Assembly (NCBI GenBank): GCA_046563655.1 | Contig: CM102287.1 | Coordinates: 4,960,001 to 5,024,000, forward strand | Direction: 5' to 3' | DNA from: Yuukianura sp. NJ FZ-2021 | Taxonomy: Eukaryota | Length of the DNA stretch: 64,000 nucleotides | In this document: piece by piece, positions 1 to 64,000 of the stretch | Layout of the letters: each line of letters opens with the position of its first letter | Numbering within the stretch: position 1 is the first letter of the stretch | Made by a program: the position numbers and the translations under genes | Notes under the pieces: generated by a model | The model's database searches: none | Told to the model about the DNA's origin: nothing | What the model saw: only the letters and a program-made list of their open reading frames with translations

Positions 1-758
1 CAGTGATATCTCCCACAACTGCACACTTTCTCCAACATCTTTATCGGTTCATTTAGGCCACATAATCCCTTCATTCTGTTTTCCTAACGACTCCTTTCAC
101 TGTCCAACAAAACCTCACAAAATGACAACTTCAAAATTTTGAAATTTTGGTCATAATGGTAGAAAACCGAGCTTTTTGGGCCGATGCCAGCGGGAAACTG
201 ACCTCAACTTTTCCTCCACGAGTGGGCACATGCACCTAAAAGAATACTCATTAAAACCAGTAACGAAAACTGTACTAAAAAATTCACTATCCCCAAAGTA
301 CGACATCCGTATTTTCGTTGTCTAATTTCCCCGTCAAATCCTTGCTGTGGCTCTACGTTCTCAAAATTCAAGTCCAACGTCAATCAAACCAAGTAGGAAG
401 AGTTTCTTGTCCCAAATTCAAATTTCAAACGCAACCCGAAACCAGGGCAATGAACGCTCCGCCGGAAAAGCTGTCACGGAACTTACATTTCACTTATATA
501 AGCTACATAGCTTCCGATACCATTCCCATTTTCTCCCACTTCCGCCTCAACTGATCTACAAGATACGGACATCCCAGACACATTTTGACATTTAATGCCA
601 TACTTCCCTTCTTAATCATTTCTAGCTTTCTCGTCCTAATTCCAGTTCCAGGAAATACTAAGTTCTACATCAGTGGAGAAAGTGGTATACAGCCTCATCA
701 GCTCATCCTAAGGACAACACGACAGCGGAATGCGGTTTCTCCTTTAACCTTCTTTGGG

Positions 759-830
759 TCTGTGGTACTGGTGCATAATTAATGAAAGACTGAAACCTCT
801 CTCCCTAATGGATTCTTGTCATGAAACGCC
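759..830. repeat. Paralogous non-coding block A, copy 1 (other at 42306-42375)
   Basis: TCTGTGG..GCATAATTAATG..GAAACCT..TAATGGATTCnTGTCATGnAAC in both copies. Confidence 0.75.
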
Positions 831-1527
831 ATTTCCCTCCATCTTGTCCCAAATCACCAACGACTCACGGGTCAAATGTCATCTTATGACCCAGCTTAAA
901 AACGATTTCCCAGAAGTCATCAGAGAAAGTGCGCAGGTAAGGAGATCCTTATAAAACATTCTCGTCACAACCTGCCCTACTGCTATGGTCTACAGGCAAT
1001 TGCACTTAACCTTCTTTTCGTCTAGCTTAACTTACTCTAACCTTTAACCGACAAAAATTATGTTAACGTGATGTACTCGCTTAGTCCAACTTTCTTCCGC
1101 TTTAAATTCCACCAAAACGAAAATTTTGGAAAAAGTTTCACAGCAATTTCCGTTTTTTAAGAAAATCTGTACGAATCTAAGATTTCCATTCTCATAAAAA
1201 ATCAATTCCAGAGAGAATAAAAACCCTATCAAGTTTTTCTGTACTAAAAAAAGCAGCGTCAACATTGAGCAAACAGAGAAATAAGGACAAAGTAATCCCC
1301 AAGACTTTTCCCCATTTCACTTATTTTTCTTTTCTTAAAAATTCGAATACTTTCTCTCTGGGTAGTATTTGACATATCCAAGTAAAAGACTTCAGGAGCA
1401 ACTTTCCTCTTGAGCCGTAAAGTCAACTTTTGCAGTTGCAGCAGTTGGAGAAAATGGAAAAAGAAAGGAGATAAGAATTTGGGAATGGATGAAGATGAAG
1501 CACTCGCACAGGGACTCTCTATCCAAA

Positions 1528-1614
1528 TCCCATTTCAATTCCAGTCTCTTCTTAATACTTCATCTTAAAAAACTTTCCTCTTCAACTTAATTCCCAAGGA
1601 ATTATTCCAAATTA
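1528..1614. repeat. Paralogous non-coding block B, copy 1 (others at 23169 and 44124)
   Basis: Identical TCCCATTTCAATTCC, followed 60-67 bp later by TAATTCCC(C)AAG(G/A)AATTA..CCAAATT in all three copies. Confidence 0.8.
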
Positions 1615-1973
1615 AGGCCCTCAACCTGCAAAGCACTTGGTGCACTTTCTTAATTCAATTTCTCACTTCCTTGCACACAGGTCCGTAACATGCAAAAGCA
1701 AACTCAATTTGTGTTGCGAAAAAGAAGTGCAACAGATTAGTCAAAGGAGCTTTCACTTCAAAGTAAAATTCATTAGCGTAAACGTTAAACTAGGTTAAAT
1801 AAATAAACTCAAAAATTCAATTTAAAAATTGAACTGTCTTTTTGTTGAGAGGGAACAGACTATTTGCATTCCTGCAGTTCAAGTGGCGTTGGATTCGTTC
1901 TGGTCTAATGTAATACATGTTGAAATTTAGAAAGAACTTACAAACTCAAGAGGAAAAAAAACAGTAAGCTTAC

Positions 1974-2182
1974 CTTAAACAATAGCCACCGTGACAATTC
2001 GAGTTGAAAACCCGAAATTTTGTTGAAAAGTGTTGAAAAAAGACGATGAGCGACGGGCGTTTGGATGTTTTGAAATTTCACTTTTACTGTTCCACTCCGT
2101 ACTAGTACTCGAATCCACAATTGGCATTAGCGGTGCCGTTACTTCAAATTTTTTATTTTCGATTCACTCCAGATGAACATCT
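1974..2182 (-). other. Candidate internal 5'-UTR exon (209 nt)
   Basis: Acceptor TTTTTCAG| at 2183 and donor AAG|GTAAGC at 1974/1973. Local skew inversion relative to the flanking intron-like DNA. Confidence 0.5.
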
Positions 2183-5100
2183 CTGAAAAAATTGCATTCG
2201 TTAAAATCTTAAAAACAAATTTTAAATCTTAAAACAAATCATCTCCTATATTTCAAATTTTGAAATCAAATCCTAAATAATGAGAAGTCAATTTTAACAC
2301 GAAATCCTTTTATGTATGTATGTTTTACTACAACACCAAAACATACAAAAAAGAACAACCGGAAAATCTCGTTATCAAAAAAATCCAAAAACTAGCAACG
2401 CGGGTTTTTGTCAATTTCGTTCGCGTGCCACAAAAACCTTACTCTGTCAAAGTTTCAATTTACAATAACCTACTTTTAACATTACAAAAAAGAGAGGAAA
2501 GTCCAAATTGGTTCTCCCAGAGAAAGTGAAAGCGCAGCAGAAAGGAGCTTGTGGAGGGTCTTCTTTGTGTGGTTTTGATGGTTGTTGTGGTTTTCACTTT
2601 GAATGACTGAAAAGCTATGGGCTTTCATGGGTTCCGTTCCAGGAAAAACTGTCTTGGCCCTTTTTGTGAAAACTCTTTTGTAAATGTTACATTTAAATCC
2701 TCCTATTCATCAATTTCCATGTCAAAACAAGAGTCCAGCATATGTAACCCACAGATCAAAATTTAACTTCAGGACTTTTCTTGTTTGCATGTTCGGTCAA
2801 CTTAAGCATGACATTATGAAATCGATTTGGAGAAAGTTCTAGTAGACACTTTTTCAACAAGACAGTGCAAGCTTTAGTTGATTCGTTGCAAATAAAATCG
2901 TATAGAAAACAAAACATGGCCTGGATCCACGAAAAAACTGACAAGGTTGAAACAAAAGTTTCCCCAGAGGACTTTATGCAACCTAACTGCCAAAATCTCT
3001 CTGGAAATCAATTTCACGCTTTCTCTGTGTTCCTTTCAGTTCCAGAATTCACAAGGCATTTGAAACATTGCTGAATCCTAAAAAGAAAGAAAATCGTACA
3101 ACATATTTGTAACACAATCCCAACAACAGCCTAACGTAAACAAGCATAAAACTAAACTAACCAACATATGATTATAAAACTTGATCATATAAATTCTGCC
3201 GACCATTTCATCGAAAGAACTTATAAACTTTGATTTCCTTGCAATGCGAGAAATTAATTTTTCTAAACAACGTTAAACAAAATATTTAACGTCCGTTAAG
3301 GTTACTTTCCCGTAACTTAAAATTTTGGAAATTTATTCGCCTTATCACCTTTCACCTTCTAGTTCAAAATTAGAATTCAAAATCAGAGGTGCCCATTGAC
3401 TGAAATGTGTTGCAACTAGCCTCCTGTCAATGGAGCCGTAACAGTCGCCATAAAAAAAGAGAAAGTGTAGTTTGTGACCTAGCCAACTGTTCTGCGCCAA
3501 TAAAGTTTCAGACATCGGGTTTCGTCTACAATTCTGCTGACGCCTCAATCCGTACCACTTTCCCTATCCGTCTTTTCACAGTATGAATTCGTACTCCAAG
3601 AAAGAAGTTCACTGCCTCATACAATCTCTCTGTTCACTCTCTTTCTTTCCAAAAACGAGCATGAAAATTCTTTTAGTTAGTCCCGTTTCAACCAAAACCG
3701 AAGCGGCGATAACGCAGACGCAACGCAAATGGTTTTTCAGAGTACAACTTTCTCCTTTCCTTGCAATCGAGACCTGTTACACCTCAAGCTTAAGGGTAAT
3801 CCACTATGGCGCTTTTTAAAATTACGGGAAACAGCGATTTCCTCGTTTTTTCCCCATTTTCCGATTTCGAGAGAATTTGCTAAAACATTCCAATCGAGAA
3901 AAAAAGTGTTCCTAACTTGAAATTTTTTTGCGAACTTCGAGCCTCGTGTTTGAGTTTCAAAAAATTAGTTATGTGAAAGTAGTTTTTTCTGAAAGAATCT
4001 TGACACGAATTGTCTCAACTTTTCAAGATTTTCAAAAAAGAAAAGTAAGTCGTGAATATTTTTTAGGACAAAATGAGCAAAGTTGAGATGAAAAGAGCTC
4101 AAGATGTAAAAAATTTCTTCCGTTCCCTTCAAGTCATGAAAGTGAACATCAATCTCACTTACAAAGCTACCAAAAACTTTACTTTGTGAATGCAACTGTC
4201 AGCACCTCCTTTCACTTTCTCCTCGTAGTTTTTGCACTGTTTAACAAGTGGATGAAACCTCCCTCCCCCCTGCTAAGGGCCATTTCAAAAATTGGATCCA
4301 GGAAAACTTTTATTTTAAAAGAATTGTTTAATAATAAAAGAAGACATCAACATACTACGGAGATTGTAACGGAGAAAGTTGGGAGCTCCAGGCACTCTAA
4401 CCTACATCTTGGAAAATGAAAGTGTTTTGGACATGTGGGACCAATTTCCCGTCATTCCAAACAGCGTTGTTAAAAGTCAAGACATGGCGCAGCACGAAAC
4501 CTACTTTCTTTAATTAAAAAAACCGCTCTCAGAATGCGGGGCTCCAAAAAAGACGAAAGCTTTCATACTACAACAGAAAATTTTAACGCACAAACTTGAA
4601 GTGATGCGCTTGCATCCCGTCTTTTAAAAAAATGCGTAGCCTTAAGGACAAATGCCCACTAAAACTACAACCCAGGTTGCTGACTTTTTCCAATTCACTC
4701 AATTCCACTCAAAGCAGAACAAAATTTGCAGCAAATCTAAAATCCCCGTCAAAATTGTGCGAAACTTTAAAAAGGTTCTGCTGGTTTACACCTTAAGTAT
4801 TTAATTCAGCTCGCCAAAACATTAGTTTTTTATTCGTTTTGGCAACAAAAACAAAGCAGAAAATGAATCTTACAGGATGTACGTACAAATTAAATACAAT
4901 TACGCTTGACATGTAGTTTGTGCTACGATTACGAAGCACTTTCTTATCCAAAAGATTCACTGCCTCCAAGGAAGCCATAAATAATGCCAACTGAGCACAC
5001 AAAAAAAACCTAAAACCCAAAAAATTCTTTTCATTTCGCAATTTTCTTTGGGAAATTCATCAAAAACCATGTTTTTGCTTTCACTACCCCCGCAGTAAAA

Positions 5101-8100
5101 ATCCTGTAAAAAAAGAGGCCAACGGTCCTTATCGAAATAATTTCAGATGAAAAAACTGTCAATTCGAACGAAACTACCGATAAATCCCGAAAAATCAAAA
5201 AAAAAAATATCTATACTTCAATCCAGTGCAGGTCCCATTTTCCAACAAACTTTAAAAACACTACGTAACAACTACTATGAACTATACGAAGTCTACTCTG
5301 TTCTATATATTAGTTCACCCATCATCGCACCAATTTATATAATTTATTATCGTGCCAAATATAATACAGAATTTATAAATATCGAATAAAGGGGGTGAGA
5401 TCGTGCTGACACCAGATTGAAATTTATTGTGAAACGAAACCCGGAAAAAGCAAAAAAGGAGCATAACTTAGCACATTTTGGAATTAAGATTTATGCCCAC
5501 TCGCACCCAAAATCCCGACATTTTTGTCCTCTACTCTCGGATATTGCCGATTTCAACTTTTCAAAAGCAAAACGCATTTTTGCAAACCCGCAAATTCAAA
5601 AATTCAGGAAACTTATCCGTAACCAGTTTTTTTTCGATCTAAGCAAGGTTCAGCTTCCCATCCAATTCCATTTGTGGAAAACATCCAATCGTGTTTCGAC
5701 TCCTGTTCAATTATTCACAAATTGGCTACACTTAGCATTTCTACTCAGAACACAAAAACAAACTGCTCTTTCTCTCTGTCCCAAGTGAAAGTCACCGTCT
5801 CATTGTTTAACCCAAGAAAAGCAGTGGAGAAAGTGGAAATTTAAATTTTCTTTAAACAAAATTCATTTTATAAACATTTTCCTTCTCCCACCAAAAATAG
5901 CCCCAGGGCGCGACAAAATTAAAGTTGATCTTCTACTTCGCTTCTACTTCTCCCGCCAAAAATCTTTCTTCTCTAACCAAAGAAAACAGGATCATGTTTC
6001 TCATGCTCAATATTTCACACTTATCATTCATCTTAATACACCATCATCTTGTTCAGCATAAGTTGACTTTCACCAAACACAAAAAACATCTCGTACACAC
6101 TTATGAATTATTTACAGCTCACCACAAAACATCATACGCATGATACTAATACCCAAAATTCCCCGCATTTTTGGTAAACAAAAACAAAGTCGCAAGTATA
6201 CACAGTTTGGTTGTACTTCAGAAAAAATTGTAGTGAAAACACCCCCTACGACGAATAACGAAAAACTGGAAAGAGAAAGTAGGAACCTAGCAACAAAAAT
6301 AAGTAAACCAATATCCAAACTTTTTCCATTTCAATTCCAATTTTCAATAAAAACTGTTTTTCTTTCAAACTCTTCTTATGTTTCCTCACAACTGCAAAAG
6401 ATCCAAAGGACAAAGTTGATTATAGAGAAAAGAACAGTTTCCAAGCACCATTTACGCTCAAAAGACCTTCTCAGAATGGGCTCATCATCTAACTTAACTT
6501 TCCCAAAAATAGCAGTCATATCTAAATCTAATAAAAAAAAAATTTGAAGAAAACTAATAAAGAAAAAAATACTTCTGCCAAACATTAAGTTAGAACAGAA
6601 GGATTTTTCTTCTAATTCCGATAAAATCACCGGAAAAAGTATACTTCGTAATAGGAACCAAAATATAGAAAAACGAAGGTGAATAAAAAGTTCAGAGTCA
6701 GACATCCAAAAATTTTGGAAATCAAAATTCCGCATTACATATTCATAGAAAAAGTGAAAAGTTCAACAAAAGAACCCAACACTTGGTCCACCACAAAACT
6801 TTCACTCTACTTTTCCCAATGAATTAATTTGCAGTTCCACACCGTTCTCACGCAATCGCCTCGCTTCCTATTCTTTCCATGCCCACGCAAACTAACTATT
6901 TCAACTTCTCGCCCAGAAATAGATTTTATTTCAATTCAGTTTATGTTGGAAAAGAATGTGAACTTTTTTTTCTTCGTTGAAGTGGAAGATGAAATGCTTT
7001 TTGTTCGTTTTCTAGTAGTAGAAGGCGGAAGTTCTAAAGAAAACGCCAAAGACAGCACAAACGTGATGAGAATCCCTCAGAAGGTCAAAATTCTAACATC
7101 AAATCATAGCTGCACAAAGTTCGAAGAACGCACAAACTTCCGGACGTAAAAAGCATTTCAGGTAGAAAACTGACCAGAGTTCGAAACATAGACGCTTCTC
7201 GTCATGAGCATCACAGGTCATTCCAAGCTTGGTCTTAAAAACCGTCCATCTCACAAAAGGCATAAAAAATATCGTAGCATTTCATCAGTTCCGAATCAGA
7301 TTTCGCTCGAAACCAAAATCCGGAGATCGGGAAGCGGCTTTGCCTTTACGCAGAAGGCTTAACGAGAAATATGACCAAATTAAAATCACTTTTGGCAAAA
7401 TTTAGCATAACCTAATCCCTTTAAAACTATTCCAAATGCCTAAAAACGTAAAATCCGGCCAACATAACCTAATCTTAAATCTAACCTTTAGTCAAGCTAT
7501 TTAAACAACTACTATAAAAGAAAGTTATTATTGCAAAATTTATCACGACTTAGCCAGATTTAAATAGTAATAAAACACTACCGTTTAAAATTAATCGCAT
7601 CATCTCTCATTTCCAAAATTTTGAAACCAACGCTACTAACCTAATTCCAAAAACAAAAACCGTACACCATAACTTTTTCTCAAATACCGTGAACATGCAT
7701 TTTCCATTTCAGTTTTCCTTTTTTGCACCTTTCACTCCAGCTTTTTCCTTTCTAACAAAATATCCGGATCTAATCAGGCCTAATCAGCTCCGCGCAGTTG
7801 CAGTTGACGTGTGATCTGTAAATAAATTATTTTAGCCCTTAGCCGTAGCTTTTCTTCTAATGGAATTTCCTTTCACTCGGCATAACAAGAAAAGAACTTG
7901 ATTTTACTTATTCAAGACATGGAACTGTGCAAGTCCAAAATGCATGGAACCATTAATACCCGTCCTAAGTCTCAGTCCCTGTCTAGAGTCCTTAAGTTAT
8001 CGTGCCCCTGTCTACTTTTCATCTCCCTAAAACTCAACTCCCATAGCCTAACAATACAGTTTCATAGCACAAATAGCGCAAAACAACACAAACAGCGTGC

Positions 8101-11100
8101 ATAAAGTACTAACACGTCAACTTAATTAGCTCATTCTCCCGTCATTCTCACGATTTCTCTTCAAAATAATATTGCATACAATCAAGAAAACCTAACTGAA
8201 CGCACAATAAAAGAATTTCATTTCCCCACAGAAAAGAACTTTCTCCCCTAAGAAATGTTTTCGGGTGAAAGTGAATTACATAGATTTTTGAAACTGTTAG
8301 CACAGCCAGTGGTAAAACCAGACTTTGATAACCACGCAAACACAGTTGTAAAAAAAAATTCAAAGAAAAGACCACATCTACGCGGTTGTTCTCCCGTCTT
8401 GTTTTGAAAAATGCGGTCTCAACTTCTGTTCCTGAACAGAGATGGATGGAAACATTGGACATGATGTTTGCACGCACTTTCACTAGGGATTTGGCTAACC
8501 AAAGAATGAAACTTTCTCTTTCGGTTTCTTCGGAGGCAGGTCATGTCAAGAGAGGGGCGGGAAGCCAACGGTTGAAGGGCCTTTGACAACAGGGTATTAA
8601 GGAAGTTGTTCAAAAATCTCAAAGAGTTCCCATAAATCATATCCGAGAGTTGGAAGTACACGACAGGCATGCAAAACTCTTGACCTCTCTCGTGCTGAGA
8701 CTAAAAAGTCTTTTGTGACCACTACAATGTTAAATATATGGGCTAATAATAAGCAAAAAAAGCAATATTTCAGAACACGAGCTAAGGGTCATTCCGGTCC
8801 TGCTGAGTCTCAAGTTGGCACCTTAAAATTTATCGCTACTATTCTGAGCATTGCATTCTGAATAGGTTAGGCTACTAACCTAATATTAGCCTAACCTTAT
8901 TCTAATGAGGGCATTAAGGATCACCTAACAATCGAATGACTTATGACGAGTCACAAAACACGCATTGCAGTAATTTTTTTTTTGCAAGCATAAACACATT
9001 CAGTAACTAACGTTTTTAAATTATGCAATTTAAAGACCTGCAGTAAAAAAATTCAAAACACACAATTTTTTTGAAACTAAAAAAACATCGTCGAATTTCA
9101 AATGTGTTTTAAAACTATATAGCTTTTACCTTCTGGAATTCCACCCCAGTAGCAATTTCAAAACCGCAAATTGTGCAAAATTTGTGTACTTAATTCACAC
9201 AAAAAGTCAATAATTAAACAACCCTTCGTGTTAATTAACCGTTCACTTTCACTTTGAGGCCGCTCGCTTTCTCCAACCAATTTGTCCGTTTCAAACTTAA
9301 CGTCTGAAGTTTAAAATGCAAGTTAGCAGCATCCACCCGCATTGAACAGTTCCAGATTTATTCTGATTTTTAAAAAAATCACATTTCAATGTAGACTTTC
9401 ACCGGATTCCACTTCACAGGGTTTTGACCAGTAGCAACTTTGTTTCAAACTGGGAGTCTCTGAGCCAAAACTACCGCCAAAAATACTGAACCTAGGCAAA
9501 ACTACTGCAGCGCGGGAGCCGAAATTCTTTGTGGTGCTGGTGGTGGTTGTGGTTTTGGTAGAGTGAGAGTCAGGGCTCTGGATGATTTGATTTCGGAGAA
9601 AGTCAGTGGAGAAAGTAGAGGCAGAGCAAACCCTTTGTAGTGCTTCTCTTTCTCTCCTACCACCGTAATTTCCCACATGTCCAGAAATAGGGGCTAACAA
9701 AGTAGCAGCAGAGGAGCAAGTAGTGGAAATCCAACCAAGAGAACAAGAAAAAAATTCAACTTAAAAGTCCTACTTTAACTTTTAGCTTCCAACTTCCCTC
9801 AGCCCTCATGCCAAATGAAAACGTTCAAATGAAATCCTCTGACAATTCCCTGGATGAGACTCAGCTCAACTGGAAAGAATTCAAGGAACTGCGGATCAAC
9901 ATCAAAGCAAAGACCCAGACACAATCCTCTGTCTGCTATCTGCGCAATCTCCTCAAAATGGAGCACCAAAAACCAAACCAGCAGCACAGACATTCAAAAC
10001 GTATCTTTGAGATCCTATGGATCCTGTGTCTCGCTTGCCATACACATTTCAAATACTTTCCAGTAGCCGTGTTTTCCCGCTTTCTCTTCTACTTTGAATG
10101 CTGAATGAAGGCGTATCATGCGTAAGGGACGTTCATGAATAAGGTGAAAGTGCTACAGTTCACTTCATTCGCATTGAACCCCGTCCTCTATTGTGTTCCG
10201 TTGCTCTTTGATTTGAACCTTTGTGCTCTGTAACTTTGGCGGGAGTTGATGAATTGGTCCATTGTCCTATTGTCAGGCCACTTTATTGACCCCCCCCCCT
10301 TCACTAAGGGGGGGGGGGTCGGAAAGTAACCCCCAGCTAGCCCCCAATGTGTAAGTGCCTAATAATAGTTAGATACTGATTATGAATATTAAAAAAAAGG
10401 TTTGGTTTGGGGTGCGTAGTGGTTTTCGCGGGAAAGTCAAGAAAAGTACGCCTTAATTCAAAAGTAAAAGCAGCCTGCGAGTGCTTTCCCCTGCGGTTGT
10501 CTTCTGTTTTCAGTAAAAGCGGCAACAACCTTTTGTATAGTTGACTACTTTAGGTTAGGTTTTACTTCAGTCTAATTGAGAAACATAGTTTGAGTTCTCC
10601 TTTCCTTGGGATAATTGGAGCATGAAATGAAAGTGCCATAACTTTCTCTATTGAAAATACAAAGGGAAACCCTTCACCACTTTCTCCTCTCAAACTTCAA
10701 ACTACGAATTGAAACAACAAACGCAATTAGGAAAATAACTTTAGGAGAAACCAAATTCAAAGCCTTTCTCCCCAAAGCATTATTATTTCTAGGCGGTCTC
10801 TCTTATTACTTGACTAAAACTCCTGTTTTGTAAACTTTAAAATGAAAATAGCCTAACATAAACTTAAAAGGGAAACTAAACCCAAAGGAAAAGTTTCAAC
10901 GGAAAAACCTAAGCCAAAGTCCTCACAAAACTTATGATTTATAATTCTTCCGCTGTATCTTTTCATTTTCTCGGAGCCGCAAGCTATTCTCACGTTACCC
11001 CAAACCCCAAAATTCATAGAAAAGTTAAACTTAGGCTTCCGCCTGCTTCTGCAACTGACATTAGAGAAAGTTGGACGTCAAGAATTGTAAGTCACTGAAA

Positions 11101-12279
11101 AAGCTCAGCTGGAATTACGTGACTTTTCCTTCTCCTATTTTTTTACCTAATCTAAAGACGGTCTCTCTAGTTCCTACTCCAAACGAAAACGTCACAAAAC
11201 GCAAAGTCACAAACGCACAAAGGTCCATATCTCCAACTTTGAACTTTCATTTTTGGAATTTTCTTTTTCAAAAAAACAACCAAATTTCAAGTGAGCCAAA
11301 ACAAACAATCATTTCCACAAATTATACTGCACTTTCTCCAAAAAAGAAGCCACAACTCTAAAAATGAAAATTGAAAAAGGAAAGTAAACATGTTCTTTTC
11401 ATCTCTCCAGCTCAAAATTTAAAATTTGAAATTTTTCAAACGAAATATCATACTGCCCATTCCATTTTCCTCTCCCTGACTACATGAAGTCATGATCTTC
11501 TGCCCTGAATCCTCTTGACATTTTCTTTCAAAGTCATTTTTGTCGGTCGTGAGGACCAGGACAGAAGGACTTTCATTTCATTTAATTTCTTCTTCCCTTG
11601 TGGCCATTTTCTTCCAACTTATTCTTAAAAGGCACAAGAAGAAGACCCCGCATTCCCCTTGACTTAATGAAATTTTTCTTTACGTTTAACCTCCTCTACT
11701 TACTTTCTCCGGTTTCAAAAAAAGGAACAAAAAATTTCCTGATTCCCATTTCACATTCTTCTTCCTCTGGTTACCCAAATCTACCTCCGGGCATACGCAA
11801 AGTAAAACTTCCTCATCAGTATTTTTTTGCGAAAAAGAAAACAAAGAGCAGGGAAAAAAGTAACTTTCTCCAACAAGTTAAAACTAAGCTTCCCATAAAA
11901 CATTTTCTCATTTCTATTTCTGTCCGAGACAAAAATAGGAAGTCGAAAGGAGCAAAATAGCACAGGAAATCACTCCCTCCCTCACAAAAAAAAACCTTAC
12001 ATAATGTAGCTACATCAAAATGTCAATTTTTAACTAAGCTTTCTCTGAATAAATTCCTGTGAAACAACAACAGAGTTCGACTCCAGTAAAACCAACAAAG
12101 AACTTGATCGTAAGCAACAGTTTAGTTCAACATCTAAATTTTTGTGAAAACTTTCTTTTTACCGAGAATTTCATTTAAAATTTTAGTCAAAACTTTAGCT
12201 TAATCCCTGAATTTTATCGGAGTTTTTGCAATCAAAGTTCTAAATCTTGCGTAGCAATTCGTTTTCCCTACCGAAAAGT

Positions 12280-13313
12280 AAATTGACACATTTTCAGTTG
12301 AGGTTCTTTCCGTCCCTGAGAGAAAGTGGATTTGTGAGGTTAGGAGAGGGATTTCAGGGTTCCTGATTTATGTCATTCCCTCTGCTTCCGCTTTCTCTTC
12401 CACCACAACCATTTCCAACCAAATACCAAAAACCTATTTCATTTGCCTTTTGCATTTAGTCGAAGAGGTCGTGAGGTCGAGAGCTGGAACTTGATTTCTC
12501 TTTTGAATTTTCGCCTCCAATTCCACGACATCCATGAATTCAGTGGATTTTTGAGTCAGACTTTCTGACTCAAAAATCTGCATTCATTTTCACTTTCACC
12601 ATAACGTAAACTGAACCCTCCCATAAAAAGAACTAATTAATGTCAACAAAGGAAAACCAGAAACACTTAAATTAATTTCCAGGAAAATCAAAAAGGACAT
12701 GAAAGTGAAACTGAACCATGCTTTTGCAAAACTAAATTTTTTAAAGAAACCTCATAACTTACGCCCAAATCAAACTTTCTGCTATACTCCAAAATTTATG
12801 CTCCCAATTGGATTCGAACGACTTTCTCCACCTCCCAAACTCTCAAGAGACATGGAAACGACGACCGTTTTAATTAAATGTCCATAATTCATATGGATCA
12901 TAAAACCTGCACTTTCATTACTACCATACGAAGTTCCACTAATCCATGAAAAGCTAACAAAACATTCCAGAAATTCTTCTCAAAACTTTCTCCATTGAGA
13001 GCACAATGGCCTCCAAGGTCGCTTGCAAAAACCACCAATTCGGCACGACTCACTAAAAACGCAATTTTTTTTGTCTCATAAAAATGTGCCTTTGAAAAAA
13101 ATATTCACCACTTTTCTTTTTCTTTCGATTCTACTGCCAAGTACAAGTCCAATGCATTGAAAATGCTCCGTTGATTGAATCGGAGGAAAGAAAAAAAAAA
13201 AACATAATACCTTGTCGAACTTCGAACTTTTTTAACTTTCCCTTCTATTTTTCCTCCATTTTCACTTTGATGGTGGGAGTAACTTTGGATTTAATGTTTC
13301 CCTAGTGAGAATC
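12280..13313. repeat. Paralogous non-coding module C-D-G, copy 1 (others at ~16855-17455 and ~28271-29590)
   Basis: AAAnTGACACATTTTC, AAAGTGGATTTGTGAGGTTAG, TGATTT(T)ATGTCATTCC, AATTGGATTC, CGTTTTAATTAAATGnCCATAAnTCAnATGGnTCATAAAACC and GTAnCTTTG..TTAATG occur in the same order as at 28.3-29.6 kb. Confidence 0.8.
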
Positions 13314-15387
13314 TCTCTAATTTCACTTGAAAAAGTGAACGAAAGATTTCTTTTTCTCCTGTTCTCTCCAACTGTAAGTACTTTCCAAATTGGAAATATG
13401 GTCTCAACCACTCCCTATCTTACAACCCGCACTTTTCTGATGGAACCTCGCTCCTTGAAAAACGAAAACGACGAATACTCTCACAAAGTCTTTCCCTCCC
13501 TTGCGAAAACATGCTATTGTTAGTCTTAAATTTTCATTAGAAAACCACTGAATCTAACCATGCGCTGAGTCCACCTCAATTTAAATTCCCGACTGCTTCA
13601 GTTTGTCTGTTTCTCCTTGTTAGCATTCTTACTCAAAGTCTTCTAGTTAGCCTAACCCACTACAAAGGTTAAAGTAGCTTCGTACCAAAAGTTGCGTGTT
13701 TCATCAATATTTGGTAGCCATAGTCCACTACAGTCAGAGTTGATTAAGAGAGGCCAAAGTAGAGAATGATAGGAAGGGCGGACGGAAATGACTGATTTGG
13801 AAATAGGCGGGTAGTTTATTTGTTTTGTTGGATGGAATTGGGTGGGAGTGGCTCTTAATTTCAGTTCTCCCCAACTAAAATTAGTAGGTCCAGGAGTAGA
13901 AAACAAGAGAAATGCAAGTGAAAGAACCCTCAACAAAGAGAGAAACGGAAGGTTTGGATTACAAACAAGTGGAGAGCTGCAATTAGTCCCAAAGCTTGTA
14001 TCTCAGGAGAGAACCACTAAAACTTTACGAATTTCATTTCCTGCTCTTCTCTTCCTAAATCCCAAACCATACTAAAACAGGAAGTGAGGTCATACAAAAT
14101 ACACACATCCTTCTCAAAATAACAAATTAAACTTCCAGCACAAGCCGACTACTCCCCAGCATTTCACTACTTTCACTTTCATAGTTCCACTGCTCAACCA
14201 AAATAATCTGGGACAGGTCAACGACCTCACCCTCCAAAAAATCTACAGAAAACGAAACTTTATTTCTAAAATTTGCGAAGTTGATGCAATGTAGCAGTGT
14301 AACGAAATTTCACAATAATTTCAGCAAACGAGAAATGTTGTTCCTTGACAAATTTCGTATCTTCTGCATCACAGTATGTTCAAACCGTCTGGAAGTTTAT
14401 GCCGGAAACAGAGTGATAGTGGCTTTCTGCTGACTAGATTTAGGTCAAACCTTCATTTGCCTAAACCTTTGTGTCGGGGATGAATTCAGGGAGGAAATGG
14501 AGGAGCCACTTGGAGGGAGTAACTACAGAATACAAAACAAACAGCACAAAGTCCCTTCAAATCTCCCACCATCACTTCCTTAAGCCTAACAATCTGACAT
14601 ACTATCATAATGCAGGTCAATTCCCGAATTTCCATTGTAGGATTTGAAATTGTCACCTTAGATCGACTTTGCAAAAATAATAAGAGAGCAAATCCAAACC
14701 CGGACAACCTACATGCCTTACCCAAATTCAAAATCAAAGATCACCTAATACAACATATTTTTTTTTGTGTATTTCAGCAAATCGGTGGCTTGAGAATGTC
14801 GTCACTACAATACTCCTTCCAACTTCATCCATCGCTTTAACAACTTGAAAAATGAGTTCAAAAAATTCTTTTGAAGCTCACAAAACAAGCTCAAACTCAC
14901 ATCCTCTTTTGAAAAACTTAAAATTCAAAAGCCCAACACAGGCTTCACAACTCTCTCTCCCTTTTATGTGTCCAAATTCTATTTAGAAAACAAAGTTCCA
15001 ACTTTTTCTCAGAATTCAAAGTTTCTCTAATTTCTTTAGATTAAACGAGTAGACAATTTCCTTGAAAAAGTTAACAAATTAACCCAATTACACTTCGCAT
15101 ATGTCTTCCACCGCTCCTGGAGAAACGTAAGCTCCACAGGGAACCATAAACGTGTCAACGGAAACCAGAACTTGGACAAAGTCTATTCATTCCAACACGC
15201 TGAAACACTAATCAAAAGAACATCTTTCTCTCCTTTCATTTACACTATACAAAATATTCAGCGTCTCCTCAAATCTTACCAAATTTCAAAACTAGCAAAA
15301 ATTCCTAACTTCAAAATAATAACAACCAATCCGCAAAAAAAAAATCCGAAAAATAATTTTCATAACTCCAGAATTCTTTACGATTAC

Positions 15388-15594
15388 CAGATATGAGAAA
15401 AATATTTACTAAAATCTGGCAAAATATTTAAATATTAAATATCTTATATCTTTTGTCAAAAACTCCAAAATATTTACTTATTTAACATTGGGGGCATGGA
15501 AAATTAATCAAATATTTAGTAACAAAAAAGCCCAAAATATTTCAATTCCTAACATTACAGGCATCATGCTGACTAAATATTTTTTTCATGTCTG
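15388..15594. mobile_element. hAT-type MITE, 207 bp
   Basis: 8-bp TSD ACGATTAC at 15380-15387 and 15595-15602. TIRs CAGATATGAGAAAAATATTTACT vs reverse-complemented right end CAGACATGAAAAAAATATTTAGT (20/23). AT-rich interior with repeated AAATATTT. Confidence 0.85.
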
Positions 15595-16854
15595 ACGATT
15601 ACAAAAAATATCTTCTTCCAACCACTCAAATTCCCTTCTAACATGACAAGCAAACTGAAACTCGCGAGATTGAAATTGCATAATACCTGAATTAATTTAA
15701 CCCACAACGTTCAAAAAATGCACTTCGATGATCCGCTGAGCTCACGTGAAACACCGAATTCCAATTTCCTCTACAGTTTCGTGTCTCGCCCGTGTGGTTC
15801 GTGTTGAATCAGGCGTGATGTGGTATTCCGAAAATGAACTAATAGAACCAATCTCTCTGGCGCGGAAAAAGCAGATAGAAATCCAGGTTAAAACGGGATA
15901 CAGTTTAATCAAAACCATTTTTAAAACATCCAAGTAGAAATTTTTGTTATGTTTTAAACACTATCGCAAAAATACTTGTAAAAACTTCGGGTGTTTTTGA
16001 GGGCTCGGATTTTGGAACCAGGTCGTTATGGCTCTTAACTTTTCCATTTTCCCATTTCCTGCTCATTGCTCCCATCGGACAAAAGAGGCGGTAAACTCCC
16101 TATGAATCTTAGGGGAAAATAGAAGGGAGAAAAACTATGGGAAAAGTAGCGTCTTTTACTTGTTCGCATTTGTCACAGCCCATTTCTTTCCAAGTCTCCA
16201 TTATGCTAAGAGATCCCTAATGGTTTTTAATAGTGTTTCTCTTTTGGCACTTCGAGTGTTGACTCACACAATCGAAATAGCTGTTCGAAATATGCCTTTA
16301 CCCTTAAATGTTATAGCTTTCTCTACCACCGACACCACAAATTCACTAAATTACCAAAAAGCCATGTCCTAAAAAATCTAACCAAGAAACAAAATCAATT
16401 CAAGCTCTTAGGTTTACCCTCACCAAGAATCTAACATATTCCGGAATGACTCGCCCAACTTTAACTATAAAACACTGCTGCGACAATCCAAATATGTAAC
16501 ACCAATTCAACAGTGGAAAAATATAAACATCACAACGAAACGACAATACCCTAAGCCTAGCTTAAATAAATATTATAACTACAATATCCTAAATATTATA
16601 TGCTAACTAAACAAATATCGATTTCCAAAAGCATTAATAGCCTTAACTTAACTTAATCTCAACTTGATCTTGCCAAATCCCACCTTGATATAGTCTAAGC
16701 GTGACAATCTGCTCTGGCCAAGTCGCAGTTTTACCTAACTTGATTGAAACAGCAATCCAACCAACCTAACAATCCCAACATTTCACTAAATAAGGTTAGT
16801 GCACTAAAACGTAAAGTCTGAATTTTGTGCCACTCGTGTATCGGAAGGAGATCA

Positions 16855-17455
16855 GGAGGGATTACCGGTCTTGATTTATGTCACTCCTTTCTCTTTTGCT
16901 TTCTCCATTCCCACAACCATATTTCAAATGTAAAAACTAAGGCCAGTCGTGCGGCAGACGCCATAGACGAAATCCACCATTTGCATTTTCTATTACCTTA
17001 ATTTTAATGCTTCCCTCCATGCTTCTTTGCTACTGTTTCAAAGTCTTTACCGCATAATTTCATTCTTAACCCACCATAAATCAACTCCCAAGTCACATGA
17101 AACCTCGTATCTCAAAAAATGCTTCTCAAAATCCGTCTATTAAAGCAGAACAGAATAAGCCTAAATATTTTGGTTTCACTTTAGTTTTTAGGAATTCGCA
17201 ACGCTCAAACTGTACAAACAACATTCAAGTCAAGCAGCCATCATCTCATCAGTTGATCACCTTAACTGACAATTAAACGTCAAAATAATTGCAGACAACT
17301 CATTAAAACAACTCAAAATGATTGTAAATATATGTAAATAACTCAAAATTAACCACAAAACTTTAGCACTGCTTCAGAGGAGACACCTCACCTAACAAAA
17401 GGTCGGAGGTCATTAAACAAATACTCGTAACTCAATCAAATGGCTCATAAAACCC
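16855..17455. repeat. Paralogous non-coding module C-D, copy 2
   Basis: AGGGATT..CTTGATTTATGTCACTCCTTTCTC, ATTTGCATTTTCTATTACCTTAA..TAATGCT, CGGAGGTC, TAACTCAA..AAATGGCTCATAAAACCC. Confidence 0.75.
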
Positions 17456-20400
17456 GGAAACTCTCTCGGTCAACCCACATGGAACTAAAACTGATGCTGG
17501 AACTGGAGACCATGAAAAACCTATTCTACGGTTCACACCATTTCCAGGAAAAAGTTCAACCTTTCTCTAATTCCAAACTTATTAACATAAATTAATTAAT
17601 AACGTATTTTAAAGATTCAAGTAAAAACTAGAATTCAAAAAAAATCGTAAACAGGAATTGTTACATCATAATTTTCTAAACTTCTCTTCTGCGTTTTCAG
17701 TTTTCCACTTCATACAGACGACATTGGCCACTTTTTACTTTCCAAAATCCAATTCAAATTCCAACCTCTTTCCTACTACAACATACAAAAACATCATAGG
17801 ACGTGAACGGAGAAGTCTGAAAGCCAAATAGGTTCAATTTCGTAAGTGTCATATCATCCTATGTGACCGGAACAGAATTTTGATCACTATTTAAATCGAA
17901 ATTCGAAAAATTCGGAGGAAAACAGAATCAAGTCATCGTGAAGTTCCTCTGCGGATCATTGTATTCGCATTTTATGATCCCCGCTCTAAACTTATAGAAA
18001 AAGAGGTTCCATGAGCCATCTTGAAGACTTCAAAACCAAAAACTTTGTTCAAAACTACAACTCAATTCGTAGGCTCTGAAGATTCTCATAAGATTCAGGA
18101 CAAAGTGGCAAAGAAAGTTCGCCTTTGGGCAGCCAGGAAGCATTTTCCTTTTGTGAAAAGTGAAAACTTAGGAAAAAGAGCATTCCTTAGTGGAAGGAAG
18201 AAGCCAAAAGTTGATTTCCCAGTTCCCTCATATCTACGTCAACTCACGTCCCATCCCTTCTGAATAAGTTAGTGACACTCCGAGAACATAAACAGAACTA
18301 TAGAGGCAATGGAGAAAGTCAAATCCCCCTACTCTGCTTTTCCACTCTCCATTCTAAAAATATACTCCAATAATAGACACAAAAACATCCAACATCTATT
18401 TCAAGTCTGACCTCACATAACATTAGACAGCACTAGAAAAAATCGAGCCTCAGAGATAGCAATTTCAAAAAAGCTAAACACTAAATGGAAAAACACAAGA
18501 AGAAGTAAACAAAATTTCAAACTTTTGGAACTCGACAGTATTGAACTTTGTTGCTCAATTTGAATTTCAGTTTCAGAGATTTACAAAGCGCCAAATAAAA
18601 ACCAAACCATTGAGCTTTCTCCATTTAAATTCATTAGTGAGACTTCAGCTCACTTCAAAAGTTTAAGTTTGAGTGGAGAGAGAGAAAGCTTTCAAAACTT
18701 CTTCTGCCAGCACCAGACTCCCGCCGTCCCAAATTCAGTTCTGAAAAAGAAAATTAATTTCAAAAAGAGAAAGAAATGGTGACGCGGGAAACTTGGAATT
18801 CATCTTTAAAAACAAAGCTCCCTCAGATTCATTAAATCTTAATAACCAAGAAAACTCTGTTTTCTTAAGTTTCCTTCTCCATGTGTCCCTATCTCCTTCA
18901 AACACTTTAAAGAAAAGCTCTTTTTAAGCTCTCTTTTCAGGGGAAGTGATGGATAAAATCAACCAGGCGGAAACTTCAAAAAAGAACTTCCTTCACACTT
19001 GTCAAGGAACCAAAAAACTTATAAGCCTTCCTATTTCAAAATCTTTACAAAATCATCTTTTCTTCTTCTTTCTAAATCCCCCGTTTAAAAAATTTACGCA
19101 ACCACAAAATTCTGATCTACGATTTTTCTTAAATCTCCGCAACATAAATTAAAAAGGTCGTGCTAAAATTCCATTTACGAGATTTAATTCATTATTAATC
19201 TTCTAAAATTTTTTTTTTAATTCTTCAAAAAATATATTGCTCAATTTCGATTTTAATCCTTCCGTGCTATCAAAATTGCCTCCTAAATTTTTGAACGCAA
19301 TTGACAATTTTGAAGTAAAAACAAAGTAATATTAATAAAAAGTTTAAAAGAAAGCAGTAGTTTAATAGTGTTTTAATCGTAACGGTTTATTTACTCTTCA
19401 AGGTTTGGTTTACCAATATCAATTCAGCCAAAGATCTTATTGTTTTCTGTTTATGTTACATTCTGCATAATATAATTTGCATAACCTGAATTATTCAGGA
19501 AATGAAAACCGAGCCTTCCAAGAACAGGAAGTAGAGAAGACAAGGATACCGCAAAACTTTGACTTTCGAAATTTGATTTAAATTTTAGACCATACGGAGA
19601 AAGCGGAAGTGAAAGTTAATCAAAAACAGGAAAAGTATGGCTGCTTTTGATTGGTTTGCAACACTCCCATCTATGATCCACCAGGAAGACCTTCAGCATA
19701 AAACTTATTGTACAAATGAGTAATATTTGTTATGATGTTCTCATAACATAACCTAAAAATAAAACAACCAATTCAAATTACAGAGGCCATTCAAAACCTC
19801 TTCCTAGCAATTTGAAAAAAAAAATGAAAATGTGCATTTTGATTTTTGAAATATTGTTTCCACTTTCTATTTTTTGGCTCCCGTCTCCGCTCTCCCCTTC
19901 CTGTGTCTGGAATTTCTTGAAATTGGAGTTTCTGAGGAGTTTTTCCAGCGTGCTGAAAGCCCTGATGAAGATGATGGTGAAAGTACCGCATCTGCCTCTA
20001 CCAACTCCCTATGAAAAATGTTTATTTTTTTGAGTTTCCTTCCCCTTTGTTCGTCCCTGGAAATGAAGCTTTTCCATATTCCGGTTTCCCCTGTCTCACA
20101 ATGTGAACCATTTGTTTTCTGCCAACTTTTACGACAGAACGTTGCCAAAACAAACGGATACCAATGATCTCTCCAGCACTACTGAAACAGTACACTACAC
20201 TACCAAGTCTAAAAACAGGACCAAGTCTAAACTACAGTCGAAACCAGCCTACACTTGCTTCCAGAAACTGAAGGTACCGTCATCCCAGCTTCTCCAATTT
20301 CCTGGAACCATGTTCAAAAACAACCATGTGATATGCATCCAGAAGCACACAGAAACAAGAACATCATGCGACTCGATTTTCCAAAAATGAAAAACCAACA

Positions 20401-23168
20401 CAAAAACTTCATTTTTCAAGAAACACCACGTCTCGCTAAAGAAAAAAACTCAATTTTTAAAAATGAAATCTCGGAATTGGCGTGATTCAGCAAGCAAACT
20501 CCAGTTATGGTTAAGTTTCAAAATTTAATACCTATTTCAATTTGAAAATTTTTCATTTTGCAAAACTGCTTCAAAGAATTAGAGGGCTTAGTAGTCACAT
20601 TTTAACTGAATCTAACATCCCAATTTCCTCTCCTCCTCGTTCCATTTCCTCTTCTGGCCCATTTTCTTAATTATTGTTGGCGGGAAGGAAGGAATTGTGG
20701 GTGATTTTGTGCCATTAAGTCCCAGTTTTCTCCGTCCAATTGTCGACTCAGCGGAAAGTACTCACTGTGCTACAGTGTGAGCCCATCATGACCAGAACAA
20801 TTTATGTTCCTCCATTAGCACTTTCACAAAGGGCCTACGCAAGATACAAAGTGCTTATTAGTTTCTGCAGAGGAGCCAAAAAGAAAGTCCTATCTCCAAA
20901 ACCACACAAGCACATACTGACTTTCCCCTAAATCCTTTCCAGTCTCTATTATTTAAAGACCTCATAAACTCCCGCTTCCAGACAACTCTCCCGCCAATTA
21001 TCAACTGCAACTCAAACTCCTTCATGGACACAAACTGACTTTCCACAAGAAAAATGGCAACAACCGCAGTGAAAGTGAAAGTAACGCTCAACCACCCAAC
21101 CCCGTCTGCCCAACATTGCTTTCCCCACTAGTTTCAGCGTACCCGAACACTTTTAACGGGCGCATCCGAACCGAAATCTCCTTTAGATTGTGTACGATAA
21201 CCTATCGCATAAAAGTGACAAGTGTCGGCTCAATGGCTCTAAAATTCCCGTCTAGAATAACCCAGGAATGTTTTTCCCCAAATCCCCAGTGCGACTTACT
21301 CGCTAAAAAGTGAAAGTCAAAAGTCAAAAGCCCCCGACAGCTCAAACTGAACTTTTTGGACTTAATCTAAAACTTTCCGTTTTAAGTCTCACTCCACGGG
21401 AAAAGGTATTTTCAATTTTCCGGATTAAAATTTCCACCGAAATCAAAGTCCAAAATCAGAAGTCAAAATTCAAACTGCGTAGCAAAATCCCCAGATAGTC
21501 AAAAACTTTGTTCTTAAAAAGCAATGTCCTGTAGGAAGAAAGTGACTAAAAGTTAAATCCTTTGACTCAAAAGAGAAATCAAAAGGAATGTGACGACTAG
21601 AGCAGAACTGTGACGTTCCTCTTTGAAGCTACCCGAGACAAAACTAACTCCGAATTCCTCCAAATCTCTGCGTCTCCACTTCCCAAAAGTCCTTTTTCAT
21701 CAAAGTCCAACAGAATCATAAACAAAGAACCAATAAAAGTTCTCAAAAGTCAAAGTGAAATCTGTTGAAACACTTTCTCACCGGGAAACTTAACTCCGTG
21801 CCTTTCTCCAGTTTCAAAAACATCTTAAACAGAAACAGTTTTTTAAAAGTCTTTCCAGGCTTAATTCGCTCATTCATCTAACAATAACATTTGCTGTTTT
21901 GTTGAAAAATCTGACACTTTCCCTTTTCCGAACTCCATCAAATACTTTCATTTTGAAAAAACTCACATTTTCAATTTTCAAAATGCTTTACATGTTCAAT
22001 TTTGGAAAAAAAAACTTCCCATGCACTAAAAATCCCCCGTCTGCCACTTTTCACGTGTACCTGGCTAGAATATGAAACAGACCAATGGCAATTCAGAAGA
22101 AATGCCCGTCTACGACACTAGTAATACATGAAGATGTCAATGACCTCGGCAAATCTGCGATCTTCTAAAGTTCCATCTGCCTGTCATTTTTGACCTGACA
22201 TGCCTTACAGCATGACATCTCCAAGATAATAAAATTCGTGCCAAATTTGACACTTATTTTGATGACACGTCCATTTGACAAGAGACGAGACACTTTATAC
22301 AGACAAAATTTAATACCAAACGAATGACACCACTCTCCAAACTCAAAACACATTTTTAAAAAAGAACAATTTTATTTCCAAATATAAATTTTTGCGAATT
22401 TCTCAAACCATCCGTAGGTTACACATTTTGCAAAAATGCCAGATTGTCTAACTTCAGGATTCCAAAAAATACTGGCTCCTTCTGAGGCAGAAGTTCTGCT
22501 GGTATTCCATATGGCTAAATTCAAAACGATCCAAATTTATGTCAAAACTTTTTTGAAACTCAAAAAACAGTTTCTTAACAAGACTTTTTAAGAAACATTT
22601 GCGATTTTTGAAGTTCACTTTTTCCTACTACAGATGTCTTTTTCTAATAAAATGAAAAAGTTCTAAATTAATACAAGAAAAAGTACAGAAACTTTTCTGC
22701 TTTGAAAAACTTGCTTCACTCCCGCATTGCCCCTTAGCATTCAAAAGCCTTTTTAAAAACTGCTAGTATAACGTCGTGCTACAGATTCTATACTAAATCT
22801 TTCTTCTAAACATAATCATCATCCATCAAAAATAAGACCACTACGAACTTCCCAACAAAAATATAGAACACTCCAAATTTCAAAAACACTAAAAAAAATT
22901 GTGAAAATTGAGTAAGAGGTTCGAAAAGTCCTATTCAACCTACCAAACTAAAAAAAATCAAACCAAAGAAACTTTCAAAACTCGTCACGAAAACTAGAAA
23001 TGACATTCCAAAAATTGTACCAAAAATCTTCAAAAATAGCCAAAATTTCGTATCATCTTCTCCTTCAAGAAAAACTAAGAAAGTTCTTCCAAATACTTTA
23101 TTAAGAAAAAATCCACTTCCAATGAACTTTACAAATTTGGAGAAAGTTGACAAGAAGAGAAGATGAAG

Positions 23169-23341
23169 TCCCATTTCAATTCCATCTGTCGTACATTCCG
23201 CTTTTCTTCCAACTAATGACTCTGTCTCTTCCTACTAATTCCCCAAGAAATTAATCCAAATTCAACCAGACACTTTCTCCAAATCTGCTCCCTTTCTCCC
23301 GCCATTTCCAAATATTAGTCCAATGCAGACTGCACCAGTCT
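23169..23341. repeat. Paralogous non-coding block B, copy 2
   Basis: TCCCATTTCAATTCC at 23169 and TAATTCCCCAAGAAATTA at 23236. The flanks GGAGAAAGTTGA and AGACACTTT...AGTCCAAT...CAGTCTC are shared with copy 3. Confidence 0.75.
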
Positions 23342-26300
23342 CAAACAAACTTTACACCAACCATAACCCGAACCTTAACAGATTCCATAAAAAGCTTCTT
23401 GATCCGCAATGCAGCTTTTACTTTTCACTACAATTCTAACCAAGGAACAAAGTTTTTAGGAGCGTTGAAAACAACCGCTAAACTTTCACTTCGCCTATTA
23501 ATTTACACTCCAACCTCGTACTCACAAACAGTTACACGCTCCCTCCCTCTTTCACTCTTCCTTCATCTTTCTACCTTGTCTAAAAATATCTATAATTCAA
23601 TTTCTTCCCAAAAGAGAAAAAATCGGACCAACTTTTTTTTATGAAAAAAAGATGAAACGCTTTTCTATTTGTACAAGTAAGAAATGATCGAGAGAACGCA
23701 AAGCTCAGGAGAACGTGCTTCGAATTGTACAGGGAGATCAAAAACTCACACACCAAATCATCCACAAAAAAAGAAACGCACAAACTTCCGCTACAGAAAT
23801 ATCCCAGGTGGAAACCTTCAGAGCTTTTGCACGCCCAAAAACTTCTTAATTCATAAGACAAACAAACCGTCATGAGCAGGAAACGTTAAGCTCCTACGTG
23901 GAAAACTGCTCCATTCTTTCCTGGTCACGTCAACTTAACTTTTACCTTAACCTACACCTAACCTAGAGTTCAACTTCACTATTGCCGCATGACTCACAAC
24001 AAAACTTCCGACACATCCAACGTTTACGACCGAAGAAAAACGCATTTTCCGATTTTTTAAAATGCCCCGCCCACTTTACGCAGAATCCTCAGAAACCAAT
24101 TTAAACACTTCAATAGGTTTCAGCAGAATTTGCAAACACCAATTTCTGACTTCGTGGAAACTTTTCGCAGAATTGGCGAATATCAATTTAAACTCTTGCC
24201 AAAAACTTTTGCCCTTCGGAAAAGTTCGAATAAAACGCGCGAAAAGCATTGCTGTCTGCTGAAGTTAGGATTTTCCAAGAAGTTCAAACTGTTAACGTTA
24301 ACCAGTTCCTCCAATCCAAAAGTCTTGTTTACCCTACACTACATCTGGAAATTCACTTTAGTTGGCTAATGGTTAGTGCTATGACTGGAAGTTTGAAATC
24401 CTGTCTATATATAAATCATTACTTCCAAGAACTTCATTCCCTTATTCATCCTGTCCTGACATGACACAAACGAAAGCCATTAATCACCATCTTTAGTCAA
24501 GTTAACCTCAAAGGGCCTCTTTGTACTCACAACAATTCCTGTCTCAGCACTTAACCATTCCCAAACAACACTGAAAACGTGCAGGAACAAACGTTACTCA
24601 AAAGTTAAAACCATGTCCAAAACATTTTCTCACGAAAATAAAACTTAAGCCGAAAATCTTGCAAACATAGCAAACAAAGCCTTTAACATCTGAACCCATT
24701 TTAGCTTTAAAAGCTCAGTCCTTGGATTGCAAAATCTCCAAGCTTTGCAAATTGCAACTCATTACCAACACCAAAACAAATGCAAAAAAAGAAACTTTAG
24801 TGAAAACAGTCATATACCCTGCGCAGCTTTCAACCCCTTCACTCTTTTTCCTGTCTCCATTTGCACTTATTGCATCTTAGAATTTCAGGTCTGATGGTTT
24901 TTCGTTGGAACCAACAGCAAATCGGAGAAAAAAAGCAATGTTCAGCCTCACTTCAACCAAGTTTATTCAAGAACAGAAAACGAAATTAGGAAAATAACAT
25001 AGACACAACTGGAACTAATTGGCACAAAAAGCCAATCTGCCGCTACTTTCTCCAACTTTCACAAAATTTACTAATGAACAAAATTTCGACATTTCACAAA
25101 CTTTCCCCAAATTACATGGCGTTTCACATCAACCCAATGTTAAACAATTTTCAATCTAAAATATTTGTGTCAAAATCTTTTCGTCAAACCACCTCAAGCC
25201 AACGCAAAATAACCAAAAATCAAAATGTAGGAGTATGTACCAACAAAAAACTAAAATTAAACTTTCCTAGAAATCAAAAATTTCGAATTTACTTCACTCC
25301 GTTTCATCCCACGCGCAGCTACAAAAGTGCCACTCTTCTAACTTTCTCTTCTAAAATTGCGTGCATATTAACCAAATTTACAAAGTTAAAAAATACAATA
25401 CTTCCCTCAACTTCCCCGAAAACTTTCACCACACCATTAGCACAAAGCACAACTTATCGCACCATATTTCCCCCACACAAATTTCCATTCCCACCAACAC
25501 CAACACCCCTTGTTTCCTTAACTTTCCCAACAACTGTAATTTTGTTCCCAAAACTTTCATTTAAATTCTTCCCTCCACGACTCGCCTTATTTCCTCCTTC
25601 ACAGCACAAATTTCTACCACTTTTAATGAAATTTTTCTATTGTTTTACTTTCCCTACCTATTAACACCAAAAAAGCACAAACATTTCGAAATTCTACACA
25701 AATTCAACAGTTTTCTCTTCTCTGCAAACACGTTTTTCTCTCATTTCAGTACCGTTATCCTACTTCTCGCAGTAAAAACAACTAAAAACTAGGCTAACAA
25801 AGTATAAAAATTCGCAAACTGCCGATCCCCCGAGTCGAATTTCCTTTTATTTCCAACGTTAGTAGCCATTTCAAATAAGGTGCGGATCGACATAAATCAT
25901 TTCCCCATCTTTTAATGCCTCGTCTAAAAAAGAAGCTTTCCTCCAGGAAAATGGGCACAGAAGATCCACTTTCCAGCAAGATAACTCAGACAATAAAAGT
26001 ATAATAGAGAAAGCTAAGGGCCTTTCTCCTTTTCCATCCACTTTTCAACCTAAAACCTAACTTTCAAGGTGTACCCAGCATAACGAAAGCCTTACTTCCC
26101 CGTTTCCCTAAAATACCTAACTTATTTTTTCAAACTTTTCCCTAACACAAACTTCAAATCTTCTCTGCACAAGTCAAAAAAGAATCCCTGTTTCCCGCCT
26201 TAACCTCTAGCTTCCAAGGATAAACGTTGAGCTAAACGGGGATCAAAATTGATCTAATTTGATCAAAGTAATTGAATAGATCCCTGTGGAAAGATAGGAT

Positions 26301-28270
26301 CAAGGCTTATGCTTCCTTTCACTTTTGCACAAAGCATACAACTTTCACCACACTTTCCCAGTTCCCCTATACTAAAAACTCTTTCATTTAATTCTTCTCT
26401 AAAAAACATAAACCAATTTTTAGAAAAAACTGAAGCAGTTAAAAGTAGGTCGTTTCTCTCCAGAACGGGAGCATTCTAACCGCATTCTGCCTCTAAACTT
26501 CCAGCTGCTGCCACCACTGAATAAAATTACACAGCCACTTACACCATAAAATATTTTCAAAAAACAAAACGCTTTCTACTTTCTCCTAAAACTTAAAGAT
26601 CTTCCTAATTTTCTCACAAAAGTAAAAGCGCATTCCAAAGAAAAAACCAACAAAAAAACTTAGGTTGTGAATTGATTGAGATGGACACAAAGTAAGTAAA
26701 GTGAGAGATTGTTTCTGGACAGTTTCCGACTGAAAGTAAAAGTTTGGCGTCTTCGTTTCATTTCCAAGCTTTCGGAAAGTGGAACCGACGAAACGAGAAG
26801 ATGAAGGGAAACGTCTTTCCTGCTGGAACCTTTTCCAGCGTTTCAGGCAAGCTTCAGCACAAAGTCTGGATCTCTTTGAAAATCGATTAGAAGCCCAAAG
26901 GCACACTTTCTCCTGCAATTTCGGCAATTTCCACAAACTACAAAAAAGACATCACAGCTTTTCCGAAAAATCAGACAGTCTACAGTTCACTGCTCTCAAA
27001 AGACCTTGGCTACTTCGCACCATCAGAATAGCCAATGTTACTTTCTCTGCAGTCAATGCATCCAGACACAGTAACGATTCGGCGCGAATAGTTAACAACC
27101 CGGCGAGACAGGAACGTCCGAAAAAATTTCGAAGAATATTCAATCCCCATTTCACCAAAAAGGTTTTTTTTTTCTGGAAAGAATCAAAAATTTTTCCTAA
27201 AACTTCAACAATACCAAGTTTAACCTACAGAAATAAGCTCATAAACAACATGTTCTTCTCCTGACAATTGTATGTTATCAAATCCGTGAAATCCGATTTT
27301 CGCCTTACTCGTTTTACTATTCGATTTCGAAAAAGAAAAGTTTTTCATCACCACCCGCTTCCGGTTGTCTGATTCCATTCAAGTTCAGCAGACGTAAAAC
27401 CGAATAGTGCATTAAGTAGTAACAATAAAATAAAATCTATCTCACACTCTTCACACCTTTTCCACTTTACTTTCACCGCCAAACGAATTTGTTCTTTGAA
27501 CACATTCGTTTCATCGCTAAATTCAGCGGCCGTTTCGTTCAAGTACTCAATTCAGAGTTTTCACTTATTTAGTAGCCACAGTGAAAGCAACGAGTGGCTC
27601 TCTACGCACTTCCCTTGCAAATCCATCATCCTAAGCCCTTGACTTTCACCGCAAGAGAAACCTGTTACACCTCAACTCTGCACCACTTCTCACGGCCTCC
27701 TGGATGAAAGATGAGAAGAACCCGATTCTCAGTGTTTATTTTCTCTGTCGCTTTCACCACCTCATTCACTCACTTCCACCATCCTTTCCACTCTCAATTA
27801 ATTTCAGACATCAAACAAACACCTAACAGACAAATTCAAAAAACTATCCTAACAATTCTAACCTCCAAACCCAAAAAAATGACCTCAAATTCCCACCAAA
27901 TTCCAACCTAATCCTGTCATTTTTCACGAAATTTCACCAAATTTTAGTTACGCTTTCTTCTAGTTACCAAATCAGCAAAGATTCTGAAAATTTCCGGAAC
28001 AAAACTTTTTCTTTCAAAAAATCGAAAGAAAAAAGAACAAAAAGCGGGAAAGCGTAGGTTAGGTTAGCACAGTCATTTTTTCTATTTCCAGTTGCAAATC
28101 CCTGCCATGAACTATATCCCCCGCTACAAGTTCCATTTTCCAAGTGATTTAGTGGAATGATTTAAGCTTGCTGGAAAATTTAAACTCCACACAAAGCTTG
28201 CCGCTTTTCTCTCCTTGGTCTTTCCAGCATTTCCAGCACTCACAGCAGCACTCATTTCTTTTGGTATATT

Positions 28271-29590
28271 AAACTGACACATTTTCTCTGTTGCTTCTAC
28301 GGCTCCTCCTCCTCAGAAAAGTGGATTTGTGAGGTTAGAAGGGATTTTGCCCTTGATTTATGTCATTCCTTTCTCCTACTTTCTCCAAAGCAGTCACAAA
28401 ACTAACGGCTGCAACTGAAATCTCCTATTTGCATTTTCTATTACCTTAAGTTCTAATGCTCCCGCTTTGTAAAGTTCATATAAAGCACCTTAGTACCATA
28501 AATCATCTCATTTCCAAAACAAAACTAGTTTCAAAAACTCAAAATTCCAAAAACACATCCAAAATTGGTTAAAATCACAGAAATTCAAAACAACTCGACT
28601 CGACTTTCCCCGGCTGAAACCAATTCCTAATCCAGACTTTCACCAAACACAAATCAAACTAACATATCAAATATATTTTTCAAAACTCGCAAAAAATTAA
28701 CCTGGAGAGAAAAACTTTCACCGTAACTTCATCAGCTTACTTGAAATTCGCAAAAGTACCAAAAGCACACAAGGTTAATCACTTTTTAAAGTTTCACAGC
28801 GTGAAAAGTAAACTTATTTAGTTCAAAAGCGCCCTGCAGGAACTTATTAAAACGAAAAATTGCGGCGTGCTAACCACAAACATTCCTTTTCGGGTTTCAG
28901 CCTCATTACTTCCCAGAAACTCTTCCGCTCTGCAAGATTTTCTTCAAAAATTCGTCCTCCTTTTTTCCTTTCATGCTTCTTCGTTATTACTCGATGATCG
29001 ATTCTACTCAAGTCCTTAGCCGCCCTAGCCCTCAAGCCTTGTCAGTGCTTGTATCCATCTCATAAAGCTCATTTCTCAAGGAAAACGAAAGATGAAGTCG
29101 CAAAATCTTCCAGAAATCTTCAAGATCCAAAGTTAACACTCCGAATTGGATTCAAAGACGCTCTCTCCTCCATGCTCCTCCTCAGGGTGAGACGGAGGTC
29201 GTTTTAATTAAATGCCCATAACTCAAATGGGTCATAAAACCCAGTTTCATTAATGCAACCACTCAACCCTCTACTCATAAATTTCACAGCTTAAGAGATC
29301 CCAGAAGCTCCTTAAAACCGCAGCATCCAGCACTAAACCCTCACGGTCATTTCTCACAAAACTTCAACTTTGAACCCAAGTCCCACAAAATGAAAAGCAG
29401 CACAAAACTCTAGCCCTATTTTCTCCCACAAAAAAAAAACTCTTCATCCATCGACTCACATGACAGAACATGGAACTGGCGCACTTTTCACCAAAACTTT
29501 GCGCTTTGTGCAGTGTGAGAGGTGGGCGTTGGTGTGAATTGGACTTGAAAGAAGCCGTAGCTTTGTGTTAATGCTCTCCAAGGGAAAATC
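28271..29590. repeat. Paralogous non-coding module C-D-G, copy 3
   Basis: Shares AAAGTGGATTTGTGAGGTTAG with ~12323 and ATTTGCATTTTCTATTACCTTAA with ~16979. Block D is at 29144-29255. Confidence 0.8.
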
Positions 29591-31555
29591 CGTCCACTTT
29601 CACTCTCCTGAAACAAAACCGGGGAAAGTTCCTTTGCCGTAGCCTCCTTCTGACAATACATTTCCTAAAATGAAAATATGGACCATTCCAAGACACCATC
29701 TTCACCATTTCAAGAGCCGGCCTATCTTTTTACACAATGCACCAGGATCTTCCCCCTTCCAAAAAGTACTAGAACCTTAACATCCAGGAACATCCAGTAG
29801 AAAGTTCATAGCCTAACAAACCTAACTTTTGAGAGGGCCCATCCCACTTGAAAAGCCTTCGTTCATAAATTCTCATTAAGATGGAAGTCGCAGGAGAGGG
29901 AAACATTTACCTCCTAGTGGAAAAGGCATCAGGAAGCAGCATGCCCACTTCTGTCTAGACATGGGCGTCATGGGGTGAAATGACTATTACTTTCTCGCCT
30001 CAATTTCTAGATTCTGAAACCCAGGGAAACTGAGACGCTTTCCCCATGCTATCAATTTCTCATGTGGAAACTTTTCCCGCTCTGACCAGTTCTGAATATT
30101 GATCACTCGAAATCAAATTGCAAAAAGGAGGTTGAGACATGTCTCACCCTCACCACAATCCCATTTACTCAGCCCTTGACACAGCACACACAAAAAAAAA
30201 GATCATTCTCCAAACCAAATCTCCCCAAAATTCCAATCTTCTAACATCTCAGAAATTGCATTCTCAAAATTCCTGCAGGAGGCAAAGCGCAGAAAAGCTT
30301 TTCCCATAAAATGGCATAGATTTGCCGATTTTACTGCTTAGAGCAGGTAATTTAAACGTGTTATTGCAATATTACGGGAAAAATATATTACTTATTTTTT
30401 TATTACACACATTCCCCATCATCCTATGCGTCTTTCTTCTAACAGAAAAAAAAAACTTCCATTAGAAATACCTTAACGATAGTAATTTTTTGTCGCTGTA
30501 TTTGCAAAAACTTTTGAACTTCAGTATTTCAAAAACTTTGAACCGCACTAATTTGCAAGAATTTTGATCTGACACCACCCAAAATAGTTTTTAACCTCAA
30601 CACAAATGAAATTGTAACCTCAGATTCAACTGAGAAAATTTAACCGAGTGATTTGCACTATTTTTAATTTTTAACCAAGCATCAGCATTCGCACAGAGTT
30701 CAACAGCATTCACGAGTAATTTTAACCGTGTTCTACCCATTGAAAAGTAGCCGCAAAACCGAGTAACTTCTGAGATCGACCTCGACCAGGCAAATGCGAA
30801 AAGCGTAAATTCAAGTTTTTGTGCGTTTTTGTTCTAAAACTTTTACTTTATCAAAGTTAGTTTGTGTCGCAGCCACTGTCGACGCATTACAAATGCTCTG
30901 GTTCCCACCGAAGCTAAAGCAACCAGACTCCAGAACAGTTTCTACCACTTTTCACGTAAGCAGAGTTTTCCAATGTCCATAAATCCTCCCACCACAAACC
31001 ACACACACAAAGCGTCGACTGCTGGATGCTGCTGGTTTAAACTGCGTCTCCAGCCACTTTCACTTTTCACCCGAAAAACCTTCGACCTTCCACGTGCCTC
31101 CACCACAATCCAAACACAGCTCAATTAAACACATTACACCTCTGCACTTAAACAAACAGAAACTGGAAACTCCAAATTCCAAAAATAAACAAATCACAAA
31201 CCGAATCCCGAGAGCTCTCTTAAAACTCTTACCCTCAAATTTTCCAATTTTCCCTGCAAAACAGTACTATTCAAAAAACGCTATTTACAAAAACCGTAGT
31301 TGCTCCCTCCGCCCTTTGATCTAAAATTTACTACCCAATTAAAGCTTCCGATTTCCCGAAAAACACTTCAAAATCTCCGATTCCATGATTTTGAATCTCG
31401 CCAAAATAAACTATCCACCAAAAAGCAAACAAAATGAACCAAATTTGAAAACTGCCTCCCGCTTTCACTCCATTTTCAACTGACTTTTGATCTTTCCAAA
31501 GTTACATCACTCGAAGGTGAGAGTTAGAAAGTTGTAAACTTTAGGTGTCTCTTAC

Positions 31556-31731
31556 CTTTCATAAAACGGAGTGATGAAGTTGTGGAGTGGTTTTGCTGCT
31601 GGTGATGGAAGGAAGTGTAACTTTTCAAAGTTTGGCACCAGTCACTTTGCTGGCAGCAGAGTCAGAGTGTGAACGATGAAGTGATAAGTTAGTGTCACGG
31701 ATTTCTTGGTCGATGGGCTCTAAAACACTAA
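31556..31731 (-). other. Candidate alternative first exon with TATA/Inr-like promoter
   Basis: Donor AAG|GTAAGA at 31556/31555. Minus-strand TATAGAA at 31767-31761 and TTAGTG Inr-like motif ~30 nt downstream. Local skew inversion. The exon ends ATG AAA G|gt. Confidence 0.45.
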
Positions 31732-34700
31732 AAAGCCTTTCTCCTTCTGTGCCCTCCGCTTTCTATAAAAAGTAGAAAGGAAGACATTATTGACTTGCTC
31801 TCACTCAATATCAGAATTAAATTCCAGATTCACTTCTTACAAAGAAAAATTCAAAATCTGCACGTTTCCCAGAAAAATTCCTTTAAAAAAAATCAAATTT
31901 CGAAATTTTATATAATTCTCTTGCCAAAGAAATCTCATCTTCCCACTTTCTTTTTGTCTTTTCGACAAAAAACGAAACCTCCCAATTCACTTTTCGCAAA
32001 AACTAAAAGCCAATTTGAGCATTTCTTTTTCCAATTGCAATCTCATGTGAACTTTCACATCATTTCTGTTTGATTCACTGTTGAACTAAAAACTGCAAGA
32101 AAGTGTTTCTTCAATCAGTCTCTTGAGAAGAGAGAAGACTCTCTTCACATTTCAACTGAAACAGTATCATTTCAAAGTGAAATGTTTCCATGTTATAATC
32201 GTAACACTAAGGAATGAGTCGTCCTGAAGCAGATTGTTTCTGGCAAATCGGTGTAAATTTATCCATTTTCCATTTCCAACTTATCGTATCTCTCAGTGTT
32301 CAATGGTTCAATCAGATTGAACGACACTTCTCCTACTTTCTCCTTTCCATCCGTAGTCGTTTCCGTGATGTAAGGAAGTGATCCTCGGGGAGATATTGTA
32401 CTACGGTATATGACATCCCACCCACTTACCACTGATACACTCCATTTCAGCTACTTTATACAAGAACTCAAACAATGAGAGCTTCCACAGACTGCAAAGG
32501 GCCTTTGTTCACTACAAAAGTGAACCTCAAGGCAATTCCATTGAAACTATACGTTAGGTCAAAGGTCATTCACTCTATGCTTCACTTCCCTTTCAAACCA
32601 AAGGAAGCACAAGCTGTAGTAGCACTTTTCTTCTTTCTGTAGTAGCCAATATTTCTAACTCGCCAAAAGATAAAGTTGATTTCCCAGTTTGCACATAATT
32701 TACTTCATCTCAAGTTCCATTGCTAGCCTTAAGCTCAGTTAAGTTACTGACCTAACGTATTGAATAAGTCAGACAAAAACATTGCACTAGACTAACTAAC
32801 AAAATACATAAGAAAACACCATGGTCGGGGGAAAACACTTTTAAAAAACGAAGGAAAAAACACCAAAACTTAGATTTTCTTCAAAATCCTATCTCTTTTC
32901 AAATTCTCAAATCGGTTTCTCTAAATTTTAGAATCTTTGGAAATTCGTATACTAAATATTTAACTTGAGAATAAAAAAAAAGTTTTTAGTTTTTCATAAC
33001 TGAACTGCCTTTCGCGAATAAAAAAAAAAGTAACACGTCAAAAACTTTATGCATAACATCGTTCAAAAGTGAAGAAACTTCAACGAAAAGAGCCCTTAGT
33101 ACTTTCACTTTGTCACAAAACTTGTCAATTCCCTTTTGTCACTTAACGATGTCAATTCAAATCCTTCAGGAATAAAAATGGCTCACTTTCTCAAACTCCA
33201 CATTTACACCACTATCAATTTTTTACTGTTGTTCCATAACCGAAAACCTCAACAAAAAAAGCATCGCTTCGCAACTGTTTTCTTCACTTTCCTCTCTTTT
33301 TTTTTGAAAACTCAAAATATAAATCATAACTCCGCATTTATTACATCCTAATGACACAACTTTCTTCATATGTTTGAAATGATCCGAATTCAAGCTGACC
33401 TCAAACTCAGGTCTCGCGCCTGTCCACTTTTCTCCGCCGTCTTTTCTTTGGAGATCAAAAGAATTCCTCGGGGGATCCATAAATGTGTCAACCGAAGAAA
33501 CCAAGACCAAAAAAACTCTATTCATTTCCAAGATTCGCAAAAACTCATCAAAAAGAGCATGTCATCTCCTTTCACTGCCCTCGGCACCACACATACTGGA
33601 CAAGAAAACTGGAACGAGGCTAGTGAGGTCGTTGTGGCAGGCGGATGTGAAAATAATAGGAGTCCAAATCCATTGTCCACTGGCCACAAGAAATCCACAA
33701 AAATTCCCCTGCGAATAAGCTAAAGAAATCCATCATCTTCCCCCTTCTCCACAACTAACTCTAATCACCTCCACTCTTTTCGCTCTTGGTCACAAAGGAA
33801 AACTTTCTCCTCACAATGGAAATGCATACAGAGCAAATCCCTTCCCTCTCCAGTTGTATCTTTCTTTTATGACACAAATTTCTATTATACGACTGCTCCT
33901 TGTTCACTCTCAAAACTTTTTATGTCACTCTGAACGTGGACGTCCACAAAATGTTTCATTCATGGTTCGGTACGGCGCTGTTTCGGAACGGCTCGGATCG
34001 ATACGACACACAATCATCCCTCAGAAAAAAAAAACCGAAAACTGCTTTCTCCTAAAACAATTCGCCACAAATCAAACAAATTATGCAGAAAAAAAAATCT
34101 CAAACATTGCAACTACTACATAATTTATGTAAATTGTAACAACAAAATTTAAACTTCACCCAAACCAGATATAAAATCAACTCCCGACTACAGAAACGCG
34201 CCACTCATCCGATTGAAAACCAAGACCATTTCTGCTGTGTACAATATTTCTCAGCAGAAATTCGGTGAAATTCAAATTCAAAACCGATTGAAACAGGAAA
34301 CCGATTTTTTAAAATGTCGTTTCAATTTCTCCGCATAAGGACCTTCCTCAACTCTGTTCTCTCATACACAAAGAAAATCCAACTGAAACTGACAAATGAC
34401 TAGGATTTATAGTCACGCAGGAAATGGGACAGCAGAATCCTGAATTTTCCAACATTGAAATTAAGACATAAACTTCGTAACTGGACTTCGCAAAAACTCC
34501 AAATTGGGTATTTTGATACATTTTATGACGGGTTGTTAAGGCTTCCTTGTTGGTTTTGTCGAAAACCTGTCTCTCGTGGAAAGCTAGAAAAGAAAAACAA
34601 GTCAAGCAGGTAATGCTCTAGCTCGTCATTTTTCAAAAAACCAAAATAAAAACTAGCAAAAACTTTCACCAATTCCACTAGTTCCAAAAAAATTCTCAAC

Positions 34701-37700
34701 AAAAACGAGCCTCATCTCTAACCATTGGCAAACAATATCCTCGTTTTTATGAACTCTAATAAAACGAAATTGTAACAGTTTCCGTACATGCGACGAACGC
34801 GGCGGTGACTTTTCTAAAGAAGCCGAACTCGAAACGCACTTACAAAAGCAAAAGCCTTTTCTCTTGTTCAGTCTCGGTGCGTCTCCTCAGTAAGGAGAAA
34901 GCGGATCACTTTCCATTGAATTTGCATTTGAATTCAACATAAAAAGAGCACGGATCGTAGCATAGGAATTGAGTTTGACAGGAAGGGGAATGTAGAAACA
35001 CAATACGACTGTTCCCTTGTATCGACTAGGTTAGCCTAACCTTATATACTAGATAGTATAAGTTAGGTTCCTGCAGTTTCTGAATTGAATTGGGAGAGAT
35101 AGGGAAAGAGAGCGGAAGTAAAAGCAACGGACGAGATGAGAAGTGTTTCCTTCAGTTATAAAAATAGACGAAGGGAAATTCAGAACTTTCACTGCTTTCA
35201 CTCTTAAAAAAAAGAAAGAAAGACATGACAGAGAGGCGAACCAGCGGACTGACATTTTTAGTTTGTCGTTACAACCTATCTTCCACCATCCCTTTTCCCT
35301 GTCTCTCTGTTCCAAATGGTAATAAAGGCTAATGCCCTCATCTGATTGTGCCTTCCATGCACATTTCACATACAAAACTTTGTTCGAAAGACTTTTTAGA
35401 ACATGCGGAGCTCCTGAGATGGATCCAGGTGCGGAGAGAGGGAACATATTTTATTACATTCACTTCCTAAATCGATTCAAAAAAATCCGAAAAATCTTTT
35501 CTCCCGGGTCTCCCGACGCCGCCGGTAAAAGATCCATGATACTCCTTTAACCATTGCAAAAGTTTGAAAAACTATACAACAACGCAAGGAACCAACCAAT
35601 CGCATACGTTTTAAGGTTATGCTATGCTACACACTTTAGGTTAAGTTATTCAACTTAACCTTTCTAGCCCACAAAATTGTCCTTCAGATTCCAATATTAT
35701 GCAACGACTTTCCATTGGCTGAGCACAGTACAAGCGTCTACTCAACTCAACGAAACAAAGAACGAAACATGCAGTTTCAAAAAGAAATAACATTTTCGTT
35801 AGGTCGTAAGGTCGTAACGCTAACGCTATGCACTGCCGTTTACAAAATCACCCAAATCCAGTCTGCATTCATAAAAAAAAACATCAAAATTCGGGGGAAA
35901 ACAGAAATTTCAAATTTCAAAAAACCTAACCATTCATCAGCAAAAAAAGGAAAATTCAACAAAATACTCAGAAACTAGGCAAAAGGAGTTCAAAAACCAC
36001 AAAAAAAAATTATTACGAAACGATGTTTATATGGAATCATCACGAAAAGAGTGAACCGTCACAACAAAGATTTCGAAATTCGAAGCGAGGAAAAATAATT
36101 ATTCCATTGTGAATCCATTTTTGCAAAAACCGAAAAATTTGCAATTCCAACCGATTTTCGTGATTAAGATCACGTTGTCTTTTCCAGAACCAGCAGTAGT
36201 TCCACTTCCAGTAGTGCAAATGCTACCTGCAACCTTCCAAACTTTCTTATGAGCCTTCAGAAACTTAGAAAGCAAAATCCCACATAAGAAGCTAGGTTCC
36301 ATTAAGCAGCAATAAATCCCGAACCAACCACCCCCAGAGATGACACCACTAAAAACTTCTTCTTCAAAACCCATTCAGTCTCTCCTACCAAAAAACCCAT
36401 TACAAATAACTAATGACCCCGCACTCTCTCCAATAAAATTAAAATAAACTTCAAATAAAAAAAACTTTGGAGAGAGGAAAATGAAAAGGTATTACAATTT
36501 ATAATTTATCTATTCTTCAAGGTTGCAACTCTTTCCTCCCCTAGTTTCAGTTGCAATAGAAAATGAAAAATATTTCCAGCACTATGTATTTTTTCCTCTT
36601 GTTTTCATTTCCATTTCCTTTATTATTTTTAACCACTCCACTCTCTTGTCGTTTGGAAAAGCGGAAGATGATGATGACGGAGAAAGTGGCGCATCTGCCT
36701 TTCCCCCCGAACTTCTTTGAAAAATATTTTCATTTCCTTTCCCTCCCACTCCAAAATGAACCTCCTCTGTTTCTGCCTCTTCTAAAATGCAAAACCATTT
36801 GAATTGTGCCAACTTTCCTGAGAACTCTTTGACAAAAACAAAAGAAAGCAAATGAAAATGATCCTCCTAAACTTCGTTTCCAACAAAGTGAATTACGCAA
36901 AACGATAGCAGCAGTCCGTGCGTACTAAACTTTATATTTTCTTCCTCCCACTGACCTTAAACCAACCAATCTTCGCCAAAACCAAAAAAAAAACACGAAC
37001 AGCTTACAAAATTTGCAAAAAAAAAAAAAAAAGTGAAAGTCATCAGTTTCAAAGTTTACAGCGAAATCAACGGCATTCAAGTTTACCAAAAAAAAATCGC
37101 AAACTGTGAAATACAAAAGATTGATAAAAATTCGAAAATGGAAATTACATCCACAAAATTCGGGTTACTTGTCACGAATTCGGTTTTTTCCTACCACAAA
37201 AAAATCATAACCACAATTTCTATCGCCCAAAAAGTTTATCCAATTTGATGTCCAACACACCGAACTTTCTCCAGGACACAAAACTTTACTTTCCCCTACC
37301 TACTAATATCATTACTTTTTTAGTAACCTCCAGACAGTCCAAATCCAGTGACCATGGCAACGGACGCTTCCTGTCATTTCATCTTCACATTTTCACCGTT
37401 AATGCCCACTACAATGGTTGACTGGACCCGTCTTCTCCATCACTTTTGATATTACTTCCCACCCTCCTGTCCGAGGTTTCACAAAAAGCATCCAACGGCA
37501 CCATCCCTTTCTACAAATGTGTATCTCTGGTCGTGATGCCACATGAATGATTTATGAAACAAAAAAAATTGATCTGTTCCCTCCCAACTCCTACTCAAAC
37601 AGCCTTGTATCCAAGTGAAAGTCCGCCACTCCCTCAAAAGGAAATCCAAATGTGATTGTACTAACATGGAAAAAGTGCAGTACTCGATTTACTTTTCCCC

Positions 37701-37810
37701 TCGATTGATCATCCTCTGTGCCTTTAGTCTATCAAACATCTTTATCGCGTCGTTAAAGTCAAATCGTCCCGCTGTTCAATTTCACTAATGTCTTCTCCAC
37801 GCAGCAACTA

Positions 37811-38072
37811 CCGAACGCTAAATTTCCCTGCCGAACGTTAAATTTCCCTGCCGAACACTATTTCCACATCGAACACTAAAAATTTCAATGCCGAACACTA
37901 AATTTTCATGCTAAACGCTAAATTTCCATACCGACCACTAAAAATTTCAATGCCGAACACTAAATTTAAACGCTAAATTTCCATACCGACCACTAAAAAT
38001 TTCAATGCCGAACACTAAATTTAAACGCTAAATTTCCATACCGACCACTAAAAATTTCAATGCCGAACACTA
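37811..38072. repeat. Minisatellite: ~20-bp monomers (CCGAACRCTAAATTTCMMTG-like) ending in a 55-bp higher-order repeat x~3
   Basis: Monomers start at 37811. The 55-bp unit AAACGCTAAATTTCCATACCGACCACTAAAAATTTCAATGCCGAACACTAAATTT starts at 37913, 37968 and 38023 (last copy truncated). Confidence 0.93.
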
Positions 38073-39909
38073 TGTCCCCACATTGAACATTTCGAATTTA
38101 GAGCCAACGTCCCATATTTTGGAAAAAGTGAAAGCAATGTGTGAAATTGAAGTAAGCTCAGGTTAACGTTCCCTCCTTGATTGCTTTTTTAAGCTCAGGA
38201 TTACATCTGGGTCGGCCCAATTTCTTAATTATGGCACAAGTGGCTCCTCGAAGACTAATTTCCGCTCAGTTAGCAGGAAAAACTGTTCAATGTGCACAAG
38301 ACCATCTCAGGAGAAACGCAATTTATGCTTTCTTCATCAGTTCTTTCGTAACTCCCAAAAGGGGCGGAAGAGCACAAAGAGGCTTATTAACTTCTGCAAA
38401 AGACGCACCAGAACTTAGCCTATGCCAATTTCCGTCCTCGGAGCATATGGGTCATTTTAATACATCTTCCAAAGTCTTGCAAATTATTTGAAACCTCATC
38501 AACTCCCGAGTTTCGCCAACTGAGCGAAAATTTTCATCACAATTTCAAAATTCCACCGCCACTGAAAGTTCCAAAAACACGCCGGCAAACTCCCAGGTGA
38601 GAAAACGCGACTACCTTACATAAAGTAGCAACATCGACTCAGAAACTAGCGCTAAAACTAGGTAACCCTTAAGAATATTTTAAAAATTTCGGAAACTTCT
38701 CAAAATTTTGCAAAACTAGCCCAAAAAGTTCGCAAACCTCCACAGAATTCGTAAACAAGTCCTACAAGGAGTTTTCTGCGTTGCATCAAAAGTCTGAAAC
38801 TCAAAGTAACCCTGAAAGGTCAACAAAGGTCAACTGTTGCCATCAAACACTTAAAGAGAGTTTCATTTCTTTGTTAAAAACGAAACTCCTGTCACTTGCT
38901 CTTTTTTCTTGACAAAGTACTAAGATGAAAGAAAAACAGGAAATTGGAAAAAGAAAAAAAAACTTTCTCCAAAAGTTCAAAAGGTCATCTCATCGGTAGT
39001 GGCAAAAAAAGAAAAAAAAACAAAGGAAAGGCGACTCCCTATACTAATCATCTCACTCAAAAAACCGGAAATTGAACCAAATGTGCAATTTACCCACTTT
39101 CTTACAAACTTCTTTCAATGAGAGGGAAAGTATCCAGACGTATAATTTCCGTTTAAAAAAAAACACTTTTCAAAAAATTACCAAAATTTGACAAACAAAA
39201 ATCCGAGAAGTACCGTACATCTTTTCCAACAATGAATACAATATCTAACCAATATTTCAATTCAAATTCACCATTTTTTCATTATAAAACTGACAGCTTC
39301 AAATTCTAAAAGGCCAACTTTCTCCCAAACTTTCACCTAAAAAACAGAACACGACCAAATTAATAATCGAGTGTCGTTTTTTCACTCTCGTTTGTTGGTT
39401 GACTTAAGCATGATCGTTTTAAAATTTACTCTCCGCAAAATTGAAAGCAGCTTTTCAAAAATCCAACAGAGCAGTAGCAGAAACCAGAGTCAAGAAGCCA
39501 TTCTAGCGAAACCTCGAAACTGAAAAGAACAAAAAACCGTTCGAATGTTCCTTGTGTGAAACAGCTTTCATTGAGTGCTCCCGTAAATCAACTCTTGATT
39601 AATTTCCTCAAATCAACTACAACTAGAGAGAGCTACAACTAACTTCATTAAAATGAATTGGACTCAGCCCTTCGCTCCCTCTTCCCTTTAATAACACTTC
39701 TTTGTCAAAAGAAATCCAGCAACACACATCAACCAAGTTTCGTCCAGAACCAGAACGTGAATACGTGAATACATTTCAAATGAAAAATATCAGTTGTAGA
39801 AACGGAACTAATTTACTCAATCTTTCAGCGTCTCTTTCCTAAAGTAATTGACACTTACGGCAATATAACTCCAATGCTTGCGTCGTTCCTGCTGCTCATC
39901 ACTGTACAT

Positions 39910-41260
39910 TTTTTATTTTTATTTGTAGAATACTCTCCCTGCGGGCCCGCAGCCCATGGAGAGGGAGTTCGATTCATTGGAATGAAGCTAATAACAAATG
40001 TTTAACGTGTGGGGCTGTACAAACTGATAACATTTTGTGGAGAATGATTGATTACATAGTAGGGGTTAAGTCGAAAGAATTTAAATTTAATAGAACTTAT
40101 TTCCGTCTTCTTCGTTCTTTGAATTTTGCCTTCATTTCGTCAAGTTTCGCTTGTAGTAGGGATTTGTTGAGATGATCCAATGATTCATGATTAAGTTCTC
40201 CATAGTGTTCAGCAACTGCTTTTTTGAAGGCGTCTCGGCCCTGTATTGCTGCTAATTTGAAGGAGTGTAATTTGTTGAGTTCTGTATGACCTCCATTGTG
40301 TGCAAGAAGGTCGGGCTGCTTGTGACTAGAGTTTGTGACTGGAATTTGCTGATGTTTGGTGGTGCGGGTGTTATGTTTCGTGGGAGCAGAGTTTGGAAGA
40401 TGAGAATCAGCATGGGAAGCGAAAAACGTCTTCGATGACTTTCTTGTTTCTTGTGGAGATGTGGAGCCTTGCTGAATGGCATCTTGATGTGAAATTTCGG
40501 ATGTTGGAGACTTTAAAGGAGCGCCTGGGTTGGGGTCAAAGGTTTCCTTAAGGATGTGTGACTGGATGACCGGCTGAGGTTTGTCCACGAGAGAGGTGAG
40601 CTCTCCCTTTCCCGCTGGGTGAAACTCGGGTGGAGTACTTTTTGTGGCCATAGAATTTGTAGATGAATCTGCTACTTTCTCCACGTGCTTGGCATCTGAG
40701 TGGTCATTCTGGGACTTACTTTTCGTTCTCTGATGAGGTGGTAAGTCGTCGCTGATTCCGATTGCTGATCCCTTAAGCAAATGACATCGACTGAACAACT
40801 TTGCTTTTTCTGCATTTGACATTAGTGACACGGAAATTGTTCTCTTTTTCCCGAAGACACGGACGGAGTGAATTTGAATTTGGAGTTTTAAGTGTCCAAA
40901 AATCCATTCTGAAATGGTTGAAACAGAAACTCGCTCAATTTGTAATCCGTGGATGATCACAGTGGGATTGTCACAGGGTTTTTGTAATGACATTGTTTCC
41001 GAGAGTCGTTGAGCAAATTGGTCTTTTAACCGATTCAGGTGCAATAGATCCGAATTTGAAAACTGGTTGCTTTGGAGTAGGGACGTTAGTGAATTGAAGC
41101 AAAACTTCGCAATTTCCATAGTGCGAGTCTGGACTGTATAAGTTGGGAATCGAATGGAAAAACAAGAGTCTAAATCCTAGTAAGAGTATAAGTTCTAGTG
41201 ACAAAAGAAAGAGAGCTTGGTGACACACGTCTTGACAGTTTCACGTCTCGAATCGAACTC
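39910..41260 (-). mobile_element. Non-autonomous non-LTR retro-insertion (1351 bp) carrying only an ORF1-like gene
   Basis: Perfect 15-bp target-site duplication CTCATCACTGTACAT at 39895-39909 and 41261-41275. The minus-strand 3' end reads ...AAATAAAAATAAAAAA. Single intronless ORF. Base skew is opposite to the flanks. Confidence 0.9.
40097..41119 (-). CDS. LINE ORF1p-like protein (RRM/CTD type, similar to CR1/L2/L1 Tnp22-like ORF1), 340 aa
   Basis: Intact ATG-to-stop ORF. TVIIHGL...KKRTISVSL...EKAKLF...LLKGSAIGISDDLPPHQR matches the ORF1 pattern (N-I-I-x-G-L...RPI-V-F...LKG--I-I-DDL). This is followed by a long S/T/P/H-rich disordered segment and a basic helical tail (KERRRRK). No APE endonuclease or RT motifs. 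Confidence 0.75.
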   Translation of the reverse strand: MEIAKFCFNSLTSLLQSNQFSNSDLLHLNRLKDQFAQRLSETMSLQKPCDNPTVIIHGLQIERVSVSTISEWIFGHLKLQIQIHSVRVFGKKRTISVSLMSNAEKAKLFSRCHLLKGSAIGISDDLPPHQRTKSKSQNDHSDAKHVEKVADSSTNSMATKSTPPEFHPAGKGELTSLVDKPQPVIQSHILKETFDPNPGAPLKSPTSEISHQDAIQQGSTSPQETRKSSKTFFASHADSHLPNSAPTKHNTRTTKHQQIPVTNSSHKQPDLLAHNGGHTELNKLHSFKLAAIQGRDAFKKAVAEHYGELNHESLDHLNKSLLQAKLDEMKAKFKERRRRK

Positions 41261-42305
41261 CTCATCACTGTACATACTAACATTAGTTTCAAAGAATTCA
41301 ACTTCGTAATGACACGTTTAAATTTTTAGTTCAATTTTAGACACAGAGAAAAAGAAATCCGAAAAAAAAAGTTCAAAAATTCTCCAAATCTATACGAATT
41401 CCCACTGGCATACTGGAAAAAGCCTTCCAATTTTTTCAATCTTCTCAGAGGGCGCGAAAAGTTTGTTTTCCCATTAATTTCTGATTTCAAAACAAGACTA
41501 CTCGCCTTTAAAACTTAAAAAAACTCTCAAAAAACCTTGGTGGCCTGAAAAACCTCTAAATCCTCTCCAAAGGCTTATAGTTGCCACAAGAAAAACTTAA
41601 AAAAACAACCACGGAAGTAGAAAGAAAAAAACTAAAACATCCGAAAAAGCACTGAATCTGACTCTTCAAATTACATCAAGTTTAGACCTGAAGGTAAGGT
41701 GACTAAATTCCACTTTTTCTTTTGTAAGAAGGCCTAAAGGCTGCAACAAGAAAATCAAACGAAATGTGATGCCAAACTTTTTCCTTTTCTCTTTTTCTCC
41801 AAAAAAAGAGAAAGCTTTTTCTCCAAAGGAATTTTCTGATTCCTGTTTCCCTTTCGCTCTACCCACTAAAGGTTAGGTTTCCAGCTCCCAAATCAGCCAA
41901 GTCGTAAACAACATAACTAAAAGTAAAAACTCCCCAGACACTAAAAGCACAAACTTTACAAAGATTTCCTCTCGAGCACACAGTGAAAGTCCAAGTCCGA
42001 ATCCAGAACTCTTCCCGTTATTCTTCTACCTGCCTTCATCACTCCTTCAATTACGTCTCTTTTTTCTTTTACTATCTCCAAAGTCCTAAGAGCCTCAAAA
42101 GACACCAACTTTGTAGAGGATTATGATTGAAAACACCAAAAAACGCAAGAATTTCCCAATTTTCCTGCTTTTAGTTCATGACCTGTTGTCCTGTCGGAGG
42201 TTACAGACTCAAAACACAGTCAATCGTTCAGTTCAAAACAAATAGTGTCGAATTCTGAGCCGAAAGCTCTTAAAAGGCGGAGAGCAGTATGCGGTAAGCG
42301 AGCAC

Positions 42306-42375
42306 TCTGTGGAAGCATAATTAATGGCAGCCGGAAGGAAACCTGGTCCTTAATGGATTCCTGTCATGGAACTGC
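42306..42375. repeat. Paralogous non-coding block A, copy 2
   Basis: GCATAATTAATG at 42315 and TAATGGATTCCTGTCATGGAAC at 42351. Confidence 0.75.
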
Positions 42376-44123
42376 CCGCTTTCACTTTATTCCCCGAAAA
42401 ACTACCAGTCACAGTTCACTAGAAGAGGAAGACAATCATGTTCATGTCACTCTTCACTAAAACACAATTAAAAACTAGTTTCATAAGACGATGTTTCCCC
42501 TCTTCCACATTACTGCCATGGACATCATCAACGTAAGCTAGCTGAATTTTGAAAAAATTGTCCCATGCACAATGAAAACTTATTGTTGACAACGAAAGTA
42601 CGAAACGTGTACTAAAGCCAAAAAAAAATTTTTTTTTGAAACTGCACCGTGGACACGAAATTATCGGATCCAGAAAAGATTTTTTTTTGTCAAATTTTAA
42701 ATTTGGTGTAGTTGAACGATCGTCGTGAAAAGCCTCCATCGTCTTTTATTGTCCACATTTTTTTTTGAAGGGAAAATTTTAATTACTCAGTTGCGTTTCG
42801 AGAAAAAAAAATAGAGCGAGGACTAGATGATGAGAATCGTACTCAAATTTAGTCGAATTAGTCAATGCTAGATTCTACATTTCTCAGATTCGTTTAAAAC
42901 AACGTCTGTTCCTGACTTGTTCTGGTTGAGATCAGTAAAAAAAACTAGGAAAAAATGGTAAATTACTTTCTCTTCAAAAAAAAAAAGTTCCCACGCTCCG
43001 GCTCTCCATCCAAATCCCACGCCCCCCTGCGTTTTGAAAACTGCAAACGACAAACTGATTATAATCCTCATCAGATTCTCATCTGGAATCAATTATCTCA
43101 ATTAAGCCACAGCGGAAAAAAAAATAAAAAAGTAAAACCAACTTTTACCTCCGTAAAAGTAAAAGTAGGTCACAGTGAAAGTAAATCTTTCGCGTGCGCA
43201 AGTCACAGAGTGATGGTTATGTTTTTTCAGTTTGAAATTTTCTGGTTCTAGCTGTGCAAATTTCTTTTAAGAGAGTTAGGGCACCGTTTACTTAAGTCTC
43301 TCCAGTTTCAACTTTCCATTTTTTCATTCAAACACAAGTAAAAACTTTAAAAATCCTTGCCTTGCTGAGTTTTAACTCTAGCCATAGGGTATTCCGAACA
43401 GAGAGAAAGGAGAAAGTTGAAGTTGATCTTCTGCTTCCCCTCACTTTTTCCCTCAAAGCCCCAACTTTCCTAGGGAAATTTTTTGGAAAATCGCTTCCTA
43501 TAACTCTTCAACGTTCAACCACCGAACAAAGAGATCATCAAGTAGTCCTCAATATTTTACACCTCTCTCATCATCATGCCATAAATATAAATGCTCCTCC
43601 ACCAAAACACAACCTCATGAATAATTTAAAGCGAGCTAAGGAGAAAGCCAGACTGCTGCGGCGGCCTTTAGGCTAATTTGATCCCCATGACCTAATTCTA
43701 AATCACTCCTAGCATAACAGTTCAAAAACCAAATCAGAATTGCTAACCATGTCAATCCAAACGAAAAACCTCCATTTTGAATTAAATCCACTCTATCAAG
43801 AGAAAGAACTACTCCGCCCACTACCATTTTCCCTTTCTCTCTCTCATCTCTACCAATTCAGGAAAAAAACGAAAAGAAAAGCACAGAGCGGAAGGAAAGT
43901 AGCAAAACTAATCACAATTCCCAAGCTCCTCCGTTCCAATTTCATTTTCCAATAAAGTAGGTTTTTGTGTAAGCTCCAGTTTTTCGCAGTGTAGCAACTT
44001 GCCACGCCATAAGATGCTGAAGAACTTTATACTGCAGTGGGCCCAAGAACAAGAAAGTGGAAAGGAGAAAGTTGATAATGGAACAAGACGGAAACTTTCC
44101 CTGCTCCTCCTTCTTCATCCACG

Positions 44124-44256
44124 TCCCATTTCAATTCCGAAGGACTATGTGCCATGCTTCATTCTAAATTACTCTGCTGCCTCCTGCAACTAATTCCCAA
44201 GGAATTAGACCAAATTAGAGGAGACACTTTCCACAGAGTCCAATTGGATCAGTCTC
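44124..44256. repeat. Paralogous non-coding block B, copy 3
   Basis: TCCCATTTCAATTCC at 44124. TAATTCCCAAGGAATTA at 44191 is identical to 1588-1604. Confidence 0.8.
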
Positions 44257-44688
44257 CCCACTTCCCGGTACGCGGTACCGCTTCTCACGCTATACAAAAG
44301 AAAATTCCCACGCCGAGATCCCTAAATCCGGAGCCACAGGATAATGGTAAACTTGCATTCGATTCAACAACAAACTGCACTGCAACGCTGAAACGCAAAA
44401 ACTTAATAAACCCACCGAGAAAGGAATGCCTAACATAATGTACCCTAGCCTAACATAATGCAAACTAACCCGAAGCCGAAAACCCATTTCGTTATACAAT
44501 AACCCGGATACCCGAATACAATCGGTAAGCTTGGTGTGACAGCGGGAGACTTGCTTGGCCTCATAAGATACGAACCCACCATAACCATTACCAGGGGCCT
44601 CCTTTGACAATTGACTCAAAACAGCAGGGTCATCTCATTACTACCCTTAACGTCATCTTAGTAACTTTTAATTGATTCGCTTGCTTAC

Positions 44689-45120
44689 CTTGCGATTGAT
44701 GAATGAGATGATCAACAACTTGACACGGATTTGCTTTCGATAGCTGTGGTAGTAGTTGGTGTGGTTGATGATGATGGTGATAGAACAGATGAACCGGAAC
44801 TCCGATGGTGAAGTGAAGATTGAAGATGAGATAATGTTAAGTCAATAGTCAAGAGTTCAATGAAGTCTTAATCGACGAATATGTCAACTATTCGATGATG
44901 ATGGAACTTCTTAGTGTAGACGTAGAGTAATTGTGAAGAGATACAAGATGTAAACAAATGAAGAGCGAAGATGAAATACCTCCTTCCAGGATAACGTGAT
45001 CTCTCCAACTACCGGAACCGGGCAGAGAGCGAATCTTCTCCGCTTCTTCCCTCTGGAATTCCTTTTCTCCTCCCTCCGACCGGTTAGTAAAAAGTGAACT
45101 TGTAGTAGATGTAACCACTG
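44689..45120 (-). other. Candidate non-coding first exon of an unidentified minus-strand gene (5' boundary uncertain)
   Basis: Strong donor AAG|GTAAGC at 44689/44688. About 430 nt upstream contain no ATG on the minus strand. The C/A-rich intron-like skew begins immediately 3' of this donor. Confidence 0.55.
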
Positions 45121-46087
45121 TAATTACTTTTTTTTTAAATTAAAACGTTTACTAATAGTGGTGTTGATTAAAGTATTGTCGATCCTATTTTGTGTGAAAC
45201 TTTCTTAGCTTACCCAGGCTTTAATTAAACGCAGCAAACAGTAATTTTAAAAAAACGTTTTTATATTCTTTCAAATCGTAATTATGGAAATGGAACCACA
45301 GACAAAATTCTTTTTAAAAAATACGTTCGGGTTTATATTTAATTTAATTATTAAATTTACGAAAAGAGTACACAACTTTGTTAGGATTTTGTTTGAACTG
45401 TTAATTGTATTGTCTTTTTTTACGGTTTTGAATGCTATTTATTTGTTTATTTATACAAAAAAAAAGAAAAAACAAAACACGACAAGTAGCTGAGAATTGT
45501 CAGGGAATAAAATAAGAAGCTTTATCCTATTGCTGTTTTTGACAGTCTGATCGTAACAAACAACTATAGTTTGTTTCTTTTGAGAATGCTGTTTTATTTC
45601 GTTGATTGTTTCGCTTCCATTGAGACATATATGGCAAACCTCTTTCTTCAGAAACACTTTCTCCATTAGTAGGGTTGTACACACAAACTCAAAAATTTGA
45701 TAATTTCTATGTTGCGACTGGAATAATTGTTTTCAAATTTGAAAACTGTCTTCTCAAAAAAAAACCTATAAGTTACTATGGGTACAATGGAAAAGTTCTC
45801 GCTTGCATCAACCGCTCATCCCCCTTAAAAACAGATGTCTTTATAGTACTCAACTTTCGCCCCTTTTGAATTCATTTTGGAGTAGGGTTTCTGTCTTATT
45901 TCTTTCATAATTTTATTGTTATCGACAATTAATTAGTATTAAAAATCAGATAATAACTGATACAGCAGCCAAAGCTAACGGAGAAAACCATGAGAAAAGA
46001 ATAATTTTACTGTCTATTTTAGAAAATAAAACACAGTAAAATGTAAGAGTGACATCGAAATAGAGTGCCAACAATTAATATACTATT

Positions 46088-48326
46088 CTATTCTACTGAG
46101 GGTGTCATCCGCGGTTTCTTTCTAAATATTTTAGACTTTTTGTGCTGATCACTTCCGGGGCCATGAGCATCCCGTTCTCTAAACTTCCGTTTCCCTAGAC
46201 CAGTCAAATCGCAGGGCGGAGGTGTTGAAAAACCATAAGCCTTGGCAACTTCCTTCAAATTCAACTGAGACACGTCAAAAATACTCTTGAGGCTATGAGA
46301 GTCATAGGCTCGGAGAAATGCTTTGTAGGCTTCTCTTGCTGATTGATTCAAATAGTAATTGGTTTGGACTAACTTCTCTAGTTGTGGTTGAACGTTAGCT
46401 ACTTTGCTCCAATCTACTTCGATTTCAGCAACTGGAACTTTGGCTACCTTTAAGTATCTCAGGAATGGAAGTTCTTGAGGTGATAAAATTAGAAGTGCTC
46501 GTCCGGTACCTTCCGCTCCACGTGCTGTTCTGCCTACTCGATGAATGTATTCTCTTGGATCATCTGGAGGATCGACTTGGACAATCCAATCGACACGAGG
46601 AATGTCAAGCCTAAGTTTTATTAAAATGGATTGTATTAATCAAATGAACAAAAAATAATAACGGTATCTATCATTGAACATATTACGCCTTACCCTCTTG
46701 CAGCTACGTCCGTGCAGAGAAGAATTCCTGTCTCAGCTTGACAAAATTGAAAAAACGTTGCAGTACGCTTCACTTGCTTTTGTTTTCCCTAAAATATAAA
46801 TATGGTGGTTAGAGAAGTATAAATCGTTACGATCAGAATCAGACAGCCATACTAAATTAAAATTGTATCATCTTCTTACGTGAATTGAGAGGACTGGGAG
46901 ATCAATGTAGTTGAGTAATTCGTGGTGAAACTTTACTGACAAACAAGTACTGAAGAAAACCATGACTTTCCTCTTCCTATTTCGCTTGAGAAATGTGAAC
47001 AGGAACAAGAATCTTTTATCCGCCGGACATACAATGTATCCTGAAACAGAATCATCAGTTTTAAGTTAGTTGAGCGATCAATTTGAAAGAACACTTTATG
47101 AAAAGTGATCGGTTCCACTTATGTACCTTGTTCTAGGCCATCAACTGTTGCTATTTCCTTCGTGTCGTCAACTCCAACGTACATCGGTTCCTTCTTCAGC
47201 GCCAGTTTGGTCAGTTCTTCGATTTTCTTGGTCGCAGTAGCACTGAAAAGCATGGTTTGCCTGCGCTCTGCCAAGAATTAGTTAAAAAAATTAATTTAAG
47301 ATCCAGTGAACCTTACGATAACTTTAACACAAGTGAATCAAAGCTTACTCGGCAGGAGAGAAACAATTCGCTTCATTTCTTCTTCAAATCCGATCTGCAG
47401 AATCCGATCTGCTTCGTCAATAATCAAGCACTGCAAATTCTTTGTCATAAATTGTGGGGTGTTGTTGAGGTGGTCAAGAAGACGTCCAGGAGTTGCAACA
47501 AGAATAGTAACACCCTTCTTCAACTTATCAGCCTCCGCTTGACGATTTGCTCCTCCAATGACGAGTCCGCATGTTTGTGCTGGAAATTCCTCCATGACTT
47601 CTCGCAAAACCCCAAATATTTGCATTGCCAATTCTCGTGTCGGGGAAATTACAACAGCGCCAGTTCCATTTCGTGGCAACATTCTGAAAAATCGCACAAG
47701 ATGATGATAGGACTTTACTCACACGGTTGTTGGTCGTGATAAGGAATATGATACGTTACCTTAGTTTTGCACAAACGAGTTCTACAGCCGGAATGAGGAA
47801 CGCAAGCGTTTTCCCAGAGCCAGTTCTAGCAGCACCTACTAAATCTCTCCCTTCCAACAAATGCGGAATAGATTTGGCTTGAATTTCTGTCATCGTCTTG
47901 AATCCTAGTTTTTCTATAGCAGTAGCTAAGGGTTCAGACAACTTCAGTTGGGAAAACGACTTCTCAGAGGATATAAGCACTGCCGTTCCAACGTCTGTTC
48001 CTGGCACTGTTCAAAGCAAAAAGAAAATCAACTTTGTAAGTGAATTTTCAATCAGCAATCAGGTGGGCAACAGTAAAGTAAATCAGAACAACTAAATTCT
48101 TATCATTTGGCTTACATGAAATCTTCGTTTCCTCTGGATCTACGGTGGGTACGTCAGCCTTATTTTCGTTATCCTGGGGTGATATTATGGAGTCTTTTTC
48201 AGTGTTGTTGTTGTTAGCAGTCGTCGCTGACACCTCCCTTTTCTGACCTTTCTCTGCTTTTGTTTCAGCCTTCGCAGACCCAGATCCTCCAGCAAATGAT
48301 TTCCGAGGCTTTGATTTTTTCCCCAT
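46088..48326 (-). CDS. DDX18: ATP-dependent DEAD-box RNA helicase DDX18/HAS1 (pitchoune), 570 aa, 7 coding exons
   Basis: Exons 48326-48116, 48006-47760, 47683-47349, 47267-47127, 47040-46880, 46788-46694, 46610-46088 join via GT-AG introns into a 1713-nt ORF. Motifs: Q motif [88 protein letters not shown], and the HAS1-type C-terminus [25 protein letters not shown]. Confidence 0.96.
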
Positions 48327-49707
48327 CTCGAATTCGCTCCGTCAACGGTCAACAATCGTACCAAGTACGTAAGTCAATTGGTAGTTAATTTTCAAACTAA
48401 TCAATTGAAAATGATGAAATGAGTGTTAAAATTTAATTTTTACGTTACTTGCGTAACTACTGCCTGAATCTGAATGCAAAAACAGCAGAGAAAGATCTTT
48501 TGAAGTCGAAGTTTTCGTTTTCCAATTCCAACAACACGCAAATAAAATACCACGTTGGGGTTCAATTTTCGCGCGTAGGCGAGCTGTATTTAGACTCCTT
48601 AGTGAATTGTAGTTACATTAATAAAAATTAAAAAAAAAGAAAACAAATCAAAACCCTGAGCAAAAACAAATCACAACATAAAACGTTAGAAAAAAACACT
48701 GAAGAAAAAGTATTAGATTTGTTATTGCATGAATTAATTTGACCAAAAATCAATGATTGTACCTACCCTACTCTTCTGTTCATTGTATGGCATATTGTTC
48801 GTTAATGTACCACAAAATCATCCGTAGTAGGAGACAAATTTTGGAGGAAGTGAGACGTATTTTCATATTTAAATTCCCTGCGCGCCACAAATGTTTAAAT
48901 CGGCAATTTGGTTTTCCTGCACCAAATGTATATCACTTGTAACCGGCATGGCATTGTGAGCATAAAAGAAATATTTGACAATTACCAACCATTTATTATT
49001 GTTTTCCTTTTTCGTGAGTTTAATAATGGTATCCCTGAGACTTAGATAGATTTCATCAGGAATACATGTTAGATATTTTTAAGTCTTAAATAGATTTCAT
49101 CAAGAAGAAATTTTAGATATTTCTGAGACTTATAGATAGATTTCATCAAAAAGAAATTTTAGATATTCCGAGACGTAGACAGATTTTATCAAGAAGACAT
49201 CTTAGATATTCCTCAATTCCTGAGACTTAGGTAGATAATGTTGTTGTTCTGAGCACTGTTTGTGGAAAACGATGACGGAGTGATTGTCCTGCCATATTCT
49301 CCGGTTCCGGTTACATCAAATGTAACTTTGCTTTACTCCAATTCTAATTTACAAAACAACAACACAGGAGGAAATCTTTTGAGTTTTTTGTGTTTTGTTC
49401 GATTAACCGCATCCAATTAACCGATTCCCCGATTATTGGATAGATTTGATGTTCAGTTGAGAGTTGAATACAGACGGATTCATCGAATATGTGGTAAGCC
49501 TCAAAATACCTTGTTTCTTGTTATGTTATCTTCTTGTCAAACGAAATTCCTGGTCCTCATTTTCTTATTCTTCGTACTTGGAGTTGGAATTCTTTTATTC
49601 TGCAATTTCAGTTCTCGTCTGCCGTCGTTCTTATTGGTGAACGTGGTCTAAGTTTGATATCGATATCACGACTACGTGTGACACGACTTTCAAGTGTTTA
49701 AGAGAAC
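48327..49707. promoter_or_regulatory. Divergent (head-to-head) promoter region of DDX18 and mRpS9
   Basis: ATGs are ~1.38 kb apart. E2F-like TTTTCGCGC at 48566. Inr-like TCAGTT at 49453 with a possible mRpS9 5'-UTR intron 49494-49611. DRE TATCGATA at 49658-49665 inside the 14-bp palindrome TGATATCGATATCA. Confidence 0.6.
49035..49237. repeat. ~43-45-bp tandem repeat (~4.5 copies) in the DDX18/mRpS9 intergenic region
   Basis: Recurring CTGAGACTTAGATAGATTTCATCAAGAAGAAATTTTAGATATT with a few substitutions per copy. Confidence 0.88.
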
Positions 49708-51257
49708 ATGAGTTTAGTTCTGCAAGGCCGGATTCCGTCACAACTGTTTCGAGCTGGGAGACGGAATATTTGTATTACGTCTCTCCTACGAAGTCTGGAA
49801 TCGACTGGTTCTTCGAAACCGGAAACACCATCGACAGTGCCATCGCTACCGAAAGATGAGGAAATCGTTAGACATGATGGAACAGCAGTAGCTACTGTGA
49901 AGAGTTCAACGGAATCAATCAGCAAAGCAATGAAATCCTACCTGGAAAGGGCAGAAGCACATCGTAAGCGTCGAAAATACCGACAAACTACTCTGGTATA
50001 AAAGTTAACATCGTTTTTGAATTTCCAGATAAGTTTATGAAGGAACAGGAAGAGGAGTTTGTGTTTGGGCGCAGGCATTTGGCTAATATGATGGGAAAGG
50101 ATCCCGAAACGTTTACCCAGAAAGACGTAGAGGTATTTATATTGTAAACAGTAAACGTCAATAATTGAAACCTTAAACCCTAACCAAACGTTCTGTTGTC
50201 ATTTATCCAGGAGGCGATTCGTTACCTCTTTCCAGCAGCTGTTTCGGTGGCCTCTGCAAAGCCAATGATGAAACCTCCTCACGAGATTTATCCAAAAGCG
50301 AAGGCGGCTCAGTTTGATGCCTCGGGAAGGCCACATCATCCATTCTTTTATACAGCTAGAGCTAATTTCTTCAGCATCGTTCACGTAAGCTACCAGAACT
50401 ATACACTTTAATACTTGTAATCGTCAATCAACTTTTCCCATGTATTTTATAGGAAGCTGTTTCTAAAATGAATGCGCTTGACGCTGTAACGTCGACTCCT
50501 TTGGATGCAGCGCCAAGTGACCTAACATTTGCCGGAACCATTTGGATATCCAAGGAAGAGCTCGAATCACGGACTCTAGAAGCCCTCAGTGATGATTTGT
50601 ATAACAACTGGGTTAATTGTATGGATCGATTGGCGAGTCACCCCCGTCATGATAGAGAAAAGGAGTTTATCATGTCTTATCGAAAACCGCTTTCAACGGA
50701 TACGTTACAGAAGAAGTTTCCTCCTGTTCGGCTTGATCCTGATGGAAGACAAAGTGTTTGCATGGAAAGTAAGAAAAATAAGCAAATCTAAATTGAACTT
50801 TTGGACTTAATTTTCTATTTGTACAAGTTTGTACCAAGAAGACAGCGCTGGGAAGTGTCACGGTAATGATGCCCGGAACTGGTCAAATTGATATCAATGG
50901 AAAAGGACTCGACTACTTTCCACTCATGAGAGCACGAGAAGCATTTATTTATCCATTACAGTTGAGCAACTGGCTAGGCACAGTTGACGTTACAGCAAAA
51001 ATTAATGGATCTGGTATCATGGCCCAAGCGGCTGCGCTCAGATGGGGATTAGCCATGGGACTTGCGGCACTTGGTAACCACGAAGCGATTACATTTATTT
51101 TCATAATTTTCCAAAAATGTCAATTTGTTTTATAATAGGGGCTGAGATTGAGCCGTTAAGGCTCGCTGGCCTTCTTACCAAGGACAGAAGAAGGAAGGAG
51201 CGAAGGCATAGAGGCTGCGAAGGAGCTCGGGCTGCCTGGACATGGAAAAAGCGATAA
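49708..51257 (+). CDS. mRpS9: Mitochondrial ribosomal protein S9 (uS9m), 404 aa, 6 coding exons
   Basis: Exons 49708-49963, 50029-50132, 50211-50384, 50453-50768, 50828-51073, 51139-51257 give 1215 nt in frame. Arg-rich N-terminal presequence; [50 protein letters not shown]; uS9 domain [10 protein letters not shown]...[14 protein letters not shown]...LAGLLTKD...TWKKR*. AATAAA at 51301. Confidence 0.95.
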
Positions 51258-51310
51258 ACTACGATCGTTTACTGTTCGTTTTCTAAAAGTTGAATACACT
51301 AATAAATACA

Positions 51311-51361
51311 GTGACCATGGAGTTCCATGCTAACGTGACTTCACTGTGTCACCATGACGAT
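51311..51361. promoter_or_regulatory. Cluster of RFX X-box-like motifs upstream of the EF-hand gene
   Basis: GTGACCATGGAGTT (51311), GTTCCATGCTAAC (51322) and GTCACCATGACGAT (51348) resemble GTTNCCATGGNAAC and lie ~230-280 bp upstream of the ATG at 51594. Confidence 0.5.
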
Positions 51362-51593
51362 TTCAACATCGTCATCGGATCAGTGTTTGTTTATTTTTGC
51401 TGCTCGAGTGCGACCTTCTTGGCCACCTCGACGCGCGTTTTCTTTTCAGTTACGTTTCATCAGACGAGCAGACGACATTCCGGCAGTCGCCTCTCTTTTC
51501 TGCCACTGGACCCTCAACAATCTTGGACCGGATTACGATTTTTTACGGAATAGTTGAAACGTGAGACGTTCTCAAATCGTCGAAACCATCATC

Positions 51594-54500
51594 ATGTCCA
51601 ACATGGACAAGCCGCCGAAAGTGTGTCAGCCAGAAGTAAGTGAACAATAGTTAACATTGTTTCAATTGAAATGGACAAAAGTTGTAATTCTTTTTGCTTA
51701 TTCGTAGTGCTTGGACCCATATGGACTGAAACCATGCACGGCGGAGTACTTAGAACGTATGCGAAACGTTGCTCGAATGAACAACTACGATGTCAAGTCA
51801 TTCTTCACTGAGCACGATCCTTTGGAATTTGGGACAGTGACGGGTAAGCTTAGCTTGACAATAATGTGATACTTTGGAATCCAGTTATGAGTTATGACCT
51901 TTGAGTTTTTTTTTACAGAACACATCTTCAAATCCATTTTCGAAGAAAAGTTCATGTGTCAATGCTGCTTTTCATGCGAGCAGAGCGAAGTCATCTACGA
52001 TCTGTTCCGAATGCCAGACGGAATGATCTGTTACCAAAGACTGGTCGGTTTGCTGACTTCAGGTACTAAATTGTTGCTAAATTCTGCAAAAGTATTAACT
52101 GCAGATGAAATTGGAAACAATAATGCTGGAACTTTTTTTTCTAGACGAGAACATCGCTCAGCAACTTCGAGAATGTGCTTCCAAGGTTCCGTTTCCACAA
52201 GTGTCTGAAGCTCCTCTCCGCGTAAGCTAAAATTGACATTTTGAATACCAAAATAAACAGTTGCAGCGATTTCGTTCCATTTGTCTGCTTAGGTATGTGG
52301 AGCGCGGGTATTTGGAACGGAGCAATGTGTTCCAGCGATTTTGGAACGTCTGCGGACAGCATACTGGCGTCTTCGCATTAAGTTGACTGATTTGTTTCGC
52401 TGTGCTGACCCGCAATGCAAGGGCCTTGTTCCAGGTTTGCTTTGGATAATTTTGGATTTTGAATTTGGATTTATTTTTTGCTTTGTTTTTGCCTAATATT
52501 TTAGAAGAGACATTCCAGCGCATGCTGAACTCGACTCTGGTTCCTGAAGCTGGAATCACCGAGCGCCAATTGGATGCTGTGACTAACTACTACCGTGCTT
52601 GTGGAAACATGATTGATTACAAACGCATGGCAGACATGTTTGACTCCAGTAATCCAGAATTTGATTTGTTGAACATCCAATATTTTTTTAAGTACTGTAC
52701 TTATTGTTTTTGTACTTTCCAGCTCTGAGTCTCCAAGAACAGTATCAACTGAATTACATCACGAAACGGGAACAATTGCTGCCTCCGAAGAAAGTCAACA
52801 CTTTGGATGAACTGGAAGAAGAAAAAGTCAAGGAGATCTGGGTGAAAGTGGCTAAAAGAGCAAATCGTCACATTTTCACAACTTGCACCGCATATTTTGA
52901 CAAGGTTTGTTTGGAACTGATTCGTAATGACTCTGGATACTAAAATTTGGATTTAATTATACTAATTGATTGATTAATTTATTCGCAGTTTGCTCATCGC
53001 CAATCCGGTGAAACAACGGTTCCGCACTTGAAGCGATTTTTGATTTTCCTGGATGCTGATTTGGCTGAATCGGATTTTTCTCTCCTCTGCCGCAAATATG
53101 CCACAAATGACTTCAATGTGAACTTTGTTCAGCTCATTTCGGACGTTTACGCGGCGTATTACACGATATGTGACCAAACTAAAGCTCCTCTACCGCCAAT
53201 TCTTGGTGTAAGATTTTTTTATATGAACGAATGCTTAGTTTATATTCAAGATTATAACGCCATAATTATTTGTGTTTTATAACAAGGCCGATGGTCCTCC
53301 GTATGATGATCTACCTTACTACCCAATGGCCAACGGCGCTGGAAAGAACAGTTCTGCTTGGGGTCACGGTGTTTGCAAATGCGCCAGCGAAGATGAACAT
53401 TTGGCGGGAGCTTGTCTTCCAGCAGACTCCACCCGATTCTATGAAGAAGGACCTGTTTGTGGCGGTGATGGACGAATTCCGATCTGGGGAAAGCAGTACG
53501 TCGCTAACGGATGTTGTGCTAGGCCAGGTAAAGTTTTCCAAAATATTTTCAAATCAGTTTTTTGGATTTATGCTTTTGAAAGTTTATTGGATTATGACAA
53601 TTTTTATAGGCCAGCGTTATTCCGGTAGCTTCATCAAATCCCATGCTGCTGGAAAACCGACTGGAATCCCCTTGGGGAAAACGATCAATCCGATTCCTGT
53701 CCCTGGAGCAAGTGAGGGCGTCGAGCTAAGACATTTGATGGAACGCTTGCAGCAGTACCTGTATCGCTTCCGTGTACGCACCAAGGAATTCTTCAAGGTT
53801 AGAACCACAAAAACTTAACAACAATCTTGGATTAGAATTTTGAAATTTTGCTAATTTGGAATTGAAATTCCAGCCATTTGATCCCCTCAACTCTGGCTTT
53901 GTGAGTGCAAATCGCTTCCGGCGTGCCCTGACCAACATGGGAATTGGAGCCATTGGACGGCTGTGCTTATCCGAAGCAGAGTACGACGCTCTCATCAATT
54001 TTTATCGCTGTGACAAAGACCATTCGATGGCTTGCTGGAGAAAGTTCGACGCTGACATTGAGTCAAGTAAGACCCTCACTGATTTTTGAACAACTTTGAA
54101 TTAAAAAGCGGCAATTTTTATGACGTTTGTCGCTTTGATTTGCAGTTTTCGTTCAGAAGGGATTGGAGGAATTGCCTGGCGTACTGACTCCTGCACCAGA
54201 TCGGATTGTGGCTCTACCGTATCCAGGAGCCACGAACATGGAAGATGTCCACTTGCCAATTCGACAGTTAGCTGACTGCGCAGTAGCTCGGCTGCGACAT
54301 CGCGTTCTGATTGAGAGTTGCAACATCAAATACTTCTTGCAGGGTTTTGACGTGTAAGTTTTGGATCTAAAATGCTTTTTCTTGGAATTTGGAATTTGTT
54401 AATTTTGATTAGTTTGTACTTTTTTAGCACGAATAACGGCTACATCTCTCGACAGCAATTCAAACAAACGTTGTCCATGTTGAACTACAATTTCAGTGCA

Positions 54501-55788
54501 AATGAACTGGACGCCATGTCGGTCAAGTACTGTGACGAGAAGGGGTTCAACTACTTGAAACTGTTGGCAGACATTGAACCGAAACCAAATGATCCTGGAT
54601 GGGTAAACTTAATGACTAATTGATAATTGAATGATGTGTGACACAATGAAAGCTGTGAACAAAGATTACTCAAAGTGTAATTCTGATTTTACAGTACGCA
54701 AAATACAAGGTCGGTAGACTTTACCAACTGAATCGCCCACCACCAGATCCGAAATGGGTGGAACATGACATTCGTCGCATCATGTACAAACTCCGTGCAA
54801 GAGTAAGCTATTCTCTAAAATTCAGAATTTTATGCAATTTTTTTTTCGAAATTATTATAATTTGTTAACATTTTCAAGATGGTCCGATGTCGTCCACAAC
54901 TTGATGCTTTTCTGCGTGATCATGACCTGTTCAATCACGATCGAATCAAAATCATTGACTTTCACCGTGCAATGGATCGATCTGGATTTGAACTGACTCC
55001 TCGTGAAATCGAGGTTCTCACTTGTCGGTAAGATTAATTTTTATGGCGTTTCCGCGGTGTAAACGTGACTCCTAAAACTCGTTAACTTTAGAACCATAAT
55101 AAATTTCCTAACCTCGAAATGTTTTTTGTAGATTCCTCTCGGCTGAAGATCCTACTGAAATCCAGTATCGCTTGTTGTTTGAAACTGTTGAAAATGTGTT
55201 CACCGTTTTTCAATTACATACAACTCCACTTGTGGTACCGGAGCAATGGCGACCATTGCGAGAGATGGATTACGACAAGGAACTTACGAAGCGTGAATAC
55301 TGCTTGCTCACCGATGGAATGCGCCGATTGGCCAAACGTGTCTACGATCGTCGGATTGAGGCTGGCTATCTTATTTGTTAACTTTTGTCTAAGATTTTTG
55401 GCTAATTTTTGCACGTTTTCAGTTCAAACCGATGTTTTTGGACTTTGACATTCCTTCGGCTGGACTCGTCTCGGAGGACCAGTTTCATCGTGTCCTTCAC
55501 ACCGTGGGGTTGGCTGATCTCGTCACTCATGACGAACTGGATACAATCATGAAGCGCTTCTTGGTACGCCGATGCAAAACTTTTTTTGAATGGCAAAAAT
55601 CTTTGAACTTTTCAAAATTTTAATGATTTTTTGCATCCTCTCAGGTCATTCGCGGTGGGAAGCGGGACATCGACTATGTCGAATTTTTGACCTGTCTTGA
55701 TGGAATCACCTACGTTGACCCCGTGACCCTGGAGGAATTGAGTCCCACTGGAGTCGAGTGGTACAAGCAACTTCATCCTGTCTGCTAA
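51594..55788 (+). CDS. Uncharacterised EF-hand-repeat protein, ~953 aa, 18 exons; possibly a FAP115-like axonemal protein
   Basis: Exons 51594-51635, 51708-51843, 51919-52062, 52145-52221, 52293-52434, 52505-52648, 52723-52904, 52989-53207, 53287-53527, 53610-53797, 53874-54066, 54146-54353, 54428-54602, 54695-54802, 54879-55027, 55132-55360, 55423-55563, 55645-55788 join to 2862 nt without stops, provided intron 55361-55422 is GC-AG. Seven degenerate EF-hand-pair repeats, e.g. RVRTKEFFKPFDPLNSGFVSANRFRRAL, NIKYFLQGFDVTNNGYISRQQFKQTL, FKPMFLDFDIPSAGLVSEDQFHRVL. The family assignment is from memory and unverified. Confidence 0.85.
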
Positions 55789-57954
55789 ACAAACGTAAAC
55801 ATCACACACACTATTACACAACTCAAACTCAAATCAAAAACATTACAATGCAAAAACTAACTTTCAAAGCTGAATTAAAATCTGTTCTATAACTTCGGCT
55901 TTCGCTTTCTTTTCACTTTCTTTTCATGCTTCTTGCTTAAAATTACTTTAACAAAAGCTAAATAAATCTAACACTCTGCTGGTCTTTGTCTTTTCTAATC
56001 AATATAACCAGAATTAATTACTTTTCATTGTTGAGTGTAAAGTCTTTTACCAAGTGTTGAAAGATTTTTCAAAGTTCTCGAAATTCAGAAAATTGAGAAT
56101 CGTGCTTTCTCCACTTTCATTTGATTAACTTTTTCCAAAGGAAGTGGAATTTAGCACGTGGAGGGAAGCCTTTTTACTTGGAACTTTTCCAAATTAAGAA
56201 CAAGCGTTATTCCTTTAGTATAAATATTTGCCTAATTCTCTGCTTCCTGCTTCTACTTTCTGGGTTTCCTCGGTGTTACATTGGAAAGTGGTGAAAAGTG
56301 TTGCATTGGGAAGAGAAAGTGACGACTTAAGCCTCTGCGACTTTCTCTACTGACTTTCTCGTCAGAAGAAAGTTAAGCTGAGGTTAAGTGACTTTTTCAT
56401 TTCCTTTTTTAGTAGTGTCAACACAAGGAAGAGACGAAACCAGCCCCCTCTCTTTGACTGGGGGTGGTTAAGAGACCTTGAACTAACTACTAGTAGCACT
56501 TGAGCTCGTGTCATGATGCAATTGTGTCACTACTGAATGTAATCGCTTCATATTTCAAGCATTCGCTTTTCTTTTGCGCTCCTGACGCAACGTAACAGTG
56601 TTTGTGTGTGGTTGGGAAGCGATGTTTGTGTGTTCTAAAAGTTAGGTTAGACTAAAAGTCTAAGTTAGTTTTAGTCTAACCTCACCCCCACCGCATCATC
56701 CCAAGTCGAAGCTCATCTTTGTTCCGACTTAAGAAGAAAGGTTTCCACTGGAATCTGGCTTCAGTTGCATCTTGAGCTTCGACTGGGCAGGATATCACGG
56801 TTAGCGCAACGCAAACCCGCTAGCGCTACTAAAACTACTAGAATACAGTATTAGAAAGTTAAAATTTTCAAAGTTTTGGCAAATCTCTAAGAAATTTTGT
56901 TGTAAATAGTGAGCCTGTACCTGGAACTTAGAAGTGTGACATGAGCGCTTTAACTTCTCATTTAATTTTTTCACACCTAGTTAACTTCCCCCTCGAAGTT
57001 TGTTGTTTCGTGCCTCCTATTACTCAAGTCTGATTACCTTTCGTCGTACCTGAGCAAACCATGTACTAAATCTTTCTAAACTTTGTGTAAAACTGTGAAA
57101 ATTTCACGGTGAAATTGCTTTTCCGTGGCAAGGACAAGGACACCGCTATAGCAGCTTTCAAACAACTTTTGTGCAGCTCAAATTATTCATATCTTCTCGG
57201 GAAAAAGTATTTTAAAACAAAGTGGACCTTGTGTAATATTTTGGTTTTCGCAGAAAGTACTTTTAGTCTATTCTTGTGCTGTGGCTGTGCAAACGCAACT
57301 AACTTTGTGCAGCAAAGTGTGTCAATTGTGTGACCTGCCTGCTAATATCACACGATAAAAATTAAAAGTATTTTGCAAAATTATATTTGTCCAATTTTTG
57401 CAGAAAACAGGAATTGGAATTGAAAAAATGATGGATTTTGCTCATCGCTATTCAAGAGGAGTCGAAAGTGTGAAATTTTTGGAGCAAAAGAAAGTGGGCA
57501 GCAGAGAAAGTCCGCCGAGCAGGAATTTGAGCAATTTCATATCGTGACAAGCAATTTCAAAAACAAATTTTGGTACGAAAAAAAAACTGAAGATTAATTA
57601 CTACTAAAATTTTTGAGTTTATGGATTCAGTGACCGTGCGTTCACATAAATTTTGAGTCTGACGTAATTAACTTTTTAAAATTGAAAAAAGTTTAATTTG
57701 AATTTTTTTTAAATCTTTTCTTCTTTTCTAGATCTTGAAGATTCGAGTTGGACTAGGACGCTTCGAATTTCGTCGTGCTAAGGTGCATGACTTTCGATTT
57801 TCAAATTTTGTAAATCTAGAAAAGTTGGTGCTGAGTAATGTGACTGCGGCCTAATGTGAGCCGTCAGCCCTCGACAAACTTTTTGACCTGTGCTGACCCA
57901 GAGTGAACTTTTTGGTGCTATTGTTGTGATATTTTTTGAGTGAAAGTGATCAAA

Positions 57955-60900
57955 ATGACGTCCACTCCTATAGTGACAAGGGAGACAACATGTACACCGG
58001 ACATGGAACGAAATACAACCACAAAGATGACTACTGATGACCGCGGAGTCACCACATATGAAATTCTATTTGAAAGGAAACGGTAAGCCAAGCCACTTTT
58101 ACCACAATTTTTTTTGGTAATTTGTGTAAGACATTTCATAAAAGTTGACACTTGACAGCAATTTGTCAACTTCAGTTTCTTAATAAGTTTAGTTTCAAAT
58201 GTTATCCTTATAAAGTCAAAGGCTTAGTTTTTTACTTTAAAGTTTCCTCTTTAAGTTACTTGTTCAACGTTAATCTAAAGTAAGTTCAAAGCCACAGGTC
58301 ACCGCGTGACCTTCGTGTCGAAATCCGTGATAATTTCCAAAAATTATTTTGTAAACATTTTACAACTCCGTTTTTTTACATTTTTTTGTGTTTTTTGAGA
58401 ACAACAGTTTTCCATTTGTGTAAATTATCTAATCAGAAGTTATCTTCCTGCTTTCACCGAAATCCGGACTTTATCCTCTCAATTTTAGTCTGGAGCATGG
58501 AAAAGATAACTTTGTAAAAATAATTTTCCAGTTTTTGTGAAACTTTCTCTTCAGTTTCATTTGAATGAGTGATACTAAAACAGTGAAGGTACTAACATAA
58601 CAAAAACTTGAACTTTTGGATCTTAAATTTGAGTTAGTGAACACCACAGGTTGTTGTCTTCTTTTCAAAAAGTTAGTGTATGTGGTATAAAGTTGAAATA
58701 TTAAAGGAATTACTAAGGTTTCGTGTAACTGCCCTCCGCTTTCAAATCGTCCAAGTATCATATGCTGCCGCCTGGCAATCCGAGAGCTCATAAATCATGG
58801 AATCCCAGATGGCTACTTTTCGTTCTGGAAGAAAGTAGAATACTGGAGCAGCATCCTCCACTACTTCCACTTATTGCTTTAACTTTTATGCCCAAACGTA
58901 ACCTAACTTAACGTAGCAAGGATAAGGTAACCTAAATTTAAGCCTAACGTTAGGTTATTACAACCTAACGTTAGGTTTGGATGACTATTTTTGGGAAAGA
59001 TAATCCGCTCAGCGGCGGCGGAACAAACTTAGGTTTTATTCGTTTTTTGAAACCCAAGACAAGCGCATTGAAAGTTATCAAAAATGGATGCATTTCGTTC
59101 TGTTTTGGCTAATAGAACGCTTATGACATAAAAAATTGAATAGAAGTTATTTTCGTTTAGCAGTGGACAAACGGAGAGCGTGATACGAATTGTTTTTCAG
59201 TTTCGAAAGTATTGAGTTTTTGATAAATGCACGTTTGACATGCTAAAAGAGAAAGGCGGAATTATGATGTTACATATTTTGAAAACACAAAAAATTCTGA
59301 ATTTGTAATGTTGGTGCTAAAAAAAATCAATGTTCAGAAACTACACTCTTCTGAACTAGAATTTGGCGATGTGTTCTGAAATTTTACGGAAATTTTTTAT
59401 TCGTTTACTGACTGATTTTTTGAATTTTTTTTTTTGCAGGAGAAGACCCGGTCGTCATTTGTGGCATAAAACTTACCAACGAATTTCTTCGCAAAGGCAT
59501 TTCTTTGGAGTGGATTTAGGAGACGCTTCAGAGGTAAGCATAAAAAAAGTTTCCGATTTTTTGAAAATTTATGAGAAATTTTCAATTTTGAAAATTTCCG
59601 GAGTGAAAAAACTGCCGAGCGTTTCACTTTCCAGGGGACCTTTCGGGTATTGAGTTCGGTTGATCGTGGAGATCGCTTTCCGCCTCCGCCTAAAAAGCAC
59701 ACTGATCATCCCGAAGGAAATTGACCGTGAAAGTCAAACTTTCCCGGAAATATTTCTACTAAGGAAGGAGGTCAAGGAGAGTTATAGTCCTTGACCTTTG
59801 ACCTCTTCAAATGGATTTATGGTCATTCGATTATCCTATGTTCCTAAAAAGAAAATCTAGTTTTAAGATTTTCCGGAAAACTCTGGCGTAAATTTTTCAG
59901 AAGTTTGACGCCATTCCAATATGGAAGAATCAATTTCGTTGTTGAAAAAAAATCAGAGTTGAATGTTCAGATGGGATGATTCGATGATTATGTGATTCAT
60001 CTAGTAATGTAAAAGTTAATGTAATTTGCACAAATTGGTTCTTTAGGTTTTGGTATAACCGTTGTGTTCCGTTGAAAACTTTGAAACCAAGGACAACGGT
60101 TTTCTTGAAGTACACAGGAAAGGTGTTTTAGAATCAAACGGTTGGTAAAAACCTTTGTAAAATGAATTGCGGTTTTGAAAAACCGTTTTCTACTTGACGA
60201 GTGAAAGAGGAACCAGAATTGTGTTGCTGTTGATGCACACTTTTGATTTAAAAAGCAAAAGTGTGCATGGATATCCACCTAACGTATGTTCATTTATGCA
60301 AAGTTTTAAGTTATTCTTGACCTCCGACAATCGGCGCAACACCGTTGCACAACAACCTCCGATTACTGGTGCACAAGGCGGAAATTTTTGTAGGTACTCA
60401 TTCCATATTTTGGTTCTTCCATTGCACACTTTTGTTTTATTTTCCTGTTAAAAGATTGGGGAACTTCGTTTCATGAAATTTTGTTATGAGAATTCTATGA
60501 AAATTGTCATTTGTGCAACATCGTAACTTTCTAAACTTTGTAGCAATGGGAATGTCAAAATTTAACACACAAGTGTTCCACTGAACTGCACATTTTTACT
60601 TTGCAGTTGCTGAATTACATTTGTAAATGCGCATTTCAACAAGTAACCAAAAGGAAGATTAAGTTTTCAAGTTCAAAACGCGTAGTTCGTGCAATTTCAA
60701 TTGCCCATTAGTAATTATGGCAGAGTCGCATAGTAGTGGTTTTACAAATTGTGAAACCCCCATGTTCAAATTATGTAATCGTTTTTCGTCAAAAATCAAT
60801 TTTGTCGAATTTTGAAAACCAGAATGTTCAATAGTTTATGCACAACGTACATGCATATTTTTACACAGCTCGGTTCCGTGATACACATAATTGAGTATGT

Positions 60901-63900
60901 AGTTACATTATTGTGCATAAATGCACATGCATGTCAAGGTTGAGTTGCACACATTTCTTCCGTTACGTTTACACATGCACAAATTCTGAAGCGAGTGTCA
61001 CAGATTTCTTCATGCATGTTCACATATCCACATATTTTGAACCGAGTTGCTCACCTTTCATAAGCTACGTTCACACACGCCAATATTGTGAACCCAACTG
61101 TACAACTGGGAATACTTTCCAATTCGATAAAAACTGCTGAAGTTGCACGCCATTGTGCAGCTTCGCGGTAATAAAGTACACAAGTACGATATATTCTTAC
61201 ATTACGCACAATTACTATTGTGAAACATTCACTCATGCACATAATTGAGTATGAATTGTACATCCATAATGCATATTGTGCATATATGCACATGTACTCA
61301 CTATACAATGTGAATGGAAGATATGAGATGCACAGATTCCTTTGTGATTCCATGTGTACATGCACTTAATATTGTAACCCCAACAGTATTATTGTGCATG
61401 AACTTTCAGAGCATGTAGCACGATACTCGATTTTTTATTTGAATCAAAATTCAAGCAACTAATCTAGCAATGTTAGCTTAGGTTTTGCTCTTTGACTTGA
61501 GGTAGCTTCACTTTATTTGGTAGTAAATCATTCAGATTAGGTCACGAATTTTGAGGTTTAGAAATATGTGCTCTGAGAGCCAACATTGATTTATACCCAA
61601 TTAAAATCCCGAAATGCGATTTTATGCTTCCTGAACTTCCTGTTTGAGCTCTTTCTCCTTCCCGGAAGACAAGTTAGCGTAGGTCTGTTTGAAAAAAAGT
61701 TTTTCAGTTGGGGCAGCACAAGAAATCCGAATTTGAGTACAATTCTTTGTGCATTAGGTCTTTGCAAACGAGAACTTCTTATTACATTTTGTGTGCCAAC
61801 TTTCTTTTACTGAGGGTAAGGAGAAAGTCAGAAAGAGACACAATGGAAAGTCTGTTTCAGCTGGTGTAACAACGCCTTAAGAATCTGAACAAGTACAAAG
61901 TTTCGTTACAACTTTTCCCACGGCCATGCTTCAGCTGACTTGTCCAAAATTTGGACGCATTACTTGACTCTCACAAACTTTTGTAAAAAATGATTTTCAA
62001 AAGAAGTCAAACTTTAGGCAGAAACTGCATTTCTGGAGAATTTTGTTTAAGAAGTTGCATAATAAAACGTAAAAGCGGTTCACCACTGGTGTCGAACTAG
62101 GCAGACACATTAGAGATTAGACTTTAAGCTGATTTTTCGGATTTGTATTATGTGTAGCCTAGGTTGTGTTTTTTTATGATTTTAAGTTAGTTTTGAGATT
62201 AGGTTTGGCGTTTAAGGTTGTTTTAGGCTTTTCGTGAACTCTTTCTACCAGTAACAGACAAATTATCCGTTTCCGTTTGTTTTTCGTGTCCTGTCAGTGT
62301 ATTCTCAGGAAGTTGTTTGCTTTTACCGCGGCTTTTAAGGTCTTTTTTTAGCTTTGGTTCTACGTCAACTTGACCCATGACCCCACCTACTCACTTAATC
62401 ATTTCCTGGAACTAAAAAAAGTTGGCGGATCCAGGCAGTGCTGGCGGAGAAAGTAAAGCAATAAAGCTCAAGTCGCTGCTCTTTCATTTCTTTGTCAAAT
62501 GGCCTCATCTTGGTTATTAGTTATTGATTTGTAGTCGTTTTAGCTTGTGTATGTTAGGTATGTTTGGTTAGCCTATCCGTGTCACAAGATGTTTTTGTCA
62601 GTGCAATTTGACTTGGCAAGGTCAACACGCCATAGAATTCGAGAGAGCAAGGTCGAAAGGTCACTTCCGCCAAACGAACTCTTGAGCTAAAAGCAAAGTC
62701 GCTTGGCTTTTGGCACACGCTTCCGCGTTATTTTACTCGAGTTATTGCATCAACGTTAACAATGTTCCTTTAGGTTAGCTCTGTTCTTGTTTCCTAGTTG
62801 AAACTTACTTGTTAGTTCATGAACTACGCGTGATTACTGAAAAATTATTCGAAAGCATGAATTTTGTGACCAAAAAATTACTTTCGTAGTTTGAGTTTTC
62901 AATTACGCTGATCCAGTGCAAACTCAATTTGCGTGAGTTTCGTGCTATGTTATGGTTATGGGTCGTATCAATTTTAGGCAGACGCATAGTCGAGTTGATT
63001 AAAATAGAAACAGGATGACCTTTGACCCTGCTGTAGCAAATGTAAATTACAGTTTACCACCTTGATGCAATTTGAAGTAAAAGTTAAAAAAAATACCACC
63101 GTTTCTTTTGGACACAGCATTACATAACTTGAAAGTAAAACAACGTTTTTCTAAAACAAGTTTTTAATTTAGAGTGGCTTAATTTCAGGATCCAAATCTG
63201 GACGAAGCCACTACCTCCTTCATGGCCGTTCCTCCATCAGTTCCCGTTGAAACAGAGGCAAAAGCAAATGGGCAGCAAAGAAACGGCAGCGTTTTGACGC
63301 TGGCGTTGGATGCACCTACTGTTAAAAGCACCAATAACAACGTCGCGACGCCGCCATCTTGTACACCGCTGTGCGACGACGACGAAACCGCGGATGACGA
63401 TGGGAAGCAAGATCAAGATGACTTTGACAAAGTGTCGCTCACGTTCCGCGGTATCTATCTCCCTACGCTCACCAATCGCTTCAAAGAAAAAAAGCTGGAA
63501 GCAGCGTATCAGCGATACGCTTGTCGCCAGGTAACTCAAACTTTAAAACTTGAAACCCATTTTATGAAAAATTGGAATCGTTTTATTTTATTTTTTTAGC
63601 TAAAAAGTTTCAATGTGTGCTTTAAGTGGTAACTTTTTGTTTTGTTTTTCTTTTTACAGAGACAGAAGTCCCTTGTGATTGTAAATTTTATTGACCTTGT
63701 CGTAAAAGTTGTGATGTTGACATTTATCCTCTACTGGAGCTTCGAGATTGACCCCATGGAGAGTGCACAGAGTGACCCAGGTCGTGACATCCACCCCCTC
63801 CAGACAGCCCTTGTCCAGCACATGTTTCTGTTCACTGGAATCTGTTCAGCTCTGAACGTAGTGCTGGGAACACTAGCTTCATGGAAACAATTTGCTAACA

Positions 63901-63951
63901 AGTATCTCCACTGGAACGCTCTCGGAACTTGGCTCCTCCTTTTTCTTCAGG
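57955..63951 (+). CDS. ADCY8: Adenylyl cyclase type 8-like (ADCY8/Ac78C group), 5' partial; continues beyond the window
   Basis: Exons 57955-58082 (phase 2), 59440-59533, 63189-63530, 63660-63951 splice in frame. GIYLPTLTNRFKEKKLEAAYQRYACRQRQKSLVIVNFIDLVVK resembles the AC8 pre-TM segment (recalled as [39 protein letters not shown]) and is followed by hydrophobic TM helices. Exon 2 RPGRHLWHKTYQRISSQR resembles the AC8 N-terminal motif. The catalytic domains lie outside the window. Confidence 0.82.
60824..61414. repeat. Degenerate TGCACA/CATG-rich element with imperfect terminal inverted arms (possible decayed MITE) in the ADCY8 intron
   Basis: AGTTTATGCACAA (60833-60845) vs TTGTGCATGAACT (61392-61404), 12/13 inverted. 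Internal 16-bp direct repeat CACATAATTGAGTATG at 60884 and 61238. No TSD identified. Confidence 0.45.
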
Positions 63952-64000
63952 GTGAAAAAATACAGAGATCTTGATCACAAACATAAAACAATTGAGGCCA

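Follow-up and report, generated by a model that had tools for sequence, protein, structure and literature searches.

A young, polymorphic retrotransposon insertion encoding an ORF1p-like protein and no reverse transcriptase, from a probable non-autonomous LINE-type family

Known ORF1-only and LINE-dependent elements

Elements of the ORF1-only kind are already known from HAL1 and HeT-A. In an excerpt from PMC5753468, which cites Smit 1999 and Bao & Jurka 2010, HAL1 is presented as a derivative of LINEs that is non-autonomous, having ORF1p as its sole product and relying on LINE ORF2p. HeT-A lacks ORF2 as well, and about 40% of the telomeric TE families of Drosophilids are ORF1-only according to passages of PMC13534243, where the telomeric elements are described as head-to-tail arrays (average 8 kb). 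A first-pass annotation of the locus described here had placed ORF1-only elements mainly in vertebrates, and thus overlooked these Drosophila families. SINEs also depend on LINEs, in that a SINE tail derives from the 3′ region of a LINE, which is the part that is recognised (PMC5786205, in part).

The element that we describe here lies in a stretch of 64,000 nucleotides of Yuukianura sp. NJ FZ-2021 (contig CM102287.1), hereafter called the window. It has leader, ORF1, trailer, A-rich tail and target-site duplication (TSD) in the same layout as HAL1. However, HAL1 is a mammalian derivative of the L1 clade, whereas the window element is from an arthropod, its protein has neither a match to Transposase_22 nor a folded C-terminal domain (CTD), and it carries an Inr/DPE-type motif at its 5′ end and a conserved hairpin before its tail. 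Furthermore, its ORF-only layout reaches relatives with only 25-38% best-segment protein identity. We rejected HAL1 in the strict sense, i.e. as an L1-clade derivative, on the ground that neither the window ORF nor any of 15 relatives matches Transposase_22 (PF02994).

Like HeT-A and the other Drosophilid telomeric elements (Jockey clade), the window element is an arthropod non-LTR element that lacks ORF2 and would obtain its reverse transcriptase (RT) in trans, but it is 1.35 kb long, dispersed and flanked by a TSD. The Gag proteins of Drosophilid telomeric elements carry CCHC knuckles, whereas the window protein has an RNA recognition motif (RRM) and no CCHC pattern in its 340 residues, which hold only three cysteines. 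A HeT-A-like telomeric element, which would lie in an array and have no TSD, is ruled out by this missing pattern and by the single dispersed, TSD-flanked insertion among ordinary genes, one of which, a DDX18 helicase gene, lies 5 kb from the element. SINEs and other LINE-tail parasites carry the 3′ module of a partner LINE, and the last ~63 nt of the window element likewise occur in other repeats. SINEs, however, are short, lack coding capacity and are transcribed by Pol III, whereas this element is protein-coding and bears a Pol II-type core promoter motif.

We consider it probable that the element belongs to a multi-copy, non-autonomous LINE-type family that encodes an ORF1p-like protein only and neither endonuclease (EN) nor RT, and that it is a full-length, recently transposed copy. 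The first-pass annotation had likewise read it as a young non-autonomous family that may borrow RT and endonuclease from a partner LINE, and this reading is supported by copies with other flanks, an empty site and structural matches to L1 ORF1p.

Structure of the insertion

The element is flanked by two copies of the direct repeat CTCATCACTGTACAT, which agree at all 15 positions (39895-39909 and 41261-41275; Table 1). The base before each copy differs (G versus C), which limits the repeat to exactly 15 bp. Read on the minus strand, the element ends in ...CTACAAATAAAAATAAAAA, with AATAAA within. The dissection given by the first-pass annotation stands throughout: the TSD that it called perfect is so, and for its 5′ UTR of ~140 nt, ORF of 340 aa and 3′ UTR of ~190 nt we measured 141 nt, 340 aa and 187 nt, with the AATAAA/A-rich tail present. 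From stop to stop, the frame of this ORF spans 359 aa.

Table 1. Positions of the element and its parts in the window
Feature	Coordinates	Strand	Basis
TSD copy, element 3′ side, CTCATCACTGTACAT	39895..39909	.	empty-site joint: 15 letters fit both sides
Whole ORF1-only non-autonomous retrotransposon, 1351 bp	39910..41260	-	gone from empty-site contigs; both ends common to other copies
A-rich tail with AATAAA	39910..39932	-	other copies: runs of 8-9 T (= A) here, then unrelated flanks
3′ terminal module, ~63 nt, presumed handle for partner RT	39910..39972	-	common to other, more abundant repeat families
3′ UTR, 187 nt	39910..40096	-	some copies without 39980/39985-40095
Two-tier hairpin: 6-bp outer stem, internal loop, 6-bp inner stem, 3-nt loop	39933..39963	-	folding
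Intact ORF, 340 aa + stop, ORF1p-like protein	40097..41119	-	ATG-to-stop; homologues; structure
C-terminal helical pair, codons 279-339	40103..40285	-	conserved with P0001, P0012, P0008; AF2 model
Disordered middle, codons 151-278, low conservation	40286..40669	-	pLDDT <50; alignment
RRM, codons 51-130, beta-alpha-beta-beta-alpha-beta	40730..40969	-	AF2 model, block-mean pLDDT 89-97
5′ UTR, 141 nt	41120..41260	-	sequence and ORF bounds
DPE-type motif AGACGTGT, element positions 29-36	41225..41232	-	8/8 of consensus RGWCGTKY
Second 7-mer AGACGTG, element positions 13-19	41242..41248	-	sequence
5′ end GAGTTC, initiator-like, presumed transcription start	41255..41260	-	loose ends at 41261/41262
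TSD copy, element 5′ side	41261..41275	.	repeat and empty-site contigs

A 15-bp direct repeat is by itself weak evidence of insertion, because such pairs are commoner in the window than in simulated sequence: at spacings of 300-6000 bp the window contains 11 exact pairs of 15-mers, from 8 loci, while 30 Markov simulations yielded 2.5 on average. The decisive evidence for insertion is the empty site.

Empty sites and dispersed copies

We compared the region with public assembled contigs from three runs, X1, X2 and X3, of which X1 and X2 represent two studies. In contigs from both X1 and X2, position 39894 is joined straight to 41261, so that 1366 bases are skipped and 15 letters fit either side. 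The depth of the empty-site contig is 2.9 in X1 and 195 in X2, the latter equal to that of the X2 flanks. X1 also contains the filled left junction, in one contig across 39518-39960. Since the filled and the empty form occur together in one run, the insertion is polymorphic and young. The first-pass annotation had proposed a test for an empty site in other individuals.

Copies with other flanks also exist. Summed contig depth in X1 is ~13-83 over the element and 0.6-9 over its flanks; the corresponding ranges in X2 are ~420-1250 (8127 at the tail) and 160-470, and in X3 the element is covered while flank depth is zero except for one bin at the right junction. Loose contig ends cluster at both termini. 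At 41261/41262, at least four contigs represent other copies that stop at the 5′ base of the element and have unrelated flanks, and at 39909-39912 at least five contigs run through T-runs into unrelated sequence, the length of the A-run differing among copies. Contigs aligned to the region at identities of at least 99%, 95-99%, 90-95% and below 90% number 15, 15, 11 and 3 in X1 and 31, 40, 26 and 11 in X2. Some copies have a shortened 3′ UTR, with joints 39979->40096 and 39984->40096 in public contigs. The TSD sequence that is present only once at the empty site, the tail that abuts the TSD and the dispersed copies together identify an insertion of the non-LTR type made by target-primed reverse transcription (TPRT).

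Absence of copying enzymes, and relatives found in other organisms

Only two ORFs of at least 60 aa lie within the element, and the 340-aa ORF matched no Pfam family at E<=10. A Pfam scan of 147 further window frames of at least 75 aa gave no match to RT or endonuclease. These are 147 of the 157 frames listed for the window, the other ten being the element's own three and seven of the helicase region; of those ten, a separate scan took in the element ORF and two from the helicase region. An autonomous LINE is therefore ruled out, there being no RT or EN in the element and no Pfam family for its sole long ORF. As no copying enzyme is encoded, it would have to come from another element.

Homologous sequences were found in four metagenome contigs (L001-L004), each of which has one intact ORF (256-369 aa) followed by a trailer of 160-410 nt. 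Their proteins are about 25-38% identical to that of the window (best-segment tblastn), and L002 and L004 continue past the tail into unrelated flank. No RT or endonuclease family matched any of the 49 frames of at least 40 aa in these contigs. The claim that the element lacks RT thus holds for the element, the window frames searched and the four related contigs. Judged from sequence, the ORF-only layout and similar end motifs recur in contigs of four or more other organisms, and so the ORF-only elements would form a lineage and are not a one-off.

Conserved ends

The end motifs are conserved across species. The 5′ start GAGTTCGA recurs in L002 at position 200, and L001 has a similar start. 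The DPE-type motif of the window element matches, in both sequence and position, the DPE of Drosophila non-LTR elements, for which a consensus at +29 to +36 is reported in Doc, F, G, I and jockey (PMC1636488, in part). The window element and L002 share AGACGTG at positions 29-35. These motifs suggest that transcription starts at the first bases of the element.

At the 3′ end, a conserved hairpin before the tail is typical of ‘stringent’ LINEs, e.g. L2 and CR1. The window hairpin has a minimum free energy of -17.9 kcal/mol (z -1.7), and 27 nt of it are 93% identical to L002 1250-1276, while the proteins are only ~25-28% identical. Folding predicts the same architecture in L001, L002 and L004, with modest z-scores of -1.4 to -2.1 (four sequences, too few for covariation).

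The terminal module that includes this hairpin is also found in other repeats. Depth in the bin 39909-39995 is 82.9, 8127 and 785 in X1, X2 and X3, compared with 13-49, 424-1254 and 135-434 over the element body. Behind 39972/39974 the contigs diverge in all three runs into two different consensus sequences with 30 nt visible, which makes the module common to at least two other families, seen over 30 nt of those families only. These families could be SINE-like rather than RT-bearing. A search of viral_contigs and genome_contigs for an autonomous LINE with the element's tail gave no tail-pattern matches, and no autonomous LINE with the element's ORF1 was found.

These data bear on two other origins. 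The element could be a one-time insertion of one LINE transcript that had been polyadenylated prematurely or had lost ORF2 by internal deletion. There is an AATAAA in the trailer, and internal-deletion derivatives of LINEs are known, e.g. for R2 (PMC3414825, in part). We regard this origin as highly improbable, however, since multiple copies have the same two ends and different flanks, other organisms have related ORF-only elements, and the terminus of the element is marked by a conserved hairpin and is no arbitrary internal polyadenylation point. The objection of premature polyadenylation, which had been raised for this locus at the outset, does not apply, as L001-L004 likewise combine a single ORF with a short trailer and lack RT.

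Alternatively, the copies could be processed retrocopies of one expressed and possibly intron-containing host gene, perhaps domesticated like L1TD1, with a LINE-type tail by chance. A single abundant mRNA would also give common ends, TSDs and A-tails, and a host mRNA from an Inr/DPE promoter keeps the +1 to +36 leader motif. This origin nevertheless seems improbable to us, given that the ORF-only layout with similar end motifs recurs in at least four other organisms, and that the 3′ module is common to other, more abundant repeats. Moreover, the identity of the copies spans <90% to >99%, and subfamilies with a different 3′ UTR exist among them, a pattern that fits master-copy turnover, and the young polymorphic copy still has its intact ORF and promoter motifs.

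The encoded protein

In a homologue search of 1.84 billion representatives, the window protein gave 11 matches at E<=1e-3, the best of which (1.1e-9) extends along its full length. A search of the PDB by sequence profile gave no match for it. Its predicted RRM has matches in the PDB at Z 7.2-8.3 by VIA, among them the L1 ORF1p RRM (2w7a_B, Z 8.1, rmsd 2.6 Å over 76 residues). For the window protein alone, the L1 ORF1p RRM thus ranks level with generic RRMs (VIA Z 8.1 versus 8.3-7.2). By Foldseek, the top seven matches of the window protein are human L1 ORF1p (E 1e-4 to 1e-3). For L004, L1 ORF1p fills the first ten places (E 1.6e-6 to 8.6e-5), ahead of the next match at 2.2e-3. By VIA, L004 reaches Z 11.1, 10.7 and 10.2 to human L1 ORF1p over 132-134 residues that include both RRM and CTD (the best being 134 residues at 2.8 Å), whereas its best match outside L1 ORF1p has Z 9.1 over 75 residues.

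The comparison with L1 ORF1p that had been proposed for this protein thus placed human chains on top for both the window protein and L004, and these predicted structures support homology of the single ORF to LINE ORF1p. The earlier label of ‘LINE ORF1p’ therefore stands on structure, where L1 ORF1p provides the best PDB matches, and fails as a sequence-family assignment, as Transposase_22 is not matched.

Type II ORF1 proteins (CC-RRM-CTD) are reported in the L1, CR1, L2 and R1 clades (PMC4120745, in part). They (PDB 2yko; PF02994) are the best structural match to the protein family described here: their central RRM is also predicted in the window protein, and the RRM and CTD of L004 superpose on human L1 ORF1p. 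The CTD that packs on the RRM is present in L004 but absent from the window protein, which differs further in its short N-terminal helices (residues 2-17 and 22-43 in the AF2 model, compared with one predicted helix of 90 residues in L004), in disorder in place of the CTD and in an extra C-terminal helical pair.

The disordered middle begins within the stretch in which relatives carry the CTD (about codons 128-165). Past residue 140 the pLDDT is below 55, and residues that are hydrophobic in the CTD of relatives are substituted. No CTD was found in the other reading frames of the element. In human L1 ORF1p, the CTD is required for RNA binding. With its folded CTD lost, the window protein may be impaired or may work differently.

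Sequence variation and the possible need for the protein

Among the best-supported ORF variants listed, beyond which there are 127 further variants, 9 are synonymous and 16 non-synonymous (n=25). Against an expected synonymous share of 22%, the one-sided binomial p is 0.086, which hints weakly at purifying selection among copies.

The ORF might be a passenger. The element would in that case be a long SINE-like RNA that moves by its LINE-derived 3′ hairpin and tail, and the CTD-less protein would be unneeded and decaying. In keeping with this, the CTD is degenerate both in the window copy and in P0002, its closest relative, and 128 of the 340 residues are predicted to be disordered in the AF2 model. 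In addition, the variants listed for the middle region (codons 151-278) are mostly non-synonymous (12 to 4), and one contig has a frame-breaking internal deletion of 196 nt. On the other hand, the window copy and all four related contigs retain an intact ORF despite 25-38% identity, which would be hard to maintain without selection on an active lineage. Conservation with P0001 also extends along the whole length, taking in the N-terminal helices, the RRM core and the C-terminal helices, and only 4 of the 25 variants among those listed fall in codons 1-140. We therefore think a passenger ORF unlikely, though a better candidate than either of the two origins considered above.

Proposed mechanism

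For the non-autonomous LINE-type family that we favour, transposition could proceed as follows. Pol II would start at the first bases of the element, directed by an internal core promoter of the initiator/DPE type; since it is internal, every full-length copy would bring its own promoter. The resulting mRNA of ~1.35 kb would be translated into the 340-aa protein, with its predicted N-terminal helices, RRM, disordered middle and C-terminal helical pair, and this ORF1p-like protein probably coats its own RNA. An autonomous LINE with the same ~63-nt 3′ module would supply the ORF2 protein that recognises the hairpin and the A-rich tail. This borrowed enzyme would nick the target, here after ...GTACAT on the plus strand of the window. 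Reverse transcription would be primed on the tail, and a staggered second nick would give rise to the 15-bp duplication. We infer RNA binding by the protein, the need for it, and the identity and use of the partner LINE. The family is probably still active, because the window copy is polymorphic, its ORF is intact and its promoter motifs are kept.

Implications

In the full-text literature that we searched, no ORF1-only family that is dispersed and has an ORF1 of the L1 (RRM) type is described for springtails or any other hexapods outside the insects, and the family described here appears to be undescribed. More tentatively, its layout might be no short-lived deletion derivative, and it might belong to an old, self-sustaining lineage of obligate LINE parasites that has lasted through several arthropod species, which kept its promoter, its RNA-binding protein and its RT-recognition hairpin while remodelling the protein, the latter perhaps helping it to compete for or hijack the partner's ORF2p. 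We think this broader proposal rather unlikely; if true, it would make these elements a natural system for what ORF1p does that ORF2p cannot. The remodelling envisaged would consist of the loss of the CTD and the gain of the long disordered region and the C-terminal helical pair.

Annotation can easily mistake such elements for host genes, since they resemble an intact 340-aa ‘hypothetical protein’. At 1.35 kb, the family is a small and tractable system in which to ask why a LINE parasite retains an ORF1 protein, by what means the RT of another element is recruited through a 3′ hairpin and whether an ORF1p without a CTD works.

Structure of the element and its surroundings

The 15-mer CTCATCACTGTACAT occurs twice in the window sequence, at 39895-39909 and 41261-41275. 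The base before each copy differs, so the repeat is exactly 15 bp long, and the two copies enclose the 1351 bp of 39910-41260. The first-pass annotation had claimed a perfect 15-bp target-site duplication (TSD), a 5′ UTR of about 140 nt, a 340-aa ORF and a 3′ UTR of about 190 nt, and our values (15 bp, 141 nt, 340 aa and 187 nt) bear this out. The only other ORF of at least 60 aa overlapping the element region is a 76-aa frame within the main ORF. The G+C content of the element is 42%, as against 38% for the window, and blastn of the element against the window returned only the element itself, i.e. no second copy within the window. Pairs of 15-mer direct repeats at such spacing number 11 (8 loci) in the window, where 30 Markov simulations give 2.5 pairs on average; taken alone, a 15-bp direct repeat at the element's spacing is thus insufficiently rare as evidence.

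Features of the window (window coordinates) and of the protein encoded by the main ORF (residues)
Feature	Position	Strand	Details
Leader		minus	141 nt (element sequence)
Main ORF	41119-40097	minus	ATG to stop, 340 aa (ORF calling)
Trailer		minus	187 nt; terminal ...CTACAAATAAAAATAAAAA, AATAAA inside
DDX18/HAS1 (pitchoune)-type DEAD-box helicase gene	46091-48341	minus	~7 exons; introns ~40-60 bp
Exon with Ribosomal_S9/S16 match	50797-51132	plus	E 1e-15
EF-hand exon	53844-54086	plus	
Helices	residues 2-17, 22-43		AlphaFold2
Beta-alpha-beta-beta-alpha-beta domain	residues 51-130		AlphaFold2, block-mean pLDDT 89-97
Helix	fading by residue 154		AlphaFold2
Disorder	residues 151-278		AlphaFold2
Two helices	residues 279-339		AlphaFold2

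The element lies about 5 kb from the helicase gene, in an intergenic or intronic position. The window is eukaryotic; the helicase gene has introns of about 40-60 bp. Its last exon has matches to Helicase_C and CTE_SPB4. Among named taxa, the springtail Orchesella cincta comes closest to this exon (75% identity, 91% coverage); metagenome proteins are 77-80% identical, and the next named taxa reach at most 66% at similar coverage, which makes a collembolan or related hexapod a plausible candidate host. The exon with the Ribosomal_S9/S16 match probably belongs to a ribosomal protein S16 gene.

Several repeats were also observed. A tandem array at 37811-38072, about 1.8 kb from the insertion site, has nested periods of 20, 55 and 110 bp, with three perfect 55-bp units at 37912-38076, and 49035-49210 holds four tandem copies of a 44-bp unit with 80% matches. 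Exact 15-16-mers recur about 3.94-3.96 kb apart (28371/32328 and 28935/32872), which suggests paralogy or duplication between 28371-28950 and 32328-32887. Two direct copies of a 53-nt sequence (12855-12907 and 29189-29241), with 83% identity and 16 kb between them, are possibly a small dispersed repeat.

The insertion is polymorphic and the element is multi-copy

We compared contigs of four public sequencing runs with 39300-41900. One contig from run X1 and one from run X2, which come from different studies, join 39894 directly to 41261, omitting 1366 bases, with 15 letters ambiguous. The joint represents the precise empty site, carrying one 15-mer only, the allele that the first-pass annotation had proposed to look for. 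The X2 empty-site contig has a depth of 195, equal to that of its own flanks. X1 contains an empty-site contig at depth 2.9 and also a contig spanning 39518-39960, at depth 4.91, that crosses the filled left junction. Since empty and filled forms coexist in this run, the insertion is carried by some chromosomes and missing from others.

The element is also present in more than one copy. Summed contig depths, which are not copy numbers and are usable only as a sign of more than one copy, are about 13-83 in the element as against 0.6-9 in the flanks for X1, about 420-1250 as against 160-470 for X2, and 135-785 for run X3, where the flanks are at zero save a single right-junction bin (23). In the list of 18 loose ends (27 more are unlisted), element-matching contigs leave for unrelated sequence at 41261/41262 in four cases (three in X3, one in X2), and at 39909-39912 in two X2 and three X3 contigs, where runs of 8-9 T, i.e. 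A on the element strand, precede differing flanks. Because contigs break into unrelated sequence at both ends of the element, other copies must share its termini, lie elsewhere and have A-tails of differing length; the further copies with identical ends beside different flanks, anticipated in the first-pass annotation, are thus present in the run contigs. Identity of matching contigs to the element region ranges from below 90% to above 99%. In some variants, the trailer is shorter by 111-116 nt (joints 39979/39984 to 40096), and one contig has an internal 196-nt deletion. The fourth run, the metagenome X6, gave a share of 0.07 and a single 242-nt contig at 40060-40301. The six runs listed as containing the sequence include no RNA run, which carries no information on expression.

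The heptamer ATGTACA, with its palindromic TGTACA core, directly follows the tail in the window element (39895-39909, sense ATGTACAGTGATGAG) and in a related metagenome contig, L004 (about 1544-1551). Four other copies among the run contigs have 3′ flanks without it, and its occurrence in the first two may reflect chance or a weak target preference.

No reverse transcriptase in the frames scanned

The claimed lack of a reverse transcriptase (RT) held in every frame scanned. No Pfam family matched the 340-aa ORF at E≤10, and 147 of the 157 stop-to-stop frames of at least 75 aa in the window contain no RT or endonuclease, the only matches being Ribosomal_S9 and EF-hand. The ten frames left out of that scan are the element's three and seven from the helicase region; three of these ten, namely the main ORF and two from the helicase region, were covered by separate scans.

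Sequence searches with the ORF returned few relatives. A homologous-protein search had no match among 866 candidates, a search with profile A3 recovered only P0004, a protein already in the alignment, and a sequence-profile search of the PDB gave one chance-level match (E 8.6). A HMMER scan of 1.84 billion representatives found 11 matches at E≤1e-3, none at ≤1e-10. The best of these, P0001 (295 aa, E 1.1e-9), has an alignment that begins at the N-terminal MEV..FC motif and reaches the C-terminal helices. The ORF and its relatives have a common core, ..IIHGL.. / ..F.NCHKLKG..IGITEDL..ER.., which in most relatives runs on into ..L...A...GK.AFFRG..L.ID... None of the protein relatives has a significant Pfam match. 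Baculo_FP was considered and rejected as an identity for the ORF: an ESM Atlas lead (0.81) pointed to a nematode-labelled cluster and Baculo_FP, and leads for the related contig L003 pointed to Baculo_FP_2nd clusters (0.88) and a Transposase_22 cluster (0.85), and hmmscan confirmed Baculo_FP for no member.

The ORF is predicted to encode a LINE-1-type ORF1p without its C-terminal domain

The window protein was modelled with AlphaFold2 from a 13-sequence alignment (mean pLDDT 64.9). Chains of the human LINE-1 (L1) ORF1p trimer hold ranks 1-7 in Foldseek (E 9.8e-5 to 1.1e-3; TM on target 0.33-0.36 across about 130 columns), and generic RRM proteins come after them. Structure comparison with VIA independently confirmed the RRM fold for residues 47-132, and placed the L1 ORF1p RRM (2w7a_B; Z 8.1, 2.6 Å, 76 residues) level with ordinary RRMs (Z 8.3-7.2). 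For the window protein alone, the tie to L1 ORF1p would thus rest on the predicted helix-plus-RRM arrangement, and we therefore modelled the relative encoded by L004.

The L004 model (266 aa, mean pLDDT 79.2) opens with a single helix (2-90); the RRM spans 127-207, and residues 211-248 form a further helix and three strands. Human L1 ORF1p takes each of the model's first ten Foldseek ranks (E 1.6e-6 to 8.6e-5), and the eleventh match is 25-fold weaker. In VIA, residues 121-259 of the model superpose on residues 149-323 of the L1 ORF1p chain, i.e. the RRM plus the C-terminal domain (CTD), with Z 11.1 (2.8 Å over 134 residues), followed by 10.7 and 10.2; the top match other than L1 ORF1p has Z 9.1 over 75 residues. 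The L004 match to RRM plus CTD argues, at the level of predicted structure, that the protein family of the window ORF is built as coiled coil, RRM and CTD, like 'type II' ORF1p, a type also reported from CR1, L2 and R1 clade elements (PMC4120745). The first-pass assignment to LINE ORF1p is thus supported by the ranking of human L1 ORF1p for both proteins.

The CTD of the window copy itself is lost. In the alignment, the positions that are hydrophobic in the relatives' CTD are substituted, and AlphaFold2 gives no confident model for this region. When ten relatives were compared with the element by tblastn, none of the other frames contained a CTD, and those relatives that have the domain aligned only up to about residue 135. 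The closest relative over the RRM, P0002 (48% identity), is also without a CTD.

Relatives with the same layout

Metagenome contigs were scanned with alignment A2, a closer set of relatives, since alignment A1 was too diverse for this purpose. Four loci were found: L001 (1392 bp), L002 (1368), L003 (1520) and L004 (1865). The same search found no relatives in viral_contigs (88 pattern matches) or genome_contigs (40 pattern matches). Each locus has one intact ORF of 256-369 aa, then a non-coding stretch of 160-410 nt, and none of their 49 frames of at least 40 aa matches RT or endonuclease families. L002 and L004 run into unrelated 3′ sequence, which leaves no space for an ORF2. No direct repeat of at least 8 nt was found at the inferred ends of L002, and the TSD search in L004 gave just a 9-mer internal to the tail repeat.

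Among the 40 best-supported variant positions in the run contigs (127 more are unlisted), 25 fall in the ORF, of which 9 are synonymous and 16 non-synonymous; 22% synonymous changes are expected at random (one-sided binomial p = 0.086). Within this list, 12 of the 16 non-synonymous variants lie in codons 151-278, and codons 1-140 have just 4 variants of any kind. Because the list is limited to the best-supported variants, the pattern is a hint of selection at most. The stronger argument for selection is that the window copy and each of the four distant relatives have kept the ORF intact.

Conserved motifs at both ends

The element begins with GAGTTCGATTCG. L002 has GAGTTCGAGTG at position 200, a match (78% identity over 36 nt) that is collinear but weak by E-value, and L001 starts with CGAGTTTGG. 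The octamer AGACGTGT occupies element positions 29-36, with a second AGACGTG at 13-19, and AGACGTG recurs at positions 29-35 of the L002 element and 24-30 of the L001 element. The octamer fits the downstream promoter element (DPE) consensus A/G-G-A/T-C-G-T-G/T-C/T, located at about +29 to +36 in Doc, F, G, I and jockey, which are non-LTR elements of Drosophila; the F element has an additional upstream DPE copy (PMC1636488). This 8-mer consensus occurs 20 times in the 128,000 positions of both window strands. Since the motif is found at an equal offset in two distant relatives and is rare window-wide, its presence reflects conservation, and we read the octamer region as a putative internal Pol II core promoter.

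At the 3′ end, 27 nt at the window hairpin are 93% identical to L002 1250-1276, and the encoded proteins are just 25-28% identical. All four tails fold as a two-tier hairpin with some 20 nt of A-rich or AAATCA-type repeats behind it. Folding z-scores of the hairpin are just -1.4 to -2.1, and a test for covariation would require more than these four sequences. The whole 3′ UTR folds no better than shuffles (z -0.44), and we propose that its structured part is the terminal hairpin only. Rfam gave no match on the window at gathering score, and a 25-nt tail pattern (2 N) had no match in viral_contigs or genome_contigs. In some other copies (39910-39937), the hairpin is kept and the last ~20-27 nt differ, reading on the element strand, e.g., ...CTGTTTGATTAAAAAAA or ...GGTACTGTTAAATAAAAAAAAA; the post-hairpin segment thus varies among copies or subfamilies.

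Depth peaks in the bin 39909-39995, i.e. the last ~85 nt (82.9, 8127 and 785 in X1, X2 and X3; element body 13-49, 424-1254 and 135-434), and in all three runs contigs matching 39910-39972/39974 diverge beyond this point into at least two other sequences. The peak and the divergence thus indicate that other, more abundant families of the same genome carry the terminal ~63 nt (hairpin plus tail), although the other tail-sharing families are seen over 30 nt only. Such a shared module would be expected if an autonomous LINE's recognition handle had been copied by its parasites.

Proposed mechanism and relation to known elements

Transcription would start from the element's own Inr/DPE-type promoter, at a site that we infer, and the translated RRM protein may coat its own RNA. 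The hairpin and tail at the 3′ end would presumably be recognised by the ORF2p of a partner LINE. If the window plus strand were nicked after ...GTACAT, which in the filled allele lies between 41275 and 41276, reverse transcription could be primed on the tail, and a second nick 15 bp away would give rise to the TSD that is observed in the filled allele.

The first-pass annotation had called the family possibly undescribed. In the full-text literature, with subscription journals and Repbase outside the search, we found no such family described in springtails and no dispersed type-II ORF1-only family in arthropods, which favours this suggestion, and the family may already be catalogued in those other sources. 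The ORF1-only kind of element is itself already known: the HAL1 elements of mammals are described as encoding only ORF1p (PMC5753468), and HeT-A and about 40% of Drosophilid telomeric families are reported to be without ORF2 (PMC13534243). The present family differs from HAL1 in its probable host, promoter type, 3′ hairpin and CTD-less protein. Unlike HeT-A-type elements, which are built on CCHC knuckles, it is small, dispersed, TSD-flanked and RRM-built.
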